Positions 1 to 64,000 of a stretch of DNA of 64,000 nucleotides are shown piece by piece (position 1 is the stretch's first letter; the number at the start of each line of letters is the position of its first letter). Below the pieces are notes generated by a model. The model had not been told where the DNA came from. It ran no database searches and worked only from the letters and a program-made list of their open reading frames with translations. This stretch comes from an uncultured Gammaproteobacteria bacterium (lineage in GTDB: Bacteria; Patescibacteriota; Patescibacteriia; Magasanikbacterales; UBA922). The DNA lies in the NCBI GenBank assembly GCA_964447765.1, contig CAYUTO010000003.1, positions 8,919 to 72,918 on the forward strand, read 5' to 3'. The translations under genes were made by a program, and so were the position numbers.

Positions 1-1206
1 CTGTTTCAAAGTAACTAACTGTCCTTTTTTAATTGTCTTTAAATTTGAATCTTTAATCTTAAATTTTTTATTCACCTCAATGAACCATTGAGTTTTTGGT
101 AATGGTTCTACTACATCACCAAAGCGATCACTTGTTCCCACGTTCTGCATTGTATCTTCAGCTTTTTCAAGAAGTCCTGACTTTTCAAGCCAAACGACCA
201 CTTTTTTTCGAGCTTCTTCAATAGTCAAACCTGTATATTCTTTTCCAGCATTATCGGTCATATTTCCATCCTCACCAATAACCTGAATCAAACCAATATC
301 TTTGTTTTTCTGATAGATTTCAAAATCAGTCTGACTATGCGCTGGCGTGACTCCGAGAGCTCCCGTACCAAAAGTATCATCGACTCCCTCGTCTCCAATT
401 ACTTTTAATTTCAAAATATGCCCCGTTTGCCCGAAGTTTGTAATCGTAAATTCTTTACCAATATATTTTTTCCATTTTCCTTTTGGATGTACGGCGATTG
501 CCGTATCCCCCAGTTTGGTTTCAGGTCGAGTGGTTGCAATCGTAATCGGACATTCGGGTCCGTATGTGAAGTAATACAATTTTCCTGGTCGTTCAACATG
601 AACGAGCTCATCATCGCTGCAGGTCGACTGTCCTTTGACCGACCAATTGATTACACGATAGCCCCGATAAATAAGTCCGTCGTCATACATCATTTTGAAT
701 AATGTATTCACAGCTGTATTACGTGATTTATCGAGTGTAAAGGCTTCACGTGACCAATCAAGTGATGCTCCCATCTTTTTTGCCTGATTTACAATCGTAT
801 CATGTGACTCGCTTGCAAATTTTTCAACATGCTCCAAAAACTTTTCACGACCAAGCTCAGTTTTTGGTTTTTTCATTCCGCCTTCAATCAACATTTTTTC
901 CACCTTTGATTCAGTTGCAACAGCTGCATGATCCGTACCTGGGATCCAGACCGTCCGATCACCCTTCATGCGATGGTAACGTGCCATCACATCTTGTACT
1001 GCCAACATGACAGCATGACCCATATGGAGGGTTCCAGTCACGTTTGGAGGGGGCAAGACCATGCTAAAAGACTCCCTCTTAGCATCATCCTTCACCCACT
1101 CTGGAATGCTCTCAGGCGCAAAAAAACCGCCTTTTTCCCAGCGTGTATAGATCGCATCTTCATATGTATGTGGTTCGTAAGCTTTGGGCAGTTCTCGTGC
1201 TGACAT
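1..1206 (-). CDS. valS: Valyl-tRNA synthetase, N-terminal part (3' end of gene lies beyond window start)
   Basis: Minus-strand frame open from the ATG at 1206..1204 to position 1 with no stop, so it is absent from the ORF track. My own translation reads MSARELPKAYEPHTYEDAIYTRWEKGGFFAPE...FSMVLPPPNVTGTLHMGHAVMLAVQDVMARYHRMKGDRTVWIPGTDHAAVATE. This is the class-I HIGH motif in the ValRS-specific PPPNVTG(S/T)LHMGHA context. Confidence 0.85.
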   Translation of the reverse strand, partial: MSARELPKAYEPHTYEDAIYTRWEKGGFFAPESIPEWVKDDAKRESFSMVLPPPNVTGTLHMGHAVMLAVQDVMARYHRMKGDRTVWIPGTDHAAVATESKVEKMLIEGGMKKPKTELGREKFLEHVEKFASESHDTIVNQAKKMGASLDWSREAFTLDKSRNTAVNTLFKMMYDDGLIYRGYRVINWSVKGQSTCSDDELVHVERPGKLYYFTYGPECPITIATTRPETKLGDTAIAVHPKGKWKKYIGKEFTITNFGQTGHILKLKVIGDEGVDDTFGTGALGVTPAHSQTDFEIYQKNKDIGLIQVIGEDGNMTDNAGKEYTGLTIEEARKKVVVWLEKSGLLEKAEDTMQNVGTSDRFGDVVEPLPKTQWFIEVNKKFKIKDSNLKTIKKGQLVTLKQ

Positions 1207-1330
1207 AGGTAGACAAATTCAACAATATACCTAAAATTCTATCCTAAACCTCACAATTTAGCAAGAATTAGGCTAATTTTCGCCAAAATAACCCATTTTC
1301 ATACATCAAGAAATGCGAAAAAGCCCATGG

Positions 1331-1359
1331 TTGACAATAATTTCAGTCTTTGATATACT
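1331..1359 (+). promoter_or_regulatory. Sigma70-like promoter TTGACA-17-TATACT upstream of the DHH-family phosphoesterase gene
   Basis: TTGACA at 1331..1336, 17-nt spacer, TATACT at 1354..1359; roughly 120 nt upstream of the ATG at 1481. Confidence 0.35.
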
Positions 1360-1480
1360 CTCTTATCCCCTTTTTACCCATAATAGAAGCTTGGATAAAA
1401 GGGGCTATTATTAGTTATATTGTCAGGATGTCGGTGCTATACTGTAGGTATAGAGCTAACTTACCTACACAGAACATAGT

Positions 1481-2626
1481 ATGGGATTATATGTTATACA
1501 ACAGGTAATCCGAACGCTTGAAGATAAAAAGAATGTCCTCATTACTTTTAAAAAAGATTCTCACGGAGACGCGATTGCATCGTCTCTTGCATTGAAACTT
1601 TTCCTCGAGCAACTCGGCAAAAAAGTCCACATTGCATGTGACGGTTTTGTGTTGCCCGACCGATTCACTTTTGTTTCTGGTTCCACCTCCATATCTTCTT
1701 CTCTCGGTAGTCTCCACCAATTTGTAATCACGATGGATATTTCAAAAAATGGACTCTCCAATCTTAAGTATGAAGTGAAGGATGAGAAATTAAAACTCTT
1801 CATCACTCCAAAAAATGGATTCTATGGAAAAGACTTGATCCGCACCTCACAAACTGAATTCAAATATGATGCGATCATTGTTCTCGATACCCCTACCCTT
1901 CCAGCATTGGGCAGTATGTATACACACAATGAAGAATTTTTCTTCAAAACTCCGATTATTAATATTGACCACAAGAATTCAAATGAACTTTTTGGACATA
2001 TCAATCTAATAGAGCTGCCCGCAAGCACCATATCTGAAATAGTATATGAACTATTGAATGTATATAAACCTGAGCTTATCAATGCAGACATTGCCCAGGC
2101 CCTTCTTACCGGAATTATCGCAGGCACTAATAGCTTTAAAGATAAAAAAGTTCGCCCCTATACCCTCACGGTTGCAGGCAAACTCGTAGAGTTAGGTGCC
2201 AATCGAGGATATATTATTGAGCAATTGTTCCAGACCAAATCAATAGGAACGTTTAAACTCTGGGGCGCTGCACTCTCACATATTACCTATGACGCAGCAC
2301 ATGGTATTGTGTCGACCACGATTACACGTGATGATTTTGTCCGTGCGAATGCCGAAGTTGAAGACCTCTCAATGATTATCAATGAGCTTATCGCATTTTC
2401 ACCTGACGCACGAATTATTATAGTGCTCTATGAAAATCCAAAAGAAACAAATGGCGCGGTTCATGGAATGCTCAAAATTATTCCCAATTTCCATGCCACT
2501 GAAATCATGAAAAAGTATGAAGCAGTAGGTGATGAAGATGACACAACGTTTAGTGTATCAGGCACTCCACTCAAAGAAGTAGAAGAGCAAATTATCAGAC
2601 ACTTAAAAGAAGTCACCACCCAATAA
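1481..2626 (+). CDS. DHH/DHHA1-family phosphoesterase (NrnA-like oligoribonuclease / pAp phosphatase)
   Basis: 381-aa ORF; N-terminal HGDAIAS (DHH motif I: D-x-D-A-hG-S), an IDHKNS DHH-like motif, and a C-terminal DHHA1-like region. Confidence 0.8.
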   Translation: MGLYVIQQVIRTLEDKKNVLITFKKDSHGDAIASSLALKLFLEQLGKKVHIACDGFVLPDRFTFVSGSTSISSSLGSLHQFVITMDISKNGLSNLKYEVKDEKLKLFITPKNGFYGKDLIRTSQTEFKYDAIIVLDTPTLPALGSMYTHNEEFFFKTPIINIDHKNSNELFGHINLIELPASTISEIVYELLNVYKPELINADIAQALLTGIIAGTNSFKDKKVRPYTLTVAGKLVELGANRGYIIEQLFQTKSIGTFKLWGAALSHITYDAAHGIVSTTITRDDFVRANAEVEDLSMIINELIAFSPDARIIIVLYENPKETNGAVHGMLKIIPNFHATEIMKKYEAVGDEDDTTFSVSGTPLKEVEEQIIRHLKEVTTQ

Positions 2627-2657
2627 AACATCCTCGATCTATCGAGGATGTTTTTTG
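2627..2657. terminator. Bidirectional intrinsic terminator
   Basis: Perfect hairpin CATCCTCGA/TCGAGGATG flanked by an A-run on one side and a T-run on the other. It sits between a plus-strand gene ending at 2626 and a minus-strand gene ending at 2658. Confidence 0.7.
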
Positions 2658-3293
2658 TTATATGGTCTTATATGCAGTAATCATTTCTTGATACACTTTT
2701 TCCATTCTTTTCACCACGCCTGGGTTTTCCAAATAGGTATTTATTTTTTCTTCAATTAAAGACACAAGATTATTTTCTACACCTAGCTCTGTCCACAGAC
2801 TCGCAACCTCTTTTGGAGTAAGGCTCTTTTTATCTTTGTAGAGTCGTTGAATTATTTGGTTAAACTTTGTTACATCTTCGAGTCGTTCACTATTTGGGTT
2901 TTCCACATATTCCAGAAGAGGTAGATATGGCTGTATATCAAATTCCTTCATCACTAGAATTTCCTGCAACCCCTTCAATGCTGATACTCGTATCCACCAC
3001 TCACTCTTCCCACCTCCATGCTCGACACCTTCTAAACAATCAGGGAAAATCTGGTGAAATAATGTATTCTGCACTTTGTCGCATAACGCATGCACTGACC
3101 AGCCTTTTTTGAAATCGGTTGTAAGAAACTCTTGTGAGAGAAGTTCTTCAAAATGAGTTTTTTCTCTATCAATCCCTGAAATATAGCGACTATCAGGATA
3201 CGATGTACCCGCCACATACGCAGCAATATTTTTAATATCGTATACATCTTTTATATCGAGAGCGAATTTTATGTGAGTTGCGGCAAGTGCCAT
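2658..3293 (-). CDS. Hypothetical protein (211 aa), last gene of the glycolytic gene cluster
   Basis: Long ORF in the native low-GC codon style. I recognise no motif in it. Confidence 0.55.
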   Translation of the reverse strand: MALAATHIKFALDIKDVYDIKNIAAYVAGTSYPDSRYISGIDREKTHFEELLSQEFLTTDFKKGWSVHALCDKVQNTLFHQIFPDCLEGVEHGGGKSEWWIRVSALKGLQEILVMKEFDIQPYLPLLEYVENPNSERLEDVTKFNQIIQRLYKDKKSLTPKEVASLWTELGVENNLVSLIEEKINTYLENPGVVKRMEKVYQEMITAYKTI

Positions 3294-3307
3294 ATTAGAA
3301 CTTACAC

Positions 3308-4885
3308 TTATACCAAACTTCTTCCCGTCATTTCTTTTGGCTGTTCAATACCAAGAATTGAGAGTACGGTGGGAGCAACATCAGCCAAGATTCCAACGGG
3401 GTGCATGAGACTCAAATCTCCTTCTGGAGGGTCTCCGGTAGGCCCCGCCCTACCCTGGAATTCATTACCAATAATCAGAAATGGCACTGGATTATTACTA
3501 TGCTCTTTGTCCTGTTCGCCTGTTTTCAAATTAATAACTTCTTCGGCATTTCCATGATCTGCAGTAATCAAAAGCACCCCACCTTTTGCTTCGACATATT
3601 CGGCGATTTTTCCTAAATTTTTATCAATGGTTTCGCATCCTTTGATAGTAGCATCTACATTCCCCGTATGCCCCACCATATCAGCATTTGCAAAGTTCGC
3701 CAAAATCACATCATATTTATCAGACTCAATCGCTTGAATTATTTTTTTGGTTACTTCTGCCGCAGACATTTCTGGTGCTTTATCATATGAAGAAACATTA
3801 GGAGAAGGGACAATCGCCCGATCCTCACCAACAAACGGCTCTTCCACCGTACCATTCAAGAAAAAAGTGATATGCGCGTATTTTTCGGTTTCTGCAACAT
3901 GAAATTGAGTAAGCCCCTGCTTGCTTATCACTTCAGCAAGACAATTGTGCACCACAATTGGTGGATATGCTACTACGACTGGAATTTCTTTTTCATATTC
4001 AGTCAGAGTGACAAACAATAAATCGGTGAGATATTCACGTTTGAATTTATCAAATCCAGGCAAGACAAAAGCTTTCGTTAATTGTCGTGCTCGATCAGGT
4101 CGAAAATTGAAAAAAATTACCGCATCACCTTTTGCAACTCGTGCCGTAGGCTTTCCTTCTTTTCCAATCACCGTTGGTATAAATTCTTCATCAAATACTT
4201 GCTTCTCATACGAAGCCTCGATTGCATCAAGCGGATGTTTGCTGTAGGTCTCTGAAATTCCTTCGACCATGGCACGATATGCACGCTCAATACGATCCCA
4301 TCGGTTGTCACGGTCCATTGCATAATAGCGACCAGACAACGACGCAATTTCTCCCACTCCAATTTTTTTCATTTTTTCTTCGAGTTTAGCAACAAAATCT
4401 TTTGCACTATTATAAATAGTATCTCTCCCGTCGAGAATCACATGTACAAACACATTCTTAATTTTATTTTTCTTTGCAAATTCAAGGAGGGAGTACAGGT
4501 GATCCTGACTTGCATGCACGTTTCCCGGACTCACCAACCCAATCAAATGCAGTGATGATTTATGAGTCGCCACGTGCTCTTTTGCCGATAAGAATGCTTT
4601 ATTTTGAAAAAAACTACCGTCCACAATAGTCTTATTAATGCGAGGAAATGTCTGATAATACACGCGTCCCGCTCCGATATTCAAATGTCCTACTTCTGAA
4701 TTTCCCATTTCTCCATAGGAAAGTCCCACTTCATTTCCAGAAGCATAGAGTGACATTGCAGGATATTCTCGTATAAAACGATCCATATTGGGAGTCTCTG
4801 CGCGTTCAATCGCATTACCCTCACTTGCAGGTGCTACTCCCCACCCATCGAGAACGGCAAGTACTACTGGTTTTGGTCGAGCCAT
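3308..4885 (-). CDS. gpmI: 2,3-bisphosphoglycerate-independent phosphoglycerate mutase (iPGM), copy 1
   Basis: 525 aa; VLDGWG near the N-terminus, GNSEVGHLNIGAGR (catalytic Ser region), ITADHGNAEE metal-binding motif. Confidence 0.9.
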   Translation of the reverse strand: MARPKPVVLAVLDGWGVAPASEGNAIERAETPNMDRFIREYPAMSLYASGNEVGLSYGEMGNSEVGHLNIGAGRVYYQTFPRINKTIVDGSFFQNKAFLSAKEHVATHKSSLHLIGLVSPGNVHASQDHLYSLLEFAKKNKIKNVFVHVILDGRDTIYNSAKDFVAKLEEKMKKIGVGEIASLSGRYYAMDRDNRWDRIERAYRAMVEGISETYSKHPLDAIEASYEKQVFDEEFIPTVIGKEGKPTARVAKGDAVIFFNFRPDRARQLTKAFVLPGFDKFKREYLTDLLFVTLTEYEKEIPVVVAYPPIVVHNCLAEVISKQGLTQFHVAETEKYAHITFFLNGTVEEPFVGEDRAIVPSPNVSSYDKAPEMSAAEVTKKIIQAIESDKYDVILANFANADMVGHTGNVDATIKGCETIDKNLGKIAEYVEAKGGVLLITADHGNAEEVINLKTGEQDKEHSNNPVPFLIIGNEFQGRAGPTGDPPEGDLSLMHPVGILADVAPTVLSILGIEQPKEMTGRSLV

Positions 4886-4889
4886 ACAT

Positions 4890-6470
4890 TTAGAATAAAG
4901 GTTTACCAGTCATTTCTTTTGGCTGCTTACCCCCGACCATTTTAATAATCGTTGGTGCCACATCAGCTAGTATCCCATCTTGTAACTTTTTTCCTTTTAA
5001 TCCGTTACGAATCACTATACAAGGCACTGGATTCAAGTTGTGCTCAGTATCTATCTCTCCTGTTTTCAAATTTTTCATTTCTTCGGCGTTTCCATGGTCT
5101 GCGACAATTAACGCTTGCCCACCTTTCGCGAGCGCTGCTGCGACCACTTCTCCTACATGAGCATCCATCACACTAACACCTTTTTTTGCTGCCTTCAGAT
5201 TTCCGGTATGTCCTATCATGTCAGCATTAGCATAATTGATACAATAAAACTGATACTTATCACTCTTCATTAATGCTAATACTTTTTTGGTGATTTCTTT
5301 TGCTGACATTTCAGGCTTAGTATCATGATGTGCAACTGTTTTTGATTCTATTTTAATCCAATCTTCACCATTGACCGGCTCCGAATAGCCCCCATTAATA
5401 AAATAGGTCACATGAGCATATTTCTCAGATTCTGCGATATATACTTGTGTAAAATCTGAAAGAGCCAAGGGAAGCGTATTATAGACTTCAGGTGAGGGAA
5501 ACACGGTGAGGATACGCTCCAGATCAGGTCCAAAATCGGTAAGCGCTACAAATCTGATATTTTTAGGAACTTTTACTCTTTTGAAAGACCCCGGATTTCG
5601 TTTATTAAAATCATCTTGAACAAATGCTTTGGTAATCTGACGAGCCCGGTCTGACCTCGCATTAAAAAATATAACCACGTCATGATCAGCAATCGAAGCT
5701 ACGGGTTTTCCTTTTTCATCCACCACGATCGAGGGAGTAATAAATTCATCAGTCTCTCCCCGATTATATGCCTGCTCGAGCGCTTCTTCGGCACTCCTCA
5801 CTTTGTGCCCCATGCCCATGACCATTGCTTCATACGCGGCTTCGGTCCGGTCCCATATTTTATTTCGATCCATACCATACAATCTTCCCATGATGGTTGC
5901 AATCTTTTCAGTATGCAGCATATGCCCCCGCAATTCATGGAGATAGTTGGCAGCAGCATGTGGTCCTGAGTCTCGACCATCAGTAAACAGATGCAAATAT
6001 ACTCGTTCAATTCCTTCTCTACGGCAGAGCTCAAGAAGTGCATAGACATGCTCGGGATACGAATGCGCACTATTACCATCAGTCAGGAGTCCCATGAGGT
6101 GCACTGCTGATTTGTATTTTTTAACATGGAATAATGCTTGCTTGAATGCTTCATTTTTGAAGAAAGTTCCATCATGAATCGAATCTGAAATACACACTAA
6201 ATCCTGCTTCACAATTCTTCCCGCTCCAATATTCAAATGCCCTGCCTCAGAATTTCCAATCTGTCCCGGAAAAAGCCCTACATGCTCGCCAAAAGTTTTC
6301 AACTTTGAAGTAGGATATTTTTTCATATACCCAAAAATATTGGGTGCAGTTTTTGACGTAATTGCATTCCCTTCATTTTTTTCAGGCGCAACACCAAAAC
6401 CATCAAGAATAATGAGTACGGTGGGAGATGGTGTTGTGATCAAAGATTTTTTTTGTTTTTTAATTGGCAT
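4890..6470 (-). CDS. gpmI: 2,3-bisphosphoglycerate-independent phosphoglycerate mutase (iPGM), divergent tandem paralog with a Lys-rich N-terminal extension
   Basis: 526 aa; ILDGFG, GNSEAGHLNIGAGR, IVADHGNAEE. Catalytic Ser and metal ligands are retained, but it is clearly diverged from the adjacent copy. Confidence 0.85.
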   Translation of the reverse strand: MPIKKQKKSLITTPSPTVLIILDGFGVAPEKNEGNAITSKTAPNIFGYMKKYPTSKLKTFGEHVGLFPGQIGNSEAGHLNIGAGRIVKQDLVCISDSIHDGTFFKNEAFKQALFHVKKYKSAVHLMGLLTDGNSAHSYPEHVYALLELCRREGIERVYLHLFTDGRDSGPHAAANYLHELRGHMLHTEKIATIMGRLYGMDRNKIWDRTEAAYEAMVMGMGHKVRSAEEALEQAYNRGETDEFITPSIVVDEKGKPVASIADHDVVIFFNARSDRARQITKAFVQDDFNKRNPGSFKRVKVPKNIRFVALTDFGPDLERILTVFPSPEVYNTLPLALSDFTQVYIAESEKYAHVTYFINGGYSEPVNGEDWIKIESKTVAHHDTKPEMSAKEITKKVLALMKSDKYQFYCINYANADMIGHTGNLKAAKKGVSVMDAHVGEVVAAALAKGGQALIVADHGNAEEMKNLKTGEIDTEHNLNPVPCIVIRNGLKGKKLQDGILADVAPTIIKMVGGKQPKEMTGKPLF

Positions 6471-6539
6471 ACGTTTTTGATGTCTGACAAATTATTCTAA
6501 TTGGACCAGACGCTCTAAATTAGAGCAATTACAATAATT

Positions 6540-7805
<1,266 letters not shown>

Positions 7806-7881
7806 TTATTAGTACCTTTCAGTATATCAAACGAAAACGACCTTGGAAAGGTCGTTTTCGTGCGTATATTGTACTGAAAAG

Positions 7882-8778
7882 TTATTTGAGTTCAAAGGTG
7901 ACTCCCACATGAAGGACTATGTCATTAGTACCTGCTTCAATCTGTGGAACACTACTACCTGCCTGAAGTTCCATATCATACATTTTTGCTCCGTAATATG
8001 ACTCATTTGAACCTTCATATTCATCGTATGACACGATGCCTGAAAGTCTGAGACCTAGATTACTTGAAAGTGCCGCAGCCTTTTGACTTACTTTTTTCAA
8101 AGCCTCTGCTCGAGCAGCCTCGAGATACGCATCTTTATCGTCAATCGTGAATTCAAGTCCACTTACATTGGTTGCACCTACTTCACCTGCAAGTCCAAGC
8201 ACTTGATTTGCCTTATTCAAATCTCTAATCTTGATGGTGACATTTTGACTAATCGTGTATCCACGAAGTTCAGGTGTACCTCCATCAACTGGATAGTTGT
8301 ATGCAGGATACACACTATAATCTCTCGTTTGGATATCAGCCGCATCAATTTCCAACTCTTTGATTCTACTTACCAATTTGTTTACTACTTCAGTATTTTT
8401 CTGTTGAGCCTCAGCTACAGTAGCAGCTTCAGTTGTCATACCCATCGTAGTCATGGCAATATCAGGCTTCACGCTTACTTTTCCTTCAGCCTCGACTCTA
8501 ATAGTTCTCTCCGACTTGTCTGCTTGACCAATAAAGTCGTATTTTCGTACTTCGTTTCTAATAAGAACCCCAAAGAATACGATTAGATATACGATCAAAA
8601 TTCCAACAAATGTTGCTAAAATCTTTTTTCCTACCCAACCACACCAACTATGCTGGTCACATTTTCCATATTTACAGCAACTCATCGGATGTTCTGCTTC
8701 GACTACTGGAGGAGACGACACGACCGGCGCCATTGGCTCGTCCATCATAGGGCGAGCAAATGATTTTTTGACAGGCAT
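7882..8778 (-). CDS. SIMPL/DUF541-domain protein (YggE-like) with an N-terminal Cys-rich segment and a TM anchor
   Basis: 298 aa; N-terminal CCKYGKCDQHSWCGW followed by a hydrophobic helix; the C-terminal ~220 aa has SIMPL-like composition with the typical GYTISQNVTI.. and ..IEAG.. motifs. Confidence 0.65.
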   Translation of the reverse strand: MPVKKSFARPMMDEPMAPVVSSPPVVEAEHPMSCCKYGKCDQHSWCGWVGKKILATFVGILIVYLIVFFGVLIRNEVRKYDFIGQADKSERTIRVEAEGKVSVKPDIAMTTMGMTTEAATVAEAQQKNTEVVNKLVSRIKELEIDAADIQTRDYSVYPAYNYPVDGGTPELRGYTISQNVTIKIRDLNKANQVLGLAGEVGATNVSGLEFTIDDKDAYLEAARAEALKKVSQKAAALSSNLGLRLSGIVSYDEYEGSNESYYGAKMYDMELQAGSSVPQIEAGTNDIVLHVGVTFELK

Positions 8779-8972
8779 ATTTTACAAAGGTAATCACGTA
8801 ACGTTTGTGTAAACAAACTACGCGAATAAATAAAAGTATAAAAAAACTTGATGCGTGAAGTATAGCACAAAATAACTTTTTATTCTGTAATACTCTGTGG
8901 ATAGGTCGGGATTTATTAAAAAATAAAGATTGAAAATTAAAATTACAATTTTTTATTTCCTAATTTTGCATT

Positions 8973-10193
8973 TTAATCTTTATTCTTCAATCTTTTCTCC
9001 TCCTTACTAACTATTTCTACCCCCGGTAGTTTATTACCTGATAAAAATTCGAGCATGGCACCACCACCTGTTGAAACTAAATCAACAAATTCTTCCATTC
9101 CCACTTGATTCATTGCTTGAATAGTCTCTCCGCCACCGATTATTCCAAATGCTTCCCCTTTTGATCGTGACGCGACAAGGCGGGCGATTGCGAGCGTTCC
9201 CACATCATAGGGTTTCTGCTCAAAATACCCCATAGCACCGTTCCAGATAATAGATGTTGCTAATTTGATATCTTCTGAATAAACATGAATCGTTGCAGGT
9301 CCTATATCAAAAATTGCTTCATCACTCGCACAAATTTCAAATGGTTTTTTTGAAAGTGTAACTACGCGCGCAGAAGAACCATCTTTTTTTCCGACTACCA
9401 GATCAAGTGGCCATTGGATTGAATGTATAGTCTTTAGTTTTTTTGCTTCCCCGAGCATACTCTCATCTACGAGAGAGGCTCCTACCCCAAAACCCTGGGA
9501 TTTGAGATAGGTATTCACGATTCCCCCTCCGACCAGTATCACTTCAACCTTATTTTTGAGATTAGCGATTATAGGAAGCTTGGTTTCTGTTTTTGCACCG
9601 CCAATAATAAGTACACTATTCTTTTTTCCTTGCTCAAGTGTACGTGTGAGTCCTTGCACTTCTTTTTCAAGCAAGAGTCCAGCGTATGAAGGAATATAGT
9701 GAGCAACACCCGTAACAGAAGGACTTGATCGATGTACCACACCGAACCCGTCGATTACAAATATATCTGCCAGAGACGCCAGTTCTTTTGCAAAATATTC
9801 TTTACCACCCTCTTCGCCTTCGGCAAAACGGATATTATCAAAAATGGCGACGTCTCCTGGTTTTATTTTTGAAACTTCTTTCTCTATTTTTTTCAACTTT
9901 GACCAATCAGCTGATGCAATAATTTTTATCTTCTTTTGTAACATTTTACCCAATTCTTTTGCAACTGGATCTACCCTAAGATCTTTCACTACTTTCCCCC
10001 CTGGTCTACCAATATGCGTAACCAAAAGAACTCGGGCTTTTTTCTCGAGTAAAAAATTAATCGTATCAAGCGATGCAGCAATTCGAAATGCTTCTTCTAC
10101 TTTTCCTTTTATAATTGCAACATTATAATCAACGCGAACTAAAACAGACTTACCCTCGAGATCTGTTACTTCTCTAATACTTCGAAGCTGCAT
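8973..10193 (-). CDS. pgk: Phosphoglycerate kinase
   Basis: 406 aa; VLVRVDYNV start, hinge and C-terminal GGGA/GGGE motifs. Confidence 0.95.
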   Translation of the reverse strand: MQLRSIREVTDLEGKSVLVRVDYNVAIIKGKVEEAFRIAASLDTINFLLEKKARVLLVTHIGRPGGKVVKDLRVDPVAKELGKMLQKKIKIIASADWSKLKKIEKEVSKIKPGDVAIFDNIRFAEGEEGGKEYFAKELASLADIFVIDGFGVVHRSSPSVTGVAHYIPSYAGLLLEKEVQGLTRTLEQGKKNSVLIIGGAKTETKLPIIANLKNKVEVILVGGGIVNTYLKSQGFGVGASLVDESMLGEAKKLKTIHSIQWPLDLVVGKKDGSSARVVTLSKKPFEICASDEAIFDIGPATIHVYSEDIKLATSIIWNGAMGYFEQKPYDVGTLAIARLVASRSKGEAFGIIGGGETIQAMNQVGMEEFVDLVSTGGGAMLEFLSGNKLPGVEIVSKEEKRLKNKD

Positions 10194-10245
10194 AATGTGG
10201 ACTAATAGAACACGGATAACACGAATTGGGACGGGTCGATTTTCT

Positions 10246-11244
10246 TTACTTTCTCGTTTTTACTTTGCCTGCAATCTCGACCATCTCCACCAATCTTGTC
10301 GCATATCCCCACTCATTATCATACCACGCAACAACTTTTACGAGATTACCATCTACCACTCGAGTAAGATCAGCATCGACTGTTGCTGAATATTCATTTC
10401 CAATATAGTCACTTGAAACGAGTGGTTCAAATGAGACTGCAAGAATACCCTTCAGATATGTTTTTGCGGCTTTTATAAACGCATTATTTATCTCTTCAGG
10501 TGTGGTATCTTTTTTAAGTAACACAGTCACATCAGTCAGAGACACGGTAATGGTTGGAACACGGATCGAGAGTCCATCGAATTTTCCTTCGAGCGATGGA
10601 ATAGTACGAGTAACAGCCACTGCCGCCCCAGTTTTAGCAGGAACCATATTTTGTGCCGCTGCTCGTGCTTCACGGAGATCTTTCGAAGGTCCGTCTTGAA
10701 GTACTTGGGATGCAGTATAGGAGTGAACTGTGGTAAGCATAGCTTTTTCGACACCAAATTCTTTTTCCAACACCAACATTACCGGAGCTGCACAATTCGT
10801 CGTACATGAAGCATTATCGAGAATCGGTTCGCCTTTGTATTCTTTATCATTCACTCCTCGTACATAGGTTTTCAAATCACCTTTTCCTGGTGCTGAGATG
10901 ACTACTTTTTTTGCTCCCGCAGTAATATGTGCTTTTGCTGCCTCAGCATCAGTAAATCTACCCGTAGATTCGATTACCACATCTACCTTCAATTGTTTCC
11001 ATGGCAGTACCACTGGATCTTTCTCAGCAAATACCGGAATTTTCTTACCTTTTATGATAATATGTTTCTCGTCGTAGGAAACAGGAAAAGGAAAATCATT
11101 GTACGCTGTGTCGTGCTTCAATAAATGCGCCAATGTTTTGGTATCAGTAAGATCATTGATGCCGACAATATCTAGTTTTTTTTGAAATGCGATTTTGAAT
11201 GCATGACGTCCGATTCTGCCGAATCCGTTGATGGCAATTTTCAT
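10246..11244 (-). CDS. gap: Glyceraldehyde-3-phosphate dehydrogenase (type I)
   Basis: 332 aa; MKIAINGFGRIGR Rossmann start and the ASCTTNC active-site motif. Confidence 0.95.
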   Translation of the reverse strand: MKIAINGFGRIGRHAFKIAFQKKLDIVGINDLTDTKTLAHLLKHDTAYNDFPFPVSYDEKHIIIKGKKIPVFAEKDPVVLPWKQLKVDVVIESTGRFTDAEAAKAHITAGAKKVVISAPGKGDLKTYVRGVNDKEYKGEPILDNASCTTNCAAPVMLVLEKEFGVEKAMLTTVHSYTASQVLQDGPSKDLREARAAAQNMVPAKTGAAVAVTRTIPSLEGKFDGLSIRVPTITVSLTDVTVLLKKDTTPEEINNAFIKAAKTYLKGILAVSFEPLVSSDYIGNEYSATVDADLTRVVDGNLVKVVAWYDNEWGYATRLVEMVEIAGKVKTRK

Positions 11245-11285
11245 AGAATAACTAATTTATAAACTGAATTCTAAATTCGTATGTA

Positions 11286-11314
11286 AGTATAGCACTCCCA
11301 CATCACGTTTACAA
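11286..11314 (-). promoter_or_regulatory. Sigma70-like promoter TTGTAA-17-TATACT for the gap operon (read on the minus strand)
   Basis: Reverse complement of 11286..11314 reads TTGTAA, a 17-nt spacer, then TATACT, about 40 nt upstream of the gap start codon. Confidence 0.4.
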
Positions 11315-11323
11315 TTTGAGTAT

Positions 11324-11358
11324 ACAAAAAAGACCAGTATGACGTACTGGTCTTTTTA
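11324..11358. terminator. Bidirectional intrinsic terminator
   Basis: AAAAAAGACCAGTA-tgacg-TACTGGTCTTTTT; perfect 9-bp stem with an A-run and a T-run on either side. Confidence 0.7.
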
Positions 11359-11362
11359 GAAT

Positions 11363-11701
11363 CTAAGACACTAATTTCTCTTCTTCTTTTTCTAACCTCT
11401 GTATTACCTCTTCAAAATCCTCCCTAATCCATCCTTTAAAATCTATTTTTCGTTTTTTCTGATCCCCCTCATTATTTGCAAAATTTTTTAATTCAACTTT
11501 TACCTCTCCATATAATTCTCGAAAACTCTGACCTTTTTGGACTGGAGCATTAGGATACTCTTTTCGAAACTCTTCATCCTCCTGTGCATTCTCCAAAAGC
11601 ATTACGTACATTTTCAATTTATCTTCTATTTCTTCTTCGGTTGGTCTAGGGTGCACTTCTACCCCCTCCATATTAAACCCTCTTTGTTCTACACCTGGCA
11701 T
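11363..11701 (-). CDS. Hypothetical acidic protein (112 aa)
   Basis: ORF 4 nt downstream of ruvC in the same orientation; Glu/Lys-rich; no motif recognised. Confidence 0.5.
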   Translation of the reverse strand: MPGVEQRGFNMEGVEVHPRPTEEEIEDKLKMYVMLLENAQEDEEFRKEYPNAPVQKGQSFRELYGEVKVELKNFANNEGDQKKRKIDFKGWIREDFEEVIQRLEKEEEKLVS

Positions 11702-11705
11702 ATCG

Positions 11706-12239
11706 TTATAAAGTTAGATTACTATTATTTCTAACATACTCCATCTTCCTCGACGCAGCACAGGTAAGTGCGATTGCAAGCGCATCTGCCGCATCGTCTG
11801 GAGTAATTTTTTTCTTAACCCCTAGAATTACTTTTACCATAGACTCAAGCTGGGTTTTGTCAGCTCTCCCATACCCCGTAATACTCTGCTTTACCTCGAG
11901 TGGCGTGTATTCATGAACTGCGAGATGGGCTTTGGTGAGTGTCAGAAGAATTACTCCTCGTGCTTGCCCTACCTTAATCGCAGTTGTCACATTTTTATAA
12001 AAAAACAATTCTTCCACTGCCGCACAATTGGGTTTATGGGTCCGTATGATTTTGATCAATTCATCTGAAATATCTACTAGTCGCTCAACGAATGTACGCT
12101 TGGTATCAGTCTCAATACACCCATATTCGACAAGTGTGTGACGATCTCCCAGACAATCAATAATCCCAAACCCAACACGACCAAAACCAGGGTCGATACC
12201 AAGAATTCGGATGGGTTTTTGTGGTTTGGAAGTTGGCAT
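11706..12239 (-). CDS. ruvC: Holliday junction resolvase RuvC
   Basis: 177 aa; IRILGIDPGFGRVGFGII N-terminus (RNase H-like fold with catalytic Asp). Confidence 0.9.
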   Translation of the reverse strand: MPTSKPQKPIRILGIDPGFGRVGFGIIDCLGDRHTLVEYGCIETDTKRTFVERLVDISDELIKIIRTHKPNCAAVEELFFYKNVTTAIKVGQARGVILLTLTKAHLAVHEYTPLEVKQSITGYGRADKTQLESMVKVILGVKKKITPDDAADALAIALTCAASRKMEYVRNNSNLTL

Positions 12240-12355
12240 ACAGACTCTTGACTTTATGATCTTTAAATGCTAGATTAATTTGTCCTGGTTTGAAAGGCTT
12301 AGCAGACCAGAGGCGCTACATCAAACAACGTCGTCGCATGATTTAAGAGGGGTTC

Positions 12356-12517
12356 ATGAAACAATACGCCAAGTACTTTTTTTGGTCGGGCTTGATTACG
12401 GGAGTGGGAGCGCTCTTTGCCCGCCAGTTCTTCAACGCCGACAAGTCCGATTGCATGTTCATTCTCGGATACGCCATATTCGTGGTGTGCTGGGGCATCT
12501 ATGCAAAACTGGAGTGA
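12356..12517 (+). CDS. Candidate small (53 aa) two-helix membrane peptide in a GC-rich island
   Basis: ATG at 12356 preceded by AAGAGGGG; MKQYAKYFFWSGLITGVGALFARQFFNADKSDCMFILGYAIFVVCWGIYAKLE; GC3-rich codons atypical for this genome; below the 60-aa track cutoff. Confidence 0.3.
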   Translation: MKQYAKYFFWSGLITGVGALFARQFFNADKSDCMFILGYAIFVVCWGIYAKLE

Positions 12518-12579
12518 GTATCTCCTACACTGACCGCGCACGGATGGGCTACAAGACCCTACATCTCGCGGTCCCATTC

Positions 12580-12611
12580 AAAAGCAGCTTATGATTAGGC
12601 TGTTTTTGTTT
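12580..12611. terminator. Hairpin plus T-run (AAAAGCAGC-ttatgattag-GCTGTTTTT) closing the GC-rich island; it is preceded by a second hairpin GACCGCG..CGCGGTC at 12532..12573
   Basis: Inverted repeats read directly from the sequence. Confidence 0.4.
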
Positions 12612-12640
12612 TATACAAAACAACTGCATTTCTGCAGTTG
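12611..12640 (-). terminator. Intrinsic terminator of yebC
   Basis: CAACTGCA-tttc-TGCAGTTG perfect 8-bp stem, followed on the minus strand by TTTTGTATAA. Confidence 0.6.
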
Positions 12641-12657
12641 TATACTATATCATATTG

Positions 12658-13389
12658 TTACTTTGCCGTCGTATAGACCTCTTTTACATCATCGAGATCA
12701 TAGAGTGCTTCGACTAGAATTCCTAATGTTTCTGACTGCTCAAACGAAAGCTCTGTGGTTTCCTTTGCCATCCATTCGAGCCCTGCACTATCAGGACTAA
12801 TCCCCACTTTATTAAGCACCTCATTCATTGCTTGAAATTTTTCTTTAGGACCAACAAGTTCTATACCATTTTCACTTTCCCGAATATCATCGACTCCTGC
12901 ATCCATGAGTGAAAGCTCAAGCTCTTCCCAATTTTTTATTTCAACCCGCTTTTCAGCACTAATACGAAGCACAGCTTTGTATTCAAACTGCCATGCAACC
13001 GCACCTTTGCTCCCGAGCGATCCACCACTTTTGGTAAACGCATTTTTAATCTCCGTAAGTGCGCGATTGGTATTATCGGTCACAGACTCAACGATTACCG
13101 CAATTCCACCTGGTCCATATCCTTCGTATACCACTTCTTGAAGCACTACCCCGTCTTTCAATTCCCCCGTTCCTTTCTTCACTGCACGGTCAATATTGTC
13201 TTTCGGCATATTTACTTCTTTTGCCTTATCAATTGCGAGTCGAAGTGAAAAATTCATAGCAGGATCTCCCCCGCCATTCTGTGCTGCGATGGTAATTGCC
13301 TTGGAAACTTTGGTAAATGCGTTTGCTCGAGCTTTATCTGCTTTTCCCTTCTTACCTTGTATATTGTGCCACTTGGAATGACCTGACAT
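12658..13389 (-). CDS. YebC/PmpR-family transcriptional regulator
   Basis: 243 aa; MSGHSKWHNIQGKKGKADKARANAFTK start typical of YebC. Confidence 0.9.
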   Translation of the reverse strand: MSGHSKWHNIQGKKGKADKARANAFTKVSKAITIAAQNGGGDPAMNFSLRLAIDKAKEVNMPKDNIDRAVKKGTGELKDGVVLQEVVYEGYGPGGIAVIVESVTDNTNRALTEIKNAFTKSGGSLGSKGAVAWQFEYKAVLRISAEKRVEIKNWEELELSLMDAGVDDIRESENGIELVGPKEKFQAMNEVLNKVGISPDSAGLEWMAKETTELSFEQSETLGILVEALYDLDDVKEVYTTAK

Positions 13390-13522
13390 ACGACTAATTT
13401 TATTCTTTAAGATACTTGGATTTTATCAGAAAGTAAGGAAAAATCAATCCTTTTATACACCTTTACAAAACAGGTTCAGTGAGCTAGGATAGTATCTATG
13501 AATATTCAAAATAATTAATTTT

Positions 13523-14062
13523 ATGGAAAGTCAAAATGCATGGCATTCAGTCTCAATTGGGGAAGGCCGCCCAGAAGTAGTACAAGCAATCATTGAAATT
13601 TCAAAGGGTAGTAAGGGAAAATTTGAACTCGACAAAGATTCAGGATTGATCAAGCTTGATCGTGTTCTTTTCTCAGCTGTCCACTATCCAACGAACTACG
13701 GATTTATCCCACAGACATACTGTGACGATAAAGATCCATTGGATATCCTCGTACTTTCAACCGTTGACCTCCCTCCACTCTGTCTTGTAGAAGCTCGCGT
13801 GGTAGGAGTCATGAGAATGATTGATGGTGGTGAGGGAGATGACAAAATCATTGCAGTAGCAAAAGGAGACCCGAACATGAAACATATCAATGAATTAGAA
13901 GACCTCCCACAACATACACTCGATGAGATCAGACAATTCTTCGAAGAATACAAGAAGCTTGAAAAGAAAACCGTAGAAGTAACCGGATTCGAAGGAAAGA
14001 AACGAGCACTTGAGGTGGTAGAAGAAAGTATCGCGCTCTACCAGGAAACATTCAAAAAATAA
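13523..14062 (+). CDS. ppa: Inorganic pyrophosphatase (family I)
   Basis: 179 aa; [25 protein letters not shown] matches the family I PPase signature region. Confidence 0.9.
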
Positions 14063-14068
14063 GTAATA

Positions 14069-14105
14069 CAAAAAAACATCCCGATTGAGTCGGGATGTTT
14101 TTTAT
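14069..14105. terminator. Bidirectional intrinsic terminator between ppa and rpoC
   Basis: AAAAAACATCCCGA-ttgag-TCGGGATGTTTTTT perfect 10-bp stem. Confidence 0.75.
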
Positions 14106-14123
14106 TTGTTCTACTTACACTCT

Positions 14124-17100
14124 CTATTGAGCCGCAAGTTCTTCTTTCATTACTTCGATTGCACGCTCTTTGGTACCTGTTCCCGCAGGAATCAAGCGAC
14201 CGATAATAACGTTTTCTTTCAATCCTTCCAGATGATCCATCTTTCCGGTAATTGCTGCGTTTACCAATACACGAGATGTTTCTTGGAACGACGCACTTGA
14301 AAGGAAACTCTGGGTGGTAAGAGAGATCTTACTGATACCCATAAGCATATCCCGTCCTCGGGCAATTTTTTGTTTATGCTTTTCAGCCTCTTCATTTGCA
14401 AGCATGAGTTGTGAACGTTCAACGATTTCTCCAGGAATAAGATCAGTATCTCCCGTATCTTCGATAAATACACGAGAGAACATTTGCTTCACGATAATTT
14501 CAATATGTTTGTCGTTCAAGCGCTGACCTTGTGACGCATAGATTTCCTGAATTTCTTTCAAGATATAACGCTTCACCGCATCCTGACCTTTGAGATCAAA
14601 CAGTTCTTTCAAATCAAGTGATCCTTCAGTCAATTGGTCACCTTTTTGAGCCATGTCTCCAGCTTTGACCCAGAGTTTGTATCCCAGTGGGACAATATAT
14701 TCCTTGGTCGTCTTACCATCGTAAATATAATGAAGTTTCATGCCATCAACGGTAACTTTTCCATCATACTCAGCTTTGATTTCTTCGCCAGATGCTCCAC
14801 GAATGATGAGGGTATCACCTGCTTGGATTTTTTGTCCTTCAGCAACTTTTACATCATCTTCACCATGGATATCGTAGACAATCTCGTCAATTCCATCATG
14901 ATGGATTTTCACAATCTTTTGTCCACGGCGACCTTCAAAAATCTTTCGTCCAGTCGGACCCATGACTACTTTTCCATCAGCATCTTCAATTTCCACGGTT
15001 CCTGCAACTTCTGAGAGAATTGCTTTTCTCTTTGGCATACGTGCTTCAAACAATTCTTCTACTCGAGGTAGACCCTGTGTGATATCTCCTCCAGCAACTC
15101 CTCCAAGATGGAAGGTACGCATGGTCAGCTGGGTTCCTGGTTCTCCGATAGATTGAGCAGCGATAACTCCAACAGCAGTTCCTTTCTGAACTACGGTTCT
15201 ACTACCCAAATCATATCCATAACATTTTGAGCAGATTCCTTTTGCAAGACGACATTGTAATACTGATCGTACATGCACCACCTCAATTCCATGTTTTTCA
15301 ATTTCTCTGGCAGCATGTTCGGTTACCACTTCACCTTTTTCGACCAGCACTTCTTTACCTACTTTCACCGCTTCGAGTACAAATCGTCCAAGTACGCGCT
15401 CTGAAACTGTTTCTCCCATTTGTTCTGAGTCAGCTTTATTGAACACTTCTCCTACCGTATCTCCACAATCTTCTGAGCGGACTACGACATCTTGTGCAAC
15501 ATCAACCAAACGACGGGTTAGATATCCTGCGTTTGCAGTTCGGAGAGCAGTATCAGAAAGTCCTTTTCGCACACCGTGACTTGAGATAAAGAATTCAAGT
15601 ACATCGAATCCTTCTTTGAAGTTTCCTTTTACTGGGAGCTCGATAATGTCTCCACTTGGACTTGCCACGAGACCTTTCATCGCAATAACCTGCCCCAGCT
15701 GAGCCCATGAACCACGAGCACCTGAGTCAATCATCGCAAATACTGATCGGTCTTTGTTCAATACACCTTTTAAATGTGCAAGTAATGCTTCTTTTGCTTC
15801 AGTCCAGATTTCAAGAATTTTTGCATGACGTTCTGAATCAGTAAGCAAACCTTCATTAAATTGTTCATACACTAATTCCACTTTCTTATCAGCTTCTGCC
15901 AACAGTGCGCGTTTGTTATCAAGTAATGGGAAGTCATCTTTTCCAAGTGAGTATCCTGATTTGGTAACGTATTTGAATCCAAGCTCTTTGATCTTATCCA
16001 AATGATGCGCGGTAGTTTCCTGTCCGTACAATTCAAGCAAGAGCTGAATAATGTTACTCAAATGTTTTTTGGTAATGGTTTCGTTGTAGTATGGAAGTTT
16101 TTCAGGCAAAATTTCATTAAAGAAAATTCGTCCCATTGAAGTTTCCATGAAGCTCTTGGTACCTGCAGGGAATTTTGCCATTTCAGCTTCACCCAATCGC
16201 ACATTGATACGTTCTTTCAAGGTAATCAAGCGAATCTTATACGCATATTTTGCTTCAGTAACATTAGCAAAGTTTCTCTTTACTGGAGCAGTATCAGTTT
16301 CATCGTATTTGGTCAGATAATAACATCCAAGCGCAATATCCTGCTGTGGAGTAATTACCGGGCTTCCGGTAGCTGGCTTCAACAAGTTCTTTTCACTTGC
16401 CATCAAATTCTCAGCTTCCCATTTTGCCTGTTCAGACAATGGCAAATGAACCGCCATCTGATCTCCATCAAAGTCTGCATTGAACGCGGGACATACCAAT
16501 GGATGAAGTTTGATTGCTTTACCTTCTACCAGACGAGGTTTGAATGCCTGAATACCGAGACGGTGCAGTGTTGGTGCGCGGTTCAAAAGTACACGAGTTT
16601 TTTTGGTCAATTCTTCAAGAATATCCCACACTTCTGGTGCATTACTTTCGATAAAGCGAGAAGCACTTCGTACATTGTGTGCAAGTTCACGCTTGATAAT
16701 TTCAGACATGATAAACGGCTTGAACAGTTCAAGGGCGATAATTTTTGGCAAACCACACTCATCAATTTTGAGGGTTGGTCCAACCACAATTACTGAACGA
16801 CCTGAATAGTCGACACGTTTTCCAAGCAAGTTCTGACGGAAACGACCTTGTTTTCCTTTCAAAATATCAGCAAGAGATCGGAGTTGGCGTTTCTGTCCAG
16901 TTGAAGCACGAACAGTCTTTGAAGCTCTTGCACTGTTATCGATCAAAGCATCAACTGCTTCTTGTAACATGCGTTTTTCGTTTCTGCAGATTACTTCAGG
17001 TGCATTAAGCTCAACCAAACGTCTCAAACGATTGTTGCGGTTGATTACACGGCGATATAAATCATTTAAATCAGAAGTTGCAAATCGTCCTCCGTCAAGT

Positions 17101-18026
17101 GCTACCATTGGGCGCAAATCTGGTGGAATAACGGGGATTGCGGTCATGATCATCCATTCTGGTCGGATATCATTTTTATTTAGACTCTTCAACAATTTTA
17201 CCCGTCGAATCAGTCTTTCACGTTTTGCACCTTTACTCTTGATAATCTCTCCTTCAAGACGAACAATTGTTTCAGGAAGATCCAATCTTTCAAGAAGCCC
17301 ACGAACTGCTCCAGCTCCGATGCTTGCTTCAAACAAGTGACCGTAGCGGATTGAGAGTTCCTGGTAATATGCTTCTGAAATAATATTCATGACTGAGATA
17401 TCTTTCAACTCAGACTCAGCTGATTTGAAATCTTCTTCCAGAGATTCGAGTTTTCGATCGCGTTCTTCCTCGATTTCTTTCTTTTCTTTTTTCTCTTTAC
17501 CTTCGAGCAACTTTTCAGCTTCGACTTCAATCTGTTTTTTCTTTGATTTGTATTCTTTTTTCAAAGCTTCTACCGTAAGTGCTTTTTCCTCTTCTTCTAC
17601 CTGAGTAATAATAAATGACGCAAAGTAGATTACTTTTTCAAGTGATTGGATTGAGAGGTCAAGAACGAGACCAATACGTGATGGAATTGTTCGGAGGAAC
17701 CAGATATGAGAAACAGGTGCCGCAAGCTCGATATGTCCCATGCGTTCGCGGCGTACTAATGAATGCGTAACTTCTACGCCACATTTGTCACACACGATTC
17801 CTTTATATCTGATTTTTTTGTATTTTCCACAATAACATTCCCAATCTTTGGTAGGTCCAAAAATTTCTTCTGCAAAAAGCCCACCTTTTTCTGGCTTTTG
17901 TGTACGGTAATTGATTGTTTCTGGTTTATAGACTTCTCCGAATGACCATTTGCGGATTACTTCGGGTGAAGCGACCTTCAGACGCAAAGCGTCAAAGTTC
18001 ATTGTATGTAGTATATCGCGTGACAT
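14124..18026 (-). CDS. rpoC: DNA-directed RNA polymerase subunit beta'
   Basis: 1300 aa; N-terminal zinc-finger Cys motifs (CYCGKYKKIRYKGIVCDKCGVEV), NADFDGDQMAVH catalytic motif. Confidence 0.97.
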   Translation of the reverse strand: MSRDILHTMNFDALRLKVASPEVIRKWSFGEVYKPETINYRTQKPEKGGLFAEEIFGPTKDWECYCGKYKKIRYKGIVCDKCGVEVTHSLVRRERMGHIELAAPVSHIWFLRTIPSRIGLVLDLSIQSLEKVIYFASFIITQVEEEEKALTVEALKKEYKSKKKQIEVEAEKLLEGKEKKEKKEIEEERDRKLESLEEDFKSAESELKDISVMNIISEAYYQELSIRYGHLFEASIGAGAVRGLLERLDLPETIVRLEGEIIKSKGAKRERLIRRVKLLKSLNKNDIRPEWMIMTAIPVIPPDLRPMVALDGGRFATSDLNDLYRRVINRNNRLRRLVELNAPEVICRNEKRMLQEAVDALIDNSARASKTVRASTGQKRQLRSLADILKGKQGRFRQNLLGKRVDYSGRSVIVVGPTLKIDECGLPKIIALELFKPFIMSEIIKRELAHNVRSASRFIESNAPEVWDILEELTKKTRVLLNRAPTLHRLGIQAFKPRLVEGKAIKLHPLVCPAFNADFDGDQMAVHLPLSEQAKWEAENLMASEKNLLKPATGSPVITPQQDIALGCYYLTKYDETDTAPVKRNFANVTEAKYAYKIRLITLKERINVRLGEAEMAKFPAGTKSFMETSMGRIFFNEILPEKLPYYNETITKKHLSNIIQLLLELYGQETTAHHLDKIKELGFKYVTKSGYSLGKDDFPLLDNKRALLAEADKKVELVYEQFNEGLLTDSERHAKILEIWTEAKEALLAHLKGVLNKDRSVFAMIDSGARGSWAQLGQVIAMKGLVASPSGDIIELPVKGNFKEGFDVLEFFISSHGVRKGLSDTALRTANAGYLTRRLVDVAQDVVVRSEDCGDTVGEVFNKADSEQMGETVSERVLGRFVLEAVKVGKEVLVEKGEVVTEHAAREIEKHGIEVVHVRSVLQCRLAKGICSKCYGYDLGSRTVVQKGTAVGVIAAQSIGEPGTQLTMRTFHLGGVAGGDITQGLPRVEELFEARMPKRKAILSEVAGTVEIEDADGKVVMGPTGRKIFEGRRGQKIVKIHHDGIDEIVYDIHGEDDVKVAEGQKIQAGDTLIIRGASGEEIKAEYDGKVTVDGMKLHYIYDGKTTKEYIVPLGYKLWVKAGDMAQKGDQLTEGSLDLKELFDLKGQDAVKRYILKEIQEIYASQGQRLNDKHIEIIVKQMFSRVFIEDTGDTDLIPGEIVERSQLMLANEEAEKHKQKIARGRDMLMGISKISLTTQSFLSSASFQETSRVLVNAAITGKMDHLEGLKENVIIGRLIPAGTGTKERAIEVMKEELAAQ

Positions 18027-18071
18027 ATAGAAGTGTATGGGTTTAAGAGTTTAGGATTTAGACGTAGGTTA

Positions 18072-21000
18072 TTATTCAGTAGCTTTTCCTCGTTTTGTTT
18101 CTTCTTGCTCTTGTCCTGCTCCATACTCTCTCGCTCTCATATCGCGATGTTCTCTCACTACTTCTTCTGCGGGCGAATAACTTCCATCTTCTTCCTTCTT
18201 CAAAAGCTCCACATCAAGGGCAAGCCCTTTCATTTCACGTACCAATACATTGAATGATTCTGGAAGATTGATTTTGGTAATTGCCTCACCTTTGATAATT
18301 GCTTCATATGCTTTCGCACGTCCTGGGACATCATCTGATTTGATGGTCAAAATTTCCTGGAGTGTATGTGCTGCGCCATATGCTTCCAAGGCCCATACTT
18401 CCATTTCTCCAAAACGCTGTCCTCCGAATTGAGCTTTACCTCCAAGCGGCTGCTGGGTGATAAGACTGTACGGACCGATTGAACGCTGGTGAATTTTATC
18501 TTCGACCATGTGATTAAGCTTCAACATGTAGTTGTAACCAACGGTAGTTTTGTGTTCATATGGTTCACCATTACGTCCATCATAGAGCTGTAATTTTCCG
18601 TCCACTGGGAATCCAGCTTTCACGAGCTCTTCTTCGATTTGAACTTCAGTAATACCATTTAATACCGGAGTAGCTGCTTTGTATCCAAGTGCATTTGCTG
18701 CAAGACCCAAATGTGTTTCAAGCAATTGTCCCAAGTTCATACGTGAAATAACACCCAATGGAGAGAGGATAATGTCTACGGGAGTTCCGTCTTCCAAAAA
18801 TGGCATGTCTTCAGCTGGGACCACACGTGAAATAACACCTTTGTTTCCGTGTCTTCCTGCCATCTTGTCTCCGACCTGGATTTTTCGCATGTCAGCGACT
18901 GTCACCTGTACTTGTTTGATAACACCTGGCTGTAATTTGTCTCCAGCTTCTGCTGAGAAGATTTTTACATCAATTACTTTTCCTTGTTCACCATGTTCGA
19001 GATAGAGTGATGAATCTCGTACGTCACGAGCTTTTTCTCCAAAAATTGCACGAAGCAATCTCTCTTCAGGGGTTAATTCAGTTTCTCCTTTTGGTGTAAT
19101 TTTTCCGACCAAAATGTCTCCCGAATGAACTTCGGCTCCAATTCGGACAATACCTTCTGAATCAAGATTTCGGAGTTTTTCTTCACTTACATTTGGAATA
19201 TCATTCGTGATTACTTCTTCACCGAGTTTGGTTTCACGAACATCAATGGTGTAGTCTTCAATATGAATCGACGTGTATCGATCATCTTTTACCAAACGAT
19301 CAGAAATAATAACCGCATCTTCGTAGTTGAATCCATCCCATACCATGTAGGCTACAAGCACGTTTTGTCCAAGACCCAATTCTCCATCTTTGATACTTGG
19401 TCCATCAGACATTGGATGACCCTTCTTCACTTTTTGTCCCAATGTTACGGTTGGTTTTTGATTAATACAACTTGAGGCGTTTGAGCGTAAAAATTTACCC
19501 AAATCCCATCGGTATACTTTTCCTTTTTTATCAGTTAATTCAATTCTTCCTCCATCTACATAGGTAATTTCTCCCTCTGCTGGAGCTTTGATCACATATC
19601 CACTATTTTCTGCAGCAGCTTTTTCAACTCCAGTTCCAACCAATGGAGGTTCTGGTTTGATACAAGGTACTGCTTGGCGCTGCATGTTTGTTCCCATCAA
19701 CGCACGAGTAGCATCATCATGTTCAAGGAACGGAATGATACTGGTTGCAAGTGATAAGATCTGATTTGATGCAACATCAATATACTGAATAGTACTTACT
19801 TCAGTTACTTGTGCTTCACCATGTACACGAGCTGGAGTTTTTTCATCAAGGAGATATCCTCGATCGTCCATTCGAGTAGTTGCACTTGCGGTTACTGAGC
19901 GTTCTTCTTGGAACGAGTTCAAATATACAATTTCATCAGTGACACGTGGCTTAATTTTGATTGTTTTATACTCTTTACTTCCTTCCAATTTCTTTGCAAT
20001 TGCAGCAGTAATTTCTTCACCTGCTTTTATGATTCCTCCAATTGCTTCTAATACAAATTCACCTTCCGTGAATTTCGCATTGTTTTCTACTTCATGCAAT
20101 ACTTTTCGGTATGGAGTTTCAAGAAATCCAAATGGATTCACTTTGGCATAGGTTGATAAATGTCCTACCAAACCAATGTTTGGTCCTTCAGGAGTTGCAA
20201 TCGGACAAATACGTCCATAGTGCGTACGGTGTACGTCACGAACTTCGAATCCTGCTCGGTCACGAGAAAGTCCACCAGGACCAAGAGCGGACACGCGGCG
20301 TTTGTGTTCAAGTTCTGCTAATGGGTTTACCTGGTCCATGAACTGTGACAACTGTGAACTCATGAAGAATTCACGGATAACTGAAATTACTGGTCGTGCA
20401 TTGATCAGTTTGTTTGGAGCGATCGTTTCGACTTCCATAGTACTCATACGGTCTTTTGCAATACGTTCCATACGAGCAAGACCGATGCGGAATCGATTCT
20501 GCACCAGTTCACCTACTCCACGCACACGACGATTTCCCAAGTGATCGATATCATCAGCTTCTTCCTGTGTTACATTAAGACGAATAACTTCTTTTAATAC
20601 ACGAAGTAATTTTTCAGGTGAAAGCACACGCTCTTCTTTGGAGTCATACGCACTTTCTTTAAGACCCAAATCAAATTTAGTATCAAATTTGTATACACCT
20701 ACTTTACCGAGGTCATAGCGATCAAAATTGAAGAACATCGCATGAATCAGACTTCGAGCGTTCTCAGCAGTTGCCAAATCTCCTGGGCGAATACGGCGGT
20801 ATACTTCAATCAATCCATCTTCTTCGCTTTTTGCCGTATCTTTTTTCAAAGTAGCATCAACGTAATCAATGTTTGGATGTGTATTGACGTCAGCGAATAA
20901 TTCTTTGATTTTCTCATCATCTGAATATCCAAATGCACGGAGGAGTGACGTTGCTGCAACTTTTCGTTTGCGATCAACTTTGATCCACAATACATTGTTC

Positions 21001-21530
21001 TGATCAGTTTCAATTTCTATCCATGCTCCACGGTTTGGAATAATTTTTGCCCCGTAAAATCGTCTACCACGAACCACTTCTGCAGTAAAAAATGCCCCCG
21101 CACTACGAATAAGCTGTGACACGATCACACGCTCAATTCCATTGACCATGAATGTTCCCCGTGCAGTCATGAGTGGAACGTCCCCCAAATAAATTTCTTG
21201 TTTGTCTGATTTACCCGTGCGCTTATTGTGCATTCGCACATTAATACGAAGCGGTGCTTCGTAGGTGATATTCTTGTTTCGGCAAGTCACCTCATCAAAT
21301 TTTGGTTCATCAAGATAATATTCTTCAAAATAAAGCTCGAGATCACGTCCCGTAAAATCAGTAATTGGAGAAAGCTCGTCAAATAATTCTCGGAGTCCTT
21401 CCTTGAAAAACCAGTCATACGAATTTTTCTGTACTTCGATCAAATCAGGAGCAGTGATCGCATCTCGCAATTTGGTAAAAAATTTCCGCTCATTTGTTTT
21501 TAGCGGCTGTCTTCGAAAGAGTGGTACCAT
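18072..21530 (-). CDS. rpoB: DNA-directed RNA polymerase subunit beta
   Basis: 1152 aa; conserved beta-subunit blocks (e.g. GEMEVWALEAYGAA, PFMTARGTF-like region here PLMTARGTF). Confidence 0.97.
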   Translation of the reverse strand: MVPLFRRQPLKTNERKFFTKLRDAITAPDLIEVQKNSYDWFFKEGLRELFDELSPITDFTGRDLELYFEEYYLDEPKFDEVTCRNKNITYEAPLRINVRMHNKRTGKSDKQEIYLGDVPLMTARGTFMVNGIERVIVSQLIRSAGAFFTAEVVRGRRFYGAKIIPNRGAWIEIETDQNNVLWIKVDRKRKVAATSLLRAFGYSDDEKIKELFADVNTHPNIDYVDATLKKDTAKSEEDGLIEVYRRIRPGDLATAENARSLIHAMFFNFDRYDLGKVGVYKFDTKFDLGLKESAYDSKEERVLSPEKLLRVLKEVIRLNVTQEEADDIDHLGNRRVRGVGELVQNRFRIGLARMERIAKDRMSTMEVETIAPNKLINARPVISVIREFFMSSQLSQFMDQVNPLAELEHKRRVSALGPGGLSRDRAGFEVRDVHRTHYGRICPIATPEGPNIGLVGHLSTYAKVNPFGFLETPYRKVLHEVENNAKFTEGEFVLEAIGGIIKAGEEITAAIAKKLEGSKEYKTIKIKPRVTDEIVYLNSFQEERSVTASATTRMDDRGYLLDEKTPARVHGEAQVTEVSTIQYIDVASNQILSLATSIIPFLEHDDATRALMGTNMQRQAVPCIKPEPPLVGTGVEKAAAENSGYVIKAPAEGEITYVDGGRIELTDKKGKVYRWDLGKFLRSNASSCINQKPTVTLGQKVKKGHPMSDGPSIKDGELGLGQNVLVAYMVWDGFNYEDAVIISDRLVKDDRYTSIHIEDYTIDVRETKLGEEVITNDIPNVSEEKLRNLDSEGIVRIGAEVHSGDILVGKITPKGETELTPEERLLRAIFGEKARDVRDSSLYLEHGEQGKVIDVKIFSAEAGDKLQPGVIKQVQVTVADMRKIQVGDKMAGRHGNKGVISRVVPAEDMPFLEDGTPVDIILSPLGVISRMNLGQLLETHLGLAANALGYKAATPVLNGITEVQIEEELVKAGFPVDGKLQLYDGRNGEPYEHKTTVGYNYMLKLNHMVEDKIHQRSIGPYSLITQQPLGGKAQFGGQRFGEMEVWALEAYGAAHTLQEILTIKSDDVPGRAKAYEAIIKGEAITKINLPESFNVLVREMKGLALDVELLKKEEDGSYSPAEEVVREHRDMRAREYGAGQEQEETKRGKATE

Positions 21531-22056
21531 ACGTTGTAAGCATGTTAGACGTCCGATCTAGGGGGTTCTGACCGGTCGGGGCTGGTAAGTAAGACAACAA
21601 AAAAATTCCTTTTCACAAAGGATCTTTACTTGCTTTTAATTGTAAAAATGGAATCGAGGCATGGGATAGATCCGGATAATTCCCTCTGCAGCTTGGTGCC
21701 GCAGAGCGAGAAGACCAGAAAATAGTCTCTTTTTTCCTGTAAACGTAATGTCGTTAGGATACCCGAAAAGAATCAAAGTGTCAAATGAGAACACTTGTGT
21801 AAATTATTGTCAAGAAATCGCATATTTTGGCTAAAAAAAGAGCAATATGAGTCCTATTTATCCCCCATATGACCACCTTTGTCCCCAAAGTTATCCACAA
21901 ATCTCTTAATTTAGCCAAATTATGCACAGATCTTCTGCCATCCACCTACGTAAACTCTGTATAGACTGCAAAATATGATACAATACTATCTTAGATTGTA
22001 CCTGCACATAGAGTTTTTACGTTACTTATTACCCGATTACCCTAACCAACTTCTTT

Positions 22057-24465
22057 ATGCCTCGAGGCAGACGCAAGGAGCACAGTTTTGATCCTACCCT
22101 ATCTGACGGGGTCATTGCAGTACTATTCCTCATACTCACTGCCATTGTCACTCTTAGCTTTTTTGGCGGAGCTGGAATTGTCGGAACTATTCTCAATGAA
22201 TATGTTTTGAGCTTCCTATTCGGAGATTTGCGCTATATCACCCCCGTTATTCTGGTTGTCTGTGCTTGGTACCTAATTCGTGAGAAAAAAGAAGATGAGC
22301 CTCAGCGTGGATTACATGTCCTCGGCTATATATTGTTTTTTGTGTCTACCGCAAGCTTGTTCCATATGCGATTTTCAGCCCCAGACATGTGGCGGGAAGC
22401 ACTTACGGGTGCTGGCGGTGGGGTCGCAGGAATGCTCGCCTACCCACTGTCCACATACCTGGGAGGTGTAGCCAGCTACATTATTCTTGCAGGACTTTCT
22501 CTCATTTCTGTATTTTTCATTTTTGAACGAGCGCTCCAATTATTTATTTCATTGCTTCGCAAAATCTTTAGTTCAACAGGAAGTGCTGCGACTGGTGCTT
22601 TCTCACGTGCACGCAATGGCCAAGCAGTGAAAATTAAAGGTGCCTACGATGAATTTGAGGATGAAGATGCTACTGAAGAAGAGGACGAAGTGGAAGAATC
22701 AAAAAGTTCTTTTGCTGCACGCTCTTTGAAAAAACCTGATCACGAAAGTGAAGAAGAAGTCGACACAGTGGATGAAGAAGATACTTCTGACGATGATGAT
22801 GAAGAACAAGAAGAAGAAAAATCATCGGGAGATGTATGGAGTAAGCGAGTAATTATCAAAAATTTACCCCCCCTTGATATTCTCGTTGATAAAAAAAGTA
22901 AGCCGACTAGTGGAGACATCAAAGGAAATGCAGAAACGATCAGAAGTACACTCTCAGAATTTGGAATTGATGTAGATATGGGTGAAATACGCGTCGGACC
23001 TACCGTTACTCAATACTCTCTCAAACCTTCAAAAGGCGTAAAGCTTTCCCGCATCACCGCGCTCTCAAATGATTTGGCACTCGCTCTCGCTGCGCACCCT
23101 ATTCGTATCGAGGCTCCAATCCCAGGACAAGCTCTGGTTGGAATTGAAGTTCCCAATCAAAAAACCGCAATGGTTTCTTTCCGCGAACTACTTGAATCAA
23201 AAGAATTTAAAAACCGCCCACATAATCTTTCAATCGCTCTTGGTAAAGATGTCGCAGGAAAAGTATGGTTTGCTGATTTACCACGCATGCCTCATCTTCT
23301 GATTGCAGGAGCCACCGGATCTGGAAAAACAGTGTGTGTGAATACCATTATCATGAGTTTACTTTTTGAAAATACTGCAGAAACTCTGCGTATGATTATG
23401 GTGGATCCGAAACGTGTTGAATTGACTCTCTATAATGGAATTCCACATTTATTGACCCCTGTCATTACCAATACTCAACAGACGATCAACGCACTCAAGT
23501 GGTCGATCGGAGAAATGGAAAGACGATTTGAACTTCTTGCAAGCGCTGGATCACGCGACATTACTTCATACAATGCAAAACATCCTGATAACAAAATTCC
23601 GCATATTGTATTTATTATTGATGAATTAGCCGACCTCATGGCAACGGCCGCAAATGAAATCGAAGCAGGTATTATTCGATTGGCACAAATGGCGCGCGCA
23701 GTCGGAATCCACCTCGTAGTAGCAACCCAACGACCGAGTGTTGACGTAATCACAGGTCTCATGAAAGCAAATATTCCAGGCCGCATCGCTTTCTCAGTTG
23801 CATCCCTCATTGATTCCCGCACCATCCTTGATTGCCCAGGTGCTGAAAAACTTATTGGTCGTGGAGACATGTTGTACCTCACTGCAGAACTCGGAAAACC
23901 AGTTCGTATCCAAGGTGCCTTTATTTCTGAAGAAGAAATGAAAGACGTGGTCGACTATCTCCGCGGAGATGAAGAACCTGAGTATGATGAAAGCATTGTC
24001 TCAGTACAAAAAACAGGCACCATGAGCCTATTTGGTGGGCCTACTGATGATAAGGATCCACTCTTTGAAGAAGCAAAACGTGAAATTGTAACTACGGGCA
24101 AAGCTAGTTCCTCACTACTACAGCGCAGACTGAAGGTTGGGTATGCACGTGCAGCGCGCCTGATGGATGAACTTGAAGAAGCAGGTGTCATTGGTCCAGG
24201 ATCAGGCGCCAAAGCACGAGAAATACTTATGACAAAAGACCAGCTTCATGGTACAATTGACGCTGGCGCAAAACTCAACGTATTCAAAGCTCCACCACAT
24301 ACCGTCACCACTATTGAAGAAGAAGCTGACGAAACTATTGATGACCTAGAACCTGAAGAAGTTGATGAACCTGTTGAAGAAGAGTTGAGTGATTATAATG
24401 ATTCAGTAAAACCTGAAGAAGATGAAGAAGAAAACGAAGAGAAGGATGAGCGGACACCGTTTTAA
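22057..24465 (+). CDS. ftsK: DNA translocase FtsK/SpoIIIE
   Basis: 802 aa; four N-terminal TM helices, an acidic Glu/Asp linker, Walker A GATGSGKT, and the gamma winged-helix domain LQRRLKVGYARAARLMDELEEAGVIGP. Confidence 0.93.
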   Translation: MPRGRRKEHSFDPTLSDGVIAVLFLILTAIVTLSFFGGAGIVGTILNEYVLSFLFGDLRYITPVILVVCAWYLIREKKEDEPQRGLHVLGYILFFVSTASLFHMRFSAPDMWREALTGAGGGVAGMLAYPLSTYLGGVASYIILAGLSLISVFFIFERALQLFISLLRKIFSSTGSAATGAFSRARNGQAVKIKGAYDEFEDEDATEEEDEVEESKSSFAARSLKKPDHESEEEVDTVDEEDTSDDDDEEQEEEKSSGDVWSKRVIIKNLPPLDILVDKKSKPTSGDIKGNAETIRSTLSEFGIDVDMGEIRVGPTVTQYSLKPSKGVKLSRITALSNDLALALAAHPIRIEAPIPGQALVGIEVPNQKTAMVSFRELLESKEFKNRPHNLSIALGKDVAGKVWFADLPRMPHLLIAGATGSGKTVCVNTIIMSLLFENTAETLRMIMVDPKRVELTLYNGIPHLLTPVITNTQQTINALKWSIGEMERRFELLASAGSRDITSYNAKHPDNKIPHIVFIIDELADLMATAANEIEAGIIRLAQMARAVGIHLVVATQRPSVDVITGLMKANIPGRIAFSVASLIDSRTILDCPGAEKLIGRGDMLYLTAELGKPVRIQGAFISEEEMKDVVDYLRGDEEPEYDESIVSVQKTGTMSLFGGPTDDKDPLFEEAKREIVTTGKASSSLLQRRLKVGYARAARLMDELEEAGVIGPGSGAKAREILMTKDQLHGTIDAGAKLNVFKAPPHTVTTIEEEADETIDDLEPEEVDEPVEEELSDYNDSVKPEEDEEENEEKDERTPF

Positions 24466-24532
24466 TAAAGATTGGAGATTGGATACCTTTCACATTTTTT
24501 AAATTTTCAATCTTCAATTTTTCTCTCTCATT

Positions 24533-25225
24533 ATGGCTTTTCAAAAAAAAGATGTCATTCCTGCTCCGCGTGTATGCGCGCGACTCAAAACTCTGCGCGA
24601 AAGCACGGGAGTGTCTCTTGAGGAACTCGCGGATAAGACCAAAATCAATCGAGCATATCTCGAAGCGCTCGAAGGATGTGATTTTTCCAAACTAAATTTT
24701 TCTTCATTGTACTTACGAAACTTTATCAAGAAATATGTTCAGACGCTTGGTAGTGATCCAAGACCCTATCTAGACCAATTTGCTGACGAAGAAGTATCTC
24801 CTCGAAAAGAGAAACTTAAAGTATCAGCACCGAGTCATCATCGCCACGCATTCCAATTGAGTGATATTCCAACTGCTATTCGATTTGCAGTACTCGGACT
24901 CATTGTTGTTGGACTTTTCTCATACCTCGGACTTCATGTGCATAATATTTTGAAACCCCCACACTTGCTCGTTGCCAATCCAACTGATGGATTTATTTCA
25001 AAAGAAAATAATATTATTATTACCGGCTCGACTGATCCTGAGACCAAAATTATGGTGAATGATGTACCTATTGCGAACGATGAACAAGGAAATTTCTCGG
25101 AAACCATCACCCTCACTCCTGGTATCAATACTCTCACGATCAAGGCAGAGAATAAGCATGGACGAATAGCACAGGATACCAGACATGTGATATACAAACA
25201 TACCAACTCAGTCAGCCGAAATTAG
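24533..25225 (+). CDS. RodZ-like HTH-domain membrane protein
   Basis: 230 aa; N-terminal XRE-type HTH (VSLEELADKTKINRAYLEALE), a single TM helix and a C-terminal beta-rich domain; this is the RodZ/DUF4115 architecture. Confidence 0.6.
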   Translation: MAFQKKDVIPAPRVCARLKTLRESTGVSLEELADKTKINRAYLEALEGCDFSKLNFSSLYLRNFIKKYVQTLGSDPRPYLDQFADEEVSPRKEKLKVSAPSHHRHAFQLSDIPTAIRFAVLGLIVVGLFSYLGLHVHNILKPPHLLVANPTDGFISKENNIIITGSTDPETKIMVNDVPIANDEQGNFSETITLTPGINTLTIKAENKHGRIAQDTRHVIYKHTNSVSRN

Positions 25226-25276
25226 TCTACGTACCACCTGGTTTGACAGGGTATAGAGGAAAAAGCTACACTTAAA

Positions 25277-25297
25277 TAGAGAGGATAACTCTCTTTT
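25277..25297 (+). terminator. Weak hairpin plus T-run after the RodZ-like gene
   Basis: AGAGAG-gataa-CTCTCTTTTT. Confidence 0.3.
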
Positions 25298-25372
25298 TAA
25301 ATTAAGGAGATTACATGCGAATTACCAATACATTATTTGTGACTCGCCTGTAACTAAACTAACACAAAGCAT

Positions 25373-26443
25373 ATGGCAAAAAAGATGGAGACCAACCCTA
25401 AGCTTGAGGCAGCATCAAGCGCAATCGACCAGATCAAACAAAAGTACGGAGACAATTCTATTATGCGTTTTGGTGAAGCGCGAGCATCAGCTGTCGATGC
25501 TGTTTCTACCGGGTCAATCTCACTTGATATCGCACTTGGGGTCAAAGGAATGCCTCGTGGACGTATTATCGAGGTATTTGGTCCTGAAGCCAGTGGAAAA
25601 ACAACTCTTGCTCAACATGTAATTGCAGAAGTTCAAAAACTGGGAGGAATCGCCGCGTTCATTGACGCGGAACACGCACTTGATCCTGATTATGCAAAAA
25701 AAATCGGAGTAGATGTAAACAATTTGTTTATTTCTCAACCAGACACCGGTGAACAAGCACTTGAAATCCTTGAAACACTGGTCCGATCAAACGCGGTCGA
25801 CATTGTCGTTGTCGACTCAGTAGCAGCGCTCGTTCCAAAAGCTGAAATCGAAGGAGAGATGGGTGACTCACATATGGGTCTCCAAGCTCGCCTCATGAGC
25901 CAGGCACTCCGCAAGCTTACTGGTATTGTAAGCAAGACCAACACTATTATCATCTTCATCAACCAGACTCGTATGAAGATCGGGGTATTCTTTGGTAACC
26001 CTGAAACAACGACTGGTGGAAATGCATTAAAATTCTATTCATCAGTACGTGTGGAAGTCCGCCGCGCAGCACAGATCAAGCAAGGTGACAAAGTAATTGG
26101 AAACCGAGTAAAGGTAAAAATCGTCAAAAACAAAGTAGCCGCACCTTTCCGCACCACTGAATTTGATATTATGTACAATGAAGGAATTTCAGTATCGGGA
26201 GATCTCATCGACACGGGCGTACTTCACCAGGTAATCCACAAATCTGGAAATAGTTATTCATTTGGTGAAGAAAAATTAGGCGTAGGCCGTGAAAAAGCAA
26301 AACAATTTTTGCGAGAAAATCCGAAGCTCATGAAGCAAATCAGAGAAAGAATCTGGGAAGCAGTAGAGCGCGGCGAAGCACCAGAAGAAAATCCTCCAAT
26401 GCCAGGAGCGCCTGAAGATATGAATGAGATGGGAGAAGTATAA
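25373..26443 (+). CDS. recA: Recombinase RecA
   Basis: 356 aa; Walker [12 protein letters not shown], and [12 protein letters not shown]-like loop L2 (here [23 protein letters not shown]). Confidence 0.97.
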
Positions 26444-26462
26444 TTTTCAAAGTAAGCTATAT

Positions 26463-26492
26463 AAAAAAACCGGTCGTGAGATCGGTTTTTTT
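26463..26492. terminator. Bidirectional intrinsic terminator after recA
   Basis: AAAAAAACCGGTC-gtga-GATCGGTTTTTTT. Confidence 0.65.
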
Positions 26493-26510
26493 ATATCTTT
26501 CTCCAACTTC

Positions 26511-28361
26511 CTACTGATACATCTTTTCCACCCCAACTCCCGTATAATAATATTTCAAAATAGTATCGAAATCCTCACCTTTCTCAGCTGCTCTGACTGA
26601 TGCATCTCTCGCACTCATTCCCACCCCATGACCAAACAATTTCTTCTTGTCTCGTTTATCATATTCAGTTGGAACTGACACGAGCCATGGCTTCCCTGCC
26701 CCACTCCACACCTCACTCCAGCTTCTCGTTCTCGTATCAGCATTTGCAAAATACGGAGTGATGATGATTTCTGCAGGGGTTTCTATATTATTGTCTGTAT
26801 CGTAAGTTATCATCATCCCCCTCGTTGCCTGCGCAGCTTCGACGACACGTGGCATGAGGACTTCGCTTTCGTATCCGAGATAGAGCTGATCTGCAGTAGT
26901 TGCAACTACGTCAAATACTGCTGTTTGTGTACTCTTATGATTCTGAATATAGTAGGCGTAGGTACGTGCGGCTGTCAGAATTGCTTTCATATATTCCATA
27001 TGTGCTTCGTTCGAAGTTTCGGCAATTCCCGCGACATAATCCTCAAACAAGAGGTCATTGATCACATAGGTCGCATCACTATTTTTGGTCGCACGATACT
27101 CCATTGCTCCACGATATGCATTGAAACTTAGTTTCCCACGATAGGATAATAATCTTTCATAATTCGGCAGACGAAATACGGCATGTGGGTTGTTCGCAGG
27201 AGCGAGACGAATAAAGTTTCCGGTAGAAAACTCAATATCTGCACCTTTAAAATAAAATACACCTTTACTCTCCCACATGGATACTCGAATTCCAGGCGCG
27301 ACTACTCCCACCAGAGTCTCTCCATCAAAAACATTGTAGGTTTCATCAGTTGAAACAAACTCAACACCTTTTGTTGGATTTTTCCACACACCTACTCGAA
27401 TTCGTGGCTCCTCTGATAACCGTACCAATGGTTGTACAGGTTCTGTATATTCTTCTTCAGTAATTACTGAAGCATCTTCGGTCACGGTGACTGTTATTAC
27501 CCCAAGATCACTTACTTTCTCAGTGCCATTCGGAATCAATGCAAGTCTTATCGTATACACACCCTTTCTTTCGGGAATAGGGAGGGACACTGTTTCTCGC
27601 GCGATTCCAAATGGTGCTACGTCTATTTGTTTCTCTACTAATACTTTTGAATTTCCTGCTCTATTTTCTACATTCACTGCAGTTGATTTGAGCGTATACG
27701 ATGTCCATGGATTTGAGCCTGTATTTTGGAATCCGATAATAATCGGTACCACCTCTCCCCCGCGGGCTTCAACTTGTTTTTTACTAAGTATCACGCGCGT
27801 TGCCTGATAGGTGTTTAGAGAAACCACACTCGCTGGCGCGGCAGTTGTCGCTTCAGCCACCTCTGCTACTTGTTTTTTTGGAGCAACACTAATATCAATA
27901 TAGAAATATCCACCTTTTACCCAGGTATGATTTTCCGAAGCGAGATAAAATTCTTCTTTATATTCCCCGGCAGTCTCTGGCGCTTTTAATTCAAGTTTTA
28001 ATTCTCCTACTTCCCCTGGTTTTACCACTCCTTCAATTTTTCCGCTTTGACTTGAGGCTATCCAATTACCCCCTTTAAATATTGAATCGCGATATCTAGG
28101 TTCCATTGTGTAGGCAGAAATGAAACGACTTCCGGTCCATGTCGCAGTCCCTACATTTTTGAATTTGAATATTACTGTTTTTACTTCGCCCGCTTCCATC
28201 TGTACCGGATCAGGAATGGATTGACTTACCAATTTTGCCGCATACGCACCATCTTTGATCGTAAGTTTTGGGTCTGCTGCATAAGCTGGCGGGGCTAGTA
28301 ATAATACGGTGGAAAGTGTAAGAATTACTACACTTAGACGTTTTATAGAAGAAAAAAGCAT
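26511..28361 (-). CDS. Secreted SpoIID/LytB-domain protein with N-terminal Ig-like (CARDB/NBR1-like) repeats
   Basis: 616 aa; signal peptide ending in AYA; the C-terminal ~300 aa carries the SpoIID/LytB amidase-enhancer signature (GHGVGMSARDA). Confidence 0.75.
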   Translation of the reverse strand: MLFSSIKRLSVVILTLSTVLLLAPPAYAADPKLTIKDGAYAAKLVSQSIPDPVQMEAGEVKTVIFKFKNVGTATWTGSRFISAYTMEPRYRDSIFKGGNWIASSQSGKIEGVVKPGEVGELKLELKAPETAGEYKEEFYLASENHTWVKGGYFYIDISVAPKKQVAEVAEATTAAPASVVSLNTYQATRVILSKKQVEARGGEVVPIIIGFQNTGSNPWTSYTLKSTAVNVENRAGNSKVLVEKQIDVAPFGIARETVSLPIPERKGVYTIRLALIPNGTEKVSDLGVITVTVTEDASVITEEEYTEPVQPLVRLSEEPRIRVGVWKNPTKGVEFVSTDETYNVFDGETLVGVVAPGIRVSMWESKGVFYFKGADIEFSTGNFIRLAPANNPHAVFRLPNYERLLSYRGKLSFNAYRGAMEYRATKNSDATYVINDLLFEDYVAGIAETSNEAHMEYMKAILTAARTYAYYIQNHKSTQTAVFDVVATTADQLYLGYESEVLMPRVVEAAQATRGMMITYDTDNNIETPAEIIITPYFANADTRTRSWSEVWSGAGKPWLVSVPTEYDKRDKKKLFGHGVGMSARDASVRAAEKGEDFDTILKYYYTGVGVEKMYQ

Positions 28362-28411
28362 AGAGTAGGTGAATGTTTTAGTATGTGTGAGTATAGCATG
28401 TTTGATTCATC

Positions 28412-29920
28412 ATGTCTTCATTGAATTTGTGGAAAAAAAATGATAGTCTTTACTCATCTATGACACTTACCAAACAACTCGCACACAATACCGCAGCTCA
28501 GCTCGGAGGAAAGATCATCTCGACCATACTTGGACTCGTTGCAATCGGGATGCTCACTCGATATCTCGGAGTTGAACAATTCGGATGGTATGCAACGACC
28601 TTAGCATTCCTCCAATTCATTGCAATCATGATTGATTTTGGATTGATTCCGGTAACTGCTCAGATGATGAGTGAAGTTCCTCCTGAATTTGATAATGCTC
28701 CGGAAAACAAACTCGCCAGTTATCGAAACAAGCTCATGAAAAATTTGCTTGGATTTAGATTTACAACCGCAGTCATCGGTCTCGGAATTGCCCCATTCAT
28801 CGCATTACTATTTCCCTATCCACAGGAAGTAAAAATTGCGATCGCGCTTACCACGATCAACATGCTCTCGGTTGCAATGAACCAGATTTTTACTGGCTAT
28901 TACCAATCAAAACTTACAACCTACTTTCAAGCGTTTGGTGAAGTGGTTGGACGAATTACACTTATCCTCGGCCTGATCTTGTGTATTTATTTTAATCTTG
29001 GTTTTATCCCAGTCATGGGTGCAATCACCCTCTCAAGTGTCATATACACCCTCGTAATGTGGATACTTGCTCGCAAGAATACTTCCGTAACCTTTGGATT
29101 TGATTTTTCACTCTGGAAAAAGATAATCATCAAAATGTGGCCCATCGCTGTAGCAGTCATGTTCAATGTAATTTATTTGCGAGGAGATACGGTTATTCTC
29201 TCACTCTACCGCGATCAGGTAGAGATAGGTTTATATGGAGCTGCTTATCGGGTAATTGATATTGTTGCACAGACTGCGATGATGATTATGGGACTCATGC
29301 TTCCTCTCCTGGCGTATGCATGGTCAAAAGGTGAAGACCAAAAATTCAAGGAGCATTTCCAGCTCGCATTTAATATCATGATGATGTTTGCGATTCCTAT
29401 GGCTGTAGGGTTGATTATGTTGTCAAAGCAGATTATGGTGGTGGTGGCAGGTACTGAATTTATAAGTGCAGCACTTCCCCTTTCCCTTCTCTCTATTGCG
29501 GTATTTGGCATATTTTTCGGTGGAATTTTTGGACATGTTGCAGTTGCCATAAATCGACAAAAAGAAACCCTACCTATCTATATTGCCACCGCTGCAATTA
29601 CTCTGGTCTTATATTTTATTTTTATCCCTCGATATGGCATGATCGGTGCTGCAGGAGCGAGCGTTTTCTCAGAATTATTTGCAGGTACCTGCCTCTATCT
29701 TATTATCAAAAAATACACACAGATTTCTCTGTCCCTGGTTGTGCTCGGAAAAATACTTCTCGCAGGAGCATGTATGACCGTCGTACTCTTTATACTTCAA
29801 ACTCACCTTATCCTTGCAATACTGGCAGGTAGTGCCGTATACGCAATAGTACTTCTTGCTCTCAAGACAATTTCAATTCACACTATTCGAGAAATGATGA
29901 GTTTTAAAAAAACTACTTAG
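28412..29920 (+). CDS. MOP-superfamily polysaccharide/lipid-linked oligosaccharide flippase (Wzx/MurJ-like)
   Basis: 502 aa; about 14 predicted TM helices; PST-family layout. Confidence 0.7.
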   Translation: MSSLNLWKKNDSLYSSMTLTKQLAHNTAAQLGGKIISTILGLVAIGMLTRYLGVEQFGWYATTLAFLQFIAIMIDFGLIPVTAQMMSEVPPEFDNAPENKLASYRNKLMKNLLGFRFTTAVIGLGIAPFIALLFPYPQEVKIAIALTTINMLSVAMNQIFTGYYQSKLTTYFQAFGEVVGRITLILGLILCIYFNLGFIPVMGAITLSSVIYTLVMWILARKNTSVTFGFDFSLWKKIIIKMWPIAVAVMFNVIYLRGDTVILSLYRDQVEIGLYGAAYRVIDIVAQTAMMIMGLMLPLLAYAWSKGEDQKFKEHFQLAFNIMMMFAIPMAVGLIMLSKQIMVVVAGTEFISAALPLSLLSIAVFGIFFGGIFGHVAVAINRQKETLPIYIATAAITLVLYFIFIPRYGMIGAAGASVFSELFAGTCLYLIIKKYTQISLSLVVLGKILLAGACMTVVLFILQTHLILAILAGSAVYAIVLLALKTISIHTIREMMSFKKTT

Positions 29921-31259
29921 TTTTATCTAGTGACTGACTTCCAACTACCAAAAATACCAGTATCCAGAACAACATCGCCAAGTCATTTTTGAAATACGGC
30001 ACATCCACGAGACCGTGTACGACTAAGGCAGTAAGAGCAGCAATATATGCTGCCTTTTTTTGCGTATCTTTTATTTTAAAAGTAAAAACAAAAAGAGATA
30101 CTAATATTCCAACAAACGATAACATTCCCAGTAGTCCGATTTCAGTCCAGAAATTGAGGATAATATTGTGCGGGTATTTGAGAGGTTCAAGAGTCTTTGG
30201 ATTGTGCCATGGTTTCTGAATCGCATCATAGAAATTTCTAATACCACTTCCTACTATAAAATTCTTGGGAGTTTCAATAAGATACTCTGCCGTATGCGAC
30301 CAAACAGTGAGTCTATTTTTCCCTGCTTGATCCTGAAACAATACCGCTTCTTTCATGCCTGGTAATACGAGTGATCCTACCACTCCAATAATTGCAATCG
30401 CGATAGATATTTTTTTATATCCCAACATAAAGAGGTATACTAATACCCCTGCTCCGATCGCAATCCATGCTCCCTGCGAAATTGAAAACACATTCGCCAG
30501 AAGAATAATTACTACACCCGCCCAGATATAATATGCTCTTTTTAGAACTAACAATGATAGGAATAAAATTGGTACGGTAAATAATCCGATAGCATTTGCA
30601 CTGGTAAATATTGAAGTTACTCTGCCAAATAATTGATCATCCCAGAGGCTTGGTGGAAAAAGAAGTCCGGTGAACTTTTGTATAATAGCTATAGTACTCA
30701 CTAATACCGCTGCACCAACTAGTGAGAGGATCATTTTTTTCTGCTCTAACAACTCTCGCCTTGTTATAAGTATTGCAAATAATAGTATTGGCTCGAAAAA
30801 TAAAGCTCTCCACTCACCAATACCATAGATCAGTTTTTGAACTGGGTTTTCGGCGCCAATCATACTCGTACATGCTCCGATAAACGAAAACAATAGAAGG
30901 AAGACTAACAAAACAAACAGCCTTTTATGACTTGCAATAAAAATCTTGAACTTTTCACTATCGTTCTTTTGAGAAGTGACAACCCAACCAATCACTAGCG
31001 CAAAAAAACTTACCTCAAGTAATGTGGAAGGTAAAGGCCCGATATTAAAACGTATGATGTATGTAGGGATGGTTAACAAAAACAAGTACACTGCGAGTGG
31101 AAATTTCTTTATCGCAAGATAGGTGAAAAGAAGAAAATAAATACCGATAAGATAAAGCATAGTTTTTTGATTTTTTACATCATAGCATGGATTTACCCAA
31201 AAACCCATGATTGACGAAAGGGTCATGAACAGGCTAGTATACCTCAACAATATTTTCAA
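29913..31259 (-). CDS. O-antigen ligase/polymerase-like (Wzy_C-domain) membrane protein
   Basis: 448 aa polytopic membrane protein with a large loop between late TM helices; converges on the flippase gene with an 8-nt overlap. Confidence 0.6.
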   Translation of the reverse strand: MKILLRYTSLFMTLSSIMGFWVNPCYDVKNQKTMLYLIGIYFLLFTYLAIKKFPLAVYLFLLTIPTYIIRFNIGPLPSTLLEVSFFALVIGWVVTSQKNDSEKFKIFIASHKRLFVLLVFLLLFSFIGACTSMIGAENPVQKLIYGIGEWRALFFEPILLFAILITRRELLEQKKMILSLVGAAVLVSTIAIIQKFTGLLFPPSLWDDQLFGRVTSIFTSANAIGLFTVPILFLSLLVLKRAYYIWAGVVIILLANVFSISQGAWIAIGAGVLVYLFMLGYKKISIAIAIIGVVGSLVLPGMKEAVLFQDQAGKNRLTVWSHTAEYLIETPKNFIVGSGIRNFYDAIQKPWHNPKTLEPLKYPHNIILNFWTEIGLLGMLSFVGILVSLFVFTFKIKDTQKKAAYIAALTALVVHGLVDVPYFKNDLAMLFWILVFLVVGSQSLDKTK

Positions 31260-31260
31260 T

Positions 31261-31304
31261 GGAGAGGTGTCTGAGCCCTGCCTGCCGGCAGGCAGGGGTT
31301 GAAG
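31261..31304 (+). repeat. Duplicated 5' end of tRNA-Ser (nt 1-24) interrupted by a 20-nt perfect palindrome
   Basis: GGAGAGGTGTCTGAGC + CCTGCCTGCCGGCAGGCAGG + GGTTGAAG; the identical 16-mer and 8-mer are contiguous in the intact tRNA at 31567..31590. Confidence 0.7.
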
Positions 31305-31319
31305 TCTATAAAATGGTAT

Positions 31320-31562
31320 ATGTACTACGTTTACTTTCTTAAAAGCGAGAAGGACGGTAAAATGTATATAGGTAGAACGAATGATATTATGAGACGTCTG
31401 TCAGAACACAATAGCGGACAAGTTTCTGCAACAAAATCACGCCGTCCGCTTGTATTGCTCGGATATGAGACATATGCAACAGAATCTGAAAGCGTGAGTG
31501 CAGAACGTGAATGGAAAAAAGGTTACAGAAGAGAAGAGTTAAAACGAAAGTTTAAAATATAA
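31320..31562 (+). CDS. GIY-YIG nuclease-family protein (UPF0213/YhbQ-like, 80 aa)
   Basis: MYYVYFLKSEKDGKMYIGRTNDIMRRLSEHNSG is the GIY-YIG motif; the track ORF starts at a TTG (31299) inside the tRNA-fragment repeat, so the ATG at 31320 is preferred. Confidence 0.75.
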   Translation: MYYVYFLKSEKDGKMYIGRTNDIMRRLSEHNSGQVSATKSRRPLVLLGYETYATESESVSAEREWKKGYRREELKRKFKI

Positions 31563-31566
31563 ACAT

Positions 31567-31656
<90 letters not shown>

Positions 31657-31769
31657 AACTGAAACAGAACTAATTGCACATTTCGAAAAAGGCGTGAGCT
31701 CTCATCGTACACCCAAAATTTGTTATACTATAAATACTTAGTTACTAATATATTTAACCATTACACGTT

Positions 31770-32153
31770 ATGCCTAACAAAAATATGGTTTCATGGTTTG
31801 AAATTTATGTAGCAGACATGGACCGAGCAAAAAAGTTTTACGAGACAGTAACAGGGAAAGAGCTGACCCCTATGCCCATGCCCGAAGAAATGGGTATCAC
31901 CATGATAGCTTTCCCTTGGACAGAAGAAGGAATGGGAGCGGCTGGGGCACTAGTAAAAGGTAGCATGCGCAAACCACACGCAGAAGGTACTATTGTCTAT
32001 TTTGATTCTGAAGATTGCAATATAGAACTTGCTCGTGTGAAAGAAGCAGGAGGTAAAATTATTTTCCCCAAAACACCCGCTGGTGACTATGGATTCTTCT
32101 GTATGTTTTCTGACACCGAGGGAAACAGTGTAGGATTTTTCTCTAAAAAATAA
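31770..32153 (+). CDS. VOC-family (glyoxalase/bleomycin-resistance fold) protein
   Basis: 127 aa; a single VOC domain. Confidence 0.65.
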   Translation: MPNKNMVSWFEIYVADMDRAKKFYETVTGKELTPMPMPEEMGITMIAFPWTEEGMGAAGALVKGSMRKPHAEGTIVYFDSEDCNIELARVKEAGGKIIFPKTPAGDYGFFCMFSDTEGNSVGFFSKK

Positions 32154-32155
32154 TT

Positions 32156-32452
32156 ATGTCGGCCATAGCAGGAGGCGTCGTACATACCGTACCCGCAGAT
32201 CTCAAAAGTGCTTTAGTGAAAAATCCACAAGCTCTAGAGATTTGGAATAATCTTACTCCGCTTGCACGAAATGAGTGGATTTGTTGGGTTACCTTCGTCA
32301 AAAAAGACGAGACAAGAAAGGAACACATCAAAAGACTGACCGAGGAGCTCAAAGAGGGAAAACGCAGACCATGTTGCTGGATAGGCTGTATTCATCGCAC
32401 GGATAAAGCAGTAAGCCCATCAATCAAAGGGATACTTGCTAAGCGATCTTAA
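32156..32452 (+). CDS. YdeI/OmpD-associated family protein (DUF1905-like)
   Basis: 98 aa; LTPLARNEWICWV...KKDETRKEHIKRL resembles the YdeI family signature. Confidence 0.55.
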   Translation: MSAIAGGVVHTVPADLKSALVKNPQALEIWNNLTPLARNEWICWVTFVKKDETRKEHIKRLTEELKEGKRRPCCWIGCIHRTDKAVSPSIKGILAKRS

Positions 32453-32471
32453 AAATAAGAAAAAAGTTTTT

Positions 32472-32954
32472 TCAAACAGTTAAATCGTTTTCAGATTTTA
32501 TCTCAACGGCATTTTGTAACAATCTTTCAAATACAGCTGCGGTAGTAGCAACTACGGCGGAAATAAAAATTATAAGAAGACCCATCGCGACACCACCAGC
32601 AACATCATCCTTACCACGCTGAACTGTAAAAAAATAACCTTCTGCCCCTACAATAAAAATAATAAGGGTTATTGCGCAGTATTTTATGGTCCGCAATGCT
32701 TTCACCGAACGTTCTCCAAACACTTCATCTCGTCCTATATACCCCAACAACTTAAACGCCTGATAGAGCGCTGTGAAAAATGCAATGGATGCGATATACG
32801 CATACGCCAAAAATGGATCGTTGAAGTAAATCTGAAAGACCGTGGCATGCACATTCCTGCCCTCGATGTGGGGTACCCACAGCATAAGAACAAAAGTGCC
32901 GATGCCGATCGCTATAATTACTACCTGAAGAAATATTGTTAAGCTTCGTTTCAT
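32472..32954 (-). CDS. DUF2975-family membrane protein, copy 1
   Basis: Four TM helices; C-terminus ...VEIKSENDLTV mirrors copy 2; start moved to the internal Met (32954) because the track ORF overlaps the HTH gene by 95 nt. Confidence 0.65.
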   Translation of the reverse strand: MKRSLTIFLQVVIIAIGIGTFVLMLWVPHIEGRNVHATVFQIYFNDPFLAYAYIASIAFFTALYQAFKLLGYIGRDEVFGERSVKALRTIKYCAITLIIFIVGAEGYFFTVQRGKDDVAGGVAMGLLIIFISAVVATTAAVFERLLQNAVEIKSENDLTV

Positions 32955-32961
32955 ACTGGTC

Positions 32962-33165
32962 TTATTTTTTATATTCCAAAATATCTCCAGGCTGGCATTC
33001 GAGTGCTTTGCAAATCGCTTCCAGAGTCGATAGTCGAATAGCTTTGGCTTTTCCATTTTTCAATATAGAAATATTAGCCATAGTTATTCCAACTTTTTCC
33101 GCGAGTTCAGTGACGCTCATTTTTCTTTTTGCGAGCATCACATCAATGTTTATGATAATTGCCAT
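32962..33165 (-). CDS. Small XRE/YozG-type HTH transcriptional regulator
   Basis: 67 aa; MSVTELAEKVGITMANISILKNGKAKAIRLSTLEAICKALECQPGDIL. Confidence 0.8.
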   Translation of the reverse strand: MAIIINIDVMLAKRKMSVTELAEKVGITMANISILKNGKAKAIRLSTLEAICKALECQPGDILEYKK

Positions 33166-33168
33166 ATT

Positions 33169-33654
33169 TTAAACGGTTAAATCATTTTCCGATTTGATAT
33201 CTATAGCACTTTTGAGGAGTCTCTCTAGAATCGCAGCAAATACCGCAATGGTCATTGGAATACCTGCTATACCCATTCCAAAGATTATCAGGCCCGGCGC
33301 ATCATCTAGTTCTGCGATTGGAAATAATAGTGGGACAAATGCAATAAATATAACCGTGATACCAATCGCGCAATGTTTTATATTCTTTAGAGCCTTTACC
33401 GACAACTCTGAAAAAGCTTTATTCCGATCAATGTAGTGTAGTAGTTTGAGTGATTGCCAGAGTGCAACATAGAACGGTATTGCAGCAATGTAGAGGCCAA
33501 TTATGATTAGAAATACAGACTGAGCGGCATAAGGAAACTCCGCAGACCCACCCTTCCACATACTCGGTAGGGCAAAAATACATAATGCGAGCACTCCTAA
33601 CCCGATCAAGAGAATTACCAGTCGGAGGAAGTGTGTTGAACCTCGTTTGATCAT
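33169..33654 (-). CDS. DUF2975-family membrane protein, copy 2
   Basis: 161 aa; four TM helices; ends ...IDIKSENDLTV. Confidence 0.65.
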   Translation of the reverse strand: MIKRGSTHFLRLVILLIGLGVLALCIFALPSMWKGGSAEFPYAAQSVFLIIIGLYIAAIPFYVALWQSLKLLHYIDRNKAFSELSVKALKNIKHCAIGITVIFIAFVPLLFPIAELDDAPGLIIFGMGIAGIPMTIAVFAAILERLLKSAIDIKSENDLTV

Positions 33655-33799
33655 AGTATGAAATTAATATTTAAAACTATACCTTACTATTTATCGTTTG
33701 TCAATATATTATTATTGTTAATAAAACCTTCTCTCTTTGTCCAAAAGCTGATTTTCTGATATAGTAGTCTTTCGCTTATCACATACCTAAACATACTAT

Positions 33800-35083
33800 A
33801 TGAAATATTCTATATTAGCGAAAACTATATTTTTACTTGTATGTTCCCTCGTACTCACTCCAACAGTACAAGCAGCAAATTCAAATTGGGCACGGAATTA
33901 CTGGGGTCGCTCGAACGGCATACAGGAAAAGATTGAAGCACTCTCAGGCACTGTCGTGGCTTCGGTTCCCGTACCTATCCTGTTTGGCGTGGGATTGAAA
34001 AATATCTCACCTAATTTTGGTGACCCACGCTCGGGCGGACGCAGCCATGAAGGAGAAGATATTATGGCAGTCAAAGGAACTCCTATCATCTCTCCTACTG
34101 ATGCGGTAGTTCTCCGAACCGGTGAAGGTCCCACTGAAGGATTGTATGTATATACTGCAAATCCTGGCGGAGAAACTTTTGTCTATATGCATCTGGATCG
34201 TATTGGCGAGGGAGTAGAGCCAGGTACCGCCCTCACCCGCGGTTCTCTTATCGGTTATGTAGGAAATACCGGAAATGCCTCAGGTGGAGCAGCTCATCTA
34301 CATTTTGAAATACACGATAATGGAGGCGACCCAACTGACCCATATCCTCGAATTACCACCGAATTTACCGTTACTGAGAAAATGATTGCTCTTGAGGCAA
34401 TTCTTCTGAAAACTACAGATAGTGCAGCACTTGCCGAATTTTTGGTATCGAATTTTAAAAGTACTTTCACGAGCGCACAAACTGCAGGCAACACTATCCC
34501 CCCTGCAATTACCCAAGCATTAGGGGCAGCTACCACAAACGCACTTCCCCAAAGTGATCTTGCACAAGGATCAACTGGTGGACTTGTAGTGACGCTCCAA
34601 AAATTTCTCATACAGGCAAATGCTGGAGCGTCAGCAAGGCAGCTTGCAGCCGCTGGGGCCACAGGTAATTTTGGACCGCTCACCCGTGCAGCAGTAGCCG
34701 AATACCAAGGCAGTATTGGTATTCCAGTCACCGGAGTCTATGATTCTGCAATGAGAATTTCTATTTCAAACCCATCCACACCAACTCCCCAGCCAACAAT
34801 CACCACTCCAACCCCTACTTCTGTAATTTCTGGTACTCAATTTACTCGTAACTTGGCACGAAACATGAGTGACGTTGACGTACGCACCCTCCAGCAAATA
34901 TTAAATGCACAAGGATTTATTGTTGCAGCCAGTGGAGCTGGTTCACCAGGAAATGAAACACTCTATTTTGGCACAGCAACTGAAGCTGCGGTAAAAAAAT
35001 TCCAAGCAGCACAAGGTATTTCTCCTATTTCCGGCTATGTAGGACCTCTTACACGCACAGCACTTAATAGTCTAGTAAACTAA
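33800..35083 (+). CDS. Secreted M23-family metallopeptidase with two C-terminal peptidoglycan-binding (PG_binding_1-like) repeats
   Basis: Signal peptide ...VQAAN; HEGEDI and HLHFEIH zinc motifs; two repeats of the G.LTRAA../GPLTRTAL type. Confidence 0.8.
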   Translation: MKYSILAKTIFLLVCSLVLTPTVQAANSNWARNYWGRSNGIQEKIEALSGTVVASVPVPILFGVGLKNISPNFGDPRSGGRSHEGEDIMAVKGTPIISPTDAVVLRTGEGPTEGLYVYTANPGGETFVYMHLDRIGEGVEPGTALTRGSLIGYVGNTGNASGGAAHLHFEIHDNGGDPTDPYPRITTEFTVTEKMIALEAILLKTTDSAALAEFLVSNFKSTFTSAQTAGNTIPPAITQALGAATTNALPQSDLAQGSTGGLVVTLQKFLIQANAGASARQLAAAGATGNFGPLTRAAVAEYQGSIGIPVTGVYDSAMRISISNPSTPTPQPTITTPTPTSVISGTQFTRNLARNMSDVDVRTLQQILNAQGFIVAASGAGSPGNETLYFGTATEAAVKKFQAAQGISPISGYVGPLTRTALNSLVN

Positions 35084-35167
35084 GAGGGTAGTAAGTCTAC
35101 ACACCAACAGTATACACAGACGGTTCTTTTTGGGGTATACTTTTTGTACCCTACATAACCTATTCGT

Positions 35168-36154
35168 ATGAGTACACTTTCCATCAACAAAAAATCCCTT
35201 TCTGTGGTTATATTGCTTTTTTTTGTAATGGTAGGACTGATTATATACTTTGCTTTATTTCACAAACACACAGATGACAACAACCCTCTTGATTGTTCAA
35301 AATACCCTTTTATCAACAAAACCATTGACTGTACACTTATTGACACCCAATACTCCCATACCAAATATCTTGATTCTAAAATACAAAAAATAATTGATGA
35401 AGAGCAAGATGCTGGCCATATTACCCAAGCGTCGGTTTTTTACCGTGATTTGAATACTCGCCAATGGTTTGGAATTAATGAGAATGTAAACTTCTATGCG
35501 GCCAGTCTCCTCAAATTACCCATTTCAATGGTTTATTTCAAACTAGCAGACATTGATGAACAATTGTTAAACCAAAAAATAACCATACCCAAAGAAGAAG
35601 CGGATGTGAACTTAGGTCAATTTTTCAAACCTACACATGTTTTTAAAAACGATACAGAATACTCCATACACGAACTTATCCGAGGGATGCTCATATATTC
35701 CGATAACACACCTCTAGTCAGTCTTAATACATTTATCAACACATCAATTCGAGGAGAAATATTAAAAGATTTAGGCATACAATTTAGAGAAAATAATTTC
35801 AACGAACCCATACCAGAAATTGACGTCAAAATTTATGCAAATATCCTACGACAATTGTATAATTCTTCATACCTCAATCTTGAACATTCGAACACACTCC
35901 TCGACTATTTATCTCAAACCACTTTTTCAGAAGGTATTGTAGCTGGTGTTCCAAAACACACCCCCGTCTCTCATAAATTTGGACAAGCAACCCTCGAAGA
36001 CGGATACGGTGGCGGACGACACATACTTCATGATTGCGGTATCATATACAGACCAGATAGACCTTATATTATCTGCATCATGACCGAAGGACATGATTAC
36101 AGCCAACTCACTAATGTGATCAAACGAATCACAGAGGCTTCATACAAACTCTAA
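35168..36154 (+). CDS. Membrane-anchored class-A beta-lactamase-like serine hydrolase
   Basis: N-terminal TM helix; S-x-x-K candidate AASLLK, SDN motif YSDNT, KFG in place of KTG. Confidence 0.6.
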   Translation: MSTLSINKKSLSVVILLFFVMVGLIIYFALFHKHTDDNNPLDCSKYPFINKTIDCTLIDTQYSHTKYLDSKIQKIIDEEQDAGHITQASVFYRDLNTRQWFGINENVNFYAASLLKLPISMVYFKLADIDEQLLNQKITIPKEEADVNLGQFFKPTHVFKNDTEYSIHELIRGMLIYSDNTPLVSLNTFINTSIRGEILKDLGIQFRENNFNEPIPEIDVKIYANILRQLYNSSYLNLEHSNTLLDYLSQTTFSEGIVAGVPKHTPVSHKFGQATLEDGYGGGRHILHDCGIIYRPDRPYIICIMTEGHDYSQLTNVIKRITEASYKL

Positions 36155-36297
36155 ACATACGACGATTTTAAGCTACTTATTATTTATCAAAACCTAATAA
36201 AATTGCCTCTGTCTAGAGGCTTTTTTTATTACCGAGGTCTTGAAATTTTTACACACAGCAGCTATACTCGAGCGACGTTTCTTAATCTTTTGCTTGC

Positions 36298-36642
36298 ATG
36301 CACACACATCACGCGATTAATTACATTGAATTTCCTGCAGATAATCTTGCATTGGTTAAGAAATTTTACACTGCAGTGTTCGACTGGAAATTTACTGACT
36401 ATGGCCCTACCTATACCTCGTTTACGGATGGCCATCTTGATGGCGGGTTTACTGCCGGTACACCATCAGGAAGTAATGGTCCACTAGTTATTGTGTATTC
36501 AGAAAATCTCGAAGCTTCACTTACCACTATCACCGACTGTGGCGGTGAAATTACAAAATCTATTTACTCGTTCCCTGGAGGAAGACGGTTCCATTTTAGA
36601 GATCCTGCAGGAAATGAACTTGCTGTCTGGTCTGACCGATAA
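36298..36642 (+). CDS. VOC-family (glyoxalase-like) protein
   Basis: 114 aa; a single VOC domain. Confidence 0.6.
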   Translation: MHTHHAINYIEFPADNLALVKKFYTAVFDWKFTDYGPTYTSFTDGHLDGGFTAGTPSGSNGPLVIVYSENLEASLTTITDCGGEITKSIYSFPGGRRFHFRDPAGNELAVWSDR

Positions 36643-36654
36643 ATTAACCATTAT

Positions 36655-37944
36655 ATGAAAACCTATTTTCAATTACTCGGAAACTCGCTCATTATTTCTA
36701 TCACCAATACCTTTGTGTGGTTTTCAGTCAGTTTCTGGGCATATCTCGAAACTGGTGCGGTGATTGCAACGTCAATCATGTCAGGAATATTTTTGGTCAG
36801 CGTTGCTGTCTCGGGCTTTTGGCTCGGCTCGATTGTTGATCACCACAAGAAAAAAACCGCAATGATCATTTCAAATATTGGTACATTGATTTTTTTTGGA
36901 GCAGCGTTCGTTTTCTACACCATTATGCGCGGAGGATCTTTTGCCTCAATTACCAATCCCGCCTTCTGGATTTTTGTCATACTCATCCTATTTGGCGTCA
37001 TTGCAGGAAACATCAGAAACATTGCAATGCCAACCGTGACCACAATTCTCGTTCCTGCTGAAAAAAGAGATAGAGTAAACGGACTTCTTGGAATGGTGAT
37101 GGGGCTTTCGTTCGCCGTCTCATCAGTTGCTGCAGGACTTGGACTTGGTTTTCTTGGATTATTCTGGATATTACTTATTGGGCTTTCACTCTCAGTAATT
37201 GGACTTATTCACCTCTCCATACTTTCTATCCCTGAAAAAGAAATAATACACACGGCAGAGAAACCAAAAGAAGTGGATATCAAAGGAACAATCAAAGTCA
37301 TCAAATCTATCCCTGGGCTTTTCCCCCTCATCTTCTTTACCACTTTCAATAATTTCCTCGGTGGCGTATTCATGTCGCTTATGGATCCCTACGGACTGTC
37401 GCTTGTTTCAATCCAAGTATGGGGAACTCTCTGGGGATTCCTGAGTCTCGGATTTATCTTTGGAGGATTATATATTGCAAAAAAAGGCCTAGGACCTACA
37501 CCCCTCAAACAATTATTTACCATTAACACGATTCTCTGGATTGATTGTATTCTCTTCACTATCCAACCTTCGATTGTTCTCCTCTCCATCGGAATGATTG
37601 TGTATATCTGTCTCGTACCCTTTGTTGAAGCAACTGAACAGACTATTATACAAAAAGTAGTACCTGTTGAACGTCAAGGCCGAGTATTTGGCTTTGCACA
37701 GAGTATTGAAATGGCAGCATCCCCCGTGACCGCATTTATGATTGGTCCTATCGCCCAATTCATTTTTATCCCATTTATGACCACAGGAAAAGGAGTTGAA
37801 TTGATCGGTTCATGGTTTGGTGTAGGTCCTGGACGAGGGATTGCGCTCGTATTTATGGCTGCAGGGGTCATCGGACTTATCGTCACAACAATAGCTCGGA
37901 GGTCAAAATCGTATAAGTTATTGGGGGAAAAATATTCAAGTTGA
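36655..37944 (+). CDS. MFS transporter
   Basis: 429 aa; 12 predicted TM helices. Confidence 0.75.
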   Translation: MKTYFQLLGNSLIISITNTFVWFSVSFWAYLETGAVIATSIMSGIFLVSVAVSGFWLGSIVDHHKKKTAMIISNIGTLIFFGAAFVFYTIMRGGSFASITNPAFWIFVILILFGVIAGNIRNIAMPTVTTILVPAEKRDRVNGLLGMVMGLSFAVSSVAAGLGLGFLGLFWILLIGLSLSVIGLIHLSILSIPEKEIIHTAEKPKEVDIKGTIKVIKSIPGLFPLIFFTTFNNFLGGVFMSLMDPYGLSLVSIQVWGTLWGFLSLGFIFGGLYIAKKGLGPTPLKQLFTINTILWIDCILFTIQPSIVLLSIGMIVYICLVPFVEATEQTIIQKVVPVERQGRVFGFAQSIEMAASPVTAFMIGPIAQFIFIPFMTTGKGVELIGSWFGVGPGRGIALVFMAAGVIGLIVTTIARRSKSYKLLGEKYSS

Positions 37945-38172
37945 TAGAGCCAAAAAATAGTCGATAGTGGAAGCCATGCACACTTTATGCTATACTTTCC
38001 CCATTAATAATTAATATATCCATCTATGGCACAAGAATCTCACAGAAAAAAAGATGTAAAGAAGCCAAAGAAAAATAAGAAGAAGAAATAGTTTCTTATT
38101 TTCTAAAAATATCCTGATCAAATCAGGGTATTTTTTATTACCTCGAAATAACCCCCATTTGGAGCTATCCTA

Positions 38173-38201
38173 TTGACAAAACAGTCAATATAGTGTATAG
38201 T
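38173..38201 (+). promoter_or_regulatory. Sigma70-like promoter TTGACA-17-TATAGT for the cold-shock protein, with a ~75-nt leader
   Basis: ATTGACAAAACAGTCAATATAGTGTATAGT read directly from the sequence. Confidence 0.45.
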
Positions 38202-38275
38202 TAGCCCAATGTGTAACCACATACGAAAAACAGAGTCGAGTTTCTCGGATTAGCAATTTCATAAAAAACAAATTT

Positions 38276-38473
38276 ATGACAGGTACTATCAAGACCCTTA
38301 CTGATAAAGGATTTGGATTTATCGCTCGCGATGGCGAAGCGAAAGATCTTTTCTTTCATTCAAAGTCATTGGTTGGTGTAACTTACGACGAGTTGAAAGT
38401 TGGAGACGTTCTTACTTTCGAAGTAGTTGATGGCGAAAAAGGCCCAGCTGCAACAAACGTATCTCGAGCGTAA
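38276..38473 (+). CDS. Cold-shock protein (CspA family)
   Basis: 65 aa; KGFGFI (RNP1) and a FFHSK-like RNP2 region. Confidence 0.9.
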   Translation: MTGTIKTLTDKGFGFIARDGEAKDLFFHSKSLVGVTYDELKVGDVLTFEVVDGEKGPAATNVSRA

Positions 38474-38487
38474 TAGCTTACCCAAGC

Positions 38488-38523
38488 AAAAAAAATATCC
38501 TCTTCGGAGGATATTTTTTTTAT
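38488..38523 (+). terminator. Intrinsic terminator after csp
   Basis: AATATCCTC-ttcg-GAGGATATTTTTTTTT. Confidence 0.75.
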
Positions 38524-38605
38524 TTCCAAAATTACACACAATTTTTTTCAAGTTACCTCTTCGCGAAAAAACACATATTTGATATACTATGCTCAATCTT
38601 ATTGT

Positions 38606-38842
38606 ATGCCAAAAAAGAAAAAAGTTAGACGACGTTCGCACATCTTGCAGTATTTTGCAAAAAATTTTGCCATTGTTCTTGGCATGGTATTTATCTGGCG
38701 AGGTATTTGGTATGCCCTCGATTACATCGACAATCTGATTTTTGATGGACAGCATATTGTGACTGCAGTACTCGGGATTATGTTTGGATTCACCCTACTC
38801 TACCTCCCCGATCATGATCTTGATGAAATCAAGGAATTATAA
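38606..38842 (+). CDS. Small two-TM membrane protein (78 aa)
   Basis: The track ORF begins at a TTG (38579); the ATG at 38606 gives MPKKKKVRRRSHIL... followed by two hydrophobic helices. Confidence 0.45.
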   Translation: MPKKKKVRRRSHILQYFAKNFAIVLGMVFIWRGIWYALDYIDNLIFDGQHIVTAVLGIMFGFTLLYLPDHDLDEIKEL

Positions 38843-38853
38843 ATCTTCCTCAC

Positions 38854-39429
38854 ATGTTATTTTCAGTTATTATCCCTACCGACCATCGTACGCGTGGAAT
38901 TACTCATGCGCTTTCTTCGCTTATGCTCCAGACCCATCCACACTGGGAAGCAATAATTGTGGATAATGAATTGGAAGAAAAATATACCTCTCATGTTCAT
39001 TCACTACAAAGTGAAGACAAGCGCATCCGTTATATCAAAAAGCCCTATCGAAACTTGAGTGAAGCACGGGCATGGGGAATCAGTGCTGCACGCGGCGATA
39101 TCATCACTTTTATTGAAGGTAATGATTATTTTTCACCCACACATCTGCAGACGCATCATGACTTCTTTACTTCCAACCCTCGTCTGGACATGCTGCTCGG
39201 GAAACCCACCATTATAGGGAGTCCTTATATTGAAAACACTCATATCCACCACAAGCCTGTGCACGGTACATTTTTTATTCGTGAACAGGTATTTGATACG
39301 ATACAACAATTACCTGGGATAGAGCTCGGTCACGACGAGGCCCTCTATGACCAGATAAGAAATAGTGGATTTGTTACCAAAAAAATTGCAATGCCAACCT
39401 ATGTCTACGACCGAACACACAGCGTATAA
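38854..39429 (+). CDS. Glycosyltransferase family 2-like protein (short)
   Basis: SVIIPT start and an acidic DNE motif, typical of GT2 N-termini. Confidence 0.55.
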   Translation: MLFSVIIPTDHRTRGITHALSSLMLQTHPHWEAIIVDNELEEKYTSHVHSLQSEDKRIRYIKKPYRNLSEARAWGISAARGDIITFIEGNDYFSPTHLQTHHDFFTSNPRLDMLLGKPTIIGSPYIENTHIHHKPVHGTFFIREQVFDTIQQLPGIELGHDEALYDQIRNSGFVTKKIAMPTYVYDRTHSV

Positions 39430-40135
39430 GCGAATTGAAAAAGCTCTTCAAAAAGCAGGTAACAAAGAAAAAGCCGTATTCCTCAAACGGTTTTTTAAAA
39501 CTGACAAAGGCCAATATGGGTATGGTGATGAATTTATTGGAGTAACCGTTCCTGCACAGCGCTCAATTGCTCGGATGTATATTGATACTCCAGAAAACGC
39601 ACTTACGTTTCTACTCGCAAGCAAAATTCACGAATACCGCCTGACTGCGCTTATTATTCTCGTATACCAATTCAACCGCGGAAATCCTCTCATCCGTAAA
39701 AAAATTTATTCCTATTATCTTTCAAAAACTAAACGAATTAATAATTGGGATTTGGTCGATGCTTCTGCCCGGGACATTGTTGGTGGATATCTCCTCGATC
39801 ATCCCATAGAAAAAACCATATTACACAAACTTGCACAGTCAGAAAACCTATGGGAACGTCGGATTGCAATTGTAGCTACCTGGGCTTTTATTCGAAATAA
39901 TCAATTTCAAGATACCCTCAAAATTTCAAAAGTCTTACTCATGGACACGGAGGATCTCATACACAAGGCGGTCGGCTGGATGCTTCGAGAAGTGGGTAAG
40001 CGTGACCGCAGCGTACTCGCTCATTTCCTTGATACACATGCACATGAAATGCCCCGAACTGCCCTTCGATACGCGCTCGAACATTTCCCCAAAAAGGACC
40101 GAATTCGCTATATGAACATGAAAATTGACCCTTGA
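39401..40135 (+). CDS. DNA alkylation repair protein (AlkD/AlkC-like HEAT-repeat glycosylase family)
   Basis: Helical-repeat protein with ..WDLVD.., ..WERRIAIVAT.. and ..KAVGWMLREVGKRD.. blocks; start moved to 39401 to avoid a long overlap with the GT2 gene. Confidence 0.6.
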   Translation: MSTTEHTAYKRIEKALQKAGNKEKAVFLKRFFKTDKGQYGYGDEFIGVTVPAQRSIARMYIDTPENALTFLLASKIHEYRLTALIILVYQFNRGNPLIRKKIYSYYLSKTKRINNWDLVDASARDIVGGYLLDHPIEKTILHKLAQSENLWERRIAIVATWAFIRNNQFQDTLKISKVLLMDTEDLIHKAVGWMLREVGKRDRSVLAHFLDTHAHEMPRTALRYALEHFPKKDRIRYMNMKIDP

Positions 40136-40160
40136 TTTCTTTGCCAATTTATGCTATACT
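40132..40160 (+). promoter_or_regulatory. Sigma70-like promoter TTGATT-17-TATACT for the RRM protein gene, followed by a 163-nt GC-rich leader
   Basis: Read directly from the sequence. Confidence 0.4.
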
Positions 40161-40323
40161 GCTCTTGTGTAGGTTTTATAGAACTTTCGTCTAATAAAGG
40201 TACCGACTAATGCGCTTGTGCGGCGCCGCTCGACTTAGAGCTTGGGGATCAATCGACGAGAACATGAACCTTACAATGTATTAATCATTTCCTCATTCAG
40301 AGGAAGCAAAGAAATTGTAAATT

Positions 40324-40602
40324 ATGTCAAAACAGCTCTACGTTGGCGGACTGCCATACTCAAGTACTGAAGATTCTGTACGCGCTGCTTTCGAGCAGGC
40401 TGGTGCAGTAAGTTCAGTCAAGATCATGACCGATAAGTTTACCGGTCGATCACGAGGATTCGGATTTGTGGAAATGGCTGACGAAGCCGGTGCCGCTGCC
40501 GCAATCGAAATGTGGGACGACAAGGAATTCGAAGGACGACGCCTTAAAGTTAACGAGGCTCGACCACTCGAAGATCGCCCACCCCGCCGAGACGATCGCT
40601 AG
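40324..40602 (+). CDS. RRM-type RNA-binding protein
   Basis: 92 aa; RNP2 LYVGGL and RNP1 RGFGFVEM; Arg/Asp-rich tail. Confidence 0.85.
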   Translation: MSKQLYVGGLPYSSTEDSVRAAFEQAGAVSSVKIMTDKFTGRSRGFGFVEMADEAGAAAAIEMWDDKEFEGRRLKVNEARPLEDRPPRRDDR

Positions 40603-40798
40603 AAAGCGAGACGAAAGACAGGTACGCACAGCCTGTTTTTTTGTTGCCAAAAAAAACAACATACAAAATATATGGATAAATATACAATATTACTTGGCAG
40701 GACTTGTATGTTTTTCCATATATATATCGTATGTTAGAGAAGTTGATAAGCTCCCTGAAGATTGCTATACTCCAAACTGCTTTTAATATGTCTATCGT

Positions 40799-41584
40799 AT
40801 GTCTATTTCAATCATCTCCTGGAACGTCAACGGAATCCGTGCTGCAGTAAAAAAAGGCTTTACCACATTTCTTACCAAACAAAAGCCTGATATTTTGGGA
40901 ATTCAGGAAGTGAAAATTTCAAATGATGCACGAGAAAAAGAAGTGTTTGATTTTGAAGGTTATAGTGAACATTGGAATTCAGCTGAACGCCCGGGATACT
41001 CAGGAACTATGGCGTTGGTGGCTGAAAAAAAAGATAAAAATCTTGCGGTACTTTCCCATGAAACTGGAATTGGTAAAAAAGAATTTGATTTTGAAGGTCG
41101 AGTCCACACACTGGAATTTCCCAAGTTTTATTTTATCAATATTTATTTTCCTAATTCGAAACCTGACTTGTCACGTATTCCGTTCAAGCAGGAATTCAAT
41201 GCAATGGTTCTCGCAAAAGTAAAAAAACTCGAAAAGAAAAAACCTGTTATCGTCGTCGGAGATTACAATGTAGCACATAATGAAATTGATCTCGCTCGTC
41301 CAGATAGCAATCACAAAACTCATGGATTTACTGCAGAAGAACGAGCGGACATGACCACATTTCTCAAGAATGAGCTCGTCGACACCTTCCGCACCCTTCA
41401 TCCAGAAAAAGTACAATACAGCTGGTGGAGTCCAATGGCTGGAGCACGCACGAGAAACGTAGGCTGGCGGATTGATTATGTATTGGTAAGTAAAGTTCTT
41501 CAGAAGAAAGTGAAAAGTGCTTTTATTCTGGATCAGGTGTATGGATCGGATCATTGTCCGGTGGGAATTGAGATTGATTTATAA
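40799..41584 (+). CDS. xth: Exodeoxyribonuclease III (AP endonuclease, EEP fold)
   Basis: 261 aa; ISWNVNGIR start and a C-terminal SDHCPV motif. Confidence 0.9.
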   Translation: MSISIISWNVNGIRAAVKKGFTTFLTKQKPDILGIQEVKISNDAREKEVFDFEGYSEHWNSAERPGYSGTMALVAEKKDKNLAVLSHETGIGKKEFDFEGRVHTLEFPKFYFINIYFPNSKPDLSRIPFKQEFNAMVLAKVKKLEKKKPVIVVGDYNVAHNEIDLARPDSNHKTHGFTAEERADMTTFLKNELVDTFRTLHPEKVQYSWWSPMAGARTRNVGWRIDYVLVSKVLQKKVKSAFILDQVYGSDHCPVGIEIDL

Positions 41585-41631
41585 AAAATAAAAGTAAAAA
41601 CGAAAAAGGCAAAAGAAAAATACAAAATGTT

Positions 41632-42459
41632 ATGAAGCAAATACTTTCAACAAAACAAATCAGTCAATTTCAAAAAAAAGTTTACGATCACTACCACACA
41701 AACAAACGTGATTTTCCGTGGAGGAAAGGAATTACGCCATACAAAATTGTGGTATCAGAAATCATGCTTCAGCAGACCCAAGCTCCAAGAGTGGTAGAGA
41801 AATTTAAATTGTTTATCAAAACTTTTCCTAATTTTGAATCATTAGCCACAGCTCCTTTTAAAGATATTCTTACGGTCTGGCAGGGACTGGGGTACAATCG
41901 TAGAGCTTTAGGTCTAAAGAAGCTTGCGGAGATTATTGTTACCGAATATAAAAGAAAATTACCCAAAACTCCAGAAGAACTAGTGGGACTCCCCTGGATT
42001 GGACCACACACTGCAGGATCAATCGCAGCCTACGCCTATAATTATCCGAGTATTTTTATTGAAACCAATATCCGAAGTGTTTTTATACACGAATTTTTTG
42101 GTGATAAAACCGAAGTGACTGATACAGAATTACTGCCCTATATTGAAGCCGCTCTTGATGTCACCAAACCGCGAGAATGGTACAACGCGCTCATGGATTA
42201 TGGCACTATGCTCAAAGAGACAAACAAAAATCCGAGCAGACGAAGCAAACATTATGCCAAACAACCTAAATTTGAAGGTTCGAACAGAAAACTACGTGGA
42301 ATGATTCTCCGTGATATTACGAAAGGCCATACCACACATGAAGCACTATCTGATCTATATCTTGAAGAATACGACGAATCACAAGTAAAGGAAGCGCTAC
42401 TCAAACTCAGTAAAGAAGGATTGATAACCAAACACAAAAACATCTTCTCAATTGCGTAA
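41632..42459 (+). CDS. HhH-GPD base-excision glycosylase, MutY/Nth-like but without an Fe-S Cys cluster
   Basis: Helix-hairpin-helix LPWIGPHTAGSIAAYAY; no C-terminal cysteines. Confidence 0.7.
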   Translation: MKQILSTKQISQFQKKVYDHYHTNKRDFPWRKGITPYKIVVSEIMLQQTQAPRVVEKFKLFIKTFPNFESLATAPFKDILTVWQGLGYNRRALGLKKLAEIIVTEYKRKLPKTPEELVGLPWIGPHTAGSIAAYAYNYPSIFIETNIRSVFIHEFFGDKTEVTDTELLPYIEAALDVTKPREWYNALMDYGTMLKETNKNPSRRSKHYAKQPKFEGSNRKLRGMILRDITKGHTTHEALSDLYLEEYDESQVKEALLKLSKEGLITKHKNIFSIA

Positions 42460-42463
42460 TCAT

Positions 42464-42492
42464 TGACAACAGAGGTATCAATGCGATATAAC
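42464..42492 (+). promoter_or_regulatory. Sigma70-like promoter ATTGACAA-17-ATATAA
   Basis: TTGACA at 42464..42469 directly after the stop of the upstream gene. Confidence 0.35.
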
Positions 42493-42524
42493 CCTCTATA
42501 GACCTTTATGTGGAGGACCCCCGC

Positions 42525-42737
42525 ATGTTGTCGACTTCAAAAGTCCCGACTCTTACCACTGCGTTAGCAGTCATCCTCCTCATCGTTGGACTGGCGATCA
42601 TGGTGACTGCCGTTTACTATGATGTCACGAACGATCTGGGGACGGACACTGAAATGGAACGTGCTTTCTTCTTGGGACTCGGATGTTTCATCACTTCCTA
42701 TCTCATCGCCCCAACTCCCAAGCGCCACCACCAGTGA
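42525..42737 (+). CDS. GC-rich small membrane protein (70 aa)
   Basis: The track ORF starts at a GTG (42510); the ATG at 42525 has GGAGGA 7 nt upstream; two hydrophobic helices; GC-rich codons. Confidence 0.45.
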   Translation: MLSTSKVPTLTTALAVILLIVGLAIMVTAVYYDVTNDLGTDTEMERAFFLGLGCFITSYLIAPTPKRHHQ

Positions 42738-42748
42738 TGCTCTACAAC

Positions 42749-42786
42749 AAAAAGCCCGGACTGGATGTCCGGGCCTTCCTTTTTTA
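42749..42786. terminator. Bidirectional intrinsic terminator
   Basis: AAAAAGCCCGGAC-tggat-GTCCGGGC followed by a T-run. Confidence 0.75.
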
Positions 42787-42792
42787 TATTCG

Positions 42793-43515
42793 TTATTTCT
42801 TCAACCACCAACTGTCTACCGCTTGCCCTACAAAATATCCGATTGCAGCTGCAGCACTCGCGAGAGCCAACATTTCCAATCCTGCTTTCCACCAACTCCG
42901 CTTAGTAAACCGAGTTGTCACTACACCCAAAGTGAACAAACCAATAAGTGTGATTACAATTGAAACCGGTATTGCGGTTGCAATCGGTAATATAAGATAG
43001 GGAGTCAATGGTATTGCCCCACCAATAATGTATGAGATAAGCATTGCAAATCCGTTGCGGATTGGACTCCCCAACCCCTCAGGAATCACTTCGAGCTCTC
43101 GATATGACATTTCTTTCAACATGATTGCTGGATTGTCTCTGGCAACATCTGCCATTTTTTCTGCCAAGTCTTTTGGCCACCCATCCTCTACATACATATC
43201 ACGAAGCTCTTCGCGCTCTTCTTCGGGATGATTCTTGATTTCTTCCGCTTCTTCAAAAATCTTCCGTTCATCGATTTCACGCTCTGACTTGTTTGATAAA
43301 TATGATCCCACCCCCATTGAAATTGATTCAACTGAAATAATAACGAGTCCTGCGAGTACAGTCGTAAAGGGATCCTGAGTTGCAGCAGCAATACCCGTGA
43401 CTGACCCCAAAGTTGAGACCATGCCATCTTCCATTCCAAACACAATTTCACGGATTAAAGCCCCACTTCCTGGATTACTGTGATGAATATAGTCTTTGTT
43501 GTATTCGATAGCCAT
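42793..43515 (-). CDS. VIT1/CCC1-family iron/manganese transporter
   Basis: 240 aa; FGMEDGMVSTLG motif; central acidic Glu-rich loop; C-terminal TM helices. Confidence 0.8.
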   Translation of the reverse strand: MAIEYNKDYIHHSNPGSGALIREIVFGMEDGMVSTLGSVTGIAAATQDPFTTVLAGLVIISVESISMGVGSYLSNKSEREIDERKIFEEAEEIKNHPEEEREELRDMYVEDGWPKDLAEKMADVARDNPAIMLKEMSYRELEVIPEGLGSPIRNGFAMLISYIIGGAIPLTPYLILPIATAIPVSIVITLIGLFTLGVVTTRFTKRSWWKAGLEMLALASAAAAIGYFVGQAVDSWWLKK

Positions 43516-43574
43516 AAACTTGCTTTTTAAGATTTCTATCTGTAGTATAGGAGAACTCTAGCGATAAATCAACT

Positions 43575-44213
43575 ATGGAGCCTCTATACCGCAAACGCGC
43601 GAACATAGTTTTGCAAGAACTCAAAAAGCTTTTTCCTGACTCGAAAACCATTCTGGAATTCAGCACGCATTTTGAACTCTTGATTGCGGTTATGCTTTCT
43701 GCCCAGACGACTGACAAACAAGTAAACGTCGTAACGAGGAAACTATTCAAAAAATATCCGAAACTTAAGGATTATGTGGAAGCAATAGACGATGATTTTA
43801 TCAAAGACGTTTCATCAGTAAATTATTATCGAACCAAGGCAAAGCATATACTTGCAACCGCCAGAAAGCTTCATGTAGATTTCAAAGGAAAGTTACCTAA
43901 AACAGTTGAAGAAATGATGTTGTTTCCAGGAGTAGGGAGGAAGACTGCATTGGTCGTATTAGGGAATGCATATGACATAGTTGAAGGAATTGCTGTAGAC
44001 ACACATGTGCAGCGGTTATCTCGAGTTTTCAAACTAACAAAACATACCACGCCTGAGAAAATTGAAAAAGATCTGAAAGAACTATTTCCACGCGATGAAT
44101 GGTTTCAGCTGACGAATCGGATGATTGAATATGGACGTAAATATTGTCCTGCGAGATGCACACATCAGACTTGTCCGATTGTGAATTTATTAAAAAAGAA
44201 GAAATTGTATTAA
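43575..44213 (+). CDS. nth: Endonuclease III
   Basis: 212 aa; HhH LFPGVGRKTALVVL, Asp in the DTHV motif, C-terminal Cys cluster. Confidence 0.85.
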   Translation: MEPLYRKRANIVLQELKKLFPDSKTILEFSTHFELLIAVMLSAQTTDKQVNVVTRKLFKKYPKLKDYVEAIDDDFIKDVSSVNYYRTKAKHILATARKLHVDFKGKLPKTVEEMMLFPGVGRKTALVVLGNAYDIVEGIAVDTHVQRLSRVFKLTKHTTPEKIEKDLKELFPRDEWFQLTNRMIEYGRKYCPARCTHQTCPIVNLLKKKKLY

Positions 44214-44224
44214 TTAATCCCCGT

Positions 44225-44333
44225 GTCATTCCGACCGTAGCGTAGCGAAGTGGAGGAATCCCTTGATTAGCAATTAATCCTGCTGTACAAGGGATTCCTC
44301 GACTTCCTCGAAGACTCAGTCGCTCGGAATGAC
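44225..44333. repeat. 109-nt imperfect inverted-repeat (MITE/REP-like) element
   Basis: Arms GTCATTCCGA...GAGGAATCCCTT and AAGGGATTCCTC...TCGGAATGAC, i.e. 10 + 12 perfectly complementary bp at the ends of each arm around a diverged middle; the left arm has a GTAGC-GTAGC mini-repeat. Confidence 0.6.
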
Positions 44334-44345
44334 AACAAACACACT

Positions 44346-45626
44346 ATGCAACAAGTAACCATTGAAAAACTAATATTCGGAGGACAAGGATTCGCTCGCG
44401 TAGATGGTGTTGTGTATTTTATTTGGAATGCACTTCCTGGCGAGACCGTTGAAATTGAAATATTAAAAAAGAAAAAGGAATATATCGAAGCAGTGGCGAC
44501 GAAAATCATTAACCCCTCACCATTTCGAGTAGAACCAAAAGACGAACACTTCCTTTCGACTAGTCCTTGGCAAATCATGAGTTATGAAAAGGAAAATGAA
44601 TGGAAAAAAGAGATTGCGATTGAAGTATACAAGCGTATTGGAAAAGAGGCGTTTGCCGATGTCTCCCCAGAGCTTGTGTTTGATCCAGAAAAATATTACA
44701 GCTACCGAAACAAGATGGAATTTAGTTTTGCTGTCGATAAAACAGGACGAACATGCCTCGGGTTTTTTGAACGAGGAAAAAGAGATAAATTTGCTGTAGA
44801 AAAATCAGAGTTAGCGGACAACGCGATCAATGAAACATCAGCTGCTATTCTCGCGTGGGTACGGAAACATCAGATTCCGATGCGAAGTCTCAAGAGTCTG
44901 ATGGTACGGAGTGATGGAAAGGGAAAAACAATTGCCGCATTATTTATCAAAGACCGATTGGAATTTCCAGATTACCCAGAGTTGAATGACCAAATGATTG
45001 GATTCCAATTGTATTATTCTACACACAAATCTCCTGCTTCAGTTCCGACCGACATACTCTATACCAAAGGACAGGATTATATTATTGTCACACTTCGAAA
45101 TATTGAATTCAAAGTTGGACTACTTAGTTTTTTCCAAGTACATTTACCTGTTTTTGAAAAAGCGCTCGATGACATCTACGAATATATTCCAAAAAAATCC
45201 AATCTTCTTGATCTCTATTCTGGAGTCGGATCCATTGGATTACCCGTGCACAAACGCGCAAAAGAATTAACGCTCGTCGATAATAATACTGAGGCAATTC
45301 AGTATGCGACAGAGAATATTGAATTGAACAAAGTAAAAAATGCGACAGCGATCTGTAAACCAACTGAAGATATTATTTCGCTTATTACCTCTGACGCGAT
45401 TGTGATTCTCGATCCACCACGTATCGGACTCCATCATCGAGTAGTTGAGCGAATACTAGAGACCAAACCAAAGACTATTATTTATTTGTCATGCGATCTC
45501 TCGACTCAGGCACGTGATATTTTCCTTCTTCATCCTACGTATAAAATATCATTTTCTCGCCTCTACAATTTCTTCCCAAGAACGCCGCATATTGAAGGGT
45601 TGTGTGTATTGAATTTGATTAAATAG
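44346..45626 (+). CDS. TRAM-domain class-I SAM-dependent RNA (uracil-5)-methyltransferase (RlmD/TrmA family)
   Basis: 426 aa; N-terminal TRAM-like beta domain; C-terminal MTase with DLYSGVGSIG (motif I) and DPPR (motif IV). Confidence 0.75.
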   Translation: MQQVTIEKLIFGGQGFARVDGVVYFIWNALPGETVEIEILKKKKEYIEAVATKIINPSPFRVEPKDEHFLSTSPWQIMSYEKENEWKKEIAIEVYKRIGKEAFADVSPELVFDPEKYYSYRNKMEFSFAVDKTGRTCLGFFERGKRDKFAVEKSELADNAINETSAAILAWVRKHQIPMRSLKSLMVRSDGKGKTIAALFIKDRLEFPDYPELNDQMIGFQLYYSTHKSPASVPTDILYTKGQDYIIVTLRNIEFKVGLLSFFQVHLPVFEKALDDIYEYIPKKSNLLDLYSGVGSIGLPVHKRAKELTLVDNNTEAIQYATENIELNKVKNATAICKPTEDIISLITSDAIVILDPPRIGLHHRVVERILETKPKTIIYLSCDLSTQARDIFLLHPTYKISFSRLYNFFPRTPHIEGLCVLNLIK

Positions 45627-45628
45627 TA

Positions 45629-46432
45629 CCTATAAATGACGAAGCCGACGCGAGGGAACTCCCAAGCGTCGGCATGATTGTGGTCTATTGCGCCAACAGT
45701 GCCGAATTGCACCATCGTAGCACAAGATCGTTGAATTATCTCAGTACTCGTACCGTCCAAGACTAAGGAACCATGTGTTTTGATGCAGCTCACCTTCACA
45801 GACACCCACCTGGAAGGTTCGAACAGCTCCAGTGGTGAGTGGATCTCCTGGATGAGGACATCCTGGATGCATGAAGCCGAAGATGTTGCGGATATTTCCA
45901 CTCATGACGGTCACGTCCAGGCTATCGATCCACCGGAATTCCTGAAGCTCAGCATCCGTATAGAACTCGAGGAGCGCAGCCAGATGGTTGAACCCAGCGT
46001 GCCGCAGACCGAGCCGATTCCGAATGAACAACGCTTCTTCGAGAGTAGCTTTACGACCGAGCCTGAACAGCACCACCTTCTCCTTGATCGACTCGTAATC
46101 CCTCCCTTTGGTGTGCACGAGGAAATCATTGAGCTTGTTGACCGGCAGATTCAGATCGCAGTAGCCGCACTTGCTTGCAACAAGCCATTCCTCAGCAGTC
46201 CGCTTCGGGTAGATAGTGACTTCGAACGTGCGCTCCTCGACGTCCCTCAGGCACTGCAGCAGACTTTCCACCTCTTCTGGATTCTCGATCCACTTCTGTG
46301 CGATGGTTGCCGACAGGTCAGTCGGCAATTTCCTCACGAGCGTGGCCGAAAGCTCCTGAAGCTGAGCTCTGCTCGCGAATTTTCTTTTTCTCATTCATTC
46401 TCTCCTTGGCTACCTTTTGGTGCAATTTCTTG
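45629..46432 (-). mobile_element. GC-rich (~55%) inserted cassette bounded by inverted AATTGCACC / GGTGCAATT termini
   Basis: Abrupt GC shift. Plus strand reads CAGTGCCGAATTGCACC at 45697..45713 and GGTGCAATTT at 46419..46428. A 3' hairpin GCCGACGC..GCGTCGGC at 45644..45673 is followed on the minus strand by TTCGTCATTTATAGG. Confidence 0.45.
45741..46394 (-). CDS. Hypothetical protein (217 aa) of the GC-rich cassette; apparent fusion of the alphaCTD-protein N-module and domain X
   Basis: Strong SD AAGGAGAG upstream; the protein is plausibly folded, whereas the mirror plus-strand ORF is not; by-eye similarity to the products of 62223..62657 (N-terminus) and 62874..63413 (the remainder). Confidence 0.6.
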   Translation of the reverse strand: MRKRKFASRAQLQELSATLVRKLPTDLSATIAQKWIENPEEVESLLQCLRDVEERTFEVTIYPKRTAEEWLVASKCGYCDLNLPVNKLNDFLVHTKGRDYESIKEKVVLFRLGRKATLEEALFIRNRLGLRHAGFNHLAALLEFYTDAELQEFRWIDSLDVTVMSGNIRNIFGFMHPGCPHPGDPLTTGAVRTFQVGVCEGELHQNTWFLSLGRYEY

Positions 46433-46589
46433 ACCGCAGGCTGACCATAGAATCGCGACGGGTAAGGCACTTCCTCACCTTCTTTCTAACTTATTAGAAA
46501 ATAATTCAAAAAGAAAGCCAGGAAATCCAAATCGACAATAGGCTAAAATACCATACCGTGCCACTTTTGTCAATCATCGCTTATCCAAA

Positions 46590-46624
46590 ACAAAAAACCA
46601 TGCTTCATCAGCACGGTTTTTTGT
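46590..46624 (+). terminator. Orphan hairpin plus T-run between the GC cassette and the antiporter gene
   Basis: AACCATGC-ttcatca-GCACGGTTTTTTG with one mismatch in the stem. Confidence 0.3.
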
Positions 46625-46693
46625 TTTAGTCGCTATCTTGTAAAAAATCAATTTTATCTCTATACTAGTGCAATATTCTAATACATACACAGT

Positions 46694-47653
46694 ATGATTC
46701 TCTCTATTTTTCTCGTACTTGTCGGCCTTGGTATTCTCATCGTTGGTGGTGAATCACTTGTTCGAGGAGCATCGTCTATCGCCAAACGTCTGAAAGTTGC
46801 ACCTATTGTCATCGGACTCACGATTGTTGCCTTTGGAACTTCCGCGCCTGAGCTTGCAGTAAATCTATTCTCCGCGTTCGAAGGCTCCGTCGATATTGCA
46901 GTCGGAAATGTAATTGGAAGTAACATTGCAAACATTCTTCTGATCCTTGGAATTTGCGCGCTTATCCGCACGATTCGTGTACAAAAAAACACGACATGGA
47001 AAGAAATACCTCTCGCACTTCTTGCAGTCTTGTTGGTATTTATCATGGCAAATGATCGACTTTTTGATGGGGCTAGTGCAAATGTACTTACACGCACAGA
47101 CGGCCTCGCACTCATGGGTATTTTTGCCATTTTTATGTATTACACGTTTGGTATAGCAAAAGTAAGTGGAGAAGCAGACAAAGATGAAGTGAAACTATAC
47201 TCAACACTTATTTCAGTCCTTCTCATTATTGGTGGACTTATTGGCCTCGTATTTGGTGGAAAATTATTGGTCGACAACGCAATTGTACTCGCGCAATTGG
47301 CTGGAATGTCTGAGGCACTCATCGGTCTTACCATCGTCGCCGTCGGTACCTCGCTTCCCGAGCTTGTCACATCTATTATTGCCGTACGCCATGGACATGA
47401 TGATCTGGCAGTTGGAAACATTGTAGGATCGAATATTTTCAATATTCTCTGGATTCTTGGACTTACCTCTACCATTCTTCCACTTCCAATATCTGACGCA
47501 GTCCAGACTGACATTCTCGTAAATGTGGGCGTCACCTTACTACTTTTCCTCTTCATGTTTGTTGGTGCACGCCACAAGCTCAATCGCTGGCAGGGAGTGA
47601 TGTTTGTGCTTTTGTATGTCGGATATGTGGGGTATTTGGTGATGCGAGGGTAA
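46694..47653 (+). CDS. CaCA-family Na+/Ca2+ (cation/Ca2+) antiporter, YrbG-like
   Basis: 319 aa; two alpha-repeats carrying GTSAPE and GTSLPE. Confidence 0.85.
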   Translation: MILSIFLVLVGLGILIVGGESLVRGASSIAKRLKVAPIVIGLTIVAFGTSAPELAVNLFSAFEGSVDIAVGNVIGSNIANILLILGICALIRTIRVQKNTTWKEIPLALLAVLLVFIMANDRLFDGASANVLTRTDGLALMGIFAIFMYYTFGIAKVSGEADKDEVKLYSTLISVLLIIGGLIGLVFGGKLLVDNAIVLAQLAGMSEALIGLTIVAVGTSLPELVTSIIAVRHGHDDLAVGNIVGSNIFNILWILGLTSTILPLPISDAVQTDILVNVGVTLLLFLFMFVGARHKLNRWQGVMFVLLYVGYVGYLVMRG

Positions 47654-47671
47654 TCAATTTATTTTTTCAAA

Positions 47672-47708
47672 CAAAAAACCAGGCAGTAAAGCTTGGTTTT
47701 TTGTTTTT
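47672..47708 (+). terminator. Intrinsic terminator
   Basis: AACCAGGC-agtaaa-GCTTGGTTTTTTGTTTTT. Confidence 0.6.
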
Positions 47709-47717
47709 AAACAGATT

Positions 47718-47735
47718 AAAAGTCGAAATCGACTT
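47718..47735. promoter_or_regulatory. Palindromic operator-like site AAAAGTCGAAATCGACTT upstream of the TrmB-family regulator gene
   Basis: Perfect 7-bp inverted repeat AAGTCGA/TCGACTT with a 2-nt centre; the same AAAGTCGAAA half-site recurs at 58209..58220 and 58263..58274. Confidence 0.4.
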
Positions 47736-47899
47736 CTAATCTACCCCTCCTCATTTCTAATATTACTAAAATTGAATTATTCTGTCAACAAAATAAGTCA
47801 ATTTTATTAGCTAAATTTAGCCTAAATTTTATATTTTGTGTTATATTTTAGACACAATTACTTATTTTTGCTAAAATATGAATAATTAATAAAATTAAT

Positions 47900-48685
47900 A
47901 TGGAAAAATATTTCCACAACATTCTTAAGGAACTCGGTCTTAACGAGCAAGAAGCGCAAGTGTATGGGAGTCTTTTGGAGCTAGGACAATCTGTTGTTTC
48001 CCCTATTGCTGCTTTAGCCAAAGTTAACCGTACAAGCTGTTACAACATTTTAGAATCGCTTGTTCAAAAAAAGATGGTGAGCAAAGCTCGATTTCGAGGT
48101 AAACTAGCTTACAGCGTTGACAACCCCACGCAAATTATCACCAATCTAGAAGAAGAAAAAAAACAACTTGAAGCTACACTGGAGAAGGCAAAAGCTCTTC
48201 AGCCTGAACTTACTCGTAGGTATACACAAAGATACACCAAACCAATTATTAAATATGTTGAGGGTATCGAAGGTATAAAAGAATTATATGAAGACAGTTT
48301 ACGATGTGTCAATAAAATTGAAGGACTGCGTGCCTACTCATCACCCCAGGATGTGCGCGATGAATTAGACGACTATGTAGATTGGTATTTTGATCAACGT
48401 ACTGCTCGAAGTATCCCGATTCGTACTATAGTTCCTGACAAGGAACATGGCAAACAATTAAAGAGGGATGCTCATAAATTTATGCGTACCGTACGGTTAA
48501 TCCCTAAAGAAAAATTTGATTTTTCGCCTGAAATCTATTTGTATGATAATAAATTTACCGTCATGTCTTTCAAAGAAAAATTTGGTTTTCTTATTGAGAG
48601 TAAAGAAATTGTAGATGCCCTGAAAACCGCTTGGGATTTGGCATGGGAGAGGGCCGAAGAATATGATAAAAATATTAAGATTTAA
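47900..48685 (+). CDS. TrmB-family transcriptional regulator
   Basis: 261 aa; N-terminal TrmB-type winged HTH (LGLNEQEAQVYGSLLELGQSVVSPIAALAKVNRTSCYNILESLVQKKMV). Confidence 0.7.
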   Translation: MEKYFHNILKELGLNEQEAQVYGSLLELGQSVVSPIAALAKVNRTSCYNILESLVQKKMVSKARFRGKLAYSVDNPTQIITNLEEEKKQLEATLEKAKALQPELTRRYTQRYTKPIIKYVEGIEGIKELYEDSLRCVNKIEGLRAYSSPQDVRDELDDYVDWYFDQRTARSIPIRTIVPDKEHGKQLKRDAHKFMRTVRLIPKEKFDFSPEIYLYDNKFTVMSFKEKFGFLIESKEIVDALKTAWDLAWERAEEYDKNIKI

Positions 48686-48697
48686 ATGATGTACTAA

Positions 48698-48731
48698 TAA
48701 AAAAATCGCTCCAGGAGGGGCGATTTTTTTA
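48698..48731. terminator. Bidirectional intrinsic terminator between the trmB-like gene and thrS
   Basis: AAAAAAATCGCTCC-agga-GGGGCGATTTTTTT. Confidence 0.7.
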
Positions 48732-48745
48732 TTAACTAAACCTTA

Positions 48746-50491
48746 CTACTTCCTCTCTCTAATCTCCCTCTTCACCTTCGCGACAAACTCACTCTTCGAA
48801 ATACTTACCTGCTCCTCAACCCCTCGCATACGGACCATGAAATCTCCGCCTTCGAGTTCTTTGTCACCAATGACAAGCATATAGGGCACTTTGCTCTGAA
48901 CAGCTTTTCTGATTTTCTTTCCCACTGTTTCATCAGCCTTATCAATAGAAACGCGGATTCCTTCTGCTCGAAGTTCTAGCGCAAGCGATTCTGTACCCGC
49001 GATGTGCTTCTCAGACACTGGTACGAGCGCTACAGCGACCGGAGAGAGCCATGTAGGCCAAATTCCGGCATAATGCTCAATAAGGAACGCAGTGAACCTC
49101 TCATGGGTCGACAATGGCGCACGATGAATGACAAATACTTCGTTATTTTCTTTTCCTCCTTCATCAATATAATTCAATTGGAAACGTTCCCGTGCGAGGA
49201 AGTCGAGCTGGATAGTCGACATACTTTCTTCTCGACCAATCACAGACTTGAACTGCACGTCCACCTTTGGTCCGTAGAATGCAGCTTCATCTTCGACTTC
49301 GGTAAATTCTACTTTCATGTCTGTGAGTACCTCACGGAGCACAGCTTCGGCCATTTCCCAATTCTCTGGTTGATCAATATATTTTTCAGTATGATCCTTA
49401 CTCCATTTTGAGAGTCTAAACCAATAATTCGTAAGACCAAATACGTTGAAATAATTCATGGTGAGTTCCATCACTCGCTTGAACTCATCTTTGATTTGCT
49501 CTTTGGTACAATAAATATGTGCGTCATTCATCGTGAGTCCGCGTACACGAAGAAGTCCTGCAAGAGTGCCCGAGAGTTCATTGCGATATACGGTGCCATA
49601 TTCTGCGAGACGAAGCGGAAGTTCGCGATAGCTTCGAGGACTTGATCCGTAGATAATATGGTGATGAGGACAATTCATGGCTCGGAGATAGTAGGTACCA
49701 TCGTCCATGACCATTGCTGGGTACATTCCTTCTTTGTAGTAGGGTAGATGACCTGAAGTAAGGTAGAGATCCTCCTTTGCCATATGTGGAGTGACTACTC
49801 TCTGGTAGTCATATTTTTCTTCCATTTCAGTCGCAAATTTTTCGATCTCGTTTCGAATGATTGTACCGTTTGGAAGCCACATAACCAATCCTTTTCCTAC
49901 TCGATCATCAATCAAAAATAATTCCTGGTCTTTGCCGATTTTTCGATGATCTCGCTTCTTTGCTTCTTCTCGCATTTCCAAATATTTTTGCAATTCATCC
50001 TTGGTCGGAAACGCCGTACCATAAATTCTGGTCAACATTTTATTCTTCTCATCCCCTCTCCAGTACGCACCTGCAACACTGAGTAATTTGAAATTGCGAA
50101 GATCTTTTGAAGGAGTCTCGCTATGTCCTCCACGACAGAGATCAGTAAATTTCCCTACCGTGTAGAAGGTAAGTGTCGCACCCTCTCCCGCAAACTCTTC
50201 AATAAGTTCTTTCTTGTATTCGTTACCCGCGAAAAATTCTATTGCCTCGCTCGCACTTACTTCTTTGTGCTCAAATTCTTTCCAATGCTTCACGATTTCA
50301 CCCATTCGCTTCTCAATTTTCTTCAAATCTTCATCATTAATTTTTTCTACTCCAAAATCAAAATCATAATAAAATCCATCCTCAATAGCCGGACCAATGG
50401 TTCGTTTTGCAGTAGGATATAACTCTTCCACTGCTGCCGCAAGCAAGTGCGCAGCGGAATGGCGGAGGTGTTCTAATTCTTGGTTTTGCAT
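48746..50491 (-). CDS. thrS: Threonyl-tRNA synthetase (short form lacking the N-terminal TGS domain)
   Basis: 581 aa; starts in the editing/second additional domain (HSAAHLLA) and is followed by class-II catalytic and anticodon-binding domains. Confidence 0.92.
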   Translation of the reverse strand: MQNQELEHLRHSAAHLLAAAVEELYPTAKRTIGPAIEDGFYYDFDFGVEKINDEDLKKIEKRMGEIVKHWKEFEHKEVSASEAIEFFAGNEYKKELIEEFAGEGATLTFYTVGKFTDLCRGGHSETPSKDLRNFKLLSVAGAYWRGDEKNKMLTRIYGTAFPTKDELQKYLEMREEAKKRDHRKIGKDQELFLIDDRVGKGLVMWLPNGTIIRNEIEKFATEMEEKYDYQRVVTPHMAKEDLYLTSGHLPYYKEGMYPAMVMDDGTYYLRAMNCPHHHIIYGSSPRSYRELPLRLAEYGTVYRNELSGTLAGLLRVRGLTMNDAHIYCTKEQIKDEFKRVMELTMNYFNVFGLTNYWFRLSKWSKDHTEKYIDQPENWEMAEAVLREVLTDMKVEFTEVEDEAAFYGPKVDVQFKSVIGREESMSTIQLDFLARERFQLNYIDEGGKENNEVFVIHRAPLSTHERFTAFLIEHYAGIWPTWLSPVAVALVPVSEKHIAGTESLALELRAEGIRVSIDKADETVGKKIRKAVQSKVPYMLVIGDKELEGGDFMVRMRGVEEQVSISKSEFVAKVKREIRERK

Positions 50492-50494
50492 ATT

Positions 50495-50800
50495 TTTTCA
50501 ACATTATTTAGACGACACACGACACATGGAACACGACTTTATTTTTGAGTCGTAATACGTGAGTCGTTGCTCGTTTTTTAAATAAAAAAACCCGACACCC
50601 TCAAGCAAGTGCCTGAGATGTGCCGGGGTCATGAGCAAGGTTACTTATTTCACGACGGTTCCACCCGTTATTTTACTTTTTCTAAATTTGTATAAAGCTC
50701 CGAGAGTGGTACCATATTCCAAGTTATTCGGGACTGGGCGGGTTCTCGTAATTACGCTTTAGTTACACAAACTATACTGAAAATGATCCCTTCGGTCAAG
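50495..50800 (-). promoter_or_regulatory. Probable T-box riboswitch leader of thrS
   Basis: Minus strand reads AAUAACGGGUGGAACCGUCG (rc of 50653..50667), close to the T-box consensus AGGGUGGNACCGCG; it is followed by a terminator CCCGGCAC..GUGUCGGG + U7 (plus 50584..50628); the ACCC just 5' of the terminator can pair with GGGU for the antiterminator; upstream ACC-A and ACU-A candidate specifier triplets. Confidence 0.45.
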
Positions 50801-50801
50801 C

Positions 50802-52025
50802 CTACTGCACTTCCCGAATAATCACCTCAACATTATTCGCCACATGAGGCACACTTCGATTCCAGAGAGGCTTGAAGGTCATTTCCACCCCTTCTACATG
50901 TTTCAAAGACATCACATATCGCTTTACTTCATCCTCTGATTTTCCAAAAAATTTATCTTTCTGTAATTCGGCACTATTTTCATCAATATTCACGAGCCCT
51001 CTATGTGACACCATCAATTCTGCAGTACTCGTTGCCACATCATAACTTTCCAAAGAAAAACTTGGAGTGGGTTCCACTGATGAAAGAATTTCACTATTAT
51101 CTACCACGCGTTTATTAAGCATATCTACAGCAAATGCAGTAGCTTTCACCGGATCGTACCAGACACCCACCACTGTTGCCGTGCCTTTGAGTACAAATGA
51201 ATCCACTTCTTCACCTAATTCTTTGACTGGCTCAAAGGTATACTGCACCACTTCATATAACCCAGTCATACTGTCAGGTGCTTCAGTTTTGAGCATATCA
51301 GCCCCTTTGATCTTTATTTCTTCAAGTAATACTTTCTCTGCTTTTGCAATATCATCCTGACCAACGATTCCAAATGTTCGGATTCCCCCACTCATTGCAC
51401 TTTCGCTTTTCGCATAAATCACTTTTTGCTTATTTTCCTGAAGTCCAGGGATAGTGAACGTGGTTTCTGCAATATTTCCAGTTGCACCTGGCACGTCTGC
51501 ATACACACTTGCCTTGATTTGCCCCTTTGCAGGCACCGATACACCTTCTTTCAGTCGGAATAGCACTCCTTCTTTTGATAATACACGGGTTGTTGCAATG
51601 AGCCCCTGAGGAATATCAGTCTCATTGATGAGAGTTACCGTACCTTCAGCAGGCGCATCCTCGGTTTTCGTTCCCTCAGGTGAGAACAGTTTTTCGTGTA
51701 CGATCACTGTCGTCGTTACAAATCCAGGAATCAGTGCGTCTGCATCTTTTGCACTGAGCACTACGGTATCGGTCACTTCGAGTGGTTCTGATTTGGTGAT
51801 AATCGTAATACTTGCACGCTTTGAAGACATGAAAATAATCGTGCCGACCAAAATAAGCGTAACAAACAAAAATCCAAGCGCGATAAATTTATAAAATCGT
51901 ATTGGTTGCTCTGAAGGTAGAGGTGTTGCATCAAGTGGCATAATGACAGGACTTATCCAAGTAAAAAGAAAATACAATATTAATAGTTCAACTGATAGTA
52001 TACACAAAAATACACTATTACTCAA
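50802..52025 (-). CDS. Hypothetical N-terminally anchored protein next to pilB (start possibly at the internal Met, 51941)
   Basis: 407 aa; one TM helix then a ~350-aa soluble domain; 8-nt overlap with pilB. Confidence 0.5.
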   Translation of the reverse strand: MSNSVFLCILSVELLILYFLFTWISPVIMPLDATPLPSEQPIRFYKFIALGFLFVTLILVGTIIFMSSKRASITIITKSEPLEVTDTVVLSAKDADALIPGFVTTTVIVHEKLFSPEGTKTEDAPAEGTVTLINETDIPQGLIATTRVLSKEGVLFRLKEGVSVPAKGQIKASVYADVPGATGNIAETTFTIPGLQENKQKVIYAKSESAMSGGIRTFGIVGQDDIAKAEKVLLEEIKIKGADMLKTEAPDSMTGLYEVVQYTFEPVKELGEEVDSFVLKGTATVVGVWYDPVKATAFAVDMLNKRVVDNSEILSSVEPTPSFSLESYDVATSTAELMVSHRGLVNIDENSAELQKDKFFGKSEDEVKRYVMSLKHVEGVEMTFKPLWNRSVPHVANNVEVIIREVQ

Positions 52026-53796
52026 TTACTCTGAATACTTCACTCAATGTTGTCACCCCTTCAATTGCTTTCAAGACCCCATCTTCAACCATCGTACGCA
52101 TACCCTCGGCACGTGCCACACTCTCAATGTCTTGCTCCCCAACTTGTCCGCCCAAAATAAGTTTTTTTATTTCATCACTCACAATAAAAAGCTCGCAGAT
52201 TCCAATTCGTCCCTTATACCCAATACCACTACATTCACTACACCCCTCTTCCGCGGCCACAAAAAACTCTTCTGCTCCCACAGCCACCTGTTCTCGGTCG
52301 TGAGTATTCATTCCATCAATCACTCCTCGTACTCGCTCTTGGATATGTGGATCCAACGCATCAAATCCCACTTTCTTTCTACATTTCTCACATACTCGTC
52401 GTACCAATCGTTGTCCCATCACACAATTGAGTGCTGGAGCTAACAGATAAGGGGCCACCCCCATTGAAAGAAAACGAGAAATTGCACCAGCAGATGAATT
52501 GGTATGCAAGGTTGAAAGCATCAGATGCCCCGTGAGTGCTGCCTGGACTGCAATCTCACTTGTCTCTTCATCCCGAATTTCTCCGACCATCACAATATCA
52601 GGATCTTGACGAAGAATTGAACGAAGCCCAGCTGCAAACGTATAACCTTTACTATGATCAATTTGACTTTGATTCACCCCTTCGAGACGATACTCTACCG
52701 GATCTTCGAGAGTAATAATTTTTACCCCCGGCTGATTCAAAATTTGTAAAACTGCATACAAGGTCGTCGATTTTCCAGACCCCGTAGGACCGGTAGTTAT
52801 AATCATTCCAGTCGGACGCTCAATCTGCATTTTTAATTTTTCGAGTACACCTGCGGTAAACCCAAGCTGTTCGAGTGTAATTCCACCCTCGCCCTGTACC
52901 AGGAGACGCATCACAATACTTTCTCCAAACACGGTCGGGATTGTAGACACACGTACATCAATATCCCCATCAGGACTTTTGATCGTAAAACGTCCATCTT
53001 GAGGCTTTGAAATAATATTAATTTTCAATGCAGAAAGCAATTTGATGCGTGATAATAATTTTTTATATGCTTCTTTCGTAAGTGTTGCTACATCATGAAG
53101 AATTCCATCCAACCGGAATCGCACTACAATACTTTCTTGTTCTGCTTCCACATGTACGTCTGACGCATGCACTTTCAGCGCAGCACCAAGACTGATTGTA
53201 AGCACATCGGTGGTACTTGCGGTTTCCAAAAGTTCAGCAACTGAATCAAAGTCATCAACTGATGCCTGTACTTTTTTCAACGCTTCGACACTAATTTCTA
53301 TATCTTTAGTAATTGGTTTTATGGTTGGAAGTTTCTCATACAATGAAAGCACACGATCGAGACTCACTTCTGAGATTACATACACCGCTCCAGTCACATG
53401 TTTTTGTGTCTCAATTCTCGTAAGAATACTCTCGACTTCTGGATTATTCGGATCAAGAGCTCCCAAACGTATTTCGTCATTCGTTGCAAAAAAACATACC
53501 ACCCCTGTCGCCTCTACTTCTTCTCGACTAATTTGTTTTAATGCTTCATGAGTAATAGGAAATTTGACCAAATCAATATGGGGCACACCAATACTCGCAG
53601 CAAATCGCATTGCTTTCACCTCAAGTTCTTTTTTCTTAATCTCATCCATTTTTTTAATCAGAGCACCCTTACCCCCCTGATTACCAACAGACGGGAGTTG
53701 TACGTCTCCACCTGTATTCATGAGGTCACTGATTGAAGGTCTGTCTGACATATATTTTTTAGGTGCGTTTGAAACTAGTAATCCATGCGTGCACAC
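52018..53796 (-). CDS. pilB: Type IV pilus assembly ATPase PilB (GspE family)
   Basis: 592 aa; Walker A GPTGSGKSTT, and a tetracysteine motif CEKC...CSECSGIGYKGR. Confidence 0.9.
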   Translation of the reverse strand: MCTHGLLVSNAPKKYMSDRPSISDLMNTGGDVQLPSVGNQGGKGALIKKMDEIKKKELEVKAMRFAASIGVPHIDLVKFPITHEALKQISREEVEATGVVCFFATNDEIRLGALDPNNPEVESILTRIETQKHVTGAVYVISEVSLDRVLSLYEKLPTIKPITKDIEISVEALKKVQASVDDFDSVAELLETASTTDVLTISLGAALKVHASDVHVEAEQESIVVRFRLDGILHDVATLTKEAYKKLLSRIKLLSALKINIISKPQDGRFTIKSPDGDIDVRVSTIPTVFGESIVMRLLVQGEGGITLEQLGFTAGVLEKLKMQIERPTGMIITTGPTGSGKSTTLYAVLQILNQPGVKIITLEDPVEYRLEGVNQSQIDHSKGYTFAAGLRSILRQDPDIVMVGEIRDEETSEIAVQAALTGHLMLSTLHTNSSAGAISRFLSMGVAPYLLAPALNCVMGQRLVRRVCEKCRKKVGFDALDPHIQERVRGVIDGMNTHDREQVAVGAEEFFVAAEEGCSECSGIGYKGRIGICELFIVSDEIKKLILGGQVGEQDIESVARAEGMRTMVEDGVLKAIEGVTTLSEVFRVIE

Positions 53797-54754
53797 GACT
53801 TCGGAGTCCCCATCGGTGCATGATCACAAATAAATATGTCCATGTTGCATTTACAAATACCGTAAATATTGACCCAATAATAAGGGCATACGCGAGAAAA
53901 AGTACGACCGCAATTGAGACTCCAAACTGGGAGACTGCGATATTTCCCGTCAGTGCTCCATACGCGCTCAACGCAAGACTAGGAGCAACAAATACATAGA
54001 GCCCTGCGAGTAGGAGTACAAAAACTACCAAGTTTAAGAGAACCAATACAATTCCTACTTCAAAAGAGACTACCCAATGTTTGATAAGTAATTTCCATGC
54101 ATGCCTTATTGCTCCAAATAAATCTTTTTTCTCAATTACCAGATATCCCACTGCAAAAATCGTGAGGACAGAAACCGTCATTCCTACAATAATAGCCGAA
54201 ATGAAAGAGAGAACAAACACCGCCATAGAGCCTGCTGTTCCAAAAAATAATGCAGCAAATGCACTCGCGGAAACTATGAGAGAAACTGCAAAAATAATGC
54301 ACTTTTTTACAATATTAAGGACAAGAATATGGGACACACTGTGAGCCCCCGCATGCCATGATTCTTCAAATTTTTCCACTGATTTCAAGCCATGCTCCAT
54401 TGAGAGTGCGGTCGCATGCACCATACCACCCTGAGCAATTGAACCAACGACAATAAGCGCAATACCTAGAGCCAAAATCATAACCAATAACCAGGCAAGA
54501 CCCGCCCACGAATCAAAAGTGAAGCCAAGTGTATTGCCGATTTGTTGCAACGTATCAGGTGAAAAGATGTACCAAATTTGTGATCCAAAACTTGCAGTAC
54601 CAGGACTTACCCCTTTTACGACTGCAGTAATTACATCTAGAATACCCAACTGCCCCAAGACCAACGCAAATGCCCCCAATATCCACAATCCTTTGTAGTT
54701 TTTGGTGAGTTTCCAACTCACCTTAAATATATCTCGAAGTGTTGGCTCTTGCAT
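53759..54754 (-). CDS. Polytopic membrane protein of unknown function
   Basis: About 8 TM helices; start set at the internal Met (MQEPTLRD...) to avoid a 38-nt overlap with pilB. Confidence 0.5.
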   Translation of the reverse strand: MQEPTLRDIFKVSWKLTKNYKGLWILGAFALVLGQLGILDVITAVVKGVSPGTASFGSQIWYIFSPDTLQQIGNTLGFTFDSWAGLAWLLVMILALGIALIVVGSIAQGGMVHATALSMEHGLKSVEKFEESWHAGAHSVSHILVLNIVKKCIIFAVSLIVSASAFAALFFGTAGSMAVFVLSFISAIIVGMTVSVLTIFAVGYLVIEKKDLFGAIRHAWKLLIKHWVVSFEVGIVLVLLNLVVFVLLLAGLYVFVAPSLALSAYGALTGNIAVSQFGVSIAVVLFLAYALIIGSIFTVFVNATWTYLFVIMHRWGLRSRVHAWITSFKRT

Positions 54755-54936
54755 AAACAATTGGACATTAAAATATAGTGTACGTAGTATAGCATATTGC
54801 AAAGTCAAAAGGAAAAAGTCAAAACTCAAAAGAAAATACCTGATTTAAAGACTAAAAAAATTATAATCTTCCAATCTTTATAGTAAACAAAAACACCCCG
54901 GTGTATCCAGGATGTTTTTTATATACTTACTTTAAC

Positions 54937-56775
54937 CTAGCTCTTCACACTCTCCCCTACAATCCGTTTAAATTCTTCTTGTTCAACCGTTTCTTTTTCC
55001 ATCAGTTCTTTTACCAAATCATCCATTTGTTTTCGGTGTGTCGTAATCACTGTCTCCGCAACTTTGAGTGCATCGTCGAGTATTCGACTAATCTCTGAAT
55101 CAATTAATTCTGCTGTTTTTTCACTATAATTTTTCTTGTCATGGATTTCTTGCGCCAAGAAAATCATTTCTTCATTTTCACCATATTGGCGAGGTCCGAG
55201 CTTATCACTCATACCATAGCGAAGTACCATTGAACGCGCAGTTGAGGTTGCTTTTTTGAGATCACTCGATGGACCAGTTGAGAGCTGATCATGTCCGTAG
55301 ATCATGCGTTCAGTAACGTATCCACCAAGCATCATTGCAAGTTCATCTTTGAACTTTGCCATCGTACGGTATCGCACATCACTATCTGGCATACTGAGCG
55401 TATATCCACCTGCCATTCCACGACCGATGATCGATACTTTTCGAACTGGATCACAGTTTGGAAGGAAATGTCCGACAATCGCATGACCGGCCTCATGATA
55501 TGCAGTCATTTCACGATCTTTTTGAGTGATTAATCGAGATTTCTTTTCTGGACCCAAAATTACTTTTTCGATACTCTCGAGTACTTCTACTTCACCCGTC
55601 ACTATCTTGTTTCGTCTCACCGTAAGAATAGCTGCTTCGTTCAATAAATTTTCAAGATCAGCTCCAGAAAAACCAGGAGTACGTTCAGCAATCTTTCGAA
55701 GTGAAACAGACCCATCCAATTTTTTGTTTTTTGCATGCACCTTGAGAATCTCTTCACGATCAGAAATGTCTGGTAAATCAATCACGACACGTCGATCAAA
55801 ACGACCGGGGCGAAGTAAGGCAGAATCAAGTACATCAGGTCGATTGGTCGCAGCAACGACGATTACTCCCAGATTTGGATCAAATCCATCCATCTCAACG
55901 AGAATCTGGTTAAGCGTTTGCTCACGCTCATCATGACTACCACCTAGACCTGCTCCACGTTTTCTTCCTACTGCATCAATTTCATCAATAAAGACGATTG
56001 CAGGTGCTGCTTTTTTTGCTTTGTTAAATAAATCTCTTACACGGGATGCTCCCACACCTACAAACATTTCCACAAATTCAGATCCTGAAATATGGAAAAA
56101 TGGTACACCAGCTTCACCGGCAACTGCTTTTGCAAGCAAGGTTTTTCCCGTTCCTGGCGAACCCATCAAGAGTACACCGCGGGGAATTTTTGCTCCCATG
56201 TCGGTAAACTTTTTTGGATCTTTCAGGAAATCAACAACTTCTTCTAATTCTTCTTTTGCTTCTTTTGCACCCGCAACATCTGCAAATGTTTTTCGATTTT
56301 TATCATCTGGTTTTGCTTCCTTGGCTCTACTTTCTCCAAATCCCATGGCGCGATTATTTGCGCCCTGAGCTTGTCTCATGAAAAAGAAAATAACAACCAA
56401 GAAAAGTCCCAGTGGTATGATCCATGGAGCAATAATTCCAACCCAAAATCTCCACCCTGATTCTTCTTTAATTTCTACTGAAATTTTATTTAATTCTTCA
56501 GACGTAACCCCGTATGGAGCAAGTAATTCTCCGAATGATACTCCGGTTTCTCTTTTGATTTCAAGTGGTTTTGCATTTTCATCTTTGAGCTTCACGACCA
56601 AGGTATCACCACGAACTTCTACTACAGACACTGCATCTGCCTTGATCTCGGTTACGAGGCGTGAAATGCTCGCAGACTCAGGCTGTACACCTGAAAAATT
56701 GAACATCGAAACCACGGCCGCGATTACAAATAATGTGGCAAAAACAATAAAAAAATTCTTGAATAATTGCTTCAT
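54937..56775 (-). CDS. ftsH: ATP-dependent zinc metalloprotease FtsH
   Basis: 612 aa; two TM helices, AAA+ GSPGTGKT, and HEAGHAIVG zinc motif. Confidence 0.95.
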
Positions 56776-56883
56776 AATGCAGTTTTTTCAATAAGTTGAT
56801 AATAGAGTGAGTATAGGCAAAAATACCGAGGTTGTCAATGGTAAAATCAAAACCCCGTACTTGTGGTACGGGGCTCTTCTACT

Positions 56884-58056
56884 TTACGATGCTTTTTCTT
56901 CAGCTGAGGTTTCTTCTTTTTTCTCCTCAGTCTTTTCCTCTACCTTTTTCTCTTCTTTTTTCTCTTCACGCTTCTTTACTCCTTCAAGTCGGAGTCCGAG
57001 GCGGTGTTCAGCAGGTTCGATAGAGATGATTTCAAAGTTATATGGTTTTCCGATTTCAAACTTGACCAATAATTCTTTTGGATCTGCCACACGCTTCTCT
57101 GAAAGATCAGAGATGTGAGCAAGTCCATGGATTTCATTGTCGAGCTTGACCATGAGACCAAATGATTCAACTTTGTGTACTTCTCCTTTTACTACTTGTC
57201 CGATCGTATATTTCTCTTTTACTGATTTCCATGGATCGTCGACAAGGCGCTTCAGTGAGAGGTATATTTTTGATTTATTGAGGTCGATAATCTGGGCTTT
57301 TACCTTGTCACCCGCTTTCAAAATGTCTTTAGGGTGATCAATTCTCTGCCACACGATTTCTGAGATGTGCACCAATCCTTCCAGTCCTTCGCCAAATTTC
57401 ACGAATGCTCCGAATGGTGTAAGCGCTGATACTTCACCCTCGATCTTGTCTCCTACTTTGTAAGAATCAAGGATGTTTTTCTGTTCTTCTTCCCATACTT
57501 CTTTTTCAGAGAAGATCAACTTTTCATCATCAACATTTGCATCAAGTACTTTTACCTTGATTGTCGTTCCAACAAATTTCTTTAAGTGTTCCAAAATTCT
57601 ATTTTTGTCTCCACCTTGTACACGTGGATAATTATCAGGATTCAATTGAGACACAGGCATAAATCCAGTCAAAGCGTCTGCCTGAAGCATAAGACCACCT
57701 TTGTTTGCTTGGATGATCTTTGCCTTGATAACCGTTCCTTCTTTGACATACTTTGCCATGCGTTCCCAGACGAGTCTGTGTCCGGCTACACGGAATGATA
57801 ATTCCATTTCACCATTTTCATTTTCGTCTTCAACAACGGTTGCCTCTACTTCGTCGCCGATTTTGATATTCGAGAACTCTTTTGATTCACTAAACAATTC
57901 TTCTCCACGCACGACACCAATAATGATGCCATTGATGTCAACTCGGACTTCACCTCGACCAATCGAGATAACGCGTCCTTTGACCAAATCGTTCACTTGA
58001 GGGATCTGGGCAAAATACTCTTTTAATAATTCTTCAAAATTCTGTGTTTGTGACAT
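56884..58056 (-). CDS. rpsA: 30S ribosomal protein S1 with a Lys/Glu-rich C-terminal tail
   Basis: 390 aa; four S1 repeats (G..V.G.V pattern) and a KKEEKKVEEKTEEKKEE tail. Confidence 0.85.
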   Translation of the reverse strand: MSQTQNFEELLKEYFAQIPQVNDLVKGRVISIGRGEVRVDINGIIIGVVRGEELFSESKEFSNIKIGDEVEATVVEDENENGEMELSFRVAGHRLVWERMAKYVKEGTVIKAKIIQANKGGLMLQADALTGFMPVSQLNPDNYPRVQGGDKNRILEHLKKFVGTTIKVKVLDANVDDEKLIFSEKEVWEEEQKNILDSYKVGDKIEGEVSALTPFGAFVKFGEGLEGLVHISEIVWQRIDHPKDILKAGDKVKAQIIDLNKSKIYLSLKRLVDDPWKSVKEKYTIGQVVKGEVHKVESFGLMVKLDNEIHGLAHISDLSEKRVADPKELLVKFEIGKPYNFEIISIEPAEHRLGLRLEGVKKREEKKEEKKVEEKTEEKKEETSAEEKAS

Positions 58057-58185
58057 ATATACTCCTTGTCGTTACACAAGGTCTGATTTAGCCAACTCAT
58101 TATATTGAGTAAGCACCCCCAGGGGCGGGATTGAATAAAGTGGGCGTATCTTAGCACAGGGTTTTGATTTTGACAAGAGGTTCTC

Positions 58186-58280
58186 AGTCGGAAAGTCTAT
58201 AAAGTCATAAAGTCGAAAGTAAATACAAAAATACAGGTGAAATTTGACTTTTAGACTTCATAACTTTCGACTTTTGACTA
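58186..58280. promoter_or_regulatory. Repeat-dense divergent promoter/operator region between rpsA and the MBL-fold gene
   Basis: AAAGTC units (AAAGTCTATAAAGTCATAAAGTCGAAAGT), and an inverted 12-mer pair AAAGTCGAAAGT (58209..58220) / ACTTTCGACTTT (58263..58274) separated by 42 bp. Confidence 0.4.
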
Positions 58281-58341
58281 TACCCTCCTCTTGCTTTCAC
58301 CTATATAATCCCGTATACTGTGGGCATACCTAAACAATATT

Positions 58342-58971
58342 TTGACTATAATTCTTATGCACATTTCCTGGCTTGGAGGTACTTCGATCAAAATTCAGAC
58401 TAAATATGCTGACTCAGACGTTACGGTGTTGATTGATCCTTATAAATACGAAAAAGGCGCTTCCCCTCGAAGTTTAACTGCTGATGTAGTTCTCCTCACC
58501 CGTGGATCTGAGGAGCTTATCACCCTCTCTGGAGAGCCCTTTACCCTTGATACCCCAGGAGAAATCGACTCAAAAGGAGTACTTGTCACTGGTGTCGCAG
58601 GACATACCGAAAACACAACCATGCTTCGAATTGACTGCGAAGGAGTAAGTATGGCACACCTAGGACTCGTCAAAGAACCCCTTACTTCAGACCAGCTCGA
58701 AGTATTATCAGGTGTTGATATCGTTTTTATTCCTGTTGGTAACAACAATGGTTTCAGCATTGAAAACGCAACAAAAACAATTAACAGTCTTGAACCTCGC
58801 ATTATTATTCCTATAGCATTCCAGTCTGATAACGATCCAGACGCTTCATCCCCTGATAGCTTTATCCGAGGACTCGGACTCCAGATGCCTGCTGAGGAAA
58901 AGAAAGTGATTATTAAGAAAAAAGACCTTCCCGAAGAGGAGACGAAGGTAATTTTGTTTGGAAAAGAATAA
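58342..58971 (+). CDS. MBL-fold (Lactamase_B_3-like) putative hydrolase with a degenerate metal site
   Basis: 209 aa; fold-level pattern only; no HxHxDH motif present. Confidence 0.45.
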   Translation: MTIILMHISWLGGTSIKIQTKYADSDVTVLIDPYKYEKGASPRSLTADVVLLTRGSEELITLSGEPFTLDTPGEIDSKGVLVTGVAGHTENTTMLRIDCEGVSMAHLGLVKEPLTSDQLEVLSGVDIVFIPVGNNNGFSIENATKTINSLEPRIIIPIAFQSDNDPDASSPDSFIRGLGLQMPAEEKKVIIKKKDLPEEETKVILFGKE

Positions 58972-59048
58972 ATAGTGATCAGAAATACATCCAACGTTCA
59001 AATTACTAAATTCAAACAAGAAGATTACTCTATTGAAAATTTGAGTAT

Positions 59049-59552
59049 ATGTCCAAAAGTAATATCCACAATTCTCACGATTTTGCACAGGTTGCAAAAG
59101 AAATCCCTACGCTTATTGCGGAGGAAATGAAGAATTTTGGTATTTCAAAACAGGGATTAGGAACATCTTTGAAACAACAAAAGACGTCTCCCGTATACAC
59201 CTCACCGATACGAAGCAAGCGCTGGATGTTTATCGGGGTTGGAGTCTGTCTTCTCACTATTCTCGGATTCTGGTCTATCTATATCACTGATACGATTGCA
59301 CAAAATAAACTTACGCTCAATCCTACAAAAGCTTTCGCTGACTCAGGGCAAAACGATCTCTCCATGATTATCAACACATTTGCCAACATGGAGACGGAAC
59401 TCAAGGGAAATATCAAGAGCCCGAATGAGCTGAAAATGATGGTGGTGCAGGCGCTGATGCCACTCCTTGCTACCAGTAGCACGGCAGCAGACACAACGAC
59501 GAGTACATTAACCACCACCTCATCAATAAGTACGGTAACTACTACACCATAA
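59049..59552 (+). CDS. Hypothetical membrane-anchored protein with a Thr/Ser-rich C-terminus
   Basis: 167 aa; one TM helix; ends in a TTSSISTVTTTP low-complexity tail. Confidence 0.45.
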   Translation: MSKSNIHNSHDFAQVAKEIPTLIAEEMKNFGISKQGLGTSLKQQKTSPVYTSPIRSKRWMFIGVGVCLLTILGFWSIYITDTIAQNKLTLNPTKAFADSGQNDLSMIINTFANMETELKGNIKSPNELKMMVVQALMPLLATSSTAADTTTSTLTTTSSISTVTTTP

Positions 59553-59562
59553 TACAAACTAA

Positions 59563-62097
59563 TTGCATATGATCAAAAAAGATACCAACGATACAAAAGG
59601 ACAGGCCCCACGCGCAATTCAACCTAGTCTGACTGATGGAAAAATTGAAACAATCAATCTGGTTGACGAGATGCGAACCTCCTACCTTGATTATGCGATG
59701 AGTGTCATCGTTGCTCGTGCTCTCCCTGATGTGCGCGATGGTTTCAAACCCGTACATCGACGTATTCTCTACGCCATGTGGGGCATCGGATTGAAGCATA
59801 GTGCTAAGTTCAAAAAATCAGCACACGTGGTCGGAGACGTAATGGGTAAATACCATCCTCATGGAGACTTAGCGATCTACGATTCTTTGGTACGTATGGC
59901 CCAGGAATTCAATATGCGCCACATGCTCGTACATGGACAAGGAAACTTTGGTTCTATGGACGGAGATAGTGCGGCTGCGATGCGTTATACCGAGGTAAAA
60001 CTTCGAGCGCTTGCAGAAGAAATGCTTCTTGATATTGATAAAAATACCGTAGACTTTACTCCTACCTACGACGGAAGTCACAAAGAACCTCGAGTGCTCC
60101 CAAGCAAATTCCCAAACTTACTTTTGAACGGTAGTATGGGTATTGCGGTCGGAATGGCGACAAATATTCCTCCACATAATCTAGGAGAACTTTGCGATGG
60201 AATTTCTGCGCTCATCGCAGACCCTGCAATCACGATCGAACAATTGGTTGAACATATCAAAGGACCTGATTTTCCAACCGGCGGAATCATCTACAACAAA
60301 CAAGACATTCTTGCAGCATATGCGACTGGACGAGGAGGAATCGTGATGCGCGCAAAGACTGATATTGTCGAACTTGCAGGAGACCGATTCAATATTATTG
60401 TCTCTGAAGTTCCCTATCAGGTAAACAAAGCAACTTTGATTGAAAAAATTGCAACACTCGTTCAAGAGAAAAAACTTGAAGGAATCAAAGATTTGCGTGA
60501 TGAATCAAACAAAGATGGAGTTCGTATTGTGATTGAGCTTAAAAAAGATTCATACCCAAAGAAAGTCTTGAACCGTTTGTTCAAGATGACTGAGCTCCAG
60601 ACCACCTTCCACGTAAACATGTTGGCGCTCGTTGATGGAATCCAGCCACGCGTACTTAATTTGAAAACAGTGCTTGAAGAATTTATCAAGCATCGTCAAG
60701 TAATCATTCGACGACGAACTGAATTTGATCTTGAAAAAGCCAAAGATCGCGCACATATTCTTGAAGGTTTGAAAAAAGCGCTTGATAAAATCGATTTGAT
60801 TATTGCAACGATCCGTAAATCAAAAGATAAAGATGAGGCAAAAGTAAACCTCATGGGAAAGTTTGATTTTACCGAGAGACAGACAGTGGCGATCCTCGAA
60901 ATGCGATTGCAGCAGCTGGCGAATCTTGAGAGACAAAAAATCGAAGACGAGCTCAAGGAAAAAATGAAACTTATTGCAGAGCTTGAATCTATTTTGAAGA
61001 GTGCCACCAAAATATTGAATATTATCAAAGATGAAGTTACTGAAATCCGTGAACGATTTGCAGAAGAGCGACGAACCAAAATTATTCAACACGGAATCAA
61101 AGAATTTTCTATTGAAGATTTGGTACCAAACGAACCAACTCTTATCCTCTCGACTGTAGACGGATATATCAAACGTCTTCCTTCTGACACATTCAAACAG
61201 CAGGGTCGTGGTGGCAAAGGAGTGATGGGACTCACTACCAAAGAAGAAGACGTAGTGGATCATATTATTTCAACAAATACACATGATTTCATCCTATTCT
61301 TCACCACACGTGGACGCGTGTTCCAATTGACCGCATACGAAATTCCACAAGGATCTCGTACTGCCAAAGGTCAGGCTCTCGTAAATTTCCTCCAGCTTGC
61401 GCCTAATGAAAAAGTGTCGACTATTCTTTCTATGAGCGACATGACCAAGTATGAATATCTGATCATGTTAACAAACAAAGGAACGATTAAGAAAACTAGA
61501 CTTGATGATTTCAAAAATGTTCGACGATCAGGCCTCATCGCTTTGAAACTCAAAGAAGACGACATGCTTGAATGGGTACGCCCATCAACGGGAAGTAACG
61601 ATGTAATTACCGTGACGAGCCAAGGTCAAGCAATCCGTTTCCAAGAAAAAGAAATTCGCGCCATGGGCCGAACTGCAAGTGGAGTTCGTGCAATCAAACT
61701 CAAATCAAATGATGTGGTTGTCGGAATGGATGTAGTATCTGCTGACCTCGTAAAGAAAAAAGTACTTGAGCTCCTCGTTATTTCTGAAAAAGGAATGGGT
61801 AAACGCACCAGTATTACTGAATATAAAGTACAAGGTCGTGGTGGAAGTGGAATTAAAACTATGGCAATTACGGATAAGACTGGACGCATCATGAGTGCAC
61901 GAGTAGTCAATAATACTGAAACTCAAGATCTCATGATTATCTCAGTGAAAGGACAGGTTATCCGCACTCCAATCAAAACTATCTCAACTCTTGGACGTGC
62001 AACACAAGGAGTACGCATCATGCGATTCAAACAAGAGGGTGACAAAGTTGCAAGTCTTGCAGTACTTGAAGCAGATAAAGAAGATGTAGAAGCGTAA
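59563..62097 (+). CDS. gyrA: DNA gyrase subunit A
   Basis: 844 aa; AAMRYTE active-site Tyr region; QRDR-like HPHGD; C-terminal beta-pinwheel repeats. Confidence 0.95.
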
Positions 62098-62112
62098 ATT
62101 ACACAAGTAAAT

Positions 62113-62147
62113 TAAAAACACCTCTCCGATTCGGAGAGGTGTTTTTA
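62113..62147 (+). terminator. Intrinsic terminator of gyrA
   Basis: ACACCTCTCCGA-t-TCGGAGAGGTGTTTTT. Confidence 0.75.
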
Positions 62148-62158
62148 GTATTGAGGGA

Positions 62159-62187
62159 TTGACAAAAGCAGACTTCTATGGTAAAAA
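62159..62187 (+). promoter_or_regulatory. Sigma70-like promoter ATTGACAAAA-17-TAAAAA of GC cassette gene 1
   Basis: TTGACA at 62159..62164; SD AAGGAGG at 62209..62215. Confidence 0.4.
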
Positions 62188-62222
62188 CCTTAGCTGCCCA
62201 AACAAACAAAGGAGGTAGTAGC

Positions 62223-62657
62223 ATGGACGCTGAACAATACCAGAAACTCGCGCTCGCGGTGATGGCTGCAATCCCAATGGATCTCGACAGCCAGATCGCC
62301 GATGGGTGGATCCGAGACCCGCTCGGCCTAACCGTCGCGATGCGCCAGGCACTGGCCCCAGGAAAACAGGATCAGGAGTGGAAGCCCCATCTCTTCGAGA
62401 AACTCGATAGACGTATCGTCGACCTCCCTGGACTCACTGGCCGTGCTCGTAATTCACTTCTCGGTGAAAATAGAGACAAAGAACATCGTATCACCTACGT
62501 CGGACAGTTGGTACAAATGCGTAAAGTGAAACTCTCCTGTCTGTGGAATTTTGGAAATCACTCTCTCAAAAACGTGACCCAAGTCCTAGCTGAACTCGGA
62601 CTGGAGCTCGATATGGACGTACAAGGCTGGGTACCGCCTGAGCAGCGGAACCTGTAG
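62223..62657 (+). CDS. Standalone RNA polymerase alpha-subunit C-terminal-domain (alphaCTD)-like protein, GC-rich
   Basis: ATG with a canonical SD; residues ~65-144 align with the E. coli alphaCTD (DLPGLTGRARNSLL.. vs DLELTVRSANCLK; YVGQLVQ vs YIGDLVQ; NFGNHSL vs NLGKKSL; VLAELGLEL vs VLASRGLSL; QGWVPPE vs ENWPPA); the N-terminal ~60 aa are a separate module. Confidence 0.7.
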   Translation: MDAEQYQKLALAVMAAIPMDLDSQIADGWIRDPLGLTVAMRQALAPGKQDQEWKPHLFEKLDRRIVDLPGLTGRARNSLLGENRDKEHRITYVGQLVQMRKVKLSCLWNFGNHSLKNVTQVLAELGLELDMDVQGWVPPEQRNL

Positions 62658-62689
62658 AGTCGATTCCTCGGATCGACTCTCAAAATACG

Positions 62690-62750
62690 GACTCTCGCGC
62701 TACGGCGGTGCAATTCGGCACTGACAGCACGAGAGTCTTCTTCATTTTTA
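62690..62750 (+). repeat. Conserved cassette 3' element: hairpin GACTCTCG..CGAGAGTC containing GGTGCAATTCGGCACTG, then TTCTTCATTTTTA
   Basis: The 17-mer is identical to the rc of 45697..45713; the hairpin plus TTCTTCATTTTTA is repeated at 63422..63472. Confidence 0.6.
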
Positions 62751-62795
62751 GATAATCTAAAACCACTCGATAAGGGTGGTTTTTTATTTTAATGA

Positions 62796-62823
62796 TTGAC
62801 AAAAAATATATATGAGTTAGTAT
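62796..62823 (+). promoter_or_regulatory. Sigma70-like promoter ATTGACAAAA-16/17-TAGTAT of GC cassette gene 2
   Basis: TTGACA at 62796..62801 (the track ORF's TTG start lies inside it). Confidence 0.4.
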
Positions 62824-62873
62824 TCTCTCCAATACAGTCAACGCATAGTGCTATGACTGAACAGAGAGGTAAC

Positions 62874-63413
62874 ATGCACGTTCAAGTTAATCTAAGCCAG
62901 CTCACTCCACACAAAATCGAGCTGCGCGATGACCAGGTCAGGATCCACCCAAATCTCTCCGTCGAGGAGTGGTCCAAGTACGCGAACCTTTACATGACCC
63001 ACTGCAACGACGACTTCACGAACGAAAGGTTCACCAAATACCTTCGTGAACCTTCGAGTACTGAGGTCGTGAGAACCATCCGCCGCTTCCGTGCGGGGAG
63101 AGGTACTGGGTACACGGTCGAGTGGGCCCGGTCTGTGCGTGAAGCTCTCAACCTCGACCCTACTGGGTTCGAGCACATAGCAGCCTTCGCCAACCAGCAC
63201 TTCAGAATCTGGTGGAATCTCGCGCGCGAGTGGGTCTTCTCCCCGGATCTGATCTCGATGGAAATCCCCAACTCGCTCGACAAAAACAAGCCCACAATGA
63301 TCGGCATCGGGGGCAACATCGAAGCACGCCACTTTTCCGTTACACCCCTCGAGAAGTTCAATGGGTATGTGTGGTTCTGCGGTCTCGTGAAGGCCGAACC
63401 CACCACGTCCTAG
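62874..63413 (+). CDS. Hypothetical GC-rich protein (domain X), paralog of the C-terminal part of 45741..46394
   Basis: ATG at 62874 with SD GAGAGG (alternative ATG at 62853); shared blocks RIHPNLSVEEW / TIYPKRTAEEW and LNLDPTGFEHIAAF / LGLRHAGFNHLAAL. Confidence 0.55.
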   Translation: MHVQVNLSQLTPHKIELRDDQVRIHPNLSVEEWSKYANLYMTHCNDDFTNERFTKYLREPSSTEVVRTIRRFRAGRGTGYTVEWARSVREALNLDPTGFEHIAAFANQHFRIWWNLAREWVFSPDLISMEIPNSLDKNKPTMIGIGGNIEARHFSVTPLEKFNGYVWFCGLVKAEPTTS

Positions 63414-63421
63414 GGCGCAAC

Positions 63422-63472
63422 AAGACTCTCTGCACGACACTAAGTACGGCACGAGAGTCTTCTTCATTTTTA
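63422..63472 (+). repeat. Second copy of the cassette 3' element (AAGACTCTC..CGGCAC..GAGAGTCTT CTTCATTTTTA)
   Basis: Direct comparison with 62690..62750. Confidence 0.55.
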
Positions 63473-63481
63473 AACTAAAAA

Positions 63482-63512
63482 AATAATCCTCCAGTTCGGA
63501 GGATTATTTTAA
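63482..63512. terminator. Bidirectional intrinsic terminator (ruvA / cassette)
   Basis: AATAATCCTCC-agttc-GGAGGATTATTTT. Confidence 0.7.
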
Positions 63513-63524
63513 TGTACGAAATAA

Positions 63525-64000
63525 TTAACGCTTTCTCGATAACACTTCTTTCAAGATTTCTGCAGCACTTTTTCCTTCTCCTTCAATATTTTGAAGCATA
63601 TCCCTCGACTCCTCCTTAGTATACCCCATGGAGATAAGTCCCTCAACCACATCGTCAAGTACTCCATCCACGGGTTTTGAGCGGACCGAAACTCTCGTAC
63701 CCAGATCAATTTTACTTTTTAACTCAACAACTAATCGCTCTGCTGTTTTCTTTCCCATACCTTGAATTGAGGTGAGATATCCTACATCTCCTCTCGCAAT
63801 TGCATCTCGTATATCTTCGACTGAACCAAGCGACATAATATTCATGGCACTTTTCGGCCCAATTCCAGATACGGTCATGAGAAGCATAAAGAAGTCTCGA
63901 TCTTCAAGATGCGAAAATCCAAATAATTCCTGACTATTCTCACTCACTTTATGATAGATAAAGAGTGATACAGGAACTCCGGTATTTAATTCAAGAAGTT
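63525..64000 (-). CDS. ruvA: Holliday junction branch-migration protein RuvA (C-terminal part in the window; N-terminus beyond window end)
   Basis: HhH pair MLLMTVSGIGPKSAMNIM... and a C-terminal domain III (EALISLGYTKEE-like, here EGLISMGYTKEE); the frame stays open to position 64000. Confidence 0.85.
   Translation of the reverse strand, partial: LLELNTGVPVSLFIYHKVSENSQELFGFSHLEDRDFFMLLMTVSGIGPKSAMNIMSLGSVEDIRDAIARGDVGYLTSIQGMGKKTAERLVVELKSKIDLGTRVSVRSKPVDGVLDDVVEGLISMGYTKEESRDMLQNIEGEGKSAAEILKEVLSRKR

Follow-up and report, generated by a model that had tools for sequence, protein, structure and literature searches.

An inserted cassette in a Candidatus Magasanikbacteria genome carries a probable stand-alone member of a putative DGR variable-protein family

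The window, meaning the whole 64-kb stretch of DNA that was analysed, contains a self-contained transcription unit on the (-) strand, located between the stop codon and the terminator of an RNA methyltransferase gene. Its single ORF encodes a 217-aa protein. On sequence evidence, this protein belongs to a DGR variable-protein family whose members are hypermutated by a DGR in relatives of the host, and the window copy is probably stand-alone and non-diversifying. Taken as a whole, the explanation that combines a self-contained inserted cassette, a DGR-type variable-protein family, and a stand-alone copy is in our judgement likely to be correct. The features of the cassette are as follows (numbers with the prefix L denote loci).

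45628..46585, (-) strand: whole cassette, with promoter, leader, ORF, 3' hairpin, and terminator
46545..46575, (-) strand: cassette promoter, with GATTGACAAAA as the -35 module, a 17-nt spacer, and TATTTT
46392..46486, (-) strand: conserved structured 5' leader of ~95 nt (alignment and RNAalifold)
46419..46427, (+) strand: upstream copy of GGTGCAATT, which reads AAUUGCACC on the (-) strand
45741..46394, (-) strand: ORF of 217 aa with the Shine-Dalgarno site AAGGAGAG, encoding an N-module and domain X
46245-46394, (-) strand: N-module, residues ~1-50
Residues ~52-217, (-) strand: domain X, C-type-lectin-like fold
45753..45914, (-) strand: VR-equivalent, residues ~161-214, mapped from the variable region (VR) of L019 by pairwise alignment
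45694..45717, (-) strand: conserved 3'-UTR hairpin with the 17-mer as its tip, G-GUGC-AAUUCG-GCAC-UG (RNAfold)
45634..45673, (-) strand: terminator-like hairpin at the 3' end of the cassette, GCCGACGC...GCGUCGGC followed by UUCGUCAUUU

Boundaries and origin of the inserted unit

An earlier note on this DNA had described a GC-rich island whose ORF is preceded by a strong Shine-Dalgarno site, and the GC profile, GC3 values, and a reading of the sequence bear this out in full. GC content is 0.50-0.54 over 45600-46400 and ~0.40 in the flanks, and GC3 is 0.63 in the ORF versus 0.34-0.39 in the neighbouring genes. In the DGR-linked copy at L019, GC3 is 0.84, versus 0.31 in its AT-rich RT. Adenine depletion of the coding strand was considered as a source of the high GC content and rejected, as the AT skew shows no such depletion.

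The limits of the unit were determined by comparison with sister species of the Candidatus Magasanikbacteria (CPR) host, found in a genome scan that used the methyltransferase as the query. The stretch 45628-46585 is missing in 8 sister species and is therefore an inserted unit, 958 bp long and on the (-) strand. The alignments of these species to the window (n=8) end at 45607-45627 and restart at 46586-46588 in L008, L010, L012, and L014, at 46616 in L011, at 47661-47668 in L009 and L013, and at 48725 in L007. In four of the 8 sister species the methyltransferase and antiporter genes enclose an intact empty site, and the suggestion of a discrete cassette with an empty site at this position is upheld. 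The same cassette was found only in L001, and L010 has another gene at the same insertion point. On one side the cassette adjoins the methyltransferase stop codon (45624-45626), and on the other side the bidirectional terminator of the methyltransferase gene (46587-46627).

The island had also been described as bounded by inverted 9-mers acting as the termini of a mobile element. The two copies of GGTGCAATT do exist in inverted orientation, at 45705-45713(-) and 46419-46427(+), but the true edges given by the sister genomes are 45628 and 46585, so that the 9-mers are internal to the insertion, 85 and 158 nt from its edges. The window has 4 copies of the 9-mer against 0.75 expected; because 4 copies also arise in 1/100 shuffles, the pair alone is weak evidence. 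In L001, the closest ortholog, the motif is changed (G->A at 45709), and the homologous leaders in L002 and L005 do not contain it. A small element that moves as a unit between inverted GGTGCAATT termini would fit the insertion polymorphism, the different gene at the same site in L010, the inverse orientation of the pair, and the cassette order at the gyrA locus, where the alpha-CTD paralog described below is located and where the window differs from L002. However, when filled and empty sites were compared, no target-site duplication, terminal repeat, or recombinase was found at the real junctions, and no inverted repeat was visible in the sequences read at 45628 and 46585. The unit contains no transposase or integrase, and its one ORF does not encode a transposase. 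Each 9-mer is accounted for by a separate hairpin. Such an element is very improbable and already largely refuted: the two 9-mers are parts of two unrelated RNA hairpins inside the unit and not transposon ends. Long-range pairing of the two 9-mers, which would join the 5' and 3' UTRs over 9 bp, is possible in principle; it was dropped because it is not conserved in L002.

The inserted cassette resembles IS/MITE elements with TIR and integron cassettes in its size of ~1 kb, its presence/absence polymorphism, and its intergenic site. It differs from them by having no junction TIR, target-site duplication, transposase/integrase, or attC-like core, and by carrying its own promoter. For genome scanning, the case means that a short inverted motif shared near a GC island can represent UTR hairpin content and not transposon ends.

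Another explanation is that the gene is foreign, came recently from a GC-richer donor, and spread by homologous recombination through its flanks, and that its DGR ancestry is irrelevant to its present role. The elevated GC3 and the empty site in the 8 sister species agree with this. Furthermore, the window and L001 share 98.6% identity over 45585-46520 and ~85-90% in the flanks, which points to a recent allele transfer with the right breakpoint inside the cassette. However, a foreign origin is compatible with the family assignment and is no alternative to it, no GC-rich donor genome with the family was found, and all contexts seen are CPR-like housekeeping neighbourhoods. Viral or phage relatives were not found either: tblastn gave no match in phage genomes, IMG/VR contained no relatives, and the leader pattern had no match in viral contigs. 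We regard this explanation as a real possibility, although a somewhat doubtful one.

The protein family and its link to DGRs

The family of the 217-aa protein was revealed solely by an exhaustive HMMER search, which yielded 17 representatives at E<1e-3 among 1.84e9 proteins (~17 clusters). A word-indexed protein search returned nothing but the ortholog for the 217-aa protein and no match for the 179-aa protein encoded 16 kb away. Neither the 217-aa protein nor its family matched Pfam, PHROGs, NCBIfam, PADLOC, or the PDB in a sequence-profile search, and the 179-aa protein had no match in Pfam, PHROGs, NCBIfam, or PADLOC. AF2 gave a confident model; Foldseek against the PDB produced no significant structural match, and BFVD produced none. 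Family proteins are small (~210 aa), with a three-helix N-terminal module and no visible signal peptide or membrane segment, and are apparently cytoplasmic.

Both modules of the 217-aa protein recur in two partner cassettes of the window.

62157..62750, (+) strand: partner cassette 1, with the same promoter module and the ORF 62223..62657
62223..62657, (+) strand: ORF of 144 aa, encoding an N-module and an RNA polymerase alpha-CTD
62689-62738, (+) strand: long 3' hairpin of partner cassette 1, with the 17-mer (62707-62723) at its tip, then UCUUCUUCAUUUUU; z = -5.9
62794..63475, (+) strand: partner cassette 2, with the same promoter module and a 3' hairpin
62874..63413, (+) strand: ORF of 179 aa, encoding domain X without the N-module

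The earlier note had proposed by eye that the three proteins share modules as N + alphaCTD, X alone, and N + X, and this arrangement was confirmed by BLASTP and hhalign. Domain X of the 217-aa protein matches the product of 62796..63413 with a BLASTP E of 9e-7 (31% over 129 aa), MAFFT aligns the 217-aa and domain-X-only (62874..63413) proteins up to a C-terminal WF..L motif, and a profile built from the two retrieves a coherent family. The N-module matches that of the alpha-CTD protein with a BLASTP E of 2e-5, and profile-profile comparison with hhalign gave a probability of 93.7% and an E of 1.9e-7 over 38 columns. The label "fusion paralog" proved to be backwards: the N-module + X architecture was found in 13 of 17 aligned proteins (15 family representatives and two window proteins) and is the usual one in the family, and X-only and N + alpha-CTD are derived or rarer forms.

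Equally long ORFs (217 aa) exist on both strands of the island, and the UTR elements described below are structured and strongly conserved, as might be expected if the island were mainly a gene for a structured non-coding RNA and its ORF a by-product of high GC content. This can practically be dismissed: ~17 clusters are homologous at the protein level (24-36% identity) but not similar in their DNA, the AF2 model is confident, a start codon is combined with a strong Shine-Dalgarno site, and Rfam gives no match.

The link to DGRs comes from relatives. The protein encoded at L019 is the best BLASTP match of nearly all family members and is 36% identical to the window protein over 220 aa, which is the full length (E 6e-40). 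Its host is a relative of the window organism, with a ~78% identical FtsK and synteny. At L019, the alignment of VR and template repeat (TR) spans 133 nt and contains 20 differences, of which 13 fall at the 24 TR adenines, and genes for bAvd (PF22296, E 1e-11) and RVT_1 (E 2e-23) adjoin the family gene. At L006, a 128-nt TR with 80% identity is found together with a bAvd homolog and the beginning of an RT. In these relatives, RT and bAvd reverse-transcribe the adjacent template repeat with adenine-specific errors, and the product is copied into the last ~130 nt of the gene. Since these last ~130 nt are a DGR variable region in relatives, the family is a hypervariable ligand-binding receptor family. 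Domain X has a C-type-lectin-like fold that carries the VR-equivalent. The family alignment is most variable in this segment, which ends in a conserved WFLSL motif; in DGR-linked relatives, WFLSL is encoded by the invariant 3' end common to VR and TR.

C-type-lectin-fold targets of DGRs include Mtd of the Bordetella phage BPP-1, TvpA of Treponema denticola, and archaeal/CPR targets. The family resembles Mtd/TvpA-type targets in three respects: the VR is the C-terminal segment of a lectin-like domain, an adenine-mismatch TR, bAvd, and RT adjoin the gene in the homologs L019 and L006, and an invariant C-terminal motif is encoded where VR and TR have a common 3' end. It differs from them in its small size and its distinct N-terminal three-helix module. 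FGE-sulfatase and DUF1566 are Pfam models typical of DGR targets, and both were absent from the Pfam scans of the window family. To our knowledge, CPR DGR targets are numerous and the functions of almost all of them are unknown. Members of the family range from genes at bona fide DGR loci to copies that stand alone among housekeeping genes, and the family is a concrete case of hypervariable receptor genes becoming fixed or being exchanged between species. Clade 2 of the DGRs is found only in Patescibacteria/CPR (Roux et al. 2021, PMC8144416). The window agrees with these cellular DGRs in host phylum and in its cellular, non-viral context, but it holds target-type genes only, and no retroelement was seen in it.

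RNA elements of the cassette and the status of the window copy

The cassette has a strong sigma-70-type promoter (10/12 matches and a TG extension in a promoter scan). The 11-mer GATTGACAAAA has 3 exact copies in the window, at 46565-46575(-), 62157-62167(+), and 62794-62804(+), and each of the three GC-rich cassette genes has one of them upstream. The promoter region also shows a 27-nt similarity to 62157-62183.

The leader folds into a P1 hairpin, a long interrupted stem, and a variable apical hairpin. The stem pairs CY.UGGU..GCCU with AGG.U.GCCA.GG and covers the 5' part of the Shine-Dalgarno site. In the alignment, 89.6% of cells are paired, versus 30-60% with slid partners; compensatory changes occur at 8 pairs, with covariation drawn from six independent loci, and the covariation score was reached in 0/500 shuffles. 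A covariance model of the leader scored 88 bits in the window and, in 246 kb, matched only upstream of family genes; the family members L004, L020, L022, and L023 have no leader. The upstream 9-mer, as AAUUGCACC, forms the loop end and 3' strand of the apical hairpin GGUCA-agaaau-UGcACC. L002, L005, L019, and L021 have other sequences at the homologous apical site and keep the pairing, with covariation at columns 126/141 and 127/140. In Rfam 15, a tRNA was the sole match of the window at the gathering score, and nothing credible was found at E<=10 in 45600-46620 or in L019 2850-4650. The leader is a candidate for a new cis-regulatory RNA absent from Rfam, and by pairing with the 5' part of the Shine-Dalgarno site it may gate translation of the ORF.

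At the other end of the transcript, the identical 17-mer that had been reported for two cassettes was recovered. GGTGCAATTCGGCACTG occurs exactly at 45697-45713(-) and 62707-62723(+), with 2 copies in 64 kb, a number reached in 0/100 shuffles, and the match lengthens to 31 nt at 87%. It forms the tip of a 3'-UTR hairpin that these cassettes share, and is an RNA- or DNA-level element and not a transposon end. GYGYAATTCGGCRC was found solely 3' of cassette ORFs (twice in the window, once in L001, and twice each in L002 and L003) and in none of the other 20 loci. The stem covaries, from GUGC/GCAC to GCGC/GCGC in L002 and with a U.G pair in L001, and the AAUUCG loop (AATTCG in DNA) is invariant. 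The hairpin begins ~24 nt past the stop codon of 45741..46394, also occurs behind alpha-CTD genes, and is part of the terminator in 3 of 4 copies. For the terminator-like hairpin at 45634..45673, RNAfold of 45625-45745(-) gave z = -3.25.

No RT or bAvd was detected in the 64-kb window by tblastn with the L019 proteins, and no repeat of 45600-46600 or 62100-63520, TR-like or other, was found elsewhere in the 64 kb apart from the 31-nt UTR match. Compared with L001, the VR-equivalent has 2 synonymous differences (45798 and 45888) and encodes an identical protein, whereas the flanks differ by ~12%. The lack of RT, Avd, and TR in 64 kb and a VR-equivalent that is unchanged in two species therefore indicate that the copy stands alone and probably does not diversify. 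The same protein sequences turn up again in independent samples; for the 208-aa P0004 protein, exact matches came from three of them. The sister protein is MBP9731911.1 (locus KBD29_00415). The window copy and several other family loci are surrounded by housekeeping genes, and the 6-20 kb around them contain no DGR. The window protein would thus work as a binding protein of fixed specificity, encoded by an orphan or at most by a remote DGR target.

A DGR elsewhere in the genome might, however, diversify 45753-45914 in trans, with the 17-mer hairpin as the target-recognition hairpin/cruciform for retrohoming. Family genes of relatives are DGR-targeted, the host belongs to the group to which clade 2 DGRs are confined, and the true targets L019 and L006 have hairpins 6-18 nt from the stop codon. 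The DGR of BPP-1 needs a target-site hairpin/cruciform just 3' of the VR, whose stem is needed for its structure and whose loop for its sequence (Guo et al. 2011, PMC3240598). The window hairpin has the same signature, as it is 3' of a VR-bearing ORF and combines a covarying stem with an invariant loop. It differs in being farther from the ORF, where BPP-1 requires close spacing, and in being mostly part of a terminator. It is also found behind alpha-CTD genes, where there is no lectin-type VR, but not behind the X-only gene. Moreover, the two X genes of the window are not similar at the DNA level in the VR, which means that they cannot be served by a single TR. With 64 kb free of RT, Avd, and TR, and the same VR-equivalent protein sequence in two species-level lineages as well as in independent samples, diversification in trans appears unlikely, and the stand-alone copy is the preferred reading.

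Partner cassettes and the alpha-CTD paralog

The product of 62223..62657 matches Pfam PF03118 with 29.9 bits (cut-off 23.8), the NCBIfam rpoA models, and RpoA CTD entries of the PDB (E 2e-8). The likeness to the RpoA CTD is located in residues ~51-140, and by our own reading the paralog keeps the arginine and asparagine of LTxRxxN and the GxxSL hairpin. In contrast to RpoA, it has no alpha N-terminal (assembly) domain and carries the N-module of ~45 aa instead. X-type and alpha-CTD genes are adjacent in the window and in L002/L003 (two genomes).

The shared N-module most likely lets the 217-aa and alpha-CTD proteins dock to one another or to one shared partner, and such docking would couple ligand binding to RNA polymerase or promoter DNA. 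Small shared "effector-associated" adaptor domains reportedly link sensors and effectors in prokaryotic conflict systems, as Kaur and co-workers are said to have described in 2020. The likeness is that one short helical N-module occurs on a ligand-binding and on a DNA/RNAP-binding protein encoded by genes side by side; here, however, an NTPase core is lacking and the N-module interaction is hypothetical. The most elaborate proposal is that the N-module is a homotypic adaptor between a DGR-diversifiable intracellular lectin receptor and a free alpha-CTD, both encoded by GC-rich plug-in cassettes that would travel with a common promoter, a new SD-occluding leader RNA, and a 3' hairpin that also serves as the DGR homing signal. 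This is speculative and rather improbable; if true, a hypervariable ligand sensor would be wired directly to transcription in a CPR bacterium. A protein of 2054 aa, P0014, was considered as a link to NACHT/STAND sensors and rejected as spurious, because the sequence is that of a leucine-rich-repeat protein, in which the repeats (...TGFQHL...) account for the match. The N-module on the alpha-CTD paralog suggests a testable output pathway for DGR-type receptors.

The two partner cassettes also share their 3' ends. The hairpin of cassette 2 has the outer stem and T-tract of cassette 1 and a different tip, and a 27-nt repeat (62724-62750 and 63446-63472) is 96% identical. Compared with the L002 ortholog, the alpha-CTD CDS is only 65% identical, and the UTRs are 94-96% identical.

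The GC-rich gene and its protein family

The unit between the RNA methyltransferase and CaCA antiporter genes carries a DGR-type variable-protein gene (DGR, diversity-generating retroelement), here detached from its retroelement. Its partner is unusual, and its leader is a candidate new RNA. GC content at 45600-46400 is 0.50-0.54, compared with ~0.40 in the surroundings, and the GC3 of the ORF is 0.63, compared with 0.34-0.39 in the methyltransferase, antiporter, and gyrA genes. An earlier note, made from the sequence alone, had described this GC island, the ORF 45741..46394 with a strong Shine-Dalgarno (SD) site, and its likeness to two gyrA-locus proteins, and these observations were confirmed. 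The ORF encodes 217 aa, with AAGGAGAG directly upstream. Its lectin-like domain X matches the 179-aa X-only protein (BLASTP E 9e-7), and its N-module is common to the alpha-CTD paralog (BLASTP E 2e-5; profile-versus-profile hhalign probability 93.7%, E 1.9e-7), which supports module sharing among the three proteins. A plus-strand ORF of equal length was rejected as a high-GC by-product, as every homolog aligns in the minus-strand frame.

Curated family libraries searched with the protein returned nothing. An exhaustive HMMER search found 17 representatives among 1.84 billion; one, an apparent match inside a 2054-aa NACHT protein (P0014), was later discarded as spurious: this leucine-rich-repeat protein has repeats that resemble the GFEHL motif, which misled the two-sequence profile. 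In the alignment of 17 sequences (15 representatives and the two window proteins), the majority are ~200-230 aa long and have domain X after the N-module, and only four, including the 179-aa window protein, are X-only. The N+X form is thus the standard architecture, and not a fusion paralog as first supposed.

The family is a DGR variable-protein family, as indicated by the template repeat (TR) and variable region (VR), accessory protein gene (bAvd), and reverse transcriptase (RT) beside the genes of two relatives, L019 and L006. In L019, recovered by a leader-motif scan of metagenome contigs, three elements follow the 209-aa family gene: a 133-nt repeat of the segment encoding its C-terminus, a bAvd gene (PF22296, E 1e-11), and a reverse transcriptase (RVT_1, E 2e-23). 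Of the 20 mismatches between the two repeat copies, 13 fall at adenines of the downstream copy, which has 24 in all. L006 (protein P0011) has the same layout, with a 128-nt repeat (80% identity), bAvd (66% identity), and an RT start. The conserved C-terminal WF(L/F)GL motif is encoded by the invariant 3' end common to VR and TR, and the lectin-type C-terminal surface in these relatives is a DGR-written ligand-binding site. Nearly every family member has the L019 protein as its best match; it shares 36% identity with the window protein along the full length. The L019 FtsK is ~78% identical to that of the window organism and syntenic, so its source is a relative of that organism. One DGR clade is known to be confined to Patescibacteria (PMC8144416). 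The module-sharing idea also gains a biological frame.

Within the L019 DGR, the target gene, leader, and TR are very GC-rich, and the RT and bAvd genes are AT-rich and host-like (GC3 0.84 for the target gene, 3725-4354, versus 0.31 for the RT, 1741-2901). The family genes in L021 and L022 are not GC-rich. Between the VR gene and RT, ~800 nt of mostly non-coding DNA (L019 2834-3612, L006 985-1798) is ~69% identical, although the two DGR loci are distant. It takes in the ~350 nt that separate VR from TR and, directly after the TR, the stretch ...TCTTCATTCTC...GGGAGTTTG. This DNA, for which no Rfam match was found, may be a DGR RNA scaffold or spacer.

Boundaries and expression elements of the unit

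A methyltransferase-protein scan of species-representative genomes assigned the organism to Candidatus Magasanikbacteria (CPR/Patescibacteria) and gave nine close sister-species loci (L007-L015), eight of which (L007-L014) reach beyond the methyltransferase gene and were compared. Window similarity breaks off at 45607-45627 in all eight. It restarts at 46586-46588 in L008, L010, L012, and L014, at 46616 in L011, and further downstream in L007, L009, and L013, where the antiporter gene is also missing. The empty site sought between the two genes is present and intact in four sister species, in which the methyltransferase stop codon is followed by 10-60 nt, a bidirectional terminator, and the antiporter promoter. 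These limits define an insertion of 958 bp, 45628-46585, which is an autonomous transcription unit.

Features of the unit and its surroundings (window positions unless a locus is named)
45741..46394 (-): ORF, 217 aa
46573-46545 (-): promoter, TTGACA, 17 nt, TATTTT
46565-46575 (-), 62157-62167 (+), 62794-62804 (+): GATTGACAAAA, -35 module of each GC-rich gene
46486-46392 (-): conserved, structured 5' leader, ~95 nt
L002 727-826; L005 1390-1493; L019 4352-4449 (-); L021 132-224; L006 104-187: leader in other loci
45717-45694 (-): hairpin 3' of the stop codon with the 17-mer as tip, G-GUGC-AAUUCG-GCAC-UG
45673-45634 (-): terminator-like hairpin after the 17-mer hairpin
46587-46627: bidirectional terminator beyond the insertion, the same as at the empty sites of four sister species

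Comparison of filled and empty sites revealed no target-site duplication or terminal repeat at the 45628/46585 junctions, and a mobile element bounded by terminal inverted repeats was rejected. The inverted GGTGCAATT 9-mers, taken in the earlier note as termini, do lie where it placed them and are hairpin parts within the unit. Four copies occur in the window against 0.75 expected, which is weak evidence when taken alone.

Since L010 holds a different small gene at this site (6504-7019, opposite strand, a 171-aa predicted membrane protein), small units of one gene seem to have landed repeatedly at this intergenic position. The whole region 3' of the methyltransferase gene (46694-48685 versus L007, L009, and L013) is a gene-content hot spot. 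The 261-aa gene after the antiporter (47900..48685) is missing in L007 and kept in L009 and L013.

The extended -35 module, an exact 11-mer, occurs three times in 64 kb, once 5' of each GC-rich gene, and is also used in L002, so the cassettes share a promoter in addition to 3' elements. The leader is kept in six independent loci (window/L001, L002/L003, L005, L018/L019, L021, and, more weakly, L006), the proteins of which are just ~30-45% identical, and occurs solely upstream of N+X genes. RNAalifold predicts a P1 hairpin and a long interrupted stem capped by a variable apical hairpin; the stem pairs CY.UGGU..GCCU with AGG.U.GCCA.GG and masks the 5' part of the SD site. Pairing holds in 89.6% of cells, compared with 30-60% in slid controls, with compensatory changes at eight pairs. 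The upstream GGTGCAATT copy forms the loop end and 3' strand of the apical hairpin, where other loci carry different sequences with pairing retained. A covariance model matched only these leaders in 246 kb, and Rfam 15 contains no family for them. The leader is a candidate new cis-regulatory RNA.

The 17-mer GGTGCAATTCGGCACTG is, as claimed, identical in a gyrA-locus cassette (45697-45713(-) and 62707-62723(+)); two matches occurred in no shuffle, and the surrounding similarity extends over 31 nt in full. The motif GYGYAATTCGGCRC was found only 3' of cassette ORFs (two copies each in the window, L002, and L003, one in L001) and not in the other 20 loci, and is therefore a cassette-specific 3'-UTR element, neither a genome-wide motif nor a mobile-DNA end. 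The stem covaries (GUGC/GCAC to GCGC/GCGC behind the L002 X-gene, a U.G pair in L001) around an invariant AAUUCG loop. Behind alpha-CTD genes, the motif tips a hairpin of ~20 bp; together with the UCUUCUUCAUUUUU after it, this hairpin resembles a strong intrinsic terminator. The 3' hairpin may be a mere mRNA terminator or stabiliser or, by analogy with BPP-1, for which one is known (PMC3240598), a homing hairpin. Both gyrA-locus cassettes contain the 27-nt direct repeat ACRGCACGAGAGTCTTCTTCATTTTTA (62724-62750 and 63446-63472, 96% identical) as the 3' strand and T-tract of their terminator hairpins. Beyond each lies another terminator, AT-rich and host-style.

Present state and evolution of the cassettes

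No RT, bAvd, or template repeat was found in the 64 kb of the window. In the VR-equivalent segment (45753-45914), the window and its second-species ortholog (L001) have two synonymous differences only. Three independent samples contain the L002-type protein in identical form, and members in L005, L020, and L023 likewise stand alone amid housekeeping genes, e.g. rpsP, rplU, and recR. The window copy is thus probably stand-alone and currently non-diversifying; possibly, a DGR at another place in the genome acts on it from a distance.

The product would be a binding protein, presumably cytoplasmic given that neither a signal nor a membrane segment can be seen, with a specificity that would be fixed in the window lineage. 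The SD-occluding leader may gate translation. The N-module would probably dock the protein to the product of the alpha-CTD gene or to a partner that both share, and binding would then be coupled to transcription.

Positions 45585-46520 are 98.6% identical between the window and L001, compared with ~85-90% on either side and in the promoter region of the cassette itself. The pattern suggests that homologous recombination recently replaced the allele, with one breakpoint within the cassette. The gyrA locus reverses this pattern, with a divergent coding sequence and conserved flanking expression elements. The alpha-CTD coding sequences (window 62223-62657, L002 1665-2102) are 65% identical (N-module part 76%, CTD part 61%), compared with 96% for the promoter and 5' UTR, 94% for the 3' hairpin, and 92% for gyrA itself. 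Either fast diversifying evolution of this paralog or payload swapping inside a conserved expression scaffold is suggested. Gene order at this locus is N+X then N+alpha-CTD in L002 and N+alpha-CTD then X-only in the window; this difference in cassette content and order could have come about through the repeated promoter and terminator modules.

Follow-up and report, generated by a model that had tools for sequence, protein, structure and literature searches.

The leader of thrS, which encodes threonyl-tRNA synthetase, is very probably a transcription attenuator of the T-box family that senses tRNA-Thr, and it appears to do so with a minimal architecture. A T-box riboswitch controlling thrS had been proposed in a preliminary description of this DNA, and the proposal is now supported by a covarying Stem I, a T-box discriminator, a specifier codon that matches the gene, and a score of 82.7 bits with a covariance model (R1) built from related leaders. 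The switch mechanism of T-boxes is known; what is new is the architecture and the phylum of the host. T-boxes serve as a model system for RNA–RNA recognition of a whole tRNA.

The window, by which is meant the whole 64-kb stretch of DNA that was analysed, carries thrS and its leader on the minus strand. The length of 310 nt first given for the leader is correct: the upstream open reading frame ends at 50802 and the ATG of thrS lies at 50491. A sigma-70-like promoter, TTGACC-17-TATAGT, is predicted at 50799-50771, between the upstream frame and the leader, and transcription would start near 50764, about 4 nt 5' of helix P1. The features of the gene and leader are as follows.

48746..50491, minus strand: thrS, threonyl-tRNA synthetase (ThrRS), 581 aa, the regulated gene (Pfam tRNA_SAD, tRNA-synt_2b, HGTP_anticodon).
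50794..50799, minus strand: -35 hexamer TTGACC of the predicted leader promoter (consensus scan, TTGACC-17-TATAGT).
50771..50776, minus strand: -10 hexamer TATAGT of the predicted leader promoter (consensus scan).
50694..50760, minus strand: Stem I, short form, with P1, an asymmetric loop and P2 (per-sequence folds, pair counts, model-guided alignment).
50760-50756 and 50698-50694, minus strand: P1, AAAGC paired with GCUUU (5-6 bp in the leaders).
50755-50749 and 50700-50699, minus strand: asymmetric loop of Stem I, GUAAUUA opposite GA (7 nt versus GA).
50748-50744 and 50705-50701, minus strand: P2, CGAGA paired with UCUCG (100% paired in the model-guided alignment).
50743-50738, minus strand: 5' strand of the specifier loop, ACCCGC (ACCAGC in relatives); the internal loop is 6x6.
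50706..50711, minus strand: 3' strand of the specifier loop, U-ACC-A-C, with ACC (Thr) at 50710-50708 and the purine A at 50707 (UAC[C/U]A invariant in 12 leaders).
50712..50737, minus strand: P3, CCA 50737-50735 paired with UGG 50714-50712, with a bulged A at 50715 and a variable distal hairpin at 50734-50716 (folds, alignments).
50668..50693, minus strand: single-stranded A-rich linker with conserved UACAAAUU, AAG 50678-50676 and AAA 50673-50671 (alignments).
50654..50667, minus strand: T-box sequence CGGGUGGAACCGUC, comprising the A1 5' strand CGGG 50667-50664, the bulge UGGAACC 50663-50657 and the start of A2 (single copy in the window, invariant in 12 leaders).
50624..50656, minus strand: rest of the antiterminator, A2 GUCGUG 50656-50651 paired with CAUGAC 50633-50628, and the A1 3' strand CCCG 50627-50624 (constrained fold, -12.0 kcal/mol).
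50584..50627, minus strand: intrinsic terminator, hairpin 50627-50591 and U7 50590-50584 (fold, -26.7 kcal/mol).

The comparative evidence comes from thrS loci in other genomes and metagenomes. A ThrRS protein scan of genomes returned 80 loci, the closest of which belong to MAGs of Patescibacteria (CPR). From these ThrRS neighbours and one named Magasanikbacteria MAG, the host organism looks like a member of the same group; some of the close MAGs bear 'Gammaproteobacteria' titles that are evidently wrong. In about 25 of the 80 loci, from many CPR lineages, Chloroflexi and Clostridia, GGGUGGAACC (with N always A) is found 70-200 nt 5' of thrS. The design GAGAACC ... UGGUAC ... GGGUGGAACCG is common to the window, to L001, whose ThrRS is 93% identical, and to L030, the Magasanikbacteria MAG; a relative with a 65%-identical ThrRS, L002, has no such leader.

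When metagenomes were scanned for the three window-type blocks, 16 loci matched. Thirteen are real, each lying directly 5' of a thrS gene that encodes a protein with 44-62% identity to the window ThrRS, and three are chance matches in GC-rich coding sequence. In all there are 12 distinct window-type leaders, 11 besides that of the window, with ThrRS 44-93% identical to the window's; as the relatives were gathered with a pattern derived from the window, they show conservation of the type and not its frequency. A thrS orthologue lies directly 3' of every related leader, starting some 35-125 nt 3' of the terminator in the 12. The promoter recurs as TTGACN-17-TANNNT, equally spaced, in nine of the 12 related leaders and places the start at P1; the -10 element in the relatives ends 18-22 nt 5' of P2.

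The T-box sequence with a UGGN bulge that had been noticed in the thrS leader is indeed present. Its core GGGUGGAACCG, at 50666-50656 on the minus strand in the context AAUAACGGGUGGAACCGUCG, occurs once in 64 kb, versus 0.03 copies expected by chance, and GGGUGGAACCGUC is invariant in 12 of 12 leaders. The window sequence, CGGGUGGAACCGUC, differs from the consensus AGGGUGGNACCGCG in its first base and its GUC tail, and can be counted as a T-box. There are no other T-box-like discriminators within the 64-kb window, and comparison of ten further large window reading frames with Pfam revealed no aminoacyl-tRNA synthetase.

All 12 leaders can form an antiterminator with a 4-bp A1 (CGGG/CCCG), a 7-nt UGGAACC bulge, and an A2 that starts GUC...GAC. 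The register suggested at first, in which ACCC would pair with the GGGU of the T-box, is wrong: in the window A1 is CGGG/CCCG, A2 is GUCGUG/CAUGAC, and UGGAACC stays bulged. The ten A1/A2 pairs are 94% paired in a MAFFT alignment of the 12 leaders, versus 27-56% with slid partners, and their covariation score of 0.197 (0.082 ± 0.025 in shuffles) is reached by none of 500 shuffles. Compensatory change is evident at the fourth A2 pair, which is CG in six leaders, UG in two, and AU, GU or UA in one each.

The terminator with U7 is likewise where it had been placed, at 50627-50584. It pairs CCCGGCAC (50627-50620) with GUGUCGGG (50598-50591), with an inner helix, and U7 follows. CCCCG is also the start of this much stronger hairpin in the 12 leaders; because the 5' arm of the terminator reuses the 3' strand of A1, terminator and antiterminator are mutually exclusive. 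In the window the terminator is about 15 kcal/mol more stable than the antiterminator (-26.7 versus -12.0 kcal/mol), and the computed energies show OFF as the default state of the leader, given the stronger terminator. An equivalent terminator is present in all 12 leaders, divergent in sequence, with energies from -12 to -31 kcal/mol and a run of U5-U8. A1, the 7-nt bulge and A2 are all in place, as is a terminator that shares the 3' strand of A1, and on these predicted folds all 12 leaders have a canonical discriminator (A1, UGGAACC bulge, A2 and competing terminator).

The preliminary description had also looked to a foldable Stem I with a threonine specifier. Such a stem folds in the window, displaying ACC-A at 50710-50707, and covaries in the 11 other thrS leaders. 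Nine of the 12 leaders fold unaided into the same structure. Of the 168 cells in a curated register, 164 are paired (97.6%), versus 149.0 ± 2.3 in shuffles, none of which reaches this value in 2000 trials. Columns of P1 hold up to five pair types; the first pair of P2 is CG in eight leaders, UG in three and AU in one, and the second pair above the bulged A is UA in five, CG in three and UG in one. The length of the distal hairpin varies between 3 and about 14 bp, and its loops are unrelated (AUAAC, GAA, AAAAA, UAA and others).

Misalignment of the variable hairpins limited a first treatment of Stem I with MAFFT and RNAalifold to P2 and CCA/UGG, and this treatment was replaced by per-sequence folds, the curated register and the model-guided alignment. 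The registers ACC/GGU, GCC/GGU and CCA/UGG above the specifier are indistinguishable, since every base involved is invariant; CCA/UGG is preferred because UUA/UGG preserves the helix in the L030 group. In the untrimmed model-guided alignment 93.4% of cells are paired (28-47% with slid partners), seven pairs are changed on both sides, including four of the five in P1, and the covariation score is 0.327 versus 0.211 ± 0.015, with none of 500 shuffles reaching any of these measures, although an alignment fitted to a model leans towards its structure. The unfitted counts for Stem I and for A1/A2 agree with it.

Eleven leaders have ACC as specifier and L030 has ACU; the next base is invariably A. 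L085 and L088, close relatives of L030, carry ACC; the change to ACU is synonymous and falls at the wobble position, as would be expected of a specifier read by a GGU anticodon. Both of the threonine codons originally listed as candidates are present, and of these ACC-A is conserved in the relatives and ACU-A (50762-50759) is not. The latter sits at the predicted transcription start and was rejected as specifier. The order of codon, A, 5-bp helix and GGAGC matches that of L012, a Chloroflexi thrS T-box validated by Rfam. Stem I carries a specifier and purine on its 3' side, with a codon that fits the thrS product, and the two exclusive folds, their covariation and the match of codon to gene are conserved features of the family.

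In the window the 5' strand of the basal loop reads GUAAUUA; most relatives have GUUUGUA there, and neither contains UGA/GA. On the 3' strand GA is retained (GGAGC). A K-turn at the base of Stem I was considered and rejected, as the 5' strand is without a GA motif. A pseudoknot between the loop sequence GUUUGUA and UACAAAU of the linker is unsupported: it is perfect in two leaders only, the other changes are non-compensatory, and the window pairs poorly.

For an independent assessment the covariance model R1 was built from ten leaders, without the window and its near-twin L001 and with the variable hairpin tips trimmed. R1 matches the window over its full length at 50624-50761 on the minus strand, with 82.7 bits and E of about 3e-17; the second-best match in the window scores 11.4 bits. 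Applied to 80 species-representative thrS loci, R1 scores high for L001 and L030 only, and canonical T-boxes obtain 17-32 bits.

The Rfam T-box model tells a different story. A scan with RF00230, which had been put forward as a check, detected no T-box: the whole window contains none at the gathering score of 93 bits (Rfam 15), and none appears at E<=10 in 501 nt (50400-50900) or 196 nt (50580-50775) around the leader. The relatives of window type do not match RF00230 at E<=1. The threshold is a poor test here, because canonical thrS T-boxes of Chloroflexi and Clostridia score only 76-94 bits (93.7, 88.3, 84.2, 79.3 and 75.7) against a gathering score of 93. The lack of any RF00230 score nevertheless means that the window type is truly distant from the curated model. 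In the scans around the leader no Rfam 15 family matches it; matches to Arrc14, mir-70 and NsiR1 are due to chance and driven by the terminator. Thresholds of curated models, as this case shows, overlook entire lineages of the T-box family.

Folds and alignments of the window-type leaders reveal no AG bulge or distal T-loop platform in Stem I, as the distal hairpins vary in length and have unrelated loops. An S-turn consensus is absent from the specifier loop of these leaders. Some 26 unpaired A/U-rich bases alone join Stem I to the T-box, which leaves no Stem II or IIA/B pseudoknot, and none is seen between these elements in alignments of the 12 leaders. At the place of the Stem III hairpin there are two bases only, between conserved purine flanks of the form RAG-NN-AAA that are kept in 12 of 12 leaders (AAAAG-NN-AAA, with UGAG or CGAG in some). 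Purines flanking the discriminator have been described as RRRxG...AA (PMC7583486 Table 1) and as 'RAG' (PMC11297988).

These absences speak against a T-box, since the distal platform and the support of Stems II and III are deemed important for transcriptional T-boxes (PMC7583486 section 6.2, PMC11297988), and they suggest the only serious rival to our reading. In this alternative the leader is a T-box relic that has ceased to bind tRNA and acts as a constitutive attenuator, or one dependent on the speed of RNA polymerase, that damps thrS. The missing accessory domains (platform, Stem II, Stem III), reported as needed by transcriptional T-boxes, and the lack of a match to RF00230 both speak for it. 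However, the specifier and its A, UGGAACC, and the RAG/AA flanks are invariant down to 44% ThrRS identity, while the helices drift with compensation. A relic would not keep exactly the bases that contact tRNA, and the sole codon change is synonymous. We consider the relic unlikely.

Another possibility is that thrS is autoregulated as in Escherichia coli, where the synthetase represses by binding a tRNA-like structure of the leader; such tRNA mimicry is established for E. coli thrS (PMC9976931). The window has an extra hairpin, at 50512-50574, between the terminator and the start codon of thrS, which might serve as an operator. It is missing in L001, despite 93% ThrRS identity, and in other relatives. 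An operator of the E. coli style is a poor fit because the conserved loop displays the codon ACC and not a threonine anticodon, and because the E. coli switch lies at the ribosome-binding site, whereas here it is a terminator well 5' of the start codon. This alternative is therefore very improbable.

Leader-peptide attenuation, in which a short peptide translated from the invariant AUG in AUGGUACC would steer the choice of hairpin, is less probable still. In the window this AUG opens a frame of 15 codons (MVPLSELYTNLEKVK) that ends just 5' of the T-box. Across the 12 leaders, however, the frame varies from 8 to 25 codons, with differing stops and 0-2 Thr codons, and lacks a Shine-Dalgarno sequence; the peptide was rejected on these grounds, and the shared MVPLSE merely reflects bases conserved for RNA pairing. 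A coincidence of the upstream gene's ordinary terminator with a fortuitous T-box core match, for which it might be said that the core has only 10 specified bases and that three of the 16 metagenome pattern matches arose by chance, is effectively refuted by the promoter that is predicted to separate the upstream frame from the leader, by the recurrence of the whole 138-nt arrangement 5' of thrS in 11 other distinct contigs, and by the independent match to R1 (E about 3e-17).

If the leader is a T-box attenuator, its operation can be pictured as follows. The sigma-70-type promoter would start transcription a few bases 5' of P1, and the short Stem I of the nascent RNA would display ACC-A on the 3' side of its internal loop, where ACC could pair with the GGU anticodon of tRNA-Thr. 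The 3' end of the uncharged tRNA, predicted to be UCCA, would pair with UGGA in the 7-nt bulge. The uncharged tRNA would thus stabilize the weak antiterminator (about -12 kcal/mol) and RNA polymerase would read into thrS. With the tRNA charged or absent, CCCG would be captured by the terminator (about -27 kcal/mol, U7) and transcription would stop. By analogy with known T-boxes, we infer the binding of tRNA, the sensing of its charge and the transcriptional outcome. Given that there is no elbow platform, K-turn consensus, Stem II/IIA-B or Stem III hairpin, recognition would have to rely mainly on the contacts with the anticodon and the NCCA end.

The bulge of the window type is always UGGA, which is also the sequence in the Chloroflexi thrS T-box validated by Rfam; the Rfam consensus has UGGU. 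UGGA predicts that the discriminator base of the cognate tRNA-Thr is U73. Among bacterial tRNA-Thr sequences position 73 is U in 28,854 cases and A in 131,288, so that U73 accounts for about 18%, and tRNA-Thr is one of few bacterial families with a sizeable U73 fraction (PMC6097841). Neither the window nor any of the 98 loci screened contains a tRNA-Thr gene, and contigs that encode an identical ThrRS extend no further than the window.

The leader does not fall readily into an established class. It departs from canonical transcriptional T-boxes in its lack of the elbow-binding platform (IDTM), the K-turn and Stem II/IIA-B, and from translational (class II) T-boxes in having an intrinsic terminator with U5-U8 in the 12 leaders and no Stem II. 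Transcriptional T-boxes generally require a long Stem I platform (PMC7583486 section 6.2, PMC11297988), which in the current view serves the rapid capture of tRNA; a short Stem I occurs in translational actinobacterial T-boxes, in which Stem II/IIA-B compensates, and is considered acceptable only where regulation is translational and such compensation exists (PMC7583486, PMC11297988). Neither PMC7583486 nor PMC11297988 describes a leader that combines a short Stem I with an intrinsic terminator and lacks both Stem II and Stem III. There is about an even chance that the leader represents a fourth architectural class of T-box, one that terminates transcription, has no parts beyond the discriminator core and a short specifier stem, and is native to Patescibacteria (CPR). 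If so, two-point recognition of anticodon and NCCA may suffice for co-transcriptional sensing in these slow organisms with small genomes. Alternatively, a new contact that compensates for what is missing could be made by three invariant elements: 5' ACCAGCCCAG, the bulged A and the linker UACAAAUU.

Comparison with characterized systems makes the relationship clearer. With canonical T-boxes (RF00230; Bacillus subtilis tyrS/thrS, Chloroflexi L012) the window type shares the T-box sequence, helices A1 (4 bp) and A2 with the 7-nt UGGNACC bulge, reuse of the A1 3' strand by the terminator, and RAG...AA purines around the discriminator. It also shares the specifier and purine on the 3' side of the Stem I loop, followed by GGAGC, with a codon that fits the aminoacyl-tRNA synthetase gene, and, with thrS T-boxes in particular, the specific UGGA. 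Unlike them, it is without the AG bulge and distal platform (IDTM), the 5'-strand UGA/GA K-turn, the AGUA/GAA S-turn, Stem II, the IIA/B pseudoknot or F-box, and the Stem III hairpin; its length, counted from P1 through the terminator, is about 175 nt, and it has no RF00230 score where canonical thrS leaders reach 76-94 bits.

Two known variants approach the window type from different sides. The glyQS T-boxes are likewise transcriptional, lack Stem II and IIA/B, and have a short linker between Stem I and the discriminator (PMC11297988), but they keep a long Stem I with elbow platform as well as Stem III, both of which are missing here. The translational ileS T-boxes of actinobacteria, with an intermediate or 'ultrashort' Stem I (PMC7583486), share the same discriminator core and the absence of an elbow platform; PMC7583486 summarises the work of Sherwood et al. 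2015 on these short-Stem I forms. The ileS leaders sequester the Shine-Dalgarno sequence and compensate through a Stem II S-turn and IIA/B, whereas the window type has a terminator and U-run and no Stem II/IIA-B.

That T-box leaders are rarely documented outside Firmicutes, Actinobacteria and Chloroflexi, as had been remarked, holds true, and no T-box report was found for Patescibacteria: a full-text search for T-boxes in the Candidate Phyla Radiation, Patescibacteria and Saccharibacteria found none, a result that is not proof of absence. A survey of 2008 placed T-boxes in Firmicutes, Actinobacteria, Chloroflexi, Deinococcus-Thermus and two Deltaproteobacteria only (PMC2494555), and a 2024 perspective on Patescibacteria mentions riboswitches only as importable tools (PMC11665869). 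If our reading is correct, T-box regulation would extend to Patescibacteria, a huge and mostly uncultured group whose gene regulation is almost unknown. A conserved and covarying T-box, coupled to a terminator and without accessory parts, would define the minimal functional core of the family, and at roughly 140 nt it would offer structural studies and engineering a compact natural scaffold. For Patescibacteria, inducible expression tools are wanted (PMC11665869).

A second type of Patescibacteria leader lies 5' of thrS in related phyla (for example L015, L028, L025, L042, L063 and L005). It shares with the window type the ACC codon, UGGA, the terminator and the absence of an elbow platform. 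The two types can be told apart by RF00230, on which the second scores 28-40 bits and the window type has no score, and by their architecture. The window type presents its specifier in an internal loop and has no Stem III; the second type carries its specifier in a hairpin placed 3' of GAUUG, within a terminal loop of 7 nt (CUACCAA), and this hairpin is succeeded by another and, in most cases, by a normal Stem III.

In most relatives of the window leader, the asymmetric loop at the base of Stem I, between P1 and P2, has the 5′ strand GUUUGUA, which is complementary to the conserved segment UACAAAU of the A-rich linker between Stem I and the T-box. At the level of sequence, this complementarity suggests a possible pseudoknot between loop and linker. 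The window's own loop strand, GUAAUUA, pairs poorly with the linker segment, and no compensatory change was seen among the between-sequence differences in the candidate strands:
50749-50755 and 50684-50692, minus strand: candidate pseudoknot strands in the window; the same elements occur at the thrS loci L087, L093, L001, L083 and L084

A further element of the window leader follows the terminator:
50512-50574, minus strand: extra imperfect hairpin, downstream of the T-box terminator and ahead of the thrS start codon

Three ACGA(C/G) repeats stand opposite three GUCGU(G) repeats in this hairpin, whose folding energy is −21.4 kcal/mol (z = −2.25). It was found neither in the 93%-identical relative L001 nor in a second copy within the 64-kb window, and may be a small insertion.

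A second reduced type of thrS T-box, distinct from that of the window, is widespread in Patescibacteria. Such leaders, all upstream of thrS, occur at these loci:
L015:2825-2960
L028:2830-2950
L004:1640-1800
also L025, L020, L038, L036, L042, L053, L063, L051, L072 and L005

In the 5′ part, GAUUG precedes a covarying hairpin of 6-7 bp with a 7-nt terminal loop, (C/U)(U/C)ACCA(A/G), for example CUACCAA; because the Thr codon lies inside this loop, it is displayed as in an anticodon loop. Next come a small second hairpin and CUAAUC; in most cases a normal Stem III then precedes the UGGA T-box, and a terminator follows the T-box. The arrangement resembles the actinobacterial "ultrashort Stem I" T-boxes but differs from them in having intrinsic terminators.

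Against RF00230 the second-type leaders score 28-40 bits, compared with the Rfam 15 gathering score of 93 bits. Some full-length, evidently canonical thrS T-boxes of Clostridia and Chloroflexi reach no more than 76-88 bits (E 1e-14 to 7e-18), so that annotation at the gathering score under-calls T-boxes. Canonical leaders below it include:
L039:2702-2895
L029:2663-2889
L074:2694-2932
L070:2582-2859

The window's thrS is flanked by the following genes, and Logan contigs of SRR12712864 and SRR12712865 show the same neighbourhood:
52018-53796, minus strand: type IV pilus/T2SS ATPase (PilB-like), upstream
50802-52025, minus strand: ORF with a weak Baseplate_J match, upstream
47900-48685, plus strand: TrmB-family regulator, downstream, divergently oriented

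A tRNA-Val(GAC) gene lies immediately 5′ of thrS or of its T-box across many phyla that are not related to one another, among them CPR, Chloroflexi, Nitrospirae and Ignavibacteria. This conserved gene order is absent from the window; it is found at:
L002:2533-2607
L012:2483-2557
also L021, L031, L033, L049, L059, L071, L074, L077, L024, L018 and L022

Seven loci (L001, L002, L004, L020, L027, L041 and L053) come from species-representative MAGs titled "uncultured Gammaproteobacteria bacterium". Their ThrRS proteins and thrS leaders group with Patescibacteria, and the gammaproteobacterial taxonomy of these records is probably wrong.

Follow-up and report, generated by a model that had tools for sequence, protein, structure and literature searches.

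The window analysed here, a contiguous stretch of 64 kb, originates from a Candidatus Magasanikbacteria genome, i.e. from the Parcubacteria of the candidate phyla radiation, and from an organism with a tiny genome. In the gap between gyrA and ruvA it carries two small genes on the forward strand, here designated gene 1 and gene 2, and a related third gene lies on the reverse strand. The following features were assigned to these genes and their flanks (+, forward strand; -, reverse strand).

62113..62147, no strand assigned: gyrA terminator, a perfect 17-bp inverted repeat, which delimits the alpha-CTD unit on the left
62159..62187, +: gene 1 promoter with TTGACA (62159-62164), 17-nt spacer and extended -10 TGgTAAAAA
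62209..62216, +: gene 1 Shine-Dalgarno (SD) site AAGGAGGT, 6 nt upstream of the ATG
62223..62657, +: gene 1, 144 aa, N-terminal module plus domain resembling the C-terminal domain of the RNA polymerase alpha subunit (alpha-CTD)
62226..62363, +: N-terminal helical module of gene 1 (residues 2-47), common to the X family
62397..62642, +: alpha-CTD-like domain of gene 1 (residues 59-140; PF03118 covers residues 59-124, PDB alignments reach 140)
62656..62680, +: short hairpin immediately 3′ of the gene 1 stop codon
62689..62750, +: gene 1 3′ element, a two-tier hairpin with inner hairpin GGTGCAATTCGGCAC, then TCTTCTTCATTTTTA
62759..62783, +: canonical intrinsic terminator, which doubles as left boundary of the gene 2 unit
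62796..62823, +: gene 2 promoter with TTGACA, 16-nt spacer and TAGTAT (10/12 matches)
62864..62870, +: gene 2 SD site GAGAGGT
62874..63413, +: gene 2, 179 aa, X-family protein without the N-terminal module
63422..63472, +: gene 2 3′ element, a hairpin, then TCTTCTTCATTTTTA
63480..63510, no strand assigned: bidirectional terminator common to the gene 2 unit and the convergent ruvA
45640..45740, -: 3′ element of the third cassette, a hairpin with GGTGCAATTCGGCAC, then a terminator hairpin, then TTCGTCATTTATA
45741..46394, -: gene of the third cassette, 217 aa, X domain preceded by the N-terminal module
46395..46624, -: upstream region of the third cassette with terminator hairpin (~46592-46624), GATTGACAAAA (46565-46575), TGgTATTTT, a leader of ~140 nt and the SD site AAGGAG

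The sequence-only reading of this DNA had described one two-gene cassette. This description had to be abandoned, because each gene is equipped with a terminator, promoter, SD site and 3′ hairpin of its own, and because the gene order is reversed in the relatives L001 and L007. The gyrA–ruvA gap contains two independent single-gene units, and with the third unit on the minus strand (45.6-46.6 kb) the window has, in all, three autonomous single-gene expression units of the same kind. On its 5′ side, a unit comprises a terminator hairpin, a promoter made up of GATTGACAAAA and an extended -10 element, a conserved leader and a strong SD site; the open reading frame (ORF), which has a high GC content at third codon positions (GC3), is followed by a long 3′ hairpin, by a U-rich tract, which reads UCUUCUUCAUUUUUA in two of the units and UUCGUCAUUUAUA in the remaining one, and by a second terminator. 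Local HMM searches revealed no additional ORFs of the N-module or X type in the window or in related loci.

The promoter motif GATTGACAAAA has exactly three occurrences in the 64 kb, namely at 62157 and 62794 and, on the minus strand, at 46565-46575, each in front of a cassette gene. An SD site precedes all three cassette genes (3/3), and a 5-nt SD core was detected for one of the 44 background genes, rpsA, where a core before any in-frame start within the first 50 codons was counted. The promoter, the SD site and the common 3′ hairpin previously noted for both genes of the gap were thereby confirmed. CAAGGAGA is retained in the distant family members L067 and L068. At the 3′ ends, the two copies of a 27-nt repeat (62724-62750 and 63446-63472) are 96% identical, and the 18-mer GAGTCTTCTTCATTTTTA is present in two copies against 0.22 expected by chance, both of them at the base of long hairpins, for which folding z-scores of -6.3 and -3.7 were obtained. 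The outer stem of the 3′ hairpin keeps nine of nine pairs across five sequences, four of them with compensatory changes. Because of these compensatory changes, a hairpin was preferred over a small minus-strand ORF in the 3′ element (reverse complement ATG AAG AAG, MKKTL…), which was rejected. Matches of CGAGRGTCTTCTTCATTTTTA in genome, metagenome and viral collections (L003-L005) were discarded as chance level; those in L003 and L005 represent MKKTL signal-peptide starts read in reverse complement, and that in L004 falls in unrelated sequence. The 56 matches of GGTGCAATTCGGCAC in viral contigs also correspond to chance level, and the 3′ tail accompanies none of them. A search of the window with Rfam yielded one tRNA alone above threshold and no credible match in the cassette region.

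Between 62150 and 63450, the GC content is 0.52-0.58, up from about 0.40, and the excess resides at third codon positions, the GC2 of the region being normal. GC3 values of 0.579 for gene 1 and 0.733 for gene 2 (z = 7.7 and 12.8) were obtained against a background of 0.345±0.030 (range 0.283-0.412) in 36 neighbouring genes, so that the jump in GC described earlier is real by both measures, as is the contrast to the contig at large in expression signals and composition. Among the cassette ORFs examined, all seven (7/7) show a GC3 of 0.49-0.73, and their high GC persists in all relatives despite saturated synonymous sites between genomes. X-family genes have a GC content of about 0.52-0.56 irrespective of the GC content of the host.

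Such a region might be suspected to be an artefact, that is a chimera, a contamination, a set of chance ORFs in GC-rich DNA, or a locus in which a 191-aa minus-strand ORF is the true gene. GC-rich DNA indeed yields long ORFs on both strands, and public gene calls choose this minus-strand ORF over gene 2, which is missing from the protein collection. However, the Logan assembly L072 is 100% identical to the window from 60008 to 64000, junctions included, and assemblies of other genomes from NCBI, JGI and Logan show the same architecture; as three other genomes share it, the region is not a chimera. In addition, homologs of the plus-strand frames exist (27 cluster representatives), and these frames have dN/dS values below 1. 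These results refute an artefact, to which we assign a next to negligible probability, and it is the public gene calls that have the wrong strand at gene 2.

The proposal that gene 1 encodes a homolog of the alpha-CTD detached from any alpha N-terminal domain was substantiated. The PF03118 profile gave bit scores of 30.2 (E = 3.8e-7) for the window protein and of 37.8 and 30.0 for the orthologs P0002 and P0010, all above the gathering cut-off of 23.8 bits. Matches to 26 alpha chains in the PDB were obtained, the best being 9zum_A (E = 1.8e-8) and 7ye1_A (3.4e-8), and the E. coli chain 1coo_A was matched with E = 9.7e-7. The protein of 144 aa has no second Pfam match, and neither an RNA_pol_L nor an RNA_pol_A_bac domain was detected by Pfam in front of the CTD. 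Its gene has a promoter and terminators of its own and is situated between gyrA and ruvA, not in the ribosomal-protein/rpoA operon. The solved alpha-CTDs closest to the gene 1 protein are proteobacterial. An AlphaFold2 model built from a two-sequence alignment was helical, but with a mean pLDDT of 38.9 too uncertain to interpret, and another AlphaFold model, with a pLDDT of 51.0, was of low confidence as well. In the literature covered, which was not complete, no description of a free-standing alpha-CTD protein was found.

UP elements and class I activators dock mainly at the alpha-CTD. In an alignment with the E. coli alpha sequence, whose match agrees with those in the PDB, an arginine of the gene 1 protein falls on R265 and its GWVPPE tail on NWPP. 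Of the UP-element determinants of E. coli, R265, N268, N294, G296, K298, S299 and E302, the window protein keeps five of the seven (the equivalents of R265, N268, N294, G296 and S299), P0002 four and P0010 two. Competition at UP elements, put forward in the sequence-only reading, is a candidate function; as the orthologs keep so few of the determinants, UP-element DNA binding is unlikely to be the conserved function of the gene 1 family. The residues by which E. coli alpha contacts activators and sigma are not conserved among these orthologs either.

The first 45 or so residues of gene 1 connect both gene families of the gap. An N-terminal module common to the alpha-CTD and X families of the relatives was aligned by hhalign with 95.5% probability (E = 1.6e-8), and a local HMM of this module matched gene 1 with E = 2.9e-19, gene 1 being among the sequences from which it was built. 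A profile search of the module against the PDB gave no match. Derivation of the module from the end of the alpha N-terminal domain or from the linker, considered on account of a long phmmer alignment, was dismissed, as there is no similarity to full-length RpoA. The units encode small proteins, apparently cytoplasmic, which form one modular family; in it, a putative three-helix N-module of ~45 residues is joined to an alpha-CTD-like domain in gene 1 or to an X cargo of ~160 residues in the third cassette.

Gene 2 starts at 62874, not at 62875. It had been assigned to an unknown family (domain X), which still stands, as neither Pfam nor PHROGs provided a match; the link between both families through the N-module had been overlooked. 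The HMM of the X family, built from sequences including gene 2, matched gene 2 with E = 1.5e-44. The family is rare, with 27 cluster representatives among 1.84 billion proteins, and its members were found both with and without the N-module. Profile searches of the family against Pfam, NCBIfam, PADLOC and the PDB gave no match; a PADLOC scan of 26 members produced a best E-value of 0.02 for a single member, short of a defence-model assignment. A 99%-identical copy of the third cassette gene is present on the JGI contig L009. Alpha and X genes are adjacent at the gyrA–ruvA locus only, and other X genes are solitary. A type II toxin–antitoxin pair would consist of co-transcribed small genes in fixed order; here, promoters and terminators are separate, the order is reversed in relatives and X genes occur alone.

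Both gene families are present in the gyrA–ruvA gap of at least three diverged Magasanikbacteria genomes. The order is gyrA-X-alpha-ruvA in L001, L071 and L007 and gyrA-alpha-X-ruvA in the window and L072. Additional genes were observed at the gyrA–ruvA locus of L071. From 62114 on, the window is identical to the stretch preceding the alpha-CTD gene in L001; the 115-nt segment of terminator, promoter and leader is 100% identical between the two, including the entire gene 1 promoter, and the 3′ element is about 97% identical. Between the same two genomes, gyrA shows a dS of 0.44 and a dN of 0.008, and the alpha gene a dS of 1.46 and a dN of 0.295. Gene 2 shares 33-35% identity with the same-locus X genes of relatives, two genes which are 65% identical to each other. 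The dN/dS of gene 1 against its orthologs is 0.20-0.27, and values for the cassette ORFs range from 0.18 to 0.40. The cassette ORFs are under purifying selection, yet evolve far faster than the flanking core genes, and within the gyrA–ruvA gap ORFs are replaced and reordered while the flanking regulatory RNA and DNA elements are near-invariant.

The sequence-only reading had regarded the region as horizontally acquired. An island or mobile cassette recently taken up from a donor of higher GC content, of phage, plasmid or integron-like nature and with genes serving the element itself, would account for a GC3 8-13 standard deviations above that of the host, for consensus sigma-70 promoters and SD sites otherwise absent from the genes of the window (rpsA excepted for the SD), for the repeated boundary elements around each ORF, for the varying gene order, for an X-family GC content independent of the host and for an ORF dS exceeding that of gyrA, which could reflect import of diverged alleles. 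Against a recent arrival, the same families occupy the same gap, with high GC3, in genomes whose gyrA dS is saturated (1.7); alpha-protein similarities follow those of gyrA, ((window, L001), L007); and a third unit is located 16 kb away. No integrase or other recombinase, transposase or phage gene was found within ±10 kb at L007, L009 and L071. In tblastn searches of 50,697 phage and 72,556 plasmid records, gene 1 matched full-length rpoA alone and X nothing; no significant match was obtained in PHROGs and BFVD, and the 3′ motifs occur in viral, metagenome and genome collections only as chance matches. As in integron cassettes, short single-ORF units stand in tandem with a conserved imperfect 3′ hairpin, and their order and content vary among close relatives. 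Unlike integron cassettes, however, each unit has its own promoter, SD site and terminators, the 3′ hairpin is a near-perfect two-tier structure ending in TCTTCTTCATTTTTA without attC-like R/L boxes or a GTTRRRY core, one unit is solitary elsewhere, and movement would require homologous recombination. We therefore consider recent import quite improbable. A diversity-generating retroelement target was rejected, because no template repeat was found within the 64-kb window, where sensitive blastn with the three cassettes returned short shared 3′ and terminator motifs only; reverse transcriptase genes were absent among the neighbour genes in the relatives' loci.

Two further explanations concern what the proteins do. 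The alpha-CTD-like region might be a generic (helix-hairpin-helix)2 nucleic-acid binder, associated with the nucleoid or with repair and unrelated to RNA polymerase. Membership of the domain in the helix-hairpin-helix superfamily, weak secondary matches to HHH_5, the poor conservation of the UP-element determinants among orthologs and the neighbours gyrA and ruvA, the latter encoding a protein with helix-hairpin-helix domains itself, all point in this direction. On the other hand, the alpha-CTD matches are by far the best and the sole ones above threshold, and they extend into the alpha-specific C-terminal LxMxxxxWPP tail; moreover, the adjacency to gyrA and ruvA is not operonic, with terminators on both sides, and the third cassette lies elsewhere. 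A generic binder thus appears unlikely. A somewhat better, if still low, chance is given to conflict proteins, with the alpha-CTD as a decoy or mimic for phage factors or as an effector acting on the transcription of a host bacterium, the N-module as a delivery or signalling domain and X as another cargo. Very rapid amino-acid divergence between frozen flanks, a constant N-terminus with a variable C-terminus, a variable hot-spot locus with the extra genes of L071, the proteobacterial nature of the closest solved alpha-CTDs and expression signals unlike those of the host would suit this idea, which is wholly inferential. However, whole-gene dN/dS values of 0.2-0.4 provide no positive-selection signal at that level, the X family lacks a PADLOC match, the proteins carry neither a signal peptide nor a recognised secretion domain, and no defence or secretion genes adjoin the loci of the relatives. 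Polymorphic effectors and toxins likewise combine a constant N-module with alternative C-terminal domains, rapid divergence and a variable locus; the cassette proteins differ from them in being much smaller and in lacking a recognised trafficking domain, an immunity gene, a toxin domain and a linked secretion system.

The best reading of these data, at a probability of roughly 0.45, is that the cassettes may represent a lineage-specific, fast-evolving family of modular accessory proteins, of which the alpha-CTD member, judging from its sequence, probably acts by mimicry of, or competition with, alpha-CTD contacts. The resemblance to the alpha-CTD of RpoA comprises significant profile and solved-structure matches over about 80 residues and a retained C-terminal tail of the GLxLxMxxxxWPP type. 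The gene 1 protein differs from RpoA in that an unrelated 45-residue module replaces the N-terminal dimerisation and assembly domain, in a 5-9-residue insertion after the first helix-hairpin-helix in two of three orthologs, and in DNA-binding and activator-contact residues that vary among orthologs; its gene has its own promoter outside the ribosomal-protein operon and a dN about 30 times that of gyrA. As an accessory protein, the gene 1 product would be a free alpha-CTD mimic engaging a partner of the polymerase alpha tail, for which sigma region 4, A/T-rich DNA and transcription activators are candidates, and it might modulate or titrate the contact of this partner with the alpha tail. The N-module may serve to dock either cargo type on a partner or oligomer common to both. 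The conserved flanks could free cassette expression from its genomic context and supply homology for the swapping of cassettes by recombination. At its most speculative, and with little probability in our estimate, Magasanikbacteria and their relatives might maintain a recombination-shuffled platform of insulated conflict cassettes for fast-evolving modular proteins, with the alpha-CTD member serving as an alpha-tail mimic or decoy against phage factors targeting or recruiting the alpha-CTD or against the transcription machinery of the episymbiont's host, and with consensus promoters, strong SD sites and GC-rich codons deliberately decoupled from an AT-rich genome without SD sites. A naturally free alpha-CTD combined with a new module would constitute a new way to tune or hijack bacterial transcription.

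The translation signals of the cassettes deserve attention in their own right. The anti-SD motif is reported to have been lost in part of the Parcubacteria (PMC9297842), and Flavobacterium johnsoniae rpsU, an autoregulated ribosomal protein gene, is an SD-led exception in an SD-poor lineage (PMC13000453). Similarly, almost all genes of the window lack an SD site, with rpsA and the three cassette genes as the sole exceptions in 64 kb; here, in contrast to Flavobacterium, the exceptions include fast-evolving accessory genes, which have kept about twice the GC3 of the host over long spans of evolution. This pattern raises questions on translation initiation and on the selection of codon usage in bacteria of the candidate phyla radiation, and the case of gene 2 exposes a wrong-strand annotation error in public gene calls.

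Past the gyrA stop codon (62097) and a perfect 17-bp hairpin (62113–62147), the GC content of the window rises from ~0.40 to 0.52–0.58 and drops again at ~63450. The two genes in this gyrA–ruvA gap, gene 1 with the C-terminal domain of RNA polymerase alpha (alpha-CTD) and gene 2 of the X family, have a third-codon-position GC (GC3) of 0.579 and 0.733, compared with 0.345±0.030 (maximum 0.412) for 36 background genes; the excess is limited to third positions, and GC2 is ordinary. A 27-nt 3′ repeat (62724–62750 and 63446–63472, 96% identical) forms the foot of long hairpins, with folding z values of -6.3 and -3.7 against shuffled controls. Exactly three copies of the promoter motif GATTGACAAAA occur in the window, each upstream of a GC-rich cassette ORF:

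62223–62657, plus strand: gene 1, ORF call
62874–63413, plus strand: gene 2, ORF call, start at 62874 in the frame of the ORF 62796–63413
45630–46640, minus strand: third cassette, opening with a terminator hairpin, then GATTGACAAAA, then TGgTATTTT
Third cassette, minus strand: ~140-nt leader, then the Shine-Dalgarno (SD) site AAGGAG
45741–46394, minus strand: third-cassette ORF, 217 aa, GC-rich, N-terminal module plus domain X
Third-cassette 3′ end, minus strand: hairpin with the inner hairpin GGTGCAATTCGGCAC, which is also found in that of gene 1, then a second hairpin and TTCGTCATTTATA

The GC jump, promoters, SD sites and common 3′ element described by the sequence-only reading are all present. 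Its single two-gene cassette has to be redrawn: the unit at 45.6–46.6 kb has matching parts, so that the two genes belong to a set of three autonomous units with one gene apiece, every unit being insulated by a terminator at either end. The trailing U-rich tract of the third cassette (TTCGTCATTTATA) differs from that of the other two units, and a 99%-identical copy of this cassette lies on the JGI contig L009. The flanking intrinsic terminators are themselves related (AAAAAACC-N-GGTTTTTT), and the terminator that precedes the third cassette (46592–46624) is nearly the reverse complement of that closing the array of locus L007 (11320–11352). Read in reverse complement, the 3′ tail (62738–62750 and 63460–63472) gives AAAAATGAAGAAGACTCTCG, a typical start of secreted-protein genes (MKKTL…); two of the three public-collection matches to this tail, L003 and L005, were such gene starts and were discarded as coincidence.

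The gene 1 protein scores 30.2 bits against PF03118 (residues 59–124), above the Pfam cut-off of 23.8, and matches 26 solved alpha chains, led by 9zum_A (E = 1.8e-8) and 7ye1_A (E = 3.4e-8); E. coli alpha-CTD chains score ~1e-6. No alpha N-terminal domain was found in the protein. These comparisons, including the PF03118 search that had been proposed as a check, bear out the earlier description of an alpha-CTD homolog detached from its N-terminal domain, and on sequence grounds gene 1 can be taken as a real, free-standing homolog. The domain is a PF03118 member, yet the protein is not an RpoA. In an alignment to residues 249–329 of E. coli alpha, whose match to gene 1 agrees with the PDB matches, the equivalents of R265, N268, N294, G296 and S299 are kept, K298 is replaced by H and E302 by N, five residues are inserted after the first helix-hairpin-helix, and the LDMDVQGWVPPE tail aligns with LGMRLENWPP.

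Close homologs are limited to three other assemblies, and the cassette ORFs are GC-rich in every genome:

L001, L002, L006 and L071 (GCA_018061425.1, "Candidatus Magasanikbacteria bacterium"): gyrA – X (208 aa) – alpha-CTD (145 aa) – ruvA side
L007 and L008 (GCA_964565405.1): gyrA – X – alpha-CTD (136 aa) – ruvA
L072 (Logan assembly, 100% identical to window 60008–64000): gyrA – alpha-CTD – X – ruvA, as in the window

An artefact as explanation of the region is excluded. Gene order in L001/L071 and L007 is reversed relative to the window. The gyrA–ruvA gap is a variable hot spot, since L071 holds three extra AT-rich genes (3996–5554; 265, 137 and 73 aa, function unassigned) between the alpha unit and ruvA.

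Flanks and coding regions of the units have evolved differently. Between the window and L001, gyrA shows dS 0.44, dN 0.008 and dN/dS 0.019, compared with dS 1.46, dN 0.295 and dN/dS 0.20 for the alpha gene; identity is 100% over the 115 nt that span terminator, promoter and leader, and ~97% over the 3′ element. Alpha-protein identities (64% between window and L001, 42% for each against L007) follow the gyrA tree. The X gene of the window lineage was replaced by a distant paralog, with a switch in order, because gene 2 is only 33–35% identical to the same-locus X genes of L001 and L007, which share 65%. All five sequences keep the pairing along the 9-bp outer stem of the 3′ hairpin, with compensatory changes in four pairs that represent few independent events (n = 5). 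The X-type leader is likewise conserved among cassettes although their proteins are only ~32–38% identical; in four sequences this long leader shares the block CTATGGTC.GC … CCAAAAG.TAGCCAAGGAGA. Leaders are located as follows:

Window 46395–46535, minus strand: X-type leader
L001 700–823: X-type leader
L007 9880–10000: X-type leader

As predicted pairing in these four leaders, of weak folding energy, partly covers the SD site, the element may exert translational control. Overall, the regulatory flanks are strongly constrained or homogenised, and the ORFs diverge or are exchanged. Recombination between the repeated flanks would offer a plausible route to excision, reinsertion and reordering of units.

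Gene 2 lacks a recognisable family, as had been stated: X-family members had no match in Pfam, NCBIfam, PADLOC, PDB sequences or phages. When 1.84 billion cluster representatives were searched exhaustively with a profile, only 27 proteins reached E ≤ 1e-3; they are 122–240 aa long, apart from an apparently spurious repeat protein of 455 aa. Among the conserved motifs are (V/L)TI(Y/D)PxRTxEEW, GFEHxAA and a C-terminal WF(L/C)GL. Gene 2 matches the 208-aa protein of L001 (31% identity, E = 1e-19) and, weakly and mutually in tblastn, the third-cassette protein (E ≈ 3e-4, 32% identity aligned). Its product is absent from the public protein collection because automatic calling took an overlapping minus-strand ORF of 191 aa (window 62892–63467; 2885–3460 of the identical Logan contig L072). 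Homologs, dN/dS < 1 and a family HMM match of 1.5e-44, from an HMM built including gene 2, indicate that the plus-strand frame is the real gene and rule out the minus-strand ORF.

The two protein types share an N-terminal module. Residues 2–47 of the alpha-CTD proteins align with residues 8–52 of most X proteins (QLxxLxxxLxxxLPxDLxxxxAQxWIxxPxxLxxxL; 95.5% probability, E = 1.6e-8 in profile-profile comparison), and some X members, including gene 2, are without it. The family is therefore modular, a common N-terminal module being combined with either alpha-CTD or X. Derivation of the module from the RpoA N-terminal domain or linker was rejected, as comparison revealed no relation; no sequence relatives were found in the PDB.

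SD sites (AGGAG, GGAGG or GAGGT 5–12 nt upstream of an in-frame start anywhere in the first 50 codons) precede all three cassette genes and one of 44 host genes, rpsA (56884–58056, minus strand, AAGGAG). Distant X genes of loci L067 and L068 keep CAAGGAGA along with TTGACA promoters and terminal hairpins. The scarcity of SD sites in host genes fits reports of anti-SD loss in part of the Parcubacteria, where a survey found the motif in only 48% (PMC9297842); the window contains no rRNA genes. The cassette genes recall the SD exception of Flavobacterium rpsU (PMC13000453).

The region had been regarded as a horizontally acquired cassette. The high GC3 is found even among genomes whose synonymous sites are saturated; it is therefore maintained, whether by selection, biased gene conversion or continued replacement, rather than being the fading trace of one recent transfer. 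Among the contexts suggested for homologs, GC-rich ORFs recur in every relative; phage and plasmid collections yielded no free alpha-CTD protein, and no recombinase, transposase or phage genes lie within ±10 kb of the relatives' loci. A recently imported mobile island is thus improbable. Integron cassettes resemble the units in being tandem and hairpin-bounded, but the cassettes here fail every defining test.

The cassette genes are protein-coding, under moderate purifying selection, small, modular and lineage-restricted, and the expression unit of each looks strong and insulated; no signal peptide was apparent on inspection. The alpha-CTD protein would target the transcription apparatus, where it would mimic the polymerase alpha tail or compete with it as a free domain, and the N-terminal module would serve docking or oligomerisation of both kinds of cargo alike. 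All three alpha orthologs (window, L001 and L007) pass the PF03118 cut-off. Their UP-element residues vary (5/7, 4/7 and 2/7 kept), but neither the YVGQ(L/I)VQ helix nor the LDMxVQGW(V/I)PP tail does, so that a protein-protein role seems likelier than a conserved binding of UP elements. The mimicry proposed earlier is retained in this conditional form, and its UP-element part has become less likely. A generic helix-hairpin-helix nucleic-acid binder is considered unlikely, and a conflict or decoy protein only slightly less so. The finding is thus a known domain in an apparently new modular architecture, carried by an unusual expression unit. The searchable literature yielded no account of a free alpha-CTD protein, and none occurs in phage or plasmid collections.

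Two neighbourhoods deserve mention. Upstream of the X gene of L068, on another candidate-phyla-radiation-like contig, lies a gene for a 96-aa predicted membrane-anchored protein without family match (2843–3196); both genes share the GATTGACAT promoter, which suggests that the unit also exists in a two-gene form. The near-identical contig L009 carries, within several kb of the third cassette, possible phage remnants in the form of genes with a weak Baseplate_J match and a YopX match (4866–6005 and 8272–8721).

Follow-up and report, generated by a model that had tools for sequence, protein, structure and literature searches.

The stretch of DNA which we have analysed, hereafter the window, has a length of 64 kb and a GC content of about 41%. 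It is dense in housekeeping genes: we find genes of glycolysis and those for RuvC, YebC, pyrophosphatase, rpoB/rpoC, FtsK, RecA, FtsH, S1, GyrA and RuvA. Cofactor-independent phosphoglycerate mutase (iPGM) is encoded by two paralogous genes in tandem on the minus strand, in positions 3308-4885 and 4890-6470. Three genes, which we call C1, C2 and C3, stand out by their composition: they have 53-56% GC and a GC3 of 0.58-0.73, against 0.30-0.39 in the native genes. Each of them ends in a related element, called W1, W2 and W3 respectively, as the first-pass annotation of this DNA had noticed.

C1 (62223-62657, plus strand, GC3 0.58) codes for a protein of 144 amino acids which matches Pfam family PF03118 with E = 3.8e-07. 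It combines the N-terminal module of the C3/X family with a helix-hairpin-helix domain similar to the C-terminal domain of the RNA polymerase alpha subunit (alpha-CTD). The module has 37 residues and is common to C1 and the C3/X family (hhalign probability 93%, E = 3.3e-7). C3 (45741-46394, minus strand) codes for a protein of 217 amino acids, a member of a small orphan family: an exhaustive HMMER search found only 27 clusters which match this family among 1.84 billion representatives. C2 (62874-63413, plus strand, GC3 0.73) is, according to the alignments, a paralog of the C3/X family with 179 amino acids which lacks the N-terminal module. Neither C2 nor C3 has a match in Pfam, and the AlphaFold model of C3 (pLDDT 86) has no fold match in the PDB. 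C2, C3 and the genes X and X'' of related genomes are paralogs with about 30-37% identity. A search with C1 returned only itself and a protein with 63% identity, a search with C3 only a copy with 99% identity. On sequence comparison, all three cassettes of the window are related by descent or by domain shuffling. Stand-alone alpha-CTD-like proteins (PF03118) of 136-145 amino acids are found in the window (62223-62657, plus strand) and in the related loci L002 (1665-2102) and L006 (10819-11229); their 37-residue N-terminal module is that of the otherwise unrelated C3/X orphan family.

The three cassettes have a similar layout: a promoter-like site of their own, a GC3-rich coding region, the element and usually a terminator of the host type, 3-8 nt past the tail of the element. 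The promoter-like sites are gaTTGACAaaa, N17, TAAAAA for C1 (62159-62187, plus strand), TTGACA, N16, TAGTAT for C2 (62796-62823, plus strand) and TTGACA, N17, TG-TATTTT for C3 (46545-46573, minus strand). Long antisense ORFs are found in the GC-rich cassettes, in positions 45780-46433 (plus strand, 217 amino acids) and 62892-63467 (minus strand, 191 amino acids). They are most likely compositional artefacts of GC-rich sequence and not genes.

The element is found in positions 62689-62750 after C1 (W1, plus strand), 63422-63472 after C2 (W2, plus strand) and 45631-45725 after C3 (W3, minus strand). All three share the tail TTC[TG]TCATTT[TA]TA, which occurs exactly three times in the 64 kb, at 62738 and 63460 of the plus strand and 45643 of the minus strand, so that the consensus proposed in the first-pass annotation stands, together with its identity of a 17-mer between the first and third locus: GGTGCAATTCGGCACTG is found exactly in W1 (62707, plus strand) and in W3 (45713, minus strand). 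With up to three mismatches, 0.09 matches to this 17-mer are expected by chance. The neighbours W1 and W2 have in common an exact 24-mer, GCACGAGAGTCTTCTTCATTTTTA (62727-62750 and 63449-63472), as well as the left arm GACTCTC; the 16-mer GTCTTCTTCATTTTTA has exact copies only at 62735 and 63457. The repeat at the three loci is real and not due to chance.

When folded, the elements are GC-rich interrupted hairpins of 30-50 nt with apical loops of 4-6 nt. They had been described as an 8-9-bp stem around a loop of 25-35 nt; this was a misreading, since folding shows that the enclosed sequence pairs with itself. W1 is a hairpin of 50 nt (62689-62738, -27.6 kcal/mol) with a basal stem of 9 bp, GGACUCUCG/CGAGAGUCU, and an apical stem CGGUGC/GCACUG closed by the 6-nt loop AAUUCG. 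The apical hairpin module H1 (62706-62723, plus strand) is nested in W1 and contains GGTGCAATTCGGCACTG, the 17-mer which is also present in positions 45713-45697 of the minus strand. The tail TTCTTCATTTTTA (62738-62750) lies 3' of the hairpin and is single-stranded in the fold, between two stable helices. The whole region of 146 nt has a fold z-score of -8.5. A perfect 11-bp hairpin, AGUCGAUUCCUCGGAUCGACU, is found upstream of W1 in positions 62656-62681 (plus strand); it overlaps the stop codon of C1 and is absent from the L002 ortholog. W2 is a hairpin of 40 nt (63422-63461, -18.4 kcal/mol) with a 5-nt loop and the same tail TTCTTCATTTTTA in positions 63460-63472. In W3 there are two separate hairpins. 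H1 (45725-45688) carries the 17-mer and is followed by a spacer and by H2 (45673-45644), GCCGACGC..GCGTCGGC, an 8-bp stem around only 14 nt which are themselves paired. The tail TTCGTCATTTATA (45643-45631) adjoins H2 and ends 4 nt from the stop codon of a convergent trmA-like gene. The apical hairpin with the loop AAUUCG is a conserved module which may be found either inside the basal stem or outside it, separately, as in W3. The conserved CGGCAC core of the first-pass annotation does not stand up as a signature: this hexamer has 19 occurrences in the window. In the element it is one arm of the inner stem, its structural position differs in W2, and orthologous copies have CGGCGC or CTGTGC instead, by compensatory change.

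The distribution of the element was studied with a covariance model built from five copies. The window was searched with filters off, and 90 kb of related loci with default filters. In the window the model matches W1 with 78 bits, W2 with 57 bits and the two hairpins of W3 with 18 bits (H1) and 12 bits (H2 with the tail); the remaining matches are noise or ordinary terminators, with at most 16 bits. No copies are found outside known cassettes in the 64-kb window and the 90 kb of related loci. This search had been named beforehand as a check, and in all the sequence which it covers there is no copy beside any native gene. The element is not a genome-wide repeat; it is tied to the cassettes in the sequence searched. 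It also differs from the ordinary terminators of this genome, as had been noted: the native ones are hairpins of 20-25 nt formed by an A-tract, a stem of 8-11 bp with a loop of 3-5 nt, and a T-tract. One of them, T4 (62759-62790, plus strand, discriminant +23), is found 8 nt past the tail of W1; another, T5 (63480-63510, with no strand assigned), lies between W2 and the convergent gene ruvA and is best oriented for ruvA. In Rfam only a tRNA reaches the gathering threshold in the window, and permissive scans of both loci gave only matches at chance level, on ordinary terminators. We found no literature on the element. The element has no counterpart in Rfam; it is a structured 3' module which is specific to the lineage and belongs to a small family of cassettes with orphan genes.

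Related genomes contain further copies. L002, together with L003 and L005, represents a close relative whose gyrA gene is 91.7% identical in nucleotide sequence. Its spacer downstream of gyrA contains X followed by C1', while the window has C1 followed by C2. L006 and L007 belong to a single MAG, with a gyrA gene 80% identical, and have X'' followed by C1'' between gyrA and ruvA. In L001 and L004, C3 is found at the same place as in the window. Altogether there are six distinct copies of the element in the window and in related genomes, five of which were used for covariation and for the model. In these five copies 97% of the cells are paired and six out of 14 pairs have changed on both sides, while controls with a shifted register or shifted partners give 34-57% pairing. 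The copies L002a and L006a are orthologs which align with no gaps: they differ in four out of nine basal pairs, always in a compensatory way, and their inner stem co-varies too, while 17 nt, TCTTCTTCATTTTTAGA, are identical in both. L002a carries GCGCAATTCGGCGC, a compensatory variant of the 17-mer GGTGCAATTCGGCACTG. W1 and its L002 ortholog are identical in 60 out of 63 positions. Strain L004 differs from W3 by two substitutions, and both of them keep the pairing of the sense RNA. The tail is invariant over 15-17 nt in the five copies despite the divergence of the stems; in W3 two U positions have changed, but C, C and A are kept. This evidence is moderate but consistent, from five sequences only, and it suggests that the hairpin is maintained by selection. 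It also supports the view that we are dealing with a structured site associated with cassettes, as had been proposed.

The element might also lack any function of its own, its similarity being what recent duplication of paralogous 3' UTRs, or gene conversion among them, has left behind. The cassettes are indeed paralogous, and the exact 24-mer of the neighbours W1 and W2 is what gene conversion would leave. However, the stems keep their pairing through double substitutions, the tail does not vary between orthologs with coding regions 70% identical and many differences in their stems, and neither the adjacent 3' UTR nor the coding region comes near the element in conservation. Such an origin appears already disfavoured by covariation and we consider it unlikely. 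The similar 3' ends of the cassettes reflect common descent plus constraint: they are related because descent or domain shuffling connects the cassettes, which also explains why C1 has H1 in common with C3, and the basal stem and tail in common with its neighbour C2.

The two strands of the element are not equivalent. The sense strand folds at least as well as the antisense strand in nine out of 11 hairpins, owing to G.U pairs; in H1 of W3 the values are -16.7 kcal/mol for sense and -6.9 for antisense. A single-strand fold of the attC type had been suggested as a check, but where the strands differ it is the sense (top) strand which folds better. This bias, the pairing kept in L004, the anatomy typical of terminators and the placement of the element all point to a function at the RNA level, on the sense strand. 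On the opposite strand a small antisense ORF could begin with the tail, which as reverse complement reads TAAAAATGAAGAAG and would encode M-K-K; in all copies the opposite strand has an ATG followed by AAGAAG or ACGAAG. It has no Shine-Dalgarno sequence upstream, however, and the peptides would have 13, 21 or 23 amino acids, or run on to about 190, with sequences which differ past the first 3-5 residues as dictated by the stem. Long antisense ORFs, such as that in 62892-63467 of the minus strand, are a usual by-product of GC-rich sequence. We find such a coding role very improbable.

The explanation which we prefer, and to which we give about an even chance, is that the element is an atypical, probably leaky, intrinsic terminator or a 3'-end stem-loop on the sense RNA. 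It would be a 3'-end module of the cassette transcripts which acts in the RNA of the sense strand: a GC-rich interrupted hairpin of 30-50 nt, with its base against the U-rich tail UUCUUCAUUUUUA, may serve either as a leaky Rho-independent terminator or as a stem-loop that protects the 3' end. We infer that either RNA polymerase stops at the hairpin or the 3' end of the mRNA is stabilised there. In most copies a terminator of the host type, 3-8 nt downstream, would finish termination. The element would be part of the cassette genes and not of the terminator repertoire of the host. The 3' module may have been inherited, and partly homogenised, during duplication and recombination of the family, which would explain the 17-mer of C1 and C3 and the 24-mer of the neighbours C1 and C2.

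Several features are consistent with a terminator. The basal stem is GC-rich, with 8-11 bp, and it is directly followed by a stretch with 9 U in 13 nt, on the coding strand and just past the stop codon. In all copies the hairpins have energies from -18 to -33 kcal/mol and start 8-50 nt past the stop codon. W3 is the only structure similar to a terminator ahead of the stop codon of the convergent gene, and after W2 the sole canonical terminator is oriented for ruvA. The distant members of the family, L129, L130, L131 and L132, which are enriched in GC3 in most cases, also end in a GC-rich hairpin and a T-rich run, each with an unrelated sequence; in L129 and L130 this hairpin is the only terminator-like structure in the sequence read past the gene. 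The C1 ortholog of L006 has lost the basal stem and the tail and has kept the canonical terminator alone, as expected of a redundant terminator.

Other features fit a terminator less well. A discriminant of the d'Aubenton-Carafa type gives values from -42 to +2 for the elements and from +19 to +31 for the native terminators (five of the six scored). The T-score is 1.7-3.1 in the elements and 3.5-5.4 in five out of six native terminators; T5, with its orientation for ruvA on the other strand, has a value of 2.05. The hairpin is long, and the U-tract, with U in nine out of 13 positions, is interrupted by C, C and A. In four out of the six copies (W1, L002a, L002b and L006a) there is a canonical terminator within 3-8 nt, so that the element is not needed there for termination. 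The first-pass annotation had held that the element is something other than a plain terminator. The evidence on this point is mixed: the marginal discriminant and the canonical terminator which usually comes next speak for it, but the element has the anatomy of a terminator and is the sole structure of this kind after C3.

Two observations in other contigs concern the same layout. In L132 (2900-3897) a gene of the family is followed by two small orphan genes, GC-rich and Cys-rich, of 80 and 81 amino acids. Each has its own promoter-like site of the TTGACA type and a terminator, one of which consists of a hairpin and TTCTTCTTTTTTATAA, a sequence similar to the tail. L164 (2180-2850), a metagenome contig with 33% GC, has an orphan gene of 130 amino acids with a GC3 of 0.51, against 0.13-0.28 in its neighbours, and its own promoter-like site. 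The gene is followed by a 49-nt hairpin, TTCTTCATTTTTA, a terminator of the host type and GATTGACA: the layout is the same, the protein is unrelated. This match may be a chance hit of the pattern used for the search.

The conservation of the tail deserves separate consideration. It appears to be specific in sequence, with C, C and A kept, which is the opposite of what a constraint on U-richness alone would give. In the enterobacteria there are small RNAs derived from 3' UTRs, such as CpxQ and SroC, in which a single-stranded seed lies between a stem-loop and the terminator. The hairpin, the invariant tail and the downstream terminator could form a small RNA of this kind with the tail as its seed, or the tail could be a site of binding or cleavage for a protein or RNase that controls the fate of the cassette mRNA. 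The tail is the most conserved part of the element, invariant while both flanking helices vary and unpaired between them; its conservation goes beyond U-richness, the AAUUCG hairpin behaves as a module inside or outside the basal stem, and the classical terminator score is marginal. But the duplex energies of the tail with the start regions of 54 genes in the 64-kb window are no better than those of shuffled tails, no internal promoter or processing signal was identified, Rfam has no matching family and the C1 ortholog of L006 does without the tail. We therefore regard a post-transcriptional role as possible, but only tentatively. We give similarly limited credence to the more general proposal that the invariant tail UUCNUCAUUUNUA is a sequence-specific site, whether the seed of a small RNA family, a site for a protein or RNase or, together with the 5' block described below, an arm for the exchange of alleles.

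The divergence between the window and L002 has a mosaic character, which we have mapped over positions 62114-62750 of the window and 1553-2205 of L002. For gyrA dS is 0.44 and dN 0.008. For C1 dS is 1.46 and dN 0.295 (dN/dS 0.2), three times and about 37 times the values of the adjacent gyrA. Upstream of C1 there is a block of about 105 nt, from the terminator to the Shine-Dalgarno sequence, which contains the terminator, the promoter-like site of C1 and the 5' UTR: it is 100% identical in both genomes, although gyrA differs by 8%. The mosaic suggests either that old alleles have been exchanged through conserved flanks or that the coding region has a fast evolution of its own.

This pattern also bears on a role at the DNA level, in which the 3' element and the 5' block of terminator, promoter and leader would be a recombination site, or homology arms, for the swapping of alleles or the shuffling of cassettes. 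Cassette content and order vary in a single gyrA-ruvA spacer among three related genomes (C1-C2, X-C1' and X''-C1''), and the window and L002 alternate between 91.7% identity in gyrA, 100% in the 5' block, 72% in the C1 coding region and 60 out of 63 positions in the 3' element. In L006 identical terminators of 26 nt are present on both sides of the X'' cassette. On the other hand, neither the 64-kb window nor about 40 kb of syntenic sequence encodes an integrase, transposase or reverse transcriptase, and plasmid and phage collections gave no match. Core sites of the attC type are absent, and none of the cassettes lacks a promoter-like site of its own. The compensatory changes and the G.U pairs indicate an RNA structure on the sense strand, while attC sites fold on the bottom strand. 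Unequal crossing-over between terminator-promoter blocks of similar sequence explains the boundaries of the indels equally well. A DNA-level role appears to us rather improbable. The terminators of L006, AAAAACCACCTGATGAGGGTGGTTTT, are in positions 9826-9851 and 10717-10742; each is followed by gATTGACA, and they form a direct repeat which brackets X''.

A recombination site similar to attC was one of the suggestions of the first-pass annotation, and it finds no support here. We found neither the R'' core RYYYAAC nor the R' core GTTRRRY, and no AAC...GTT cores in the arms of the elements, which are GACTCTCG/CGAGAGTC, AGATCTCCGTA/TACGGAGATCT and GCCGACGC/GCGTCGGC. There is no tyrosine recombinase among the ORFs of the window or in the syntenic loci. 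Membership in the attC class fails on every feature tested. REP/BIME sequences and the palindromes of IS200/IS605 were also considered and rejected: in 64 kb plus 90 kb all copies belong to the cassettes, and no Y1 transposase was found.

At the other end of the cassettes, a conserved 5' leader precedes the genes of the C3/X family, even in distant genomes. It is found in positions 46470-46395 of the window (minus strand), 770-823 of L002, 9945-10000 of L006, 1420-1490 of L130 and 2055-2127 of L132. It has a motif CYNYGGTYRGCYTKYGGYC and then AAAAGRNAGCCAAGGAG just before the start codon, with a co-varying hairpin upstream. In the structure obtained with RNAalifold, CCUAUGGU pairs with GCCAAGG, so that the Shine-Dalgarno sequence would be sequestered in part; these pairs are invariant and thus carry no support from covariation. 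The leader is not in Rfam.

As an element, W1-W3 are most probably something fairly ordinary, a variant terminator. If they are simply the terminator of the cassettes, they would be a practical marker of lineage-specific, autonomous and fast-evolving orphan genes and of their 3' boundaries. If the tail has a function of its own, we would have an RNA motif, so far uncatalogued, in association with genes which evolve much faster than their neighbours. If the flanks do act as arms, ancient and divergent alleles of GC3-rich orphan genes would be swapped with no recombinase in a bacterium with a small genome. More unusual are the composition of the cassettes, their hyper-divergence between ultra-conserved flanks and the conserved 5' leader. 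The architecture as a whole is also of note: an own promoter-like site, a conserved leader, a GC3-rich coding region and a structured 3' end, with a variable content at one chromosomal spot. The fast-evolving genes may take part in interactions with a host or with competitors.

Several known systems resemble the cassettes or their elements. Phage morons are autonomous transcription units with a single gene. The cassettes are like them in having their own promoter-like site and terminator, an odd base composition and a location between housekeeping genes; they differ by the absence of a phage context and of phage or plasmid matches, and their flanks have a composition like that of the host and are conserved among strains. 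The attC sites of integrons are also imperfect inverted repeats, 50-60 nt long, and are found at the 3' end of cassettes which carry a single gene and vary between related genomes. However, our elements have no R''/R' cores and no intI, attI or Pc nearby, the cassettes have their own promoter-like sites and terminators, one of them stands alone on the other strand 16 kb away, and the structure favours the sense (top) strand. REP/BIME sequences and the subterminal hairpins of IS200/IS605 are short intergenic palindromes found past genes, like the element, and they are able to stabilise the upstream mRNA. The element differs from them by having only three copies in 64 kb, all in one group of genes, with stem sequences which are not conserved between copies; no RAYT/TnpA was found. 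Small RNAs such as CpxQ and SroC have the same order at the end of the mRNA, a stem-loop, a conserved unpaired stretch and a Rho-independent terminator, and in both cases the unpaired stretch is the most conserved part. Here, in contrast, there are several copies behind unrelated coding sequences, and the target screen of 54 start regions was negative. The comparison with intrinsic terminators shows differences as well: the hairpin is 2-3 times longer than in the terminators of the host and broken by internal loops, there is no upstream A-tract, C, C and A interrupt the U-tract at positions which are fixed and conserved, and the classical discriminant score is marginal. Intrinsic terminators and the element nevertheless have in common a GC-rich hairpin with a U-rich tract directly behind it, on the coding strand and just past the stop codon, a stem kept by compensatory substitutions and, sometimes, a second terminator in tandem.
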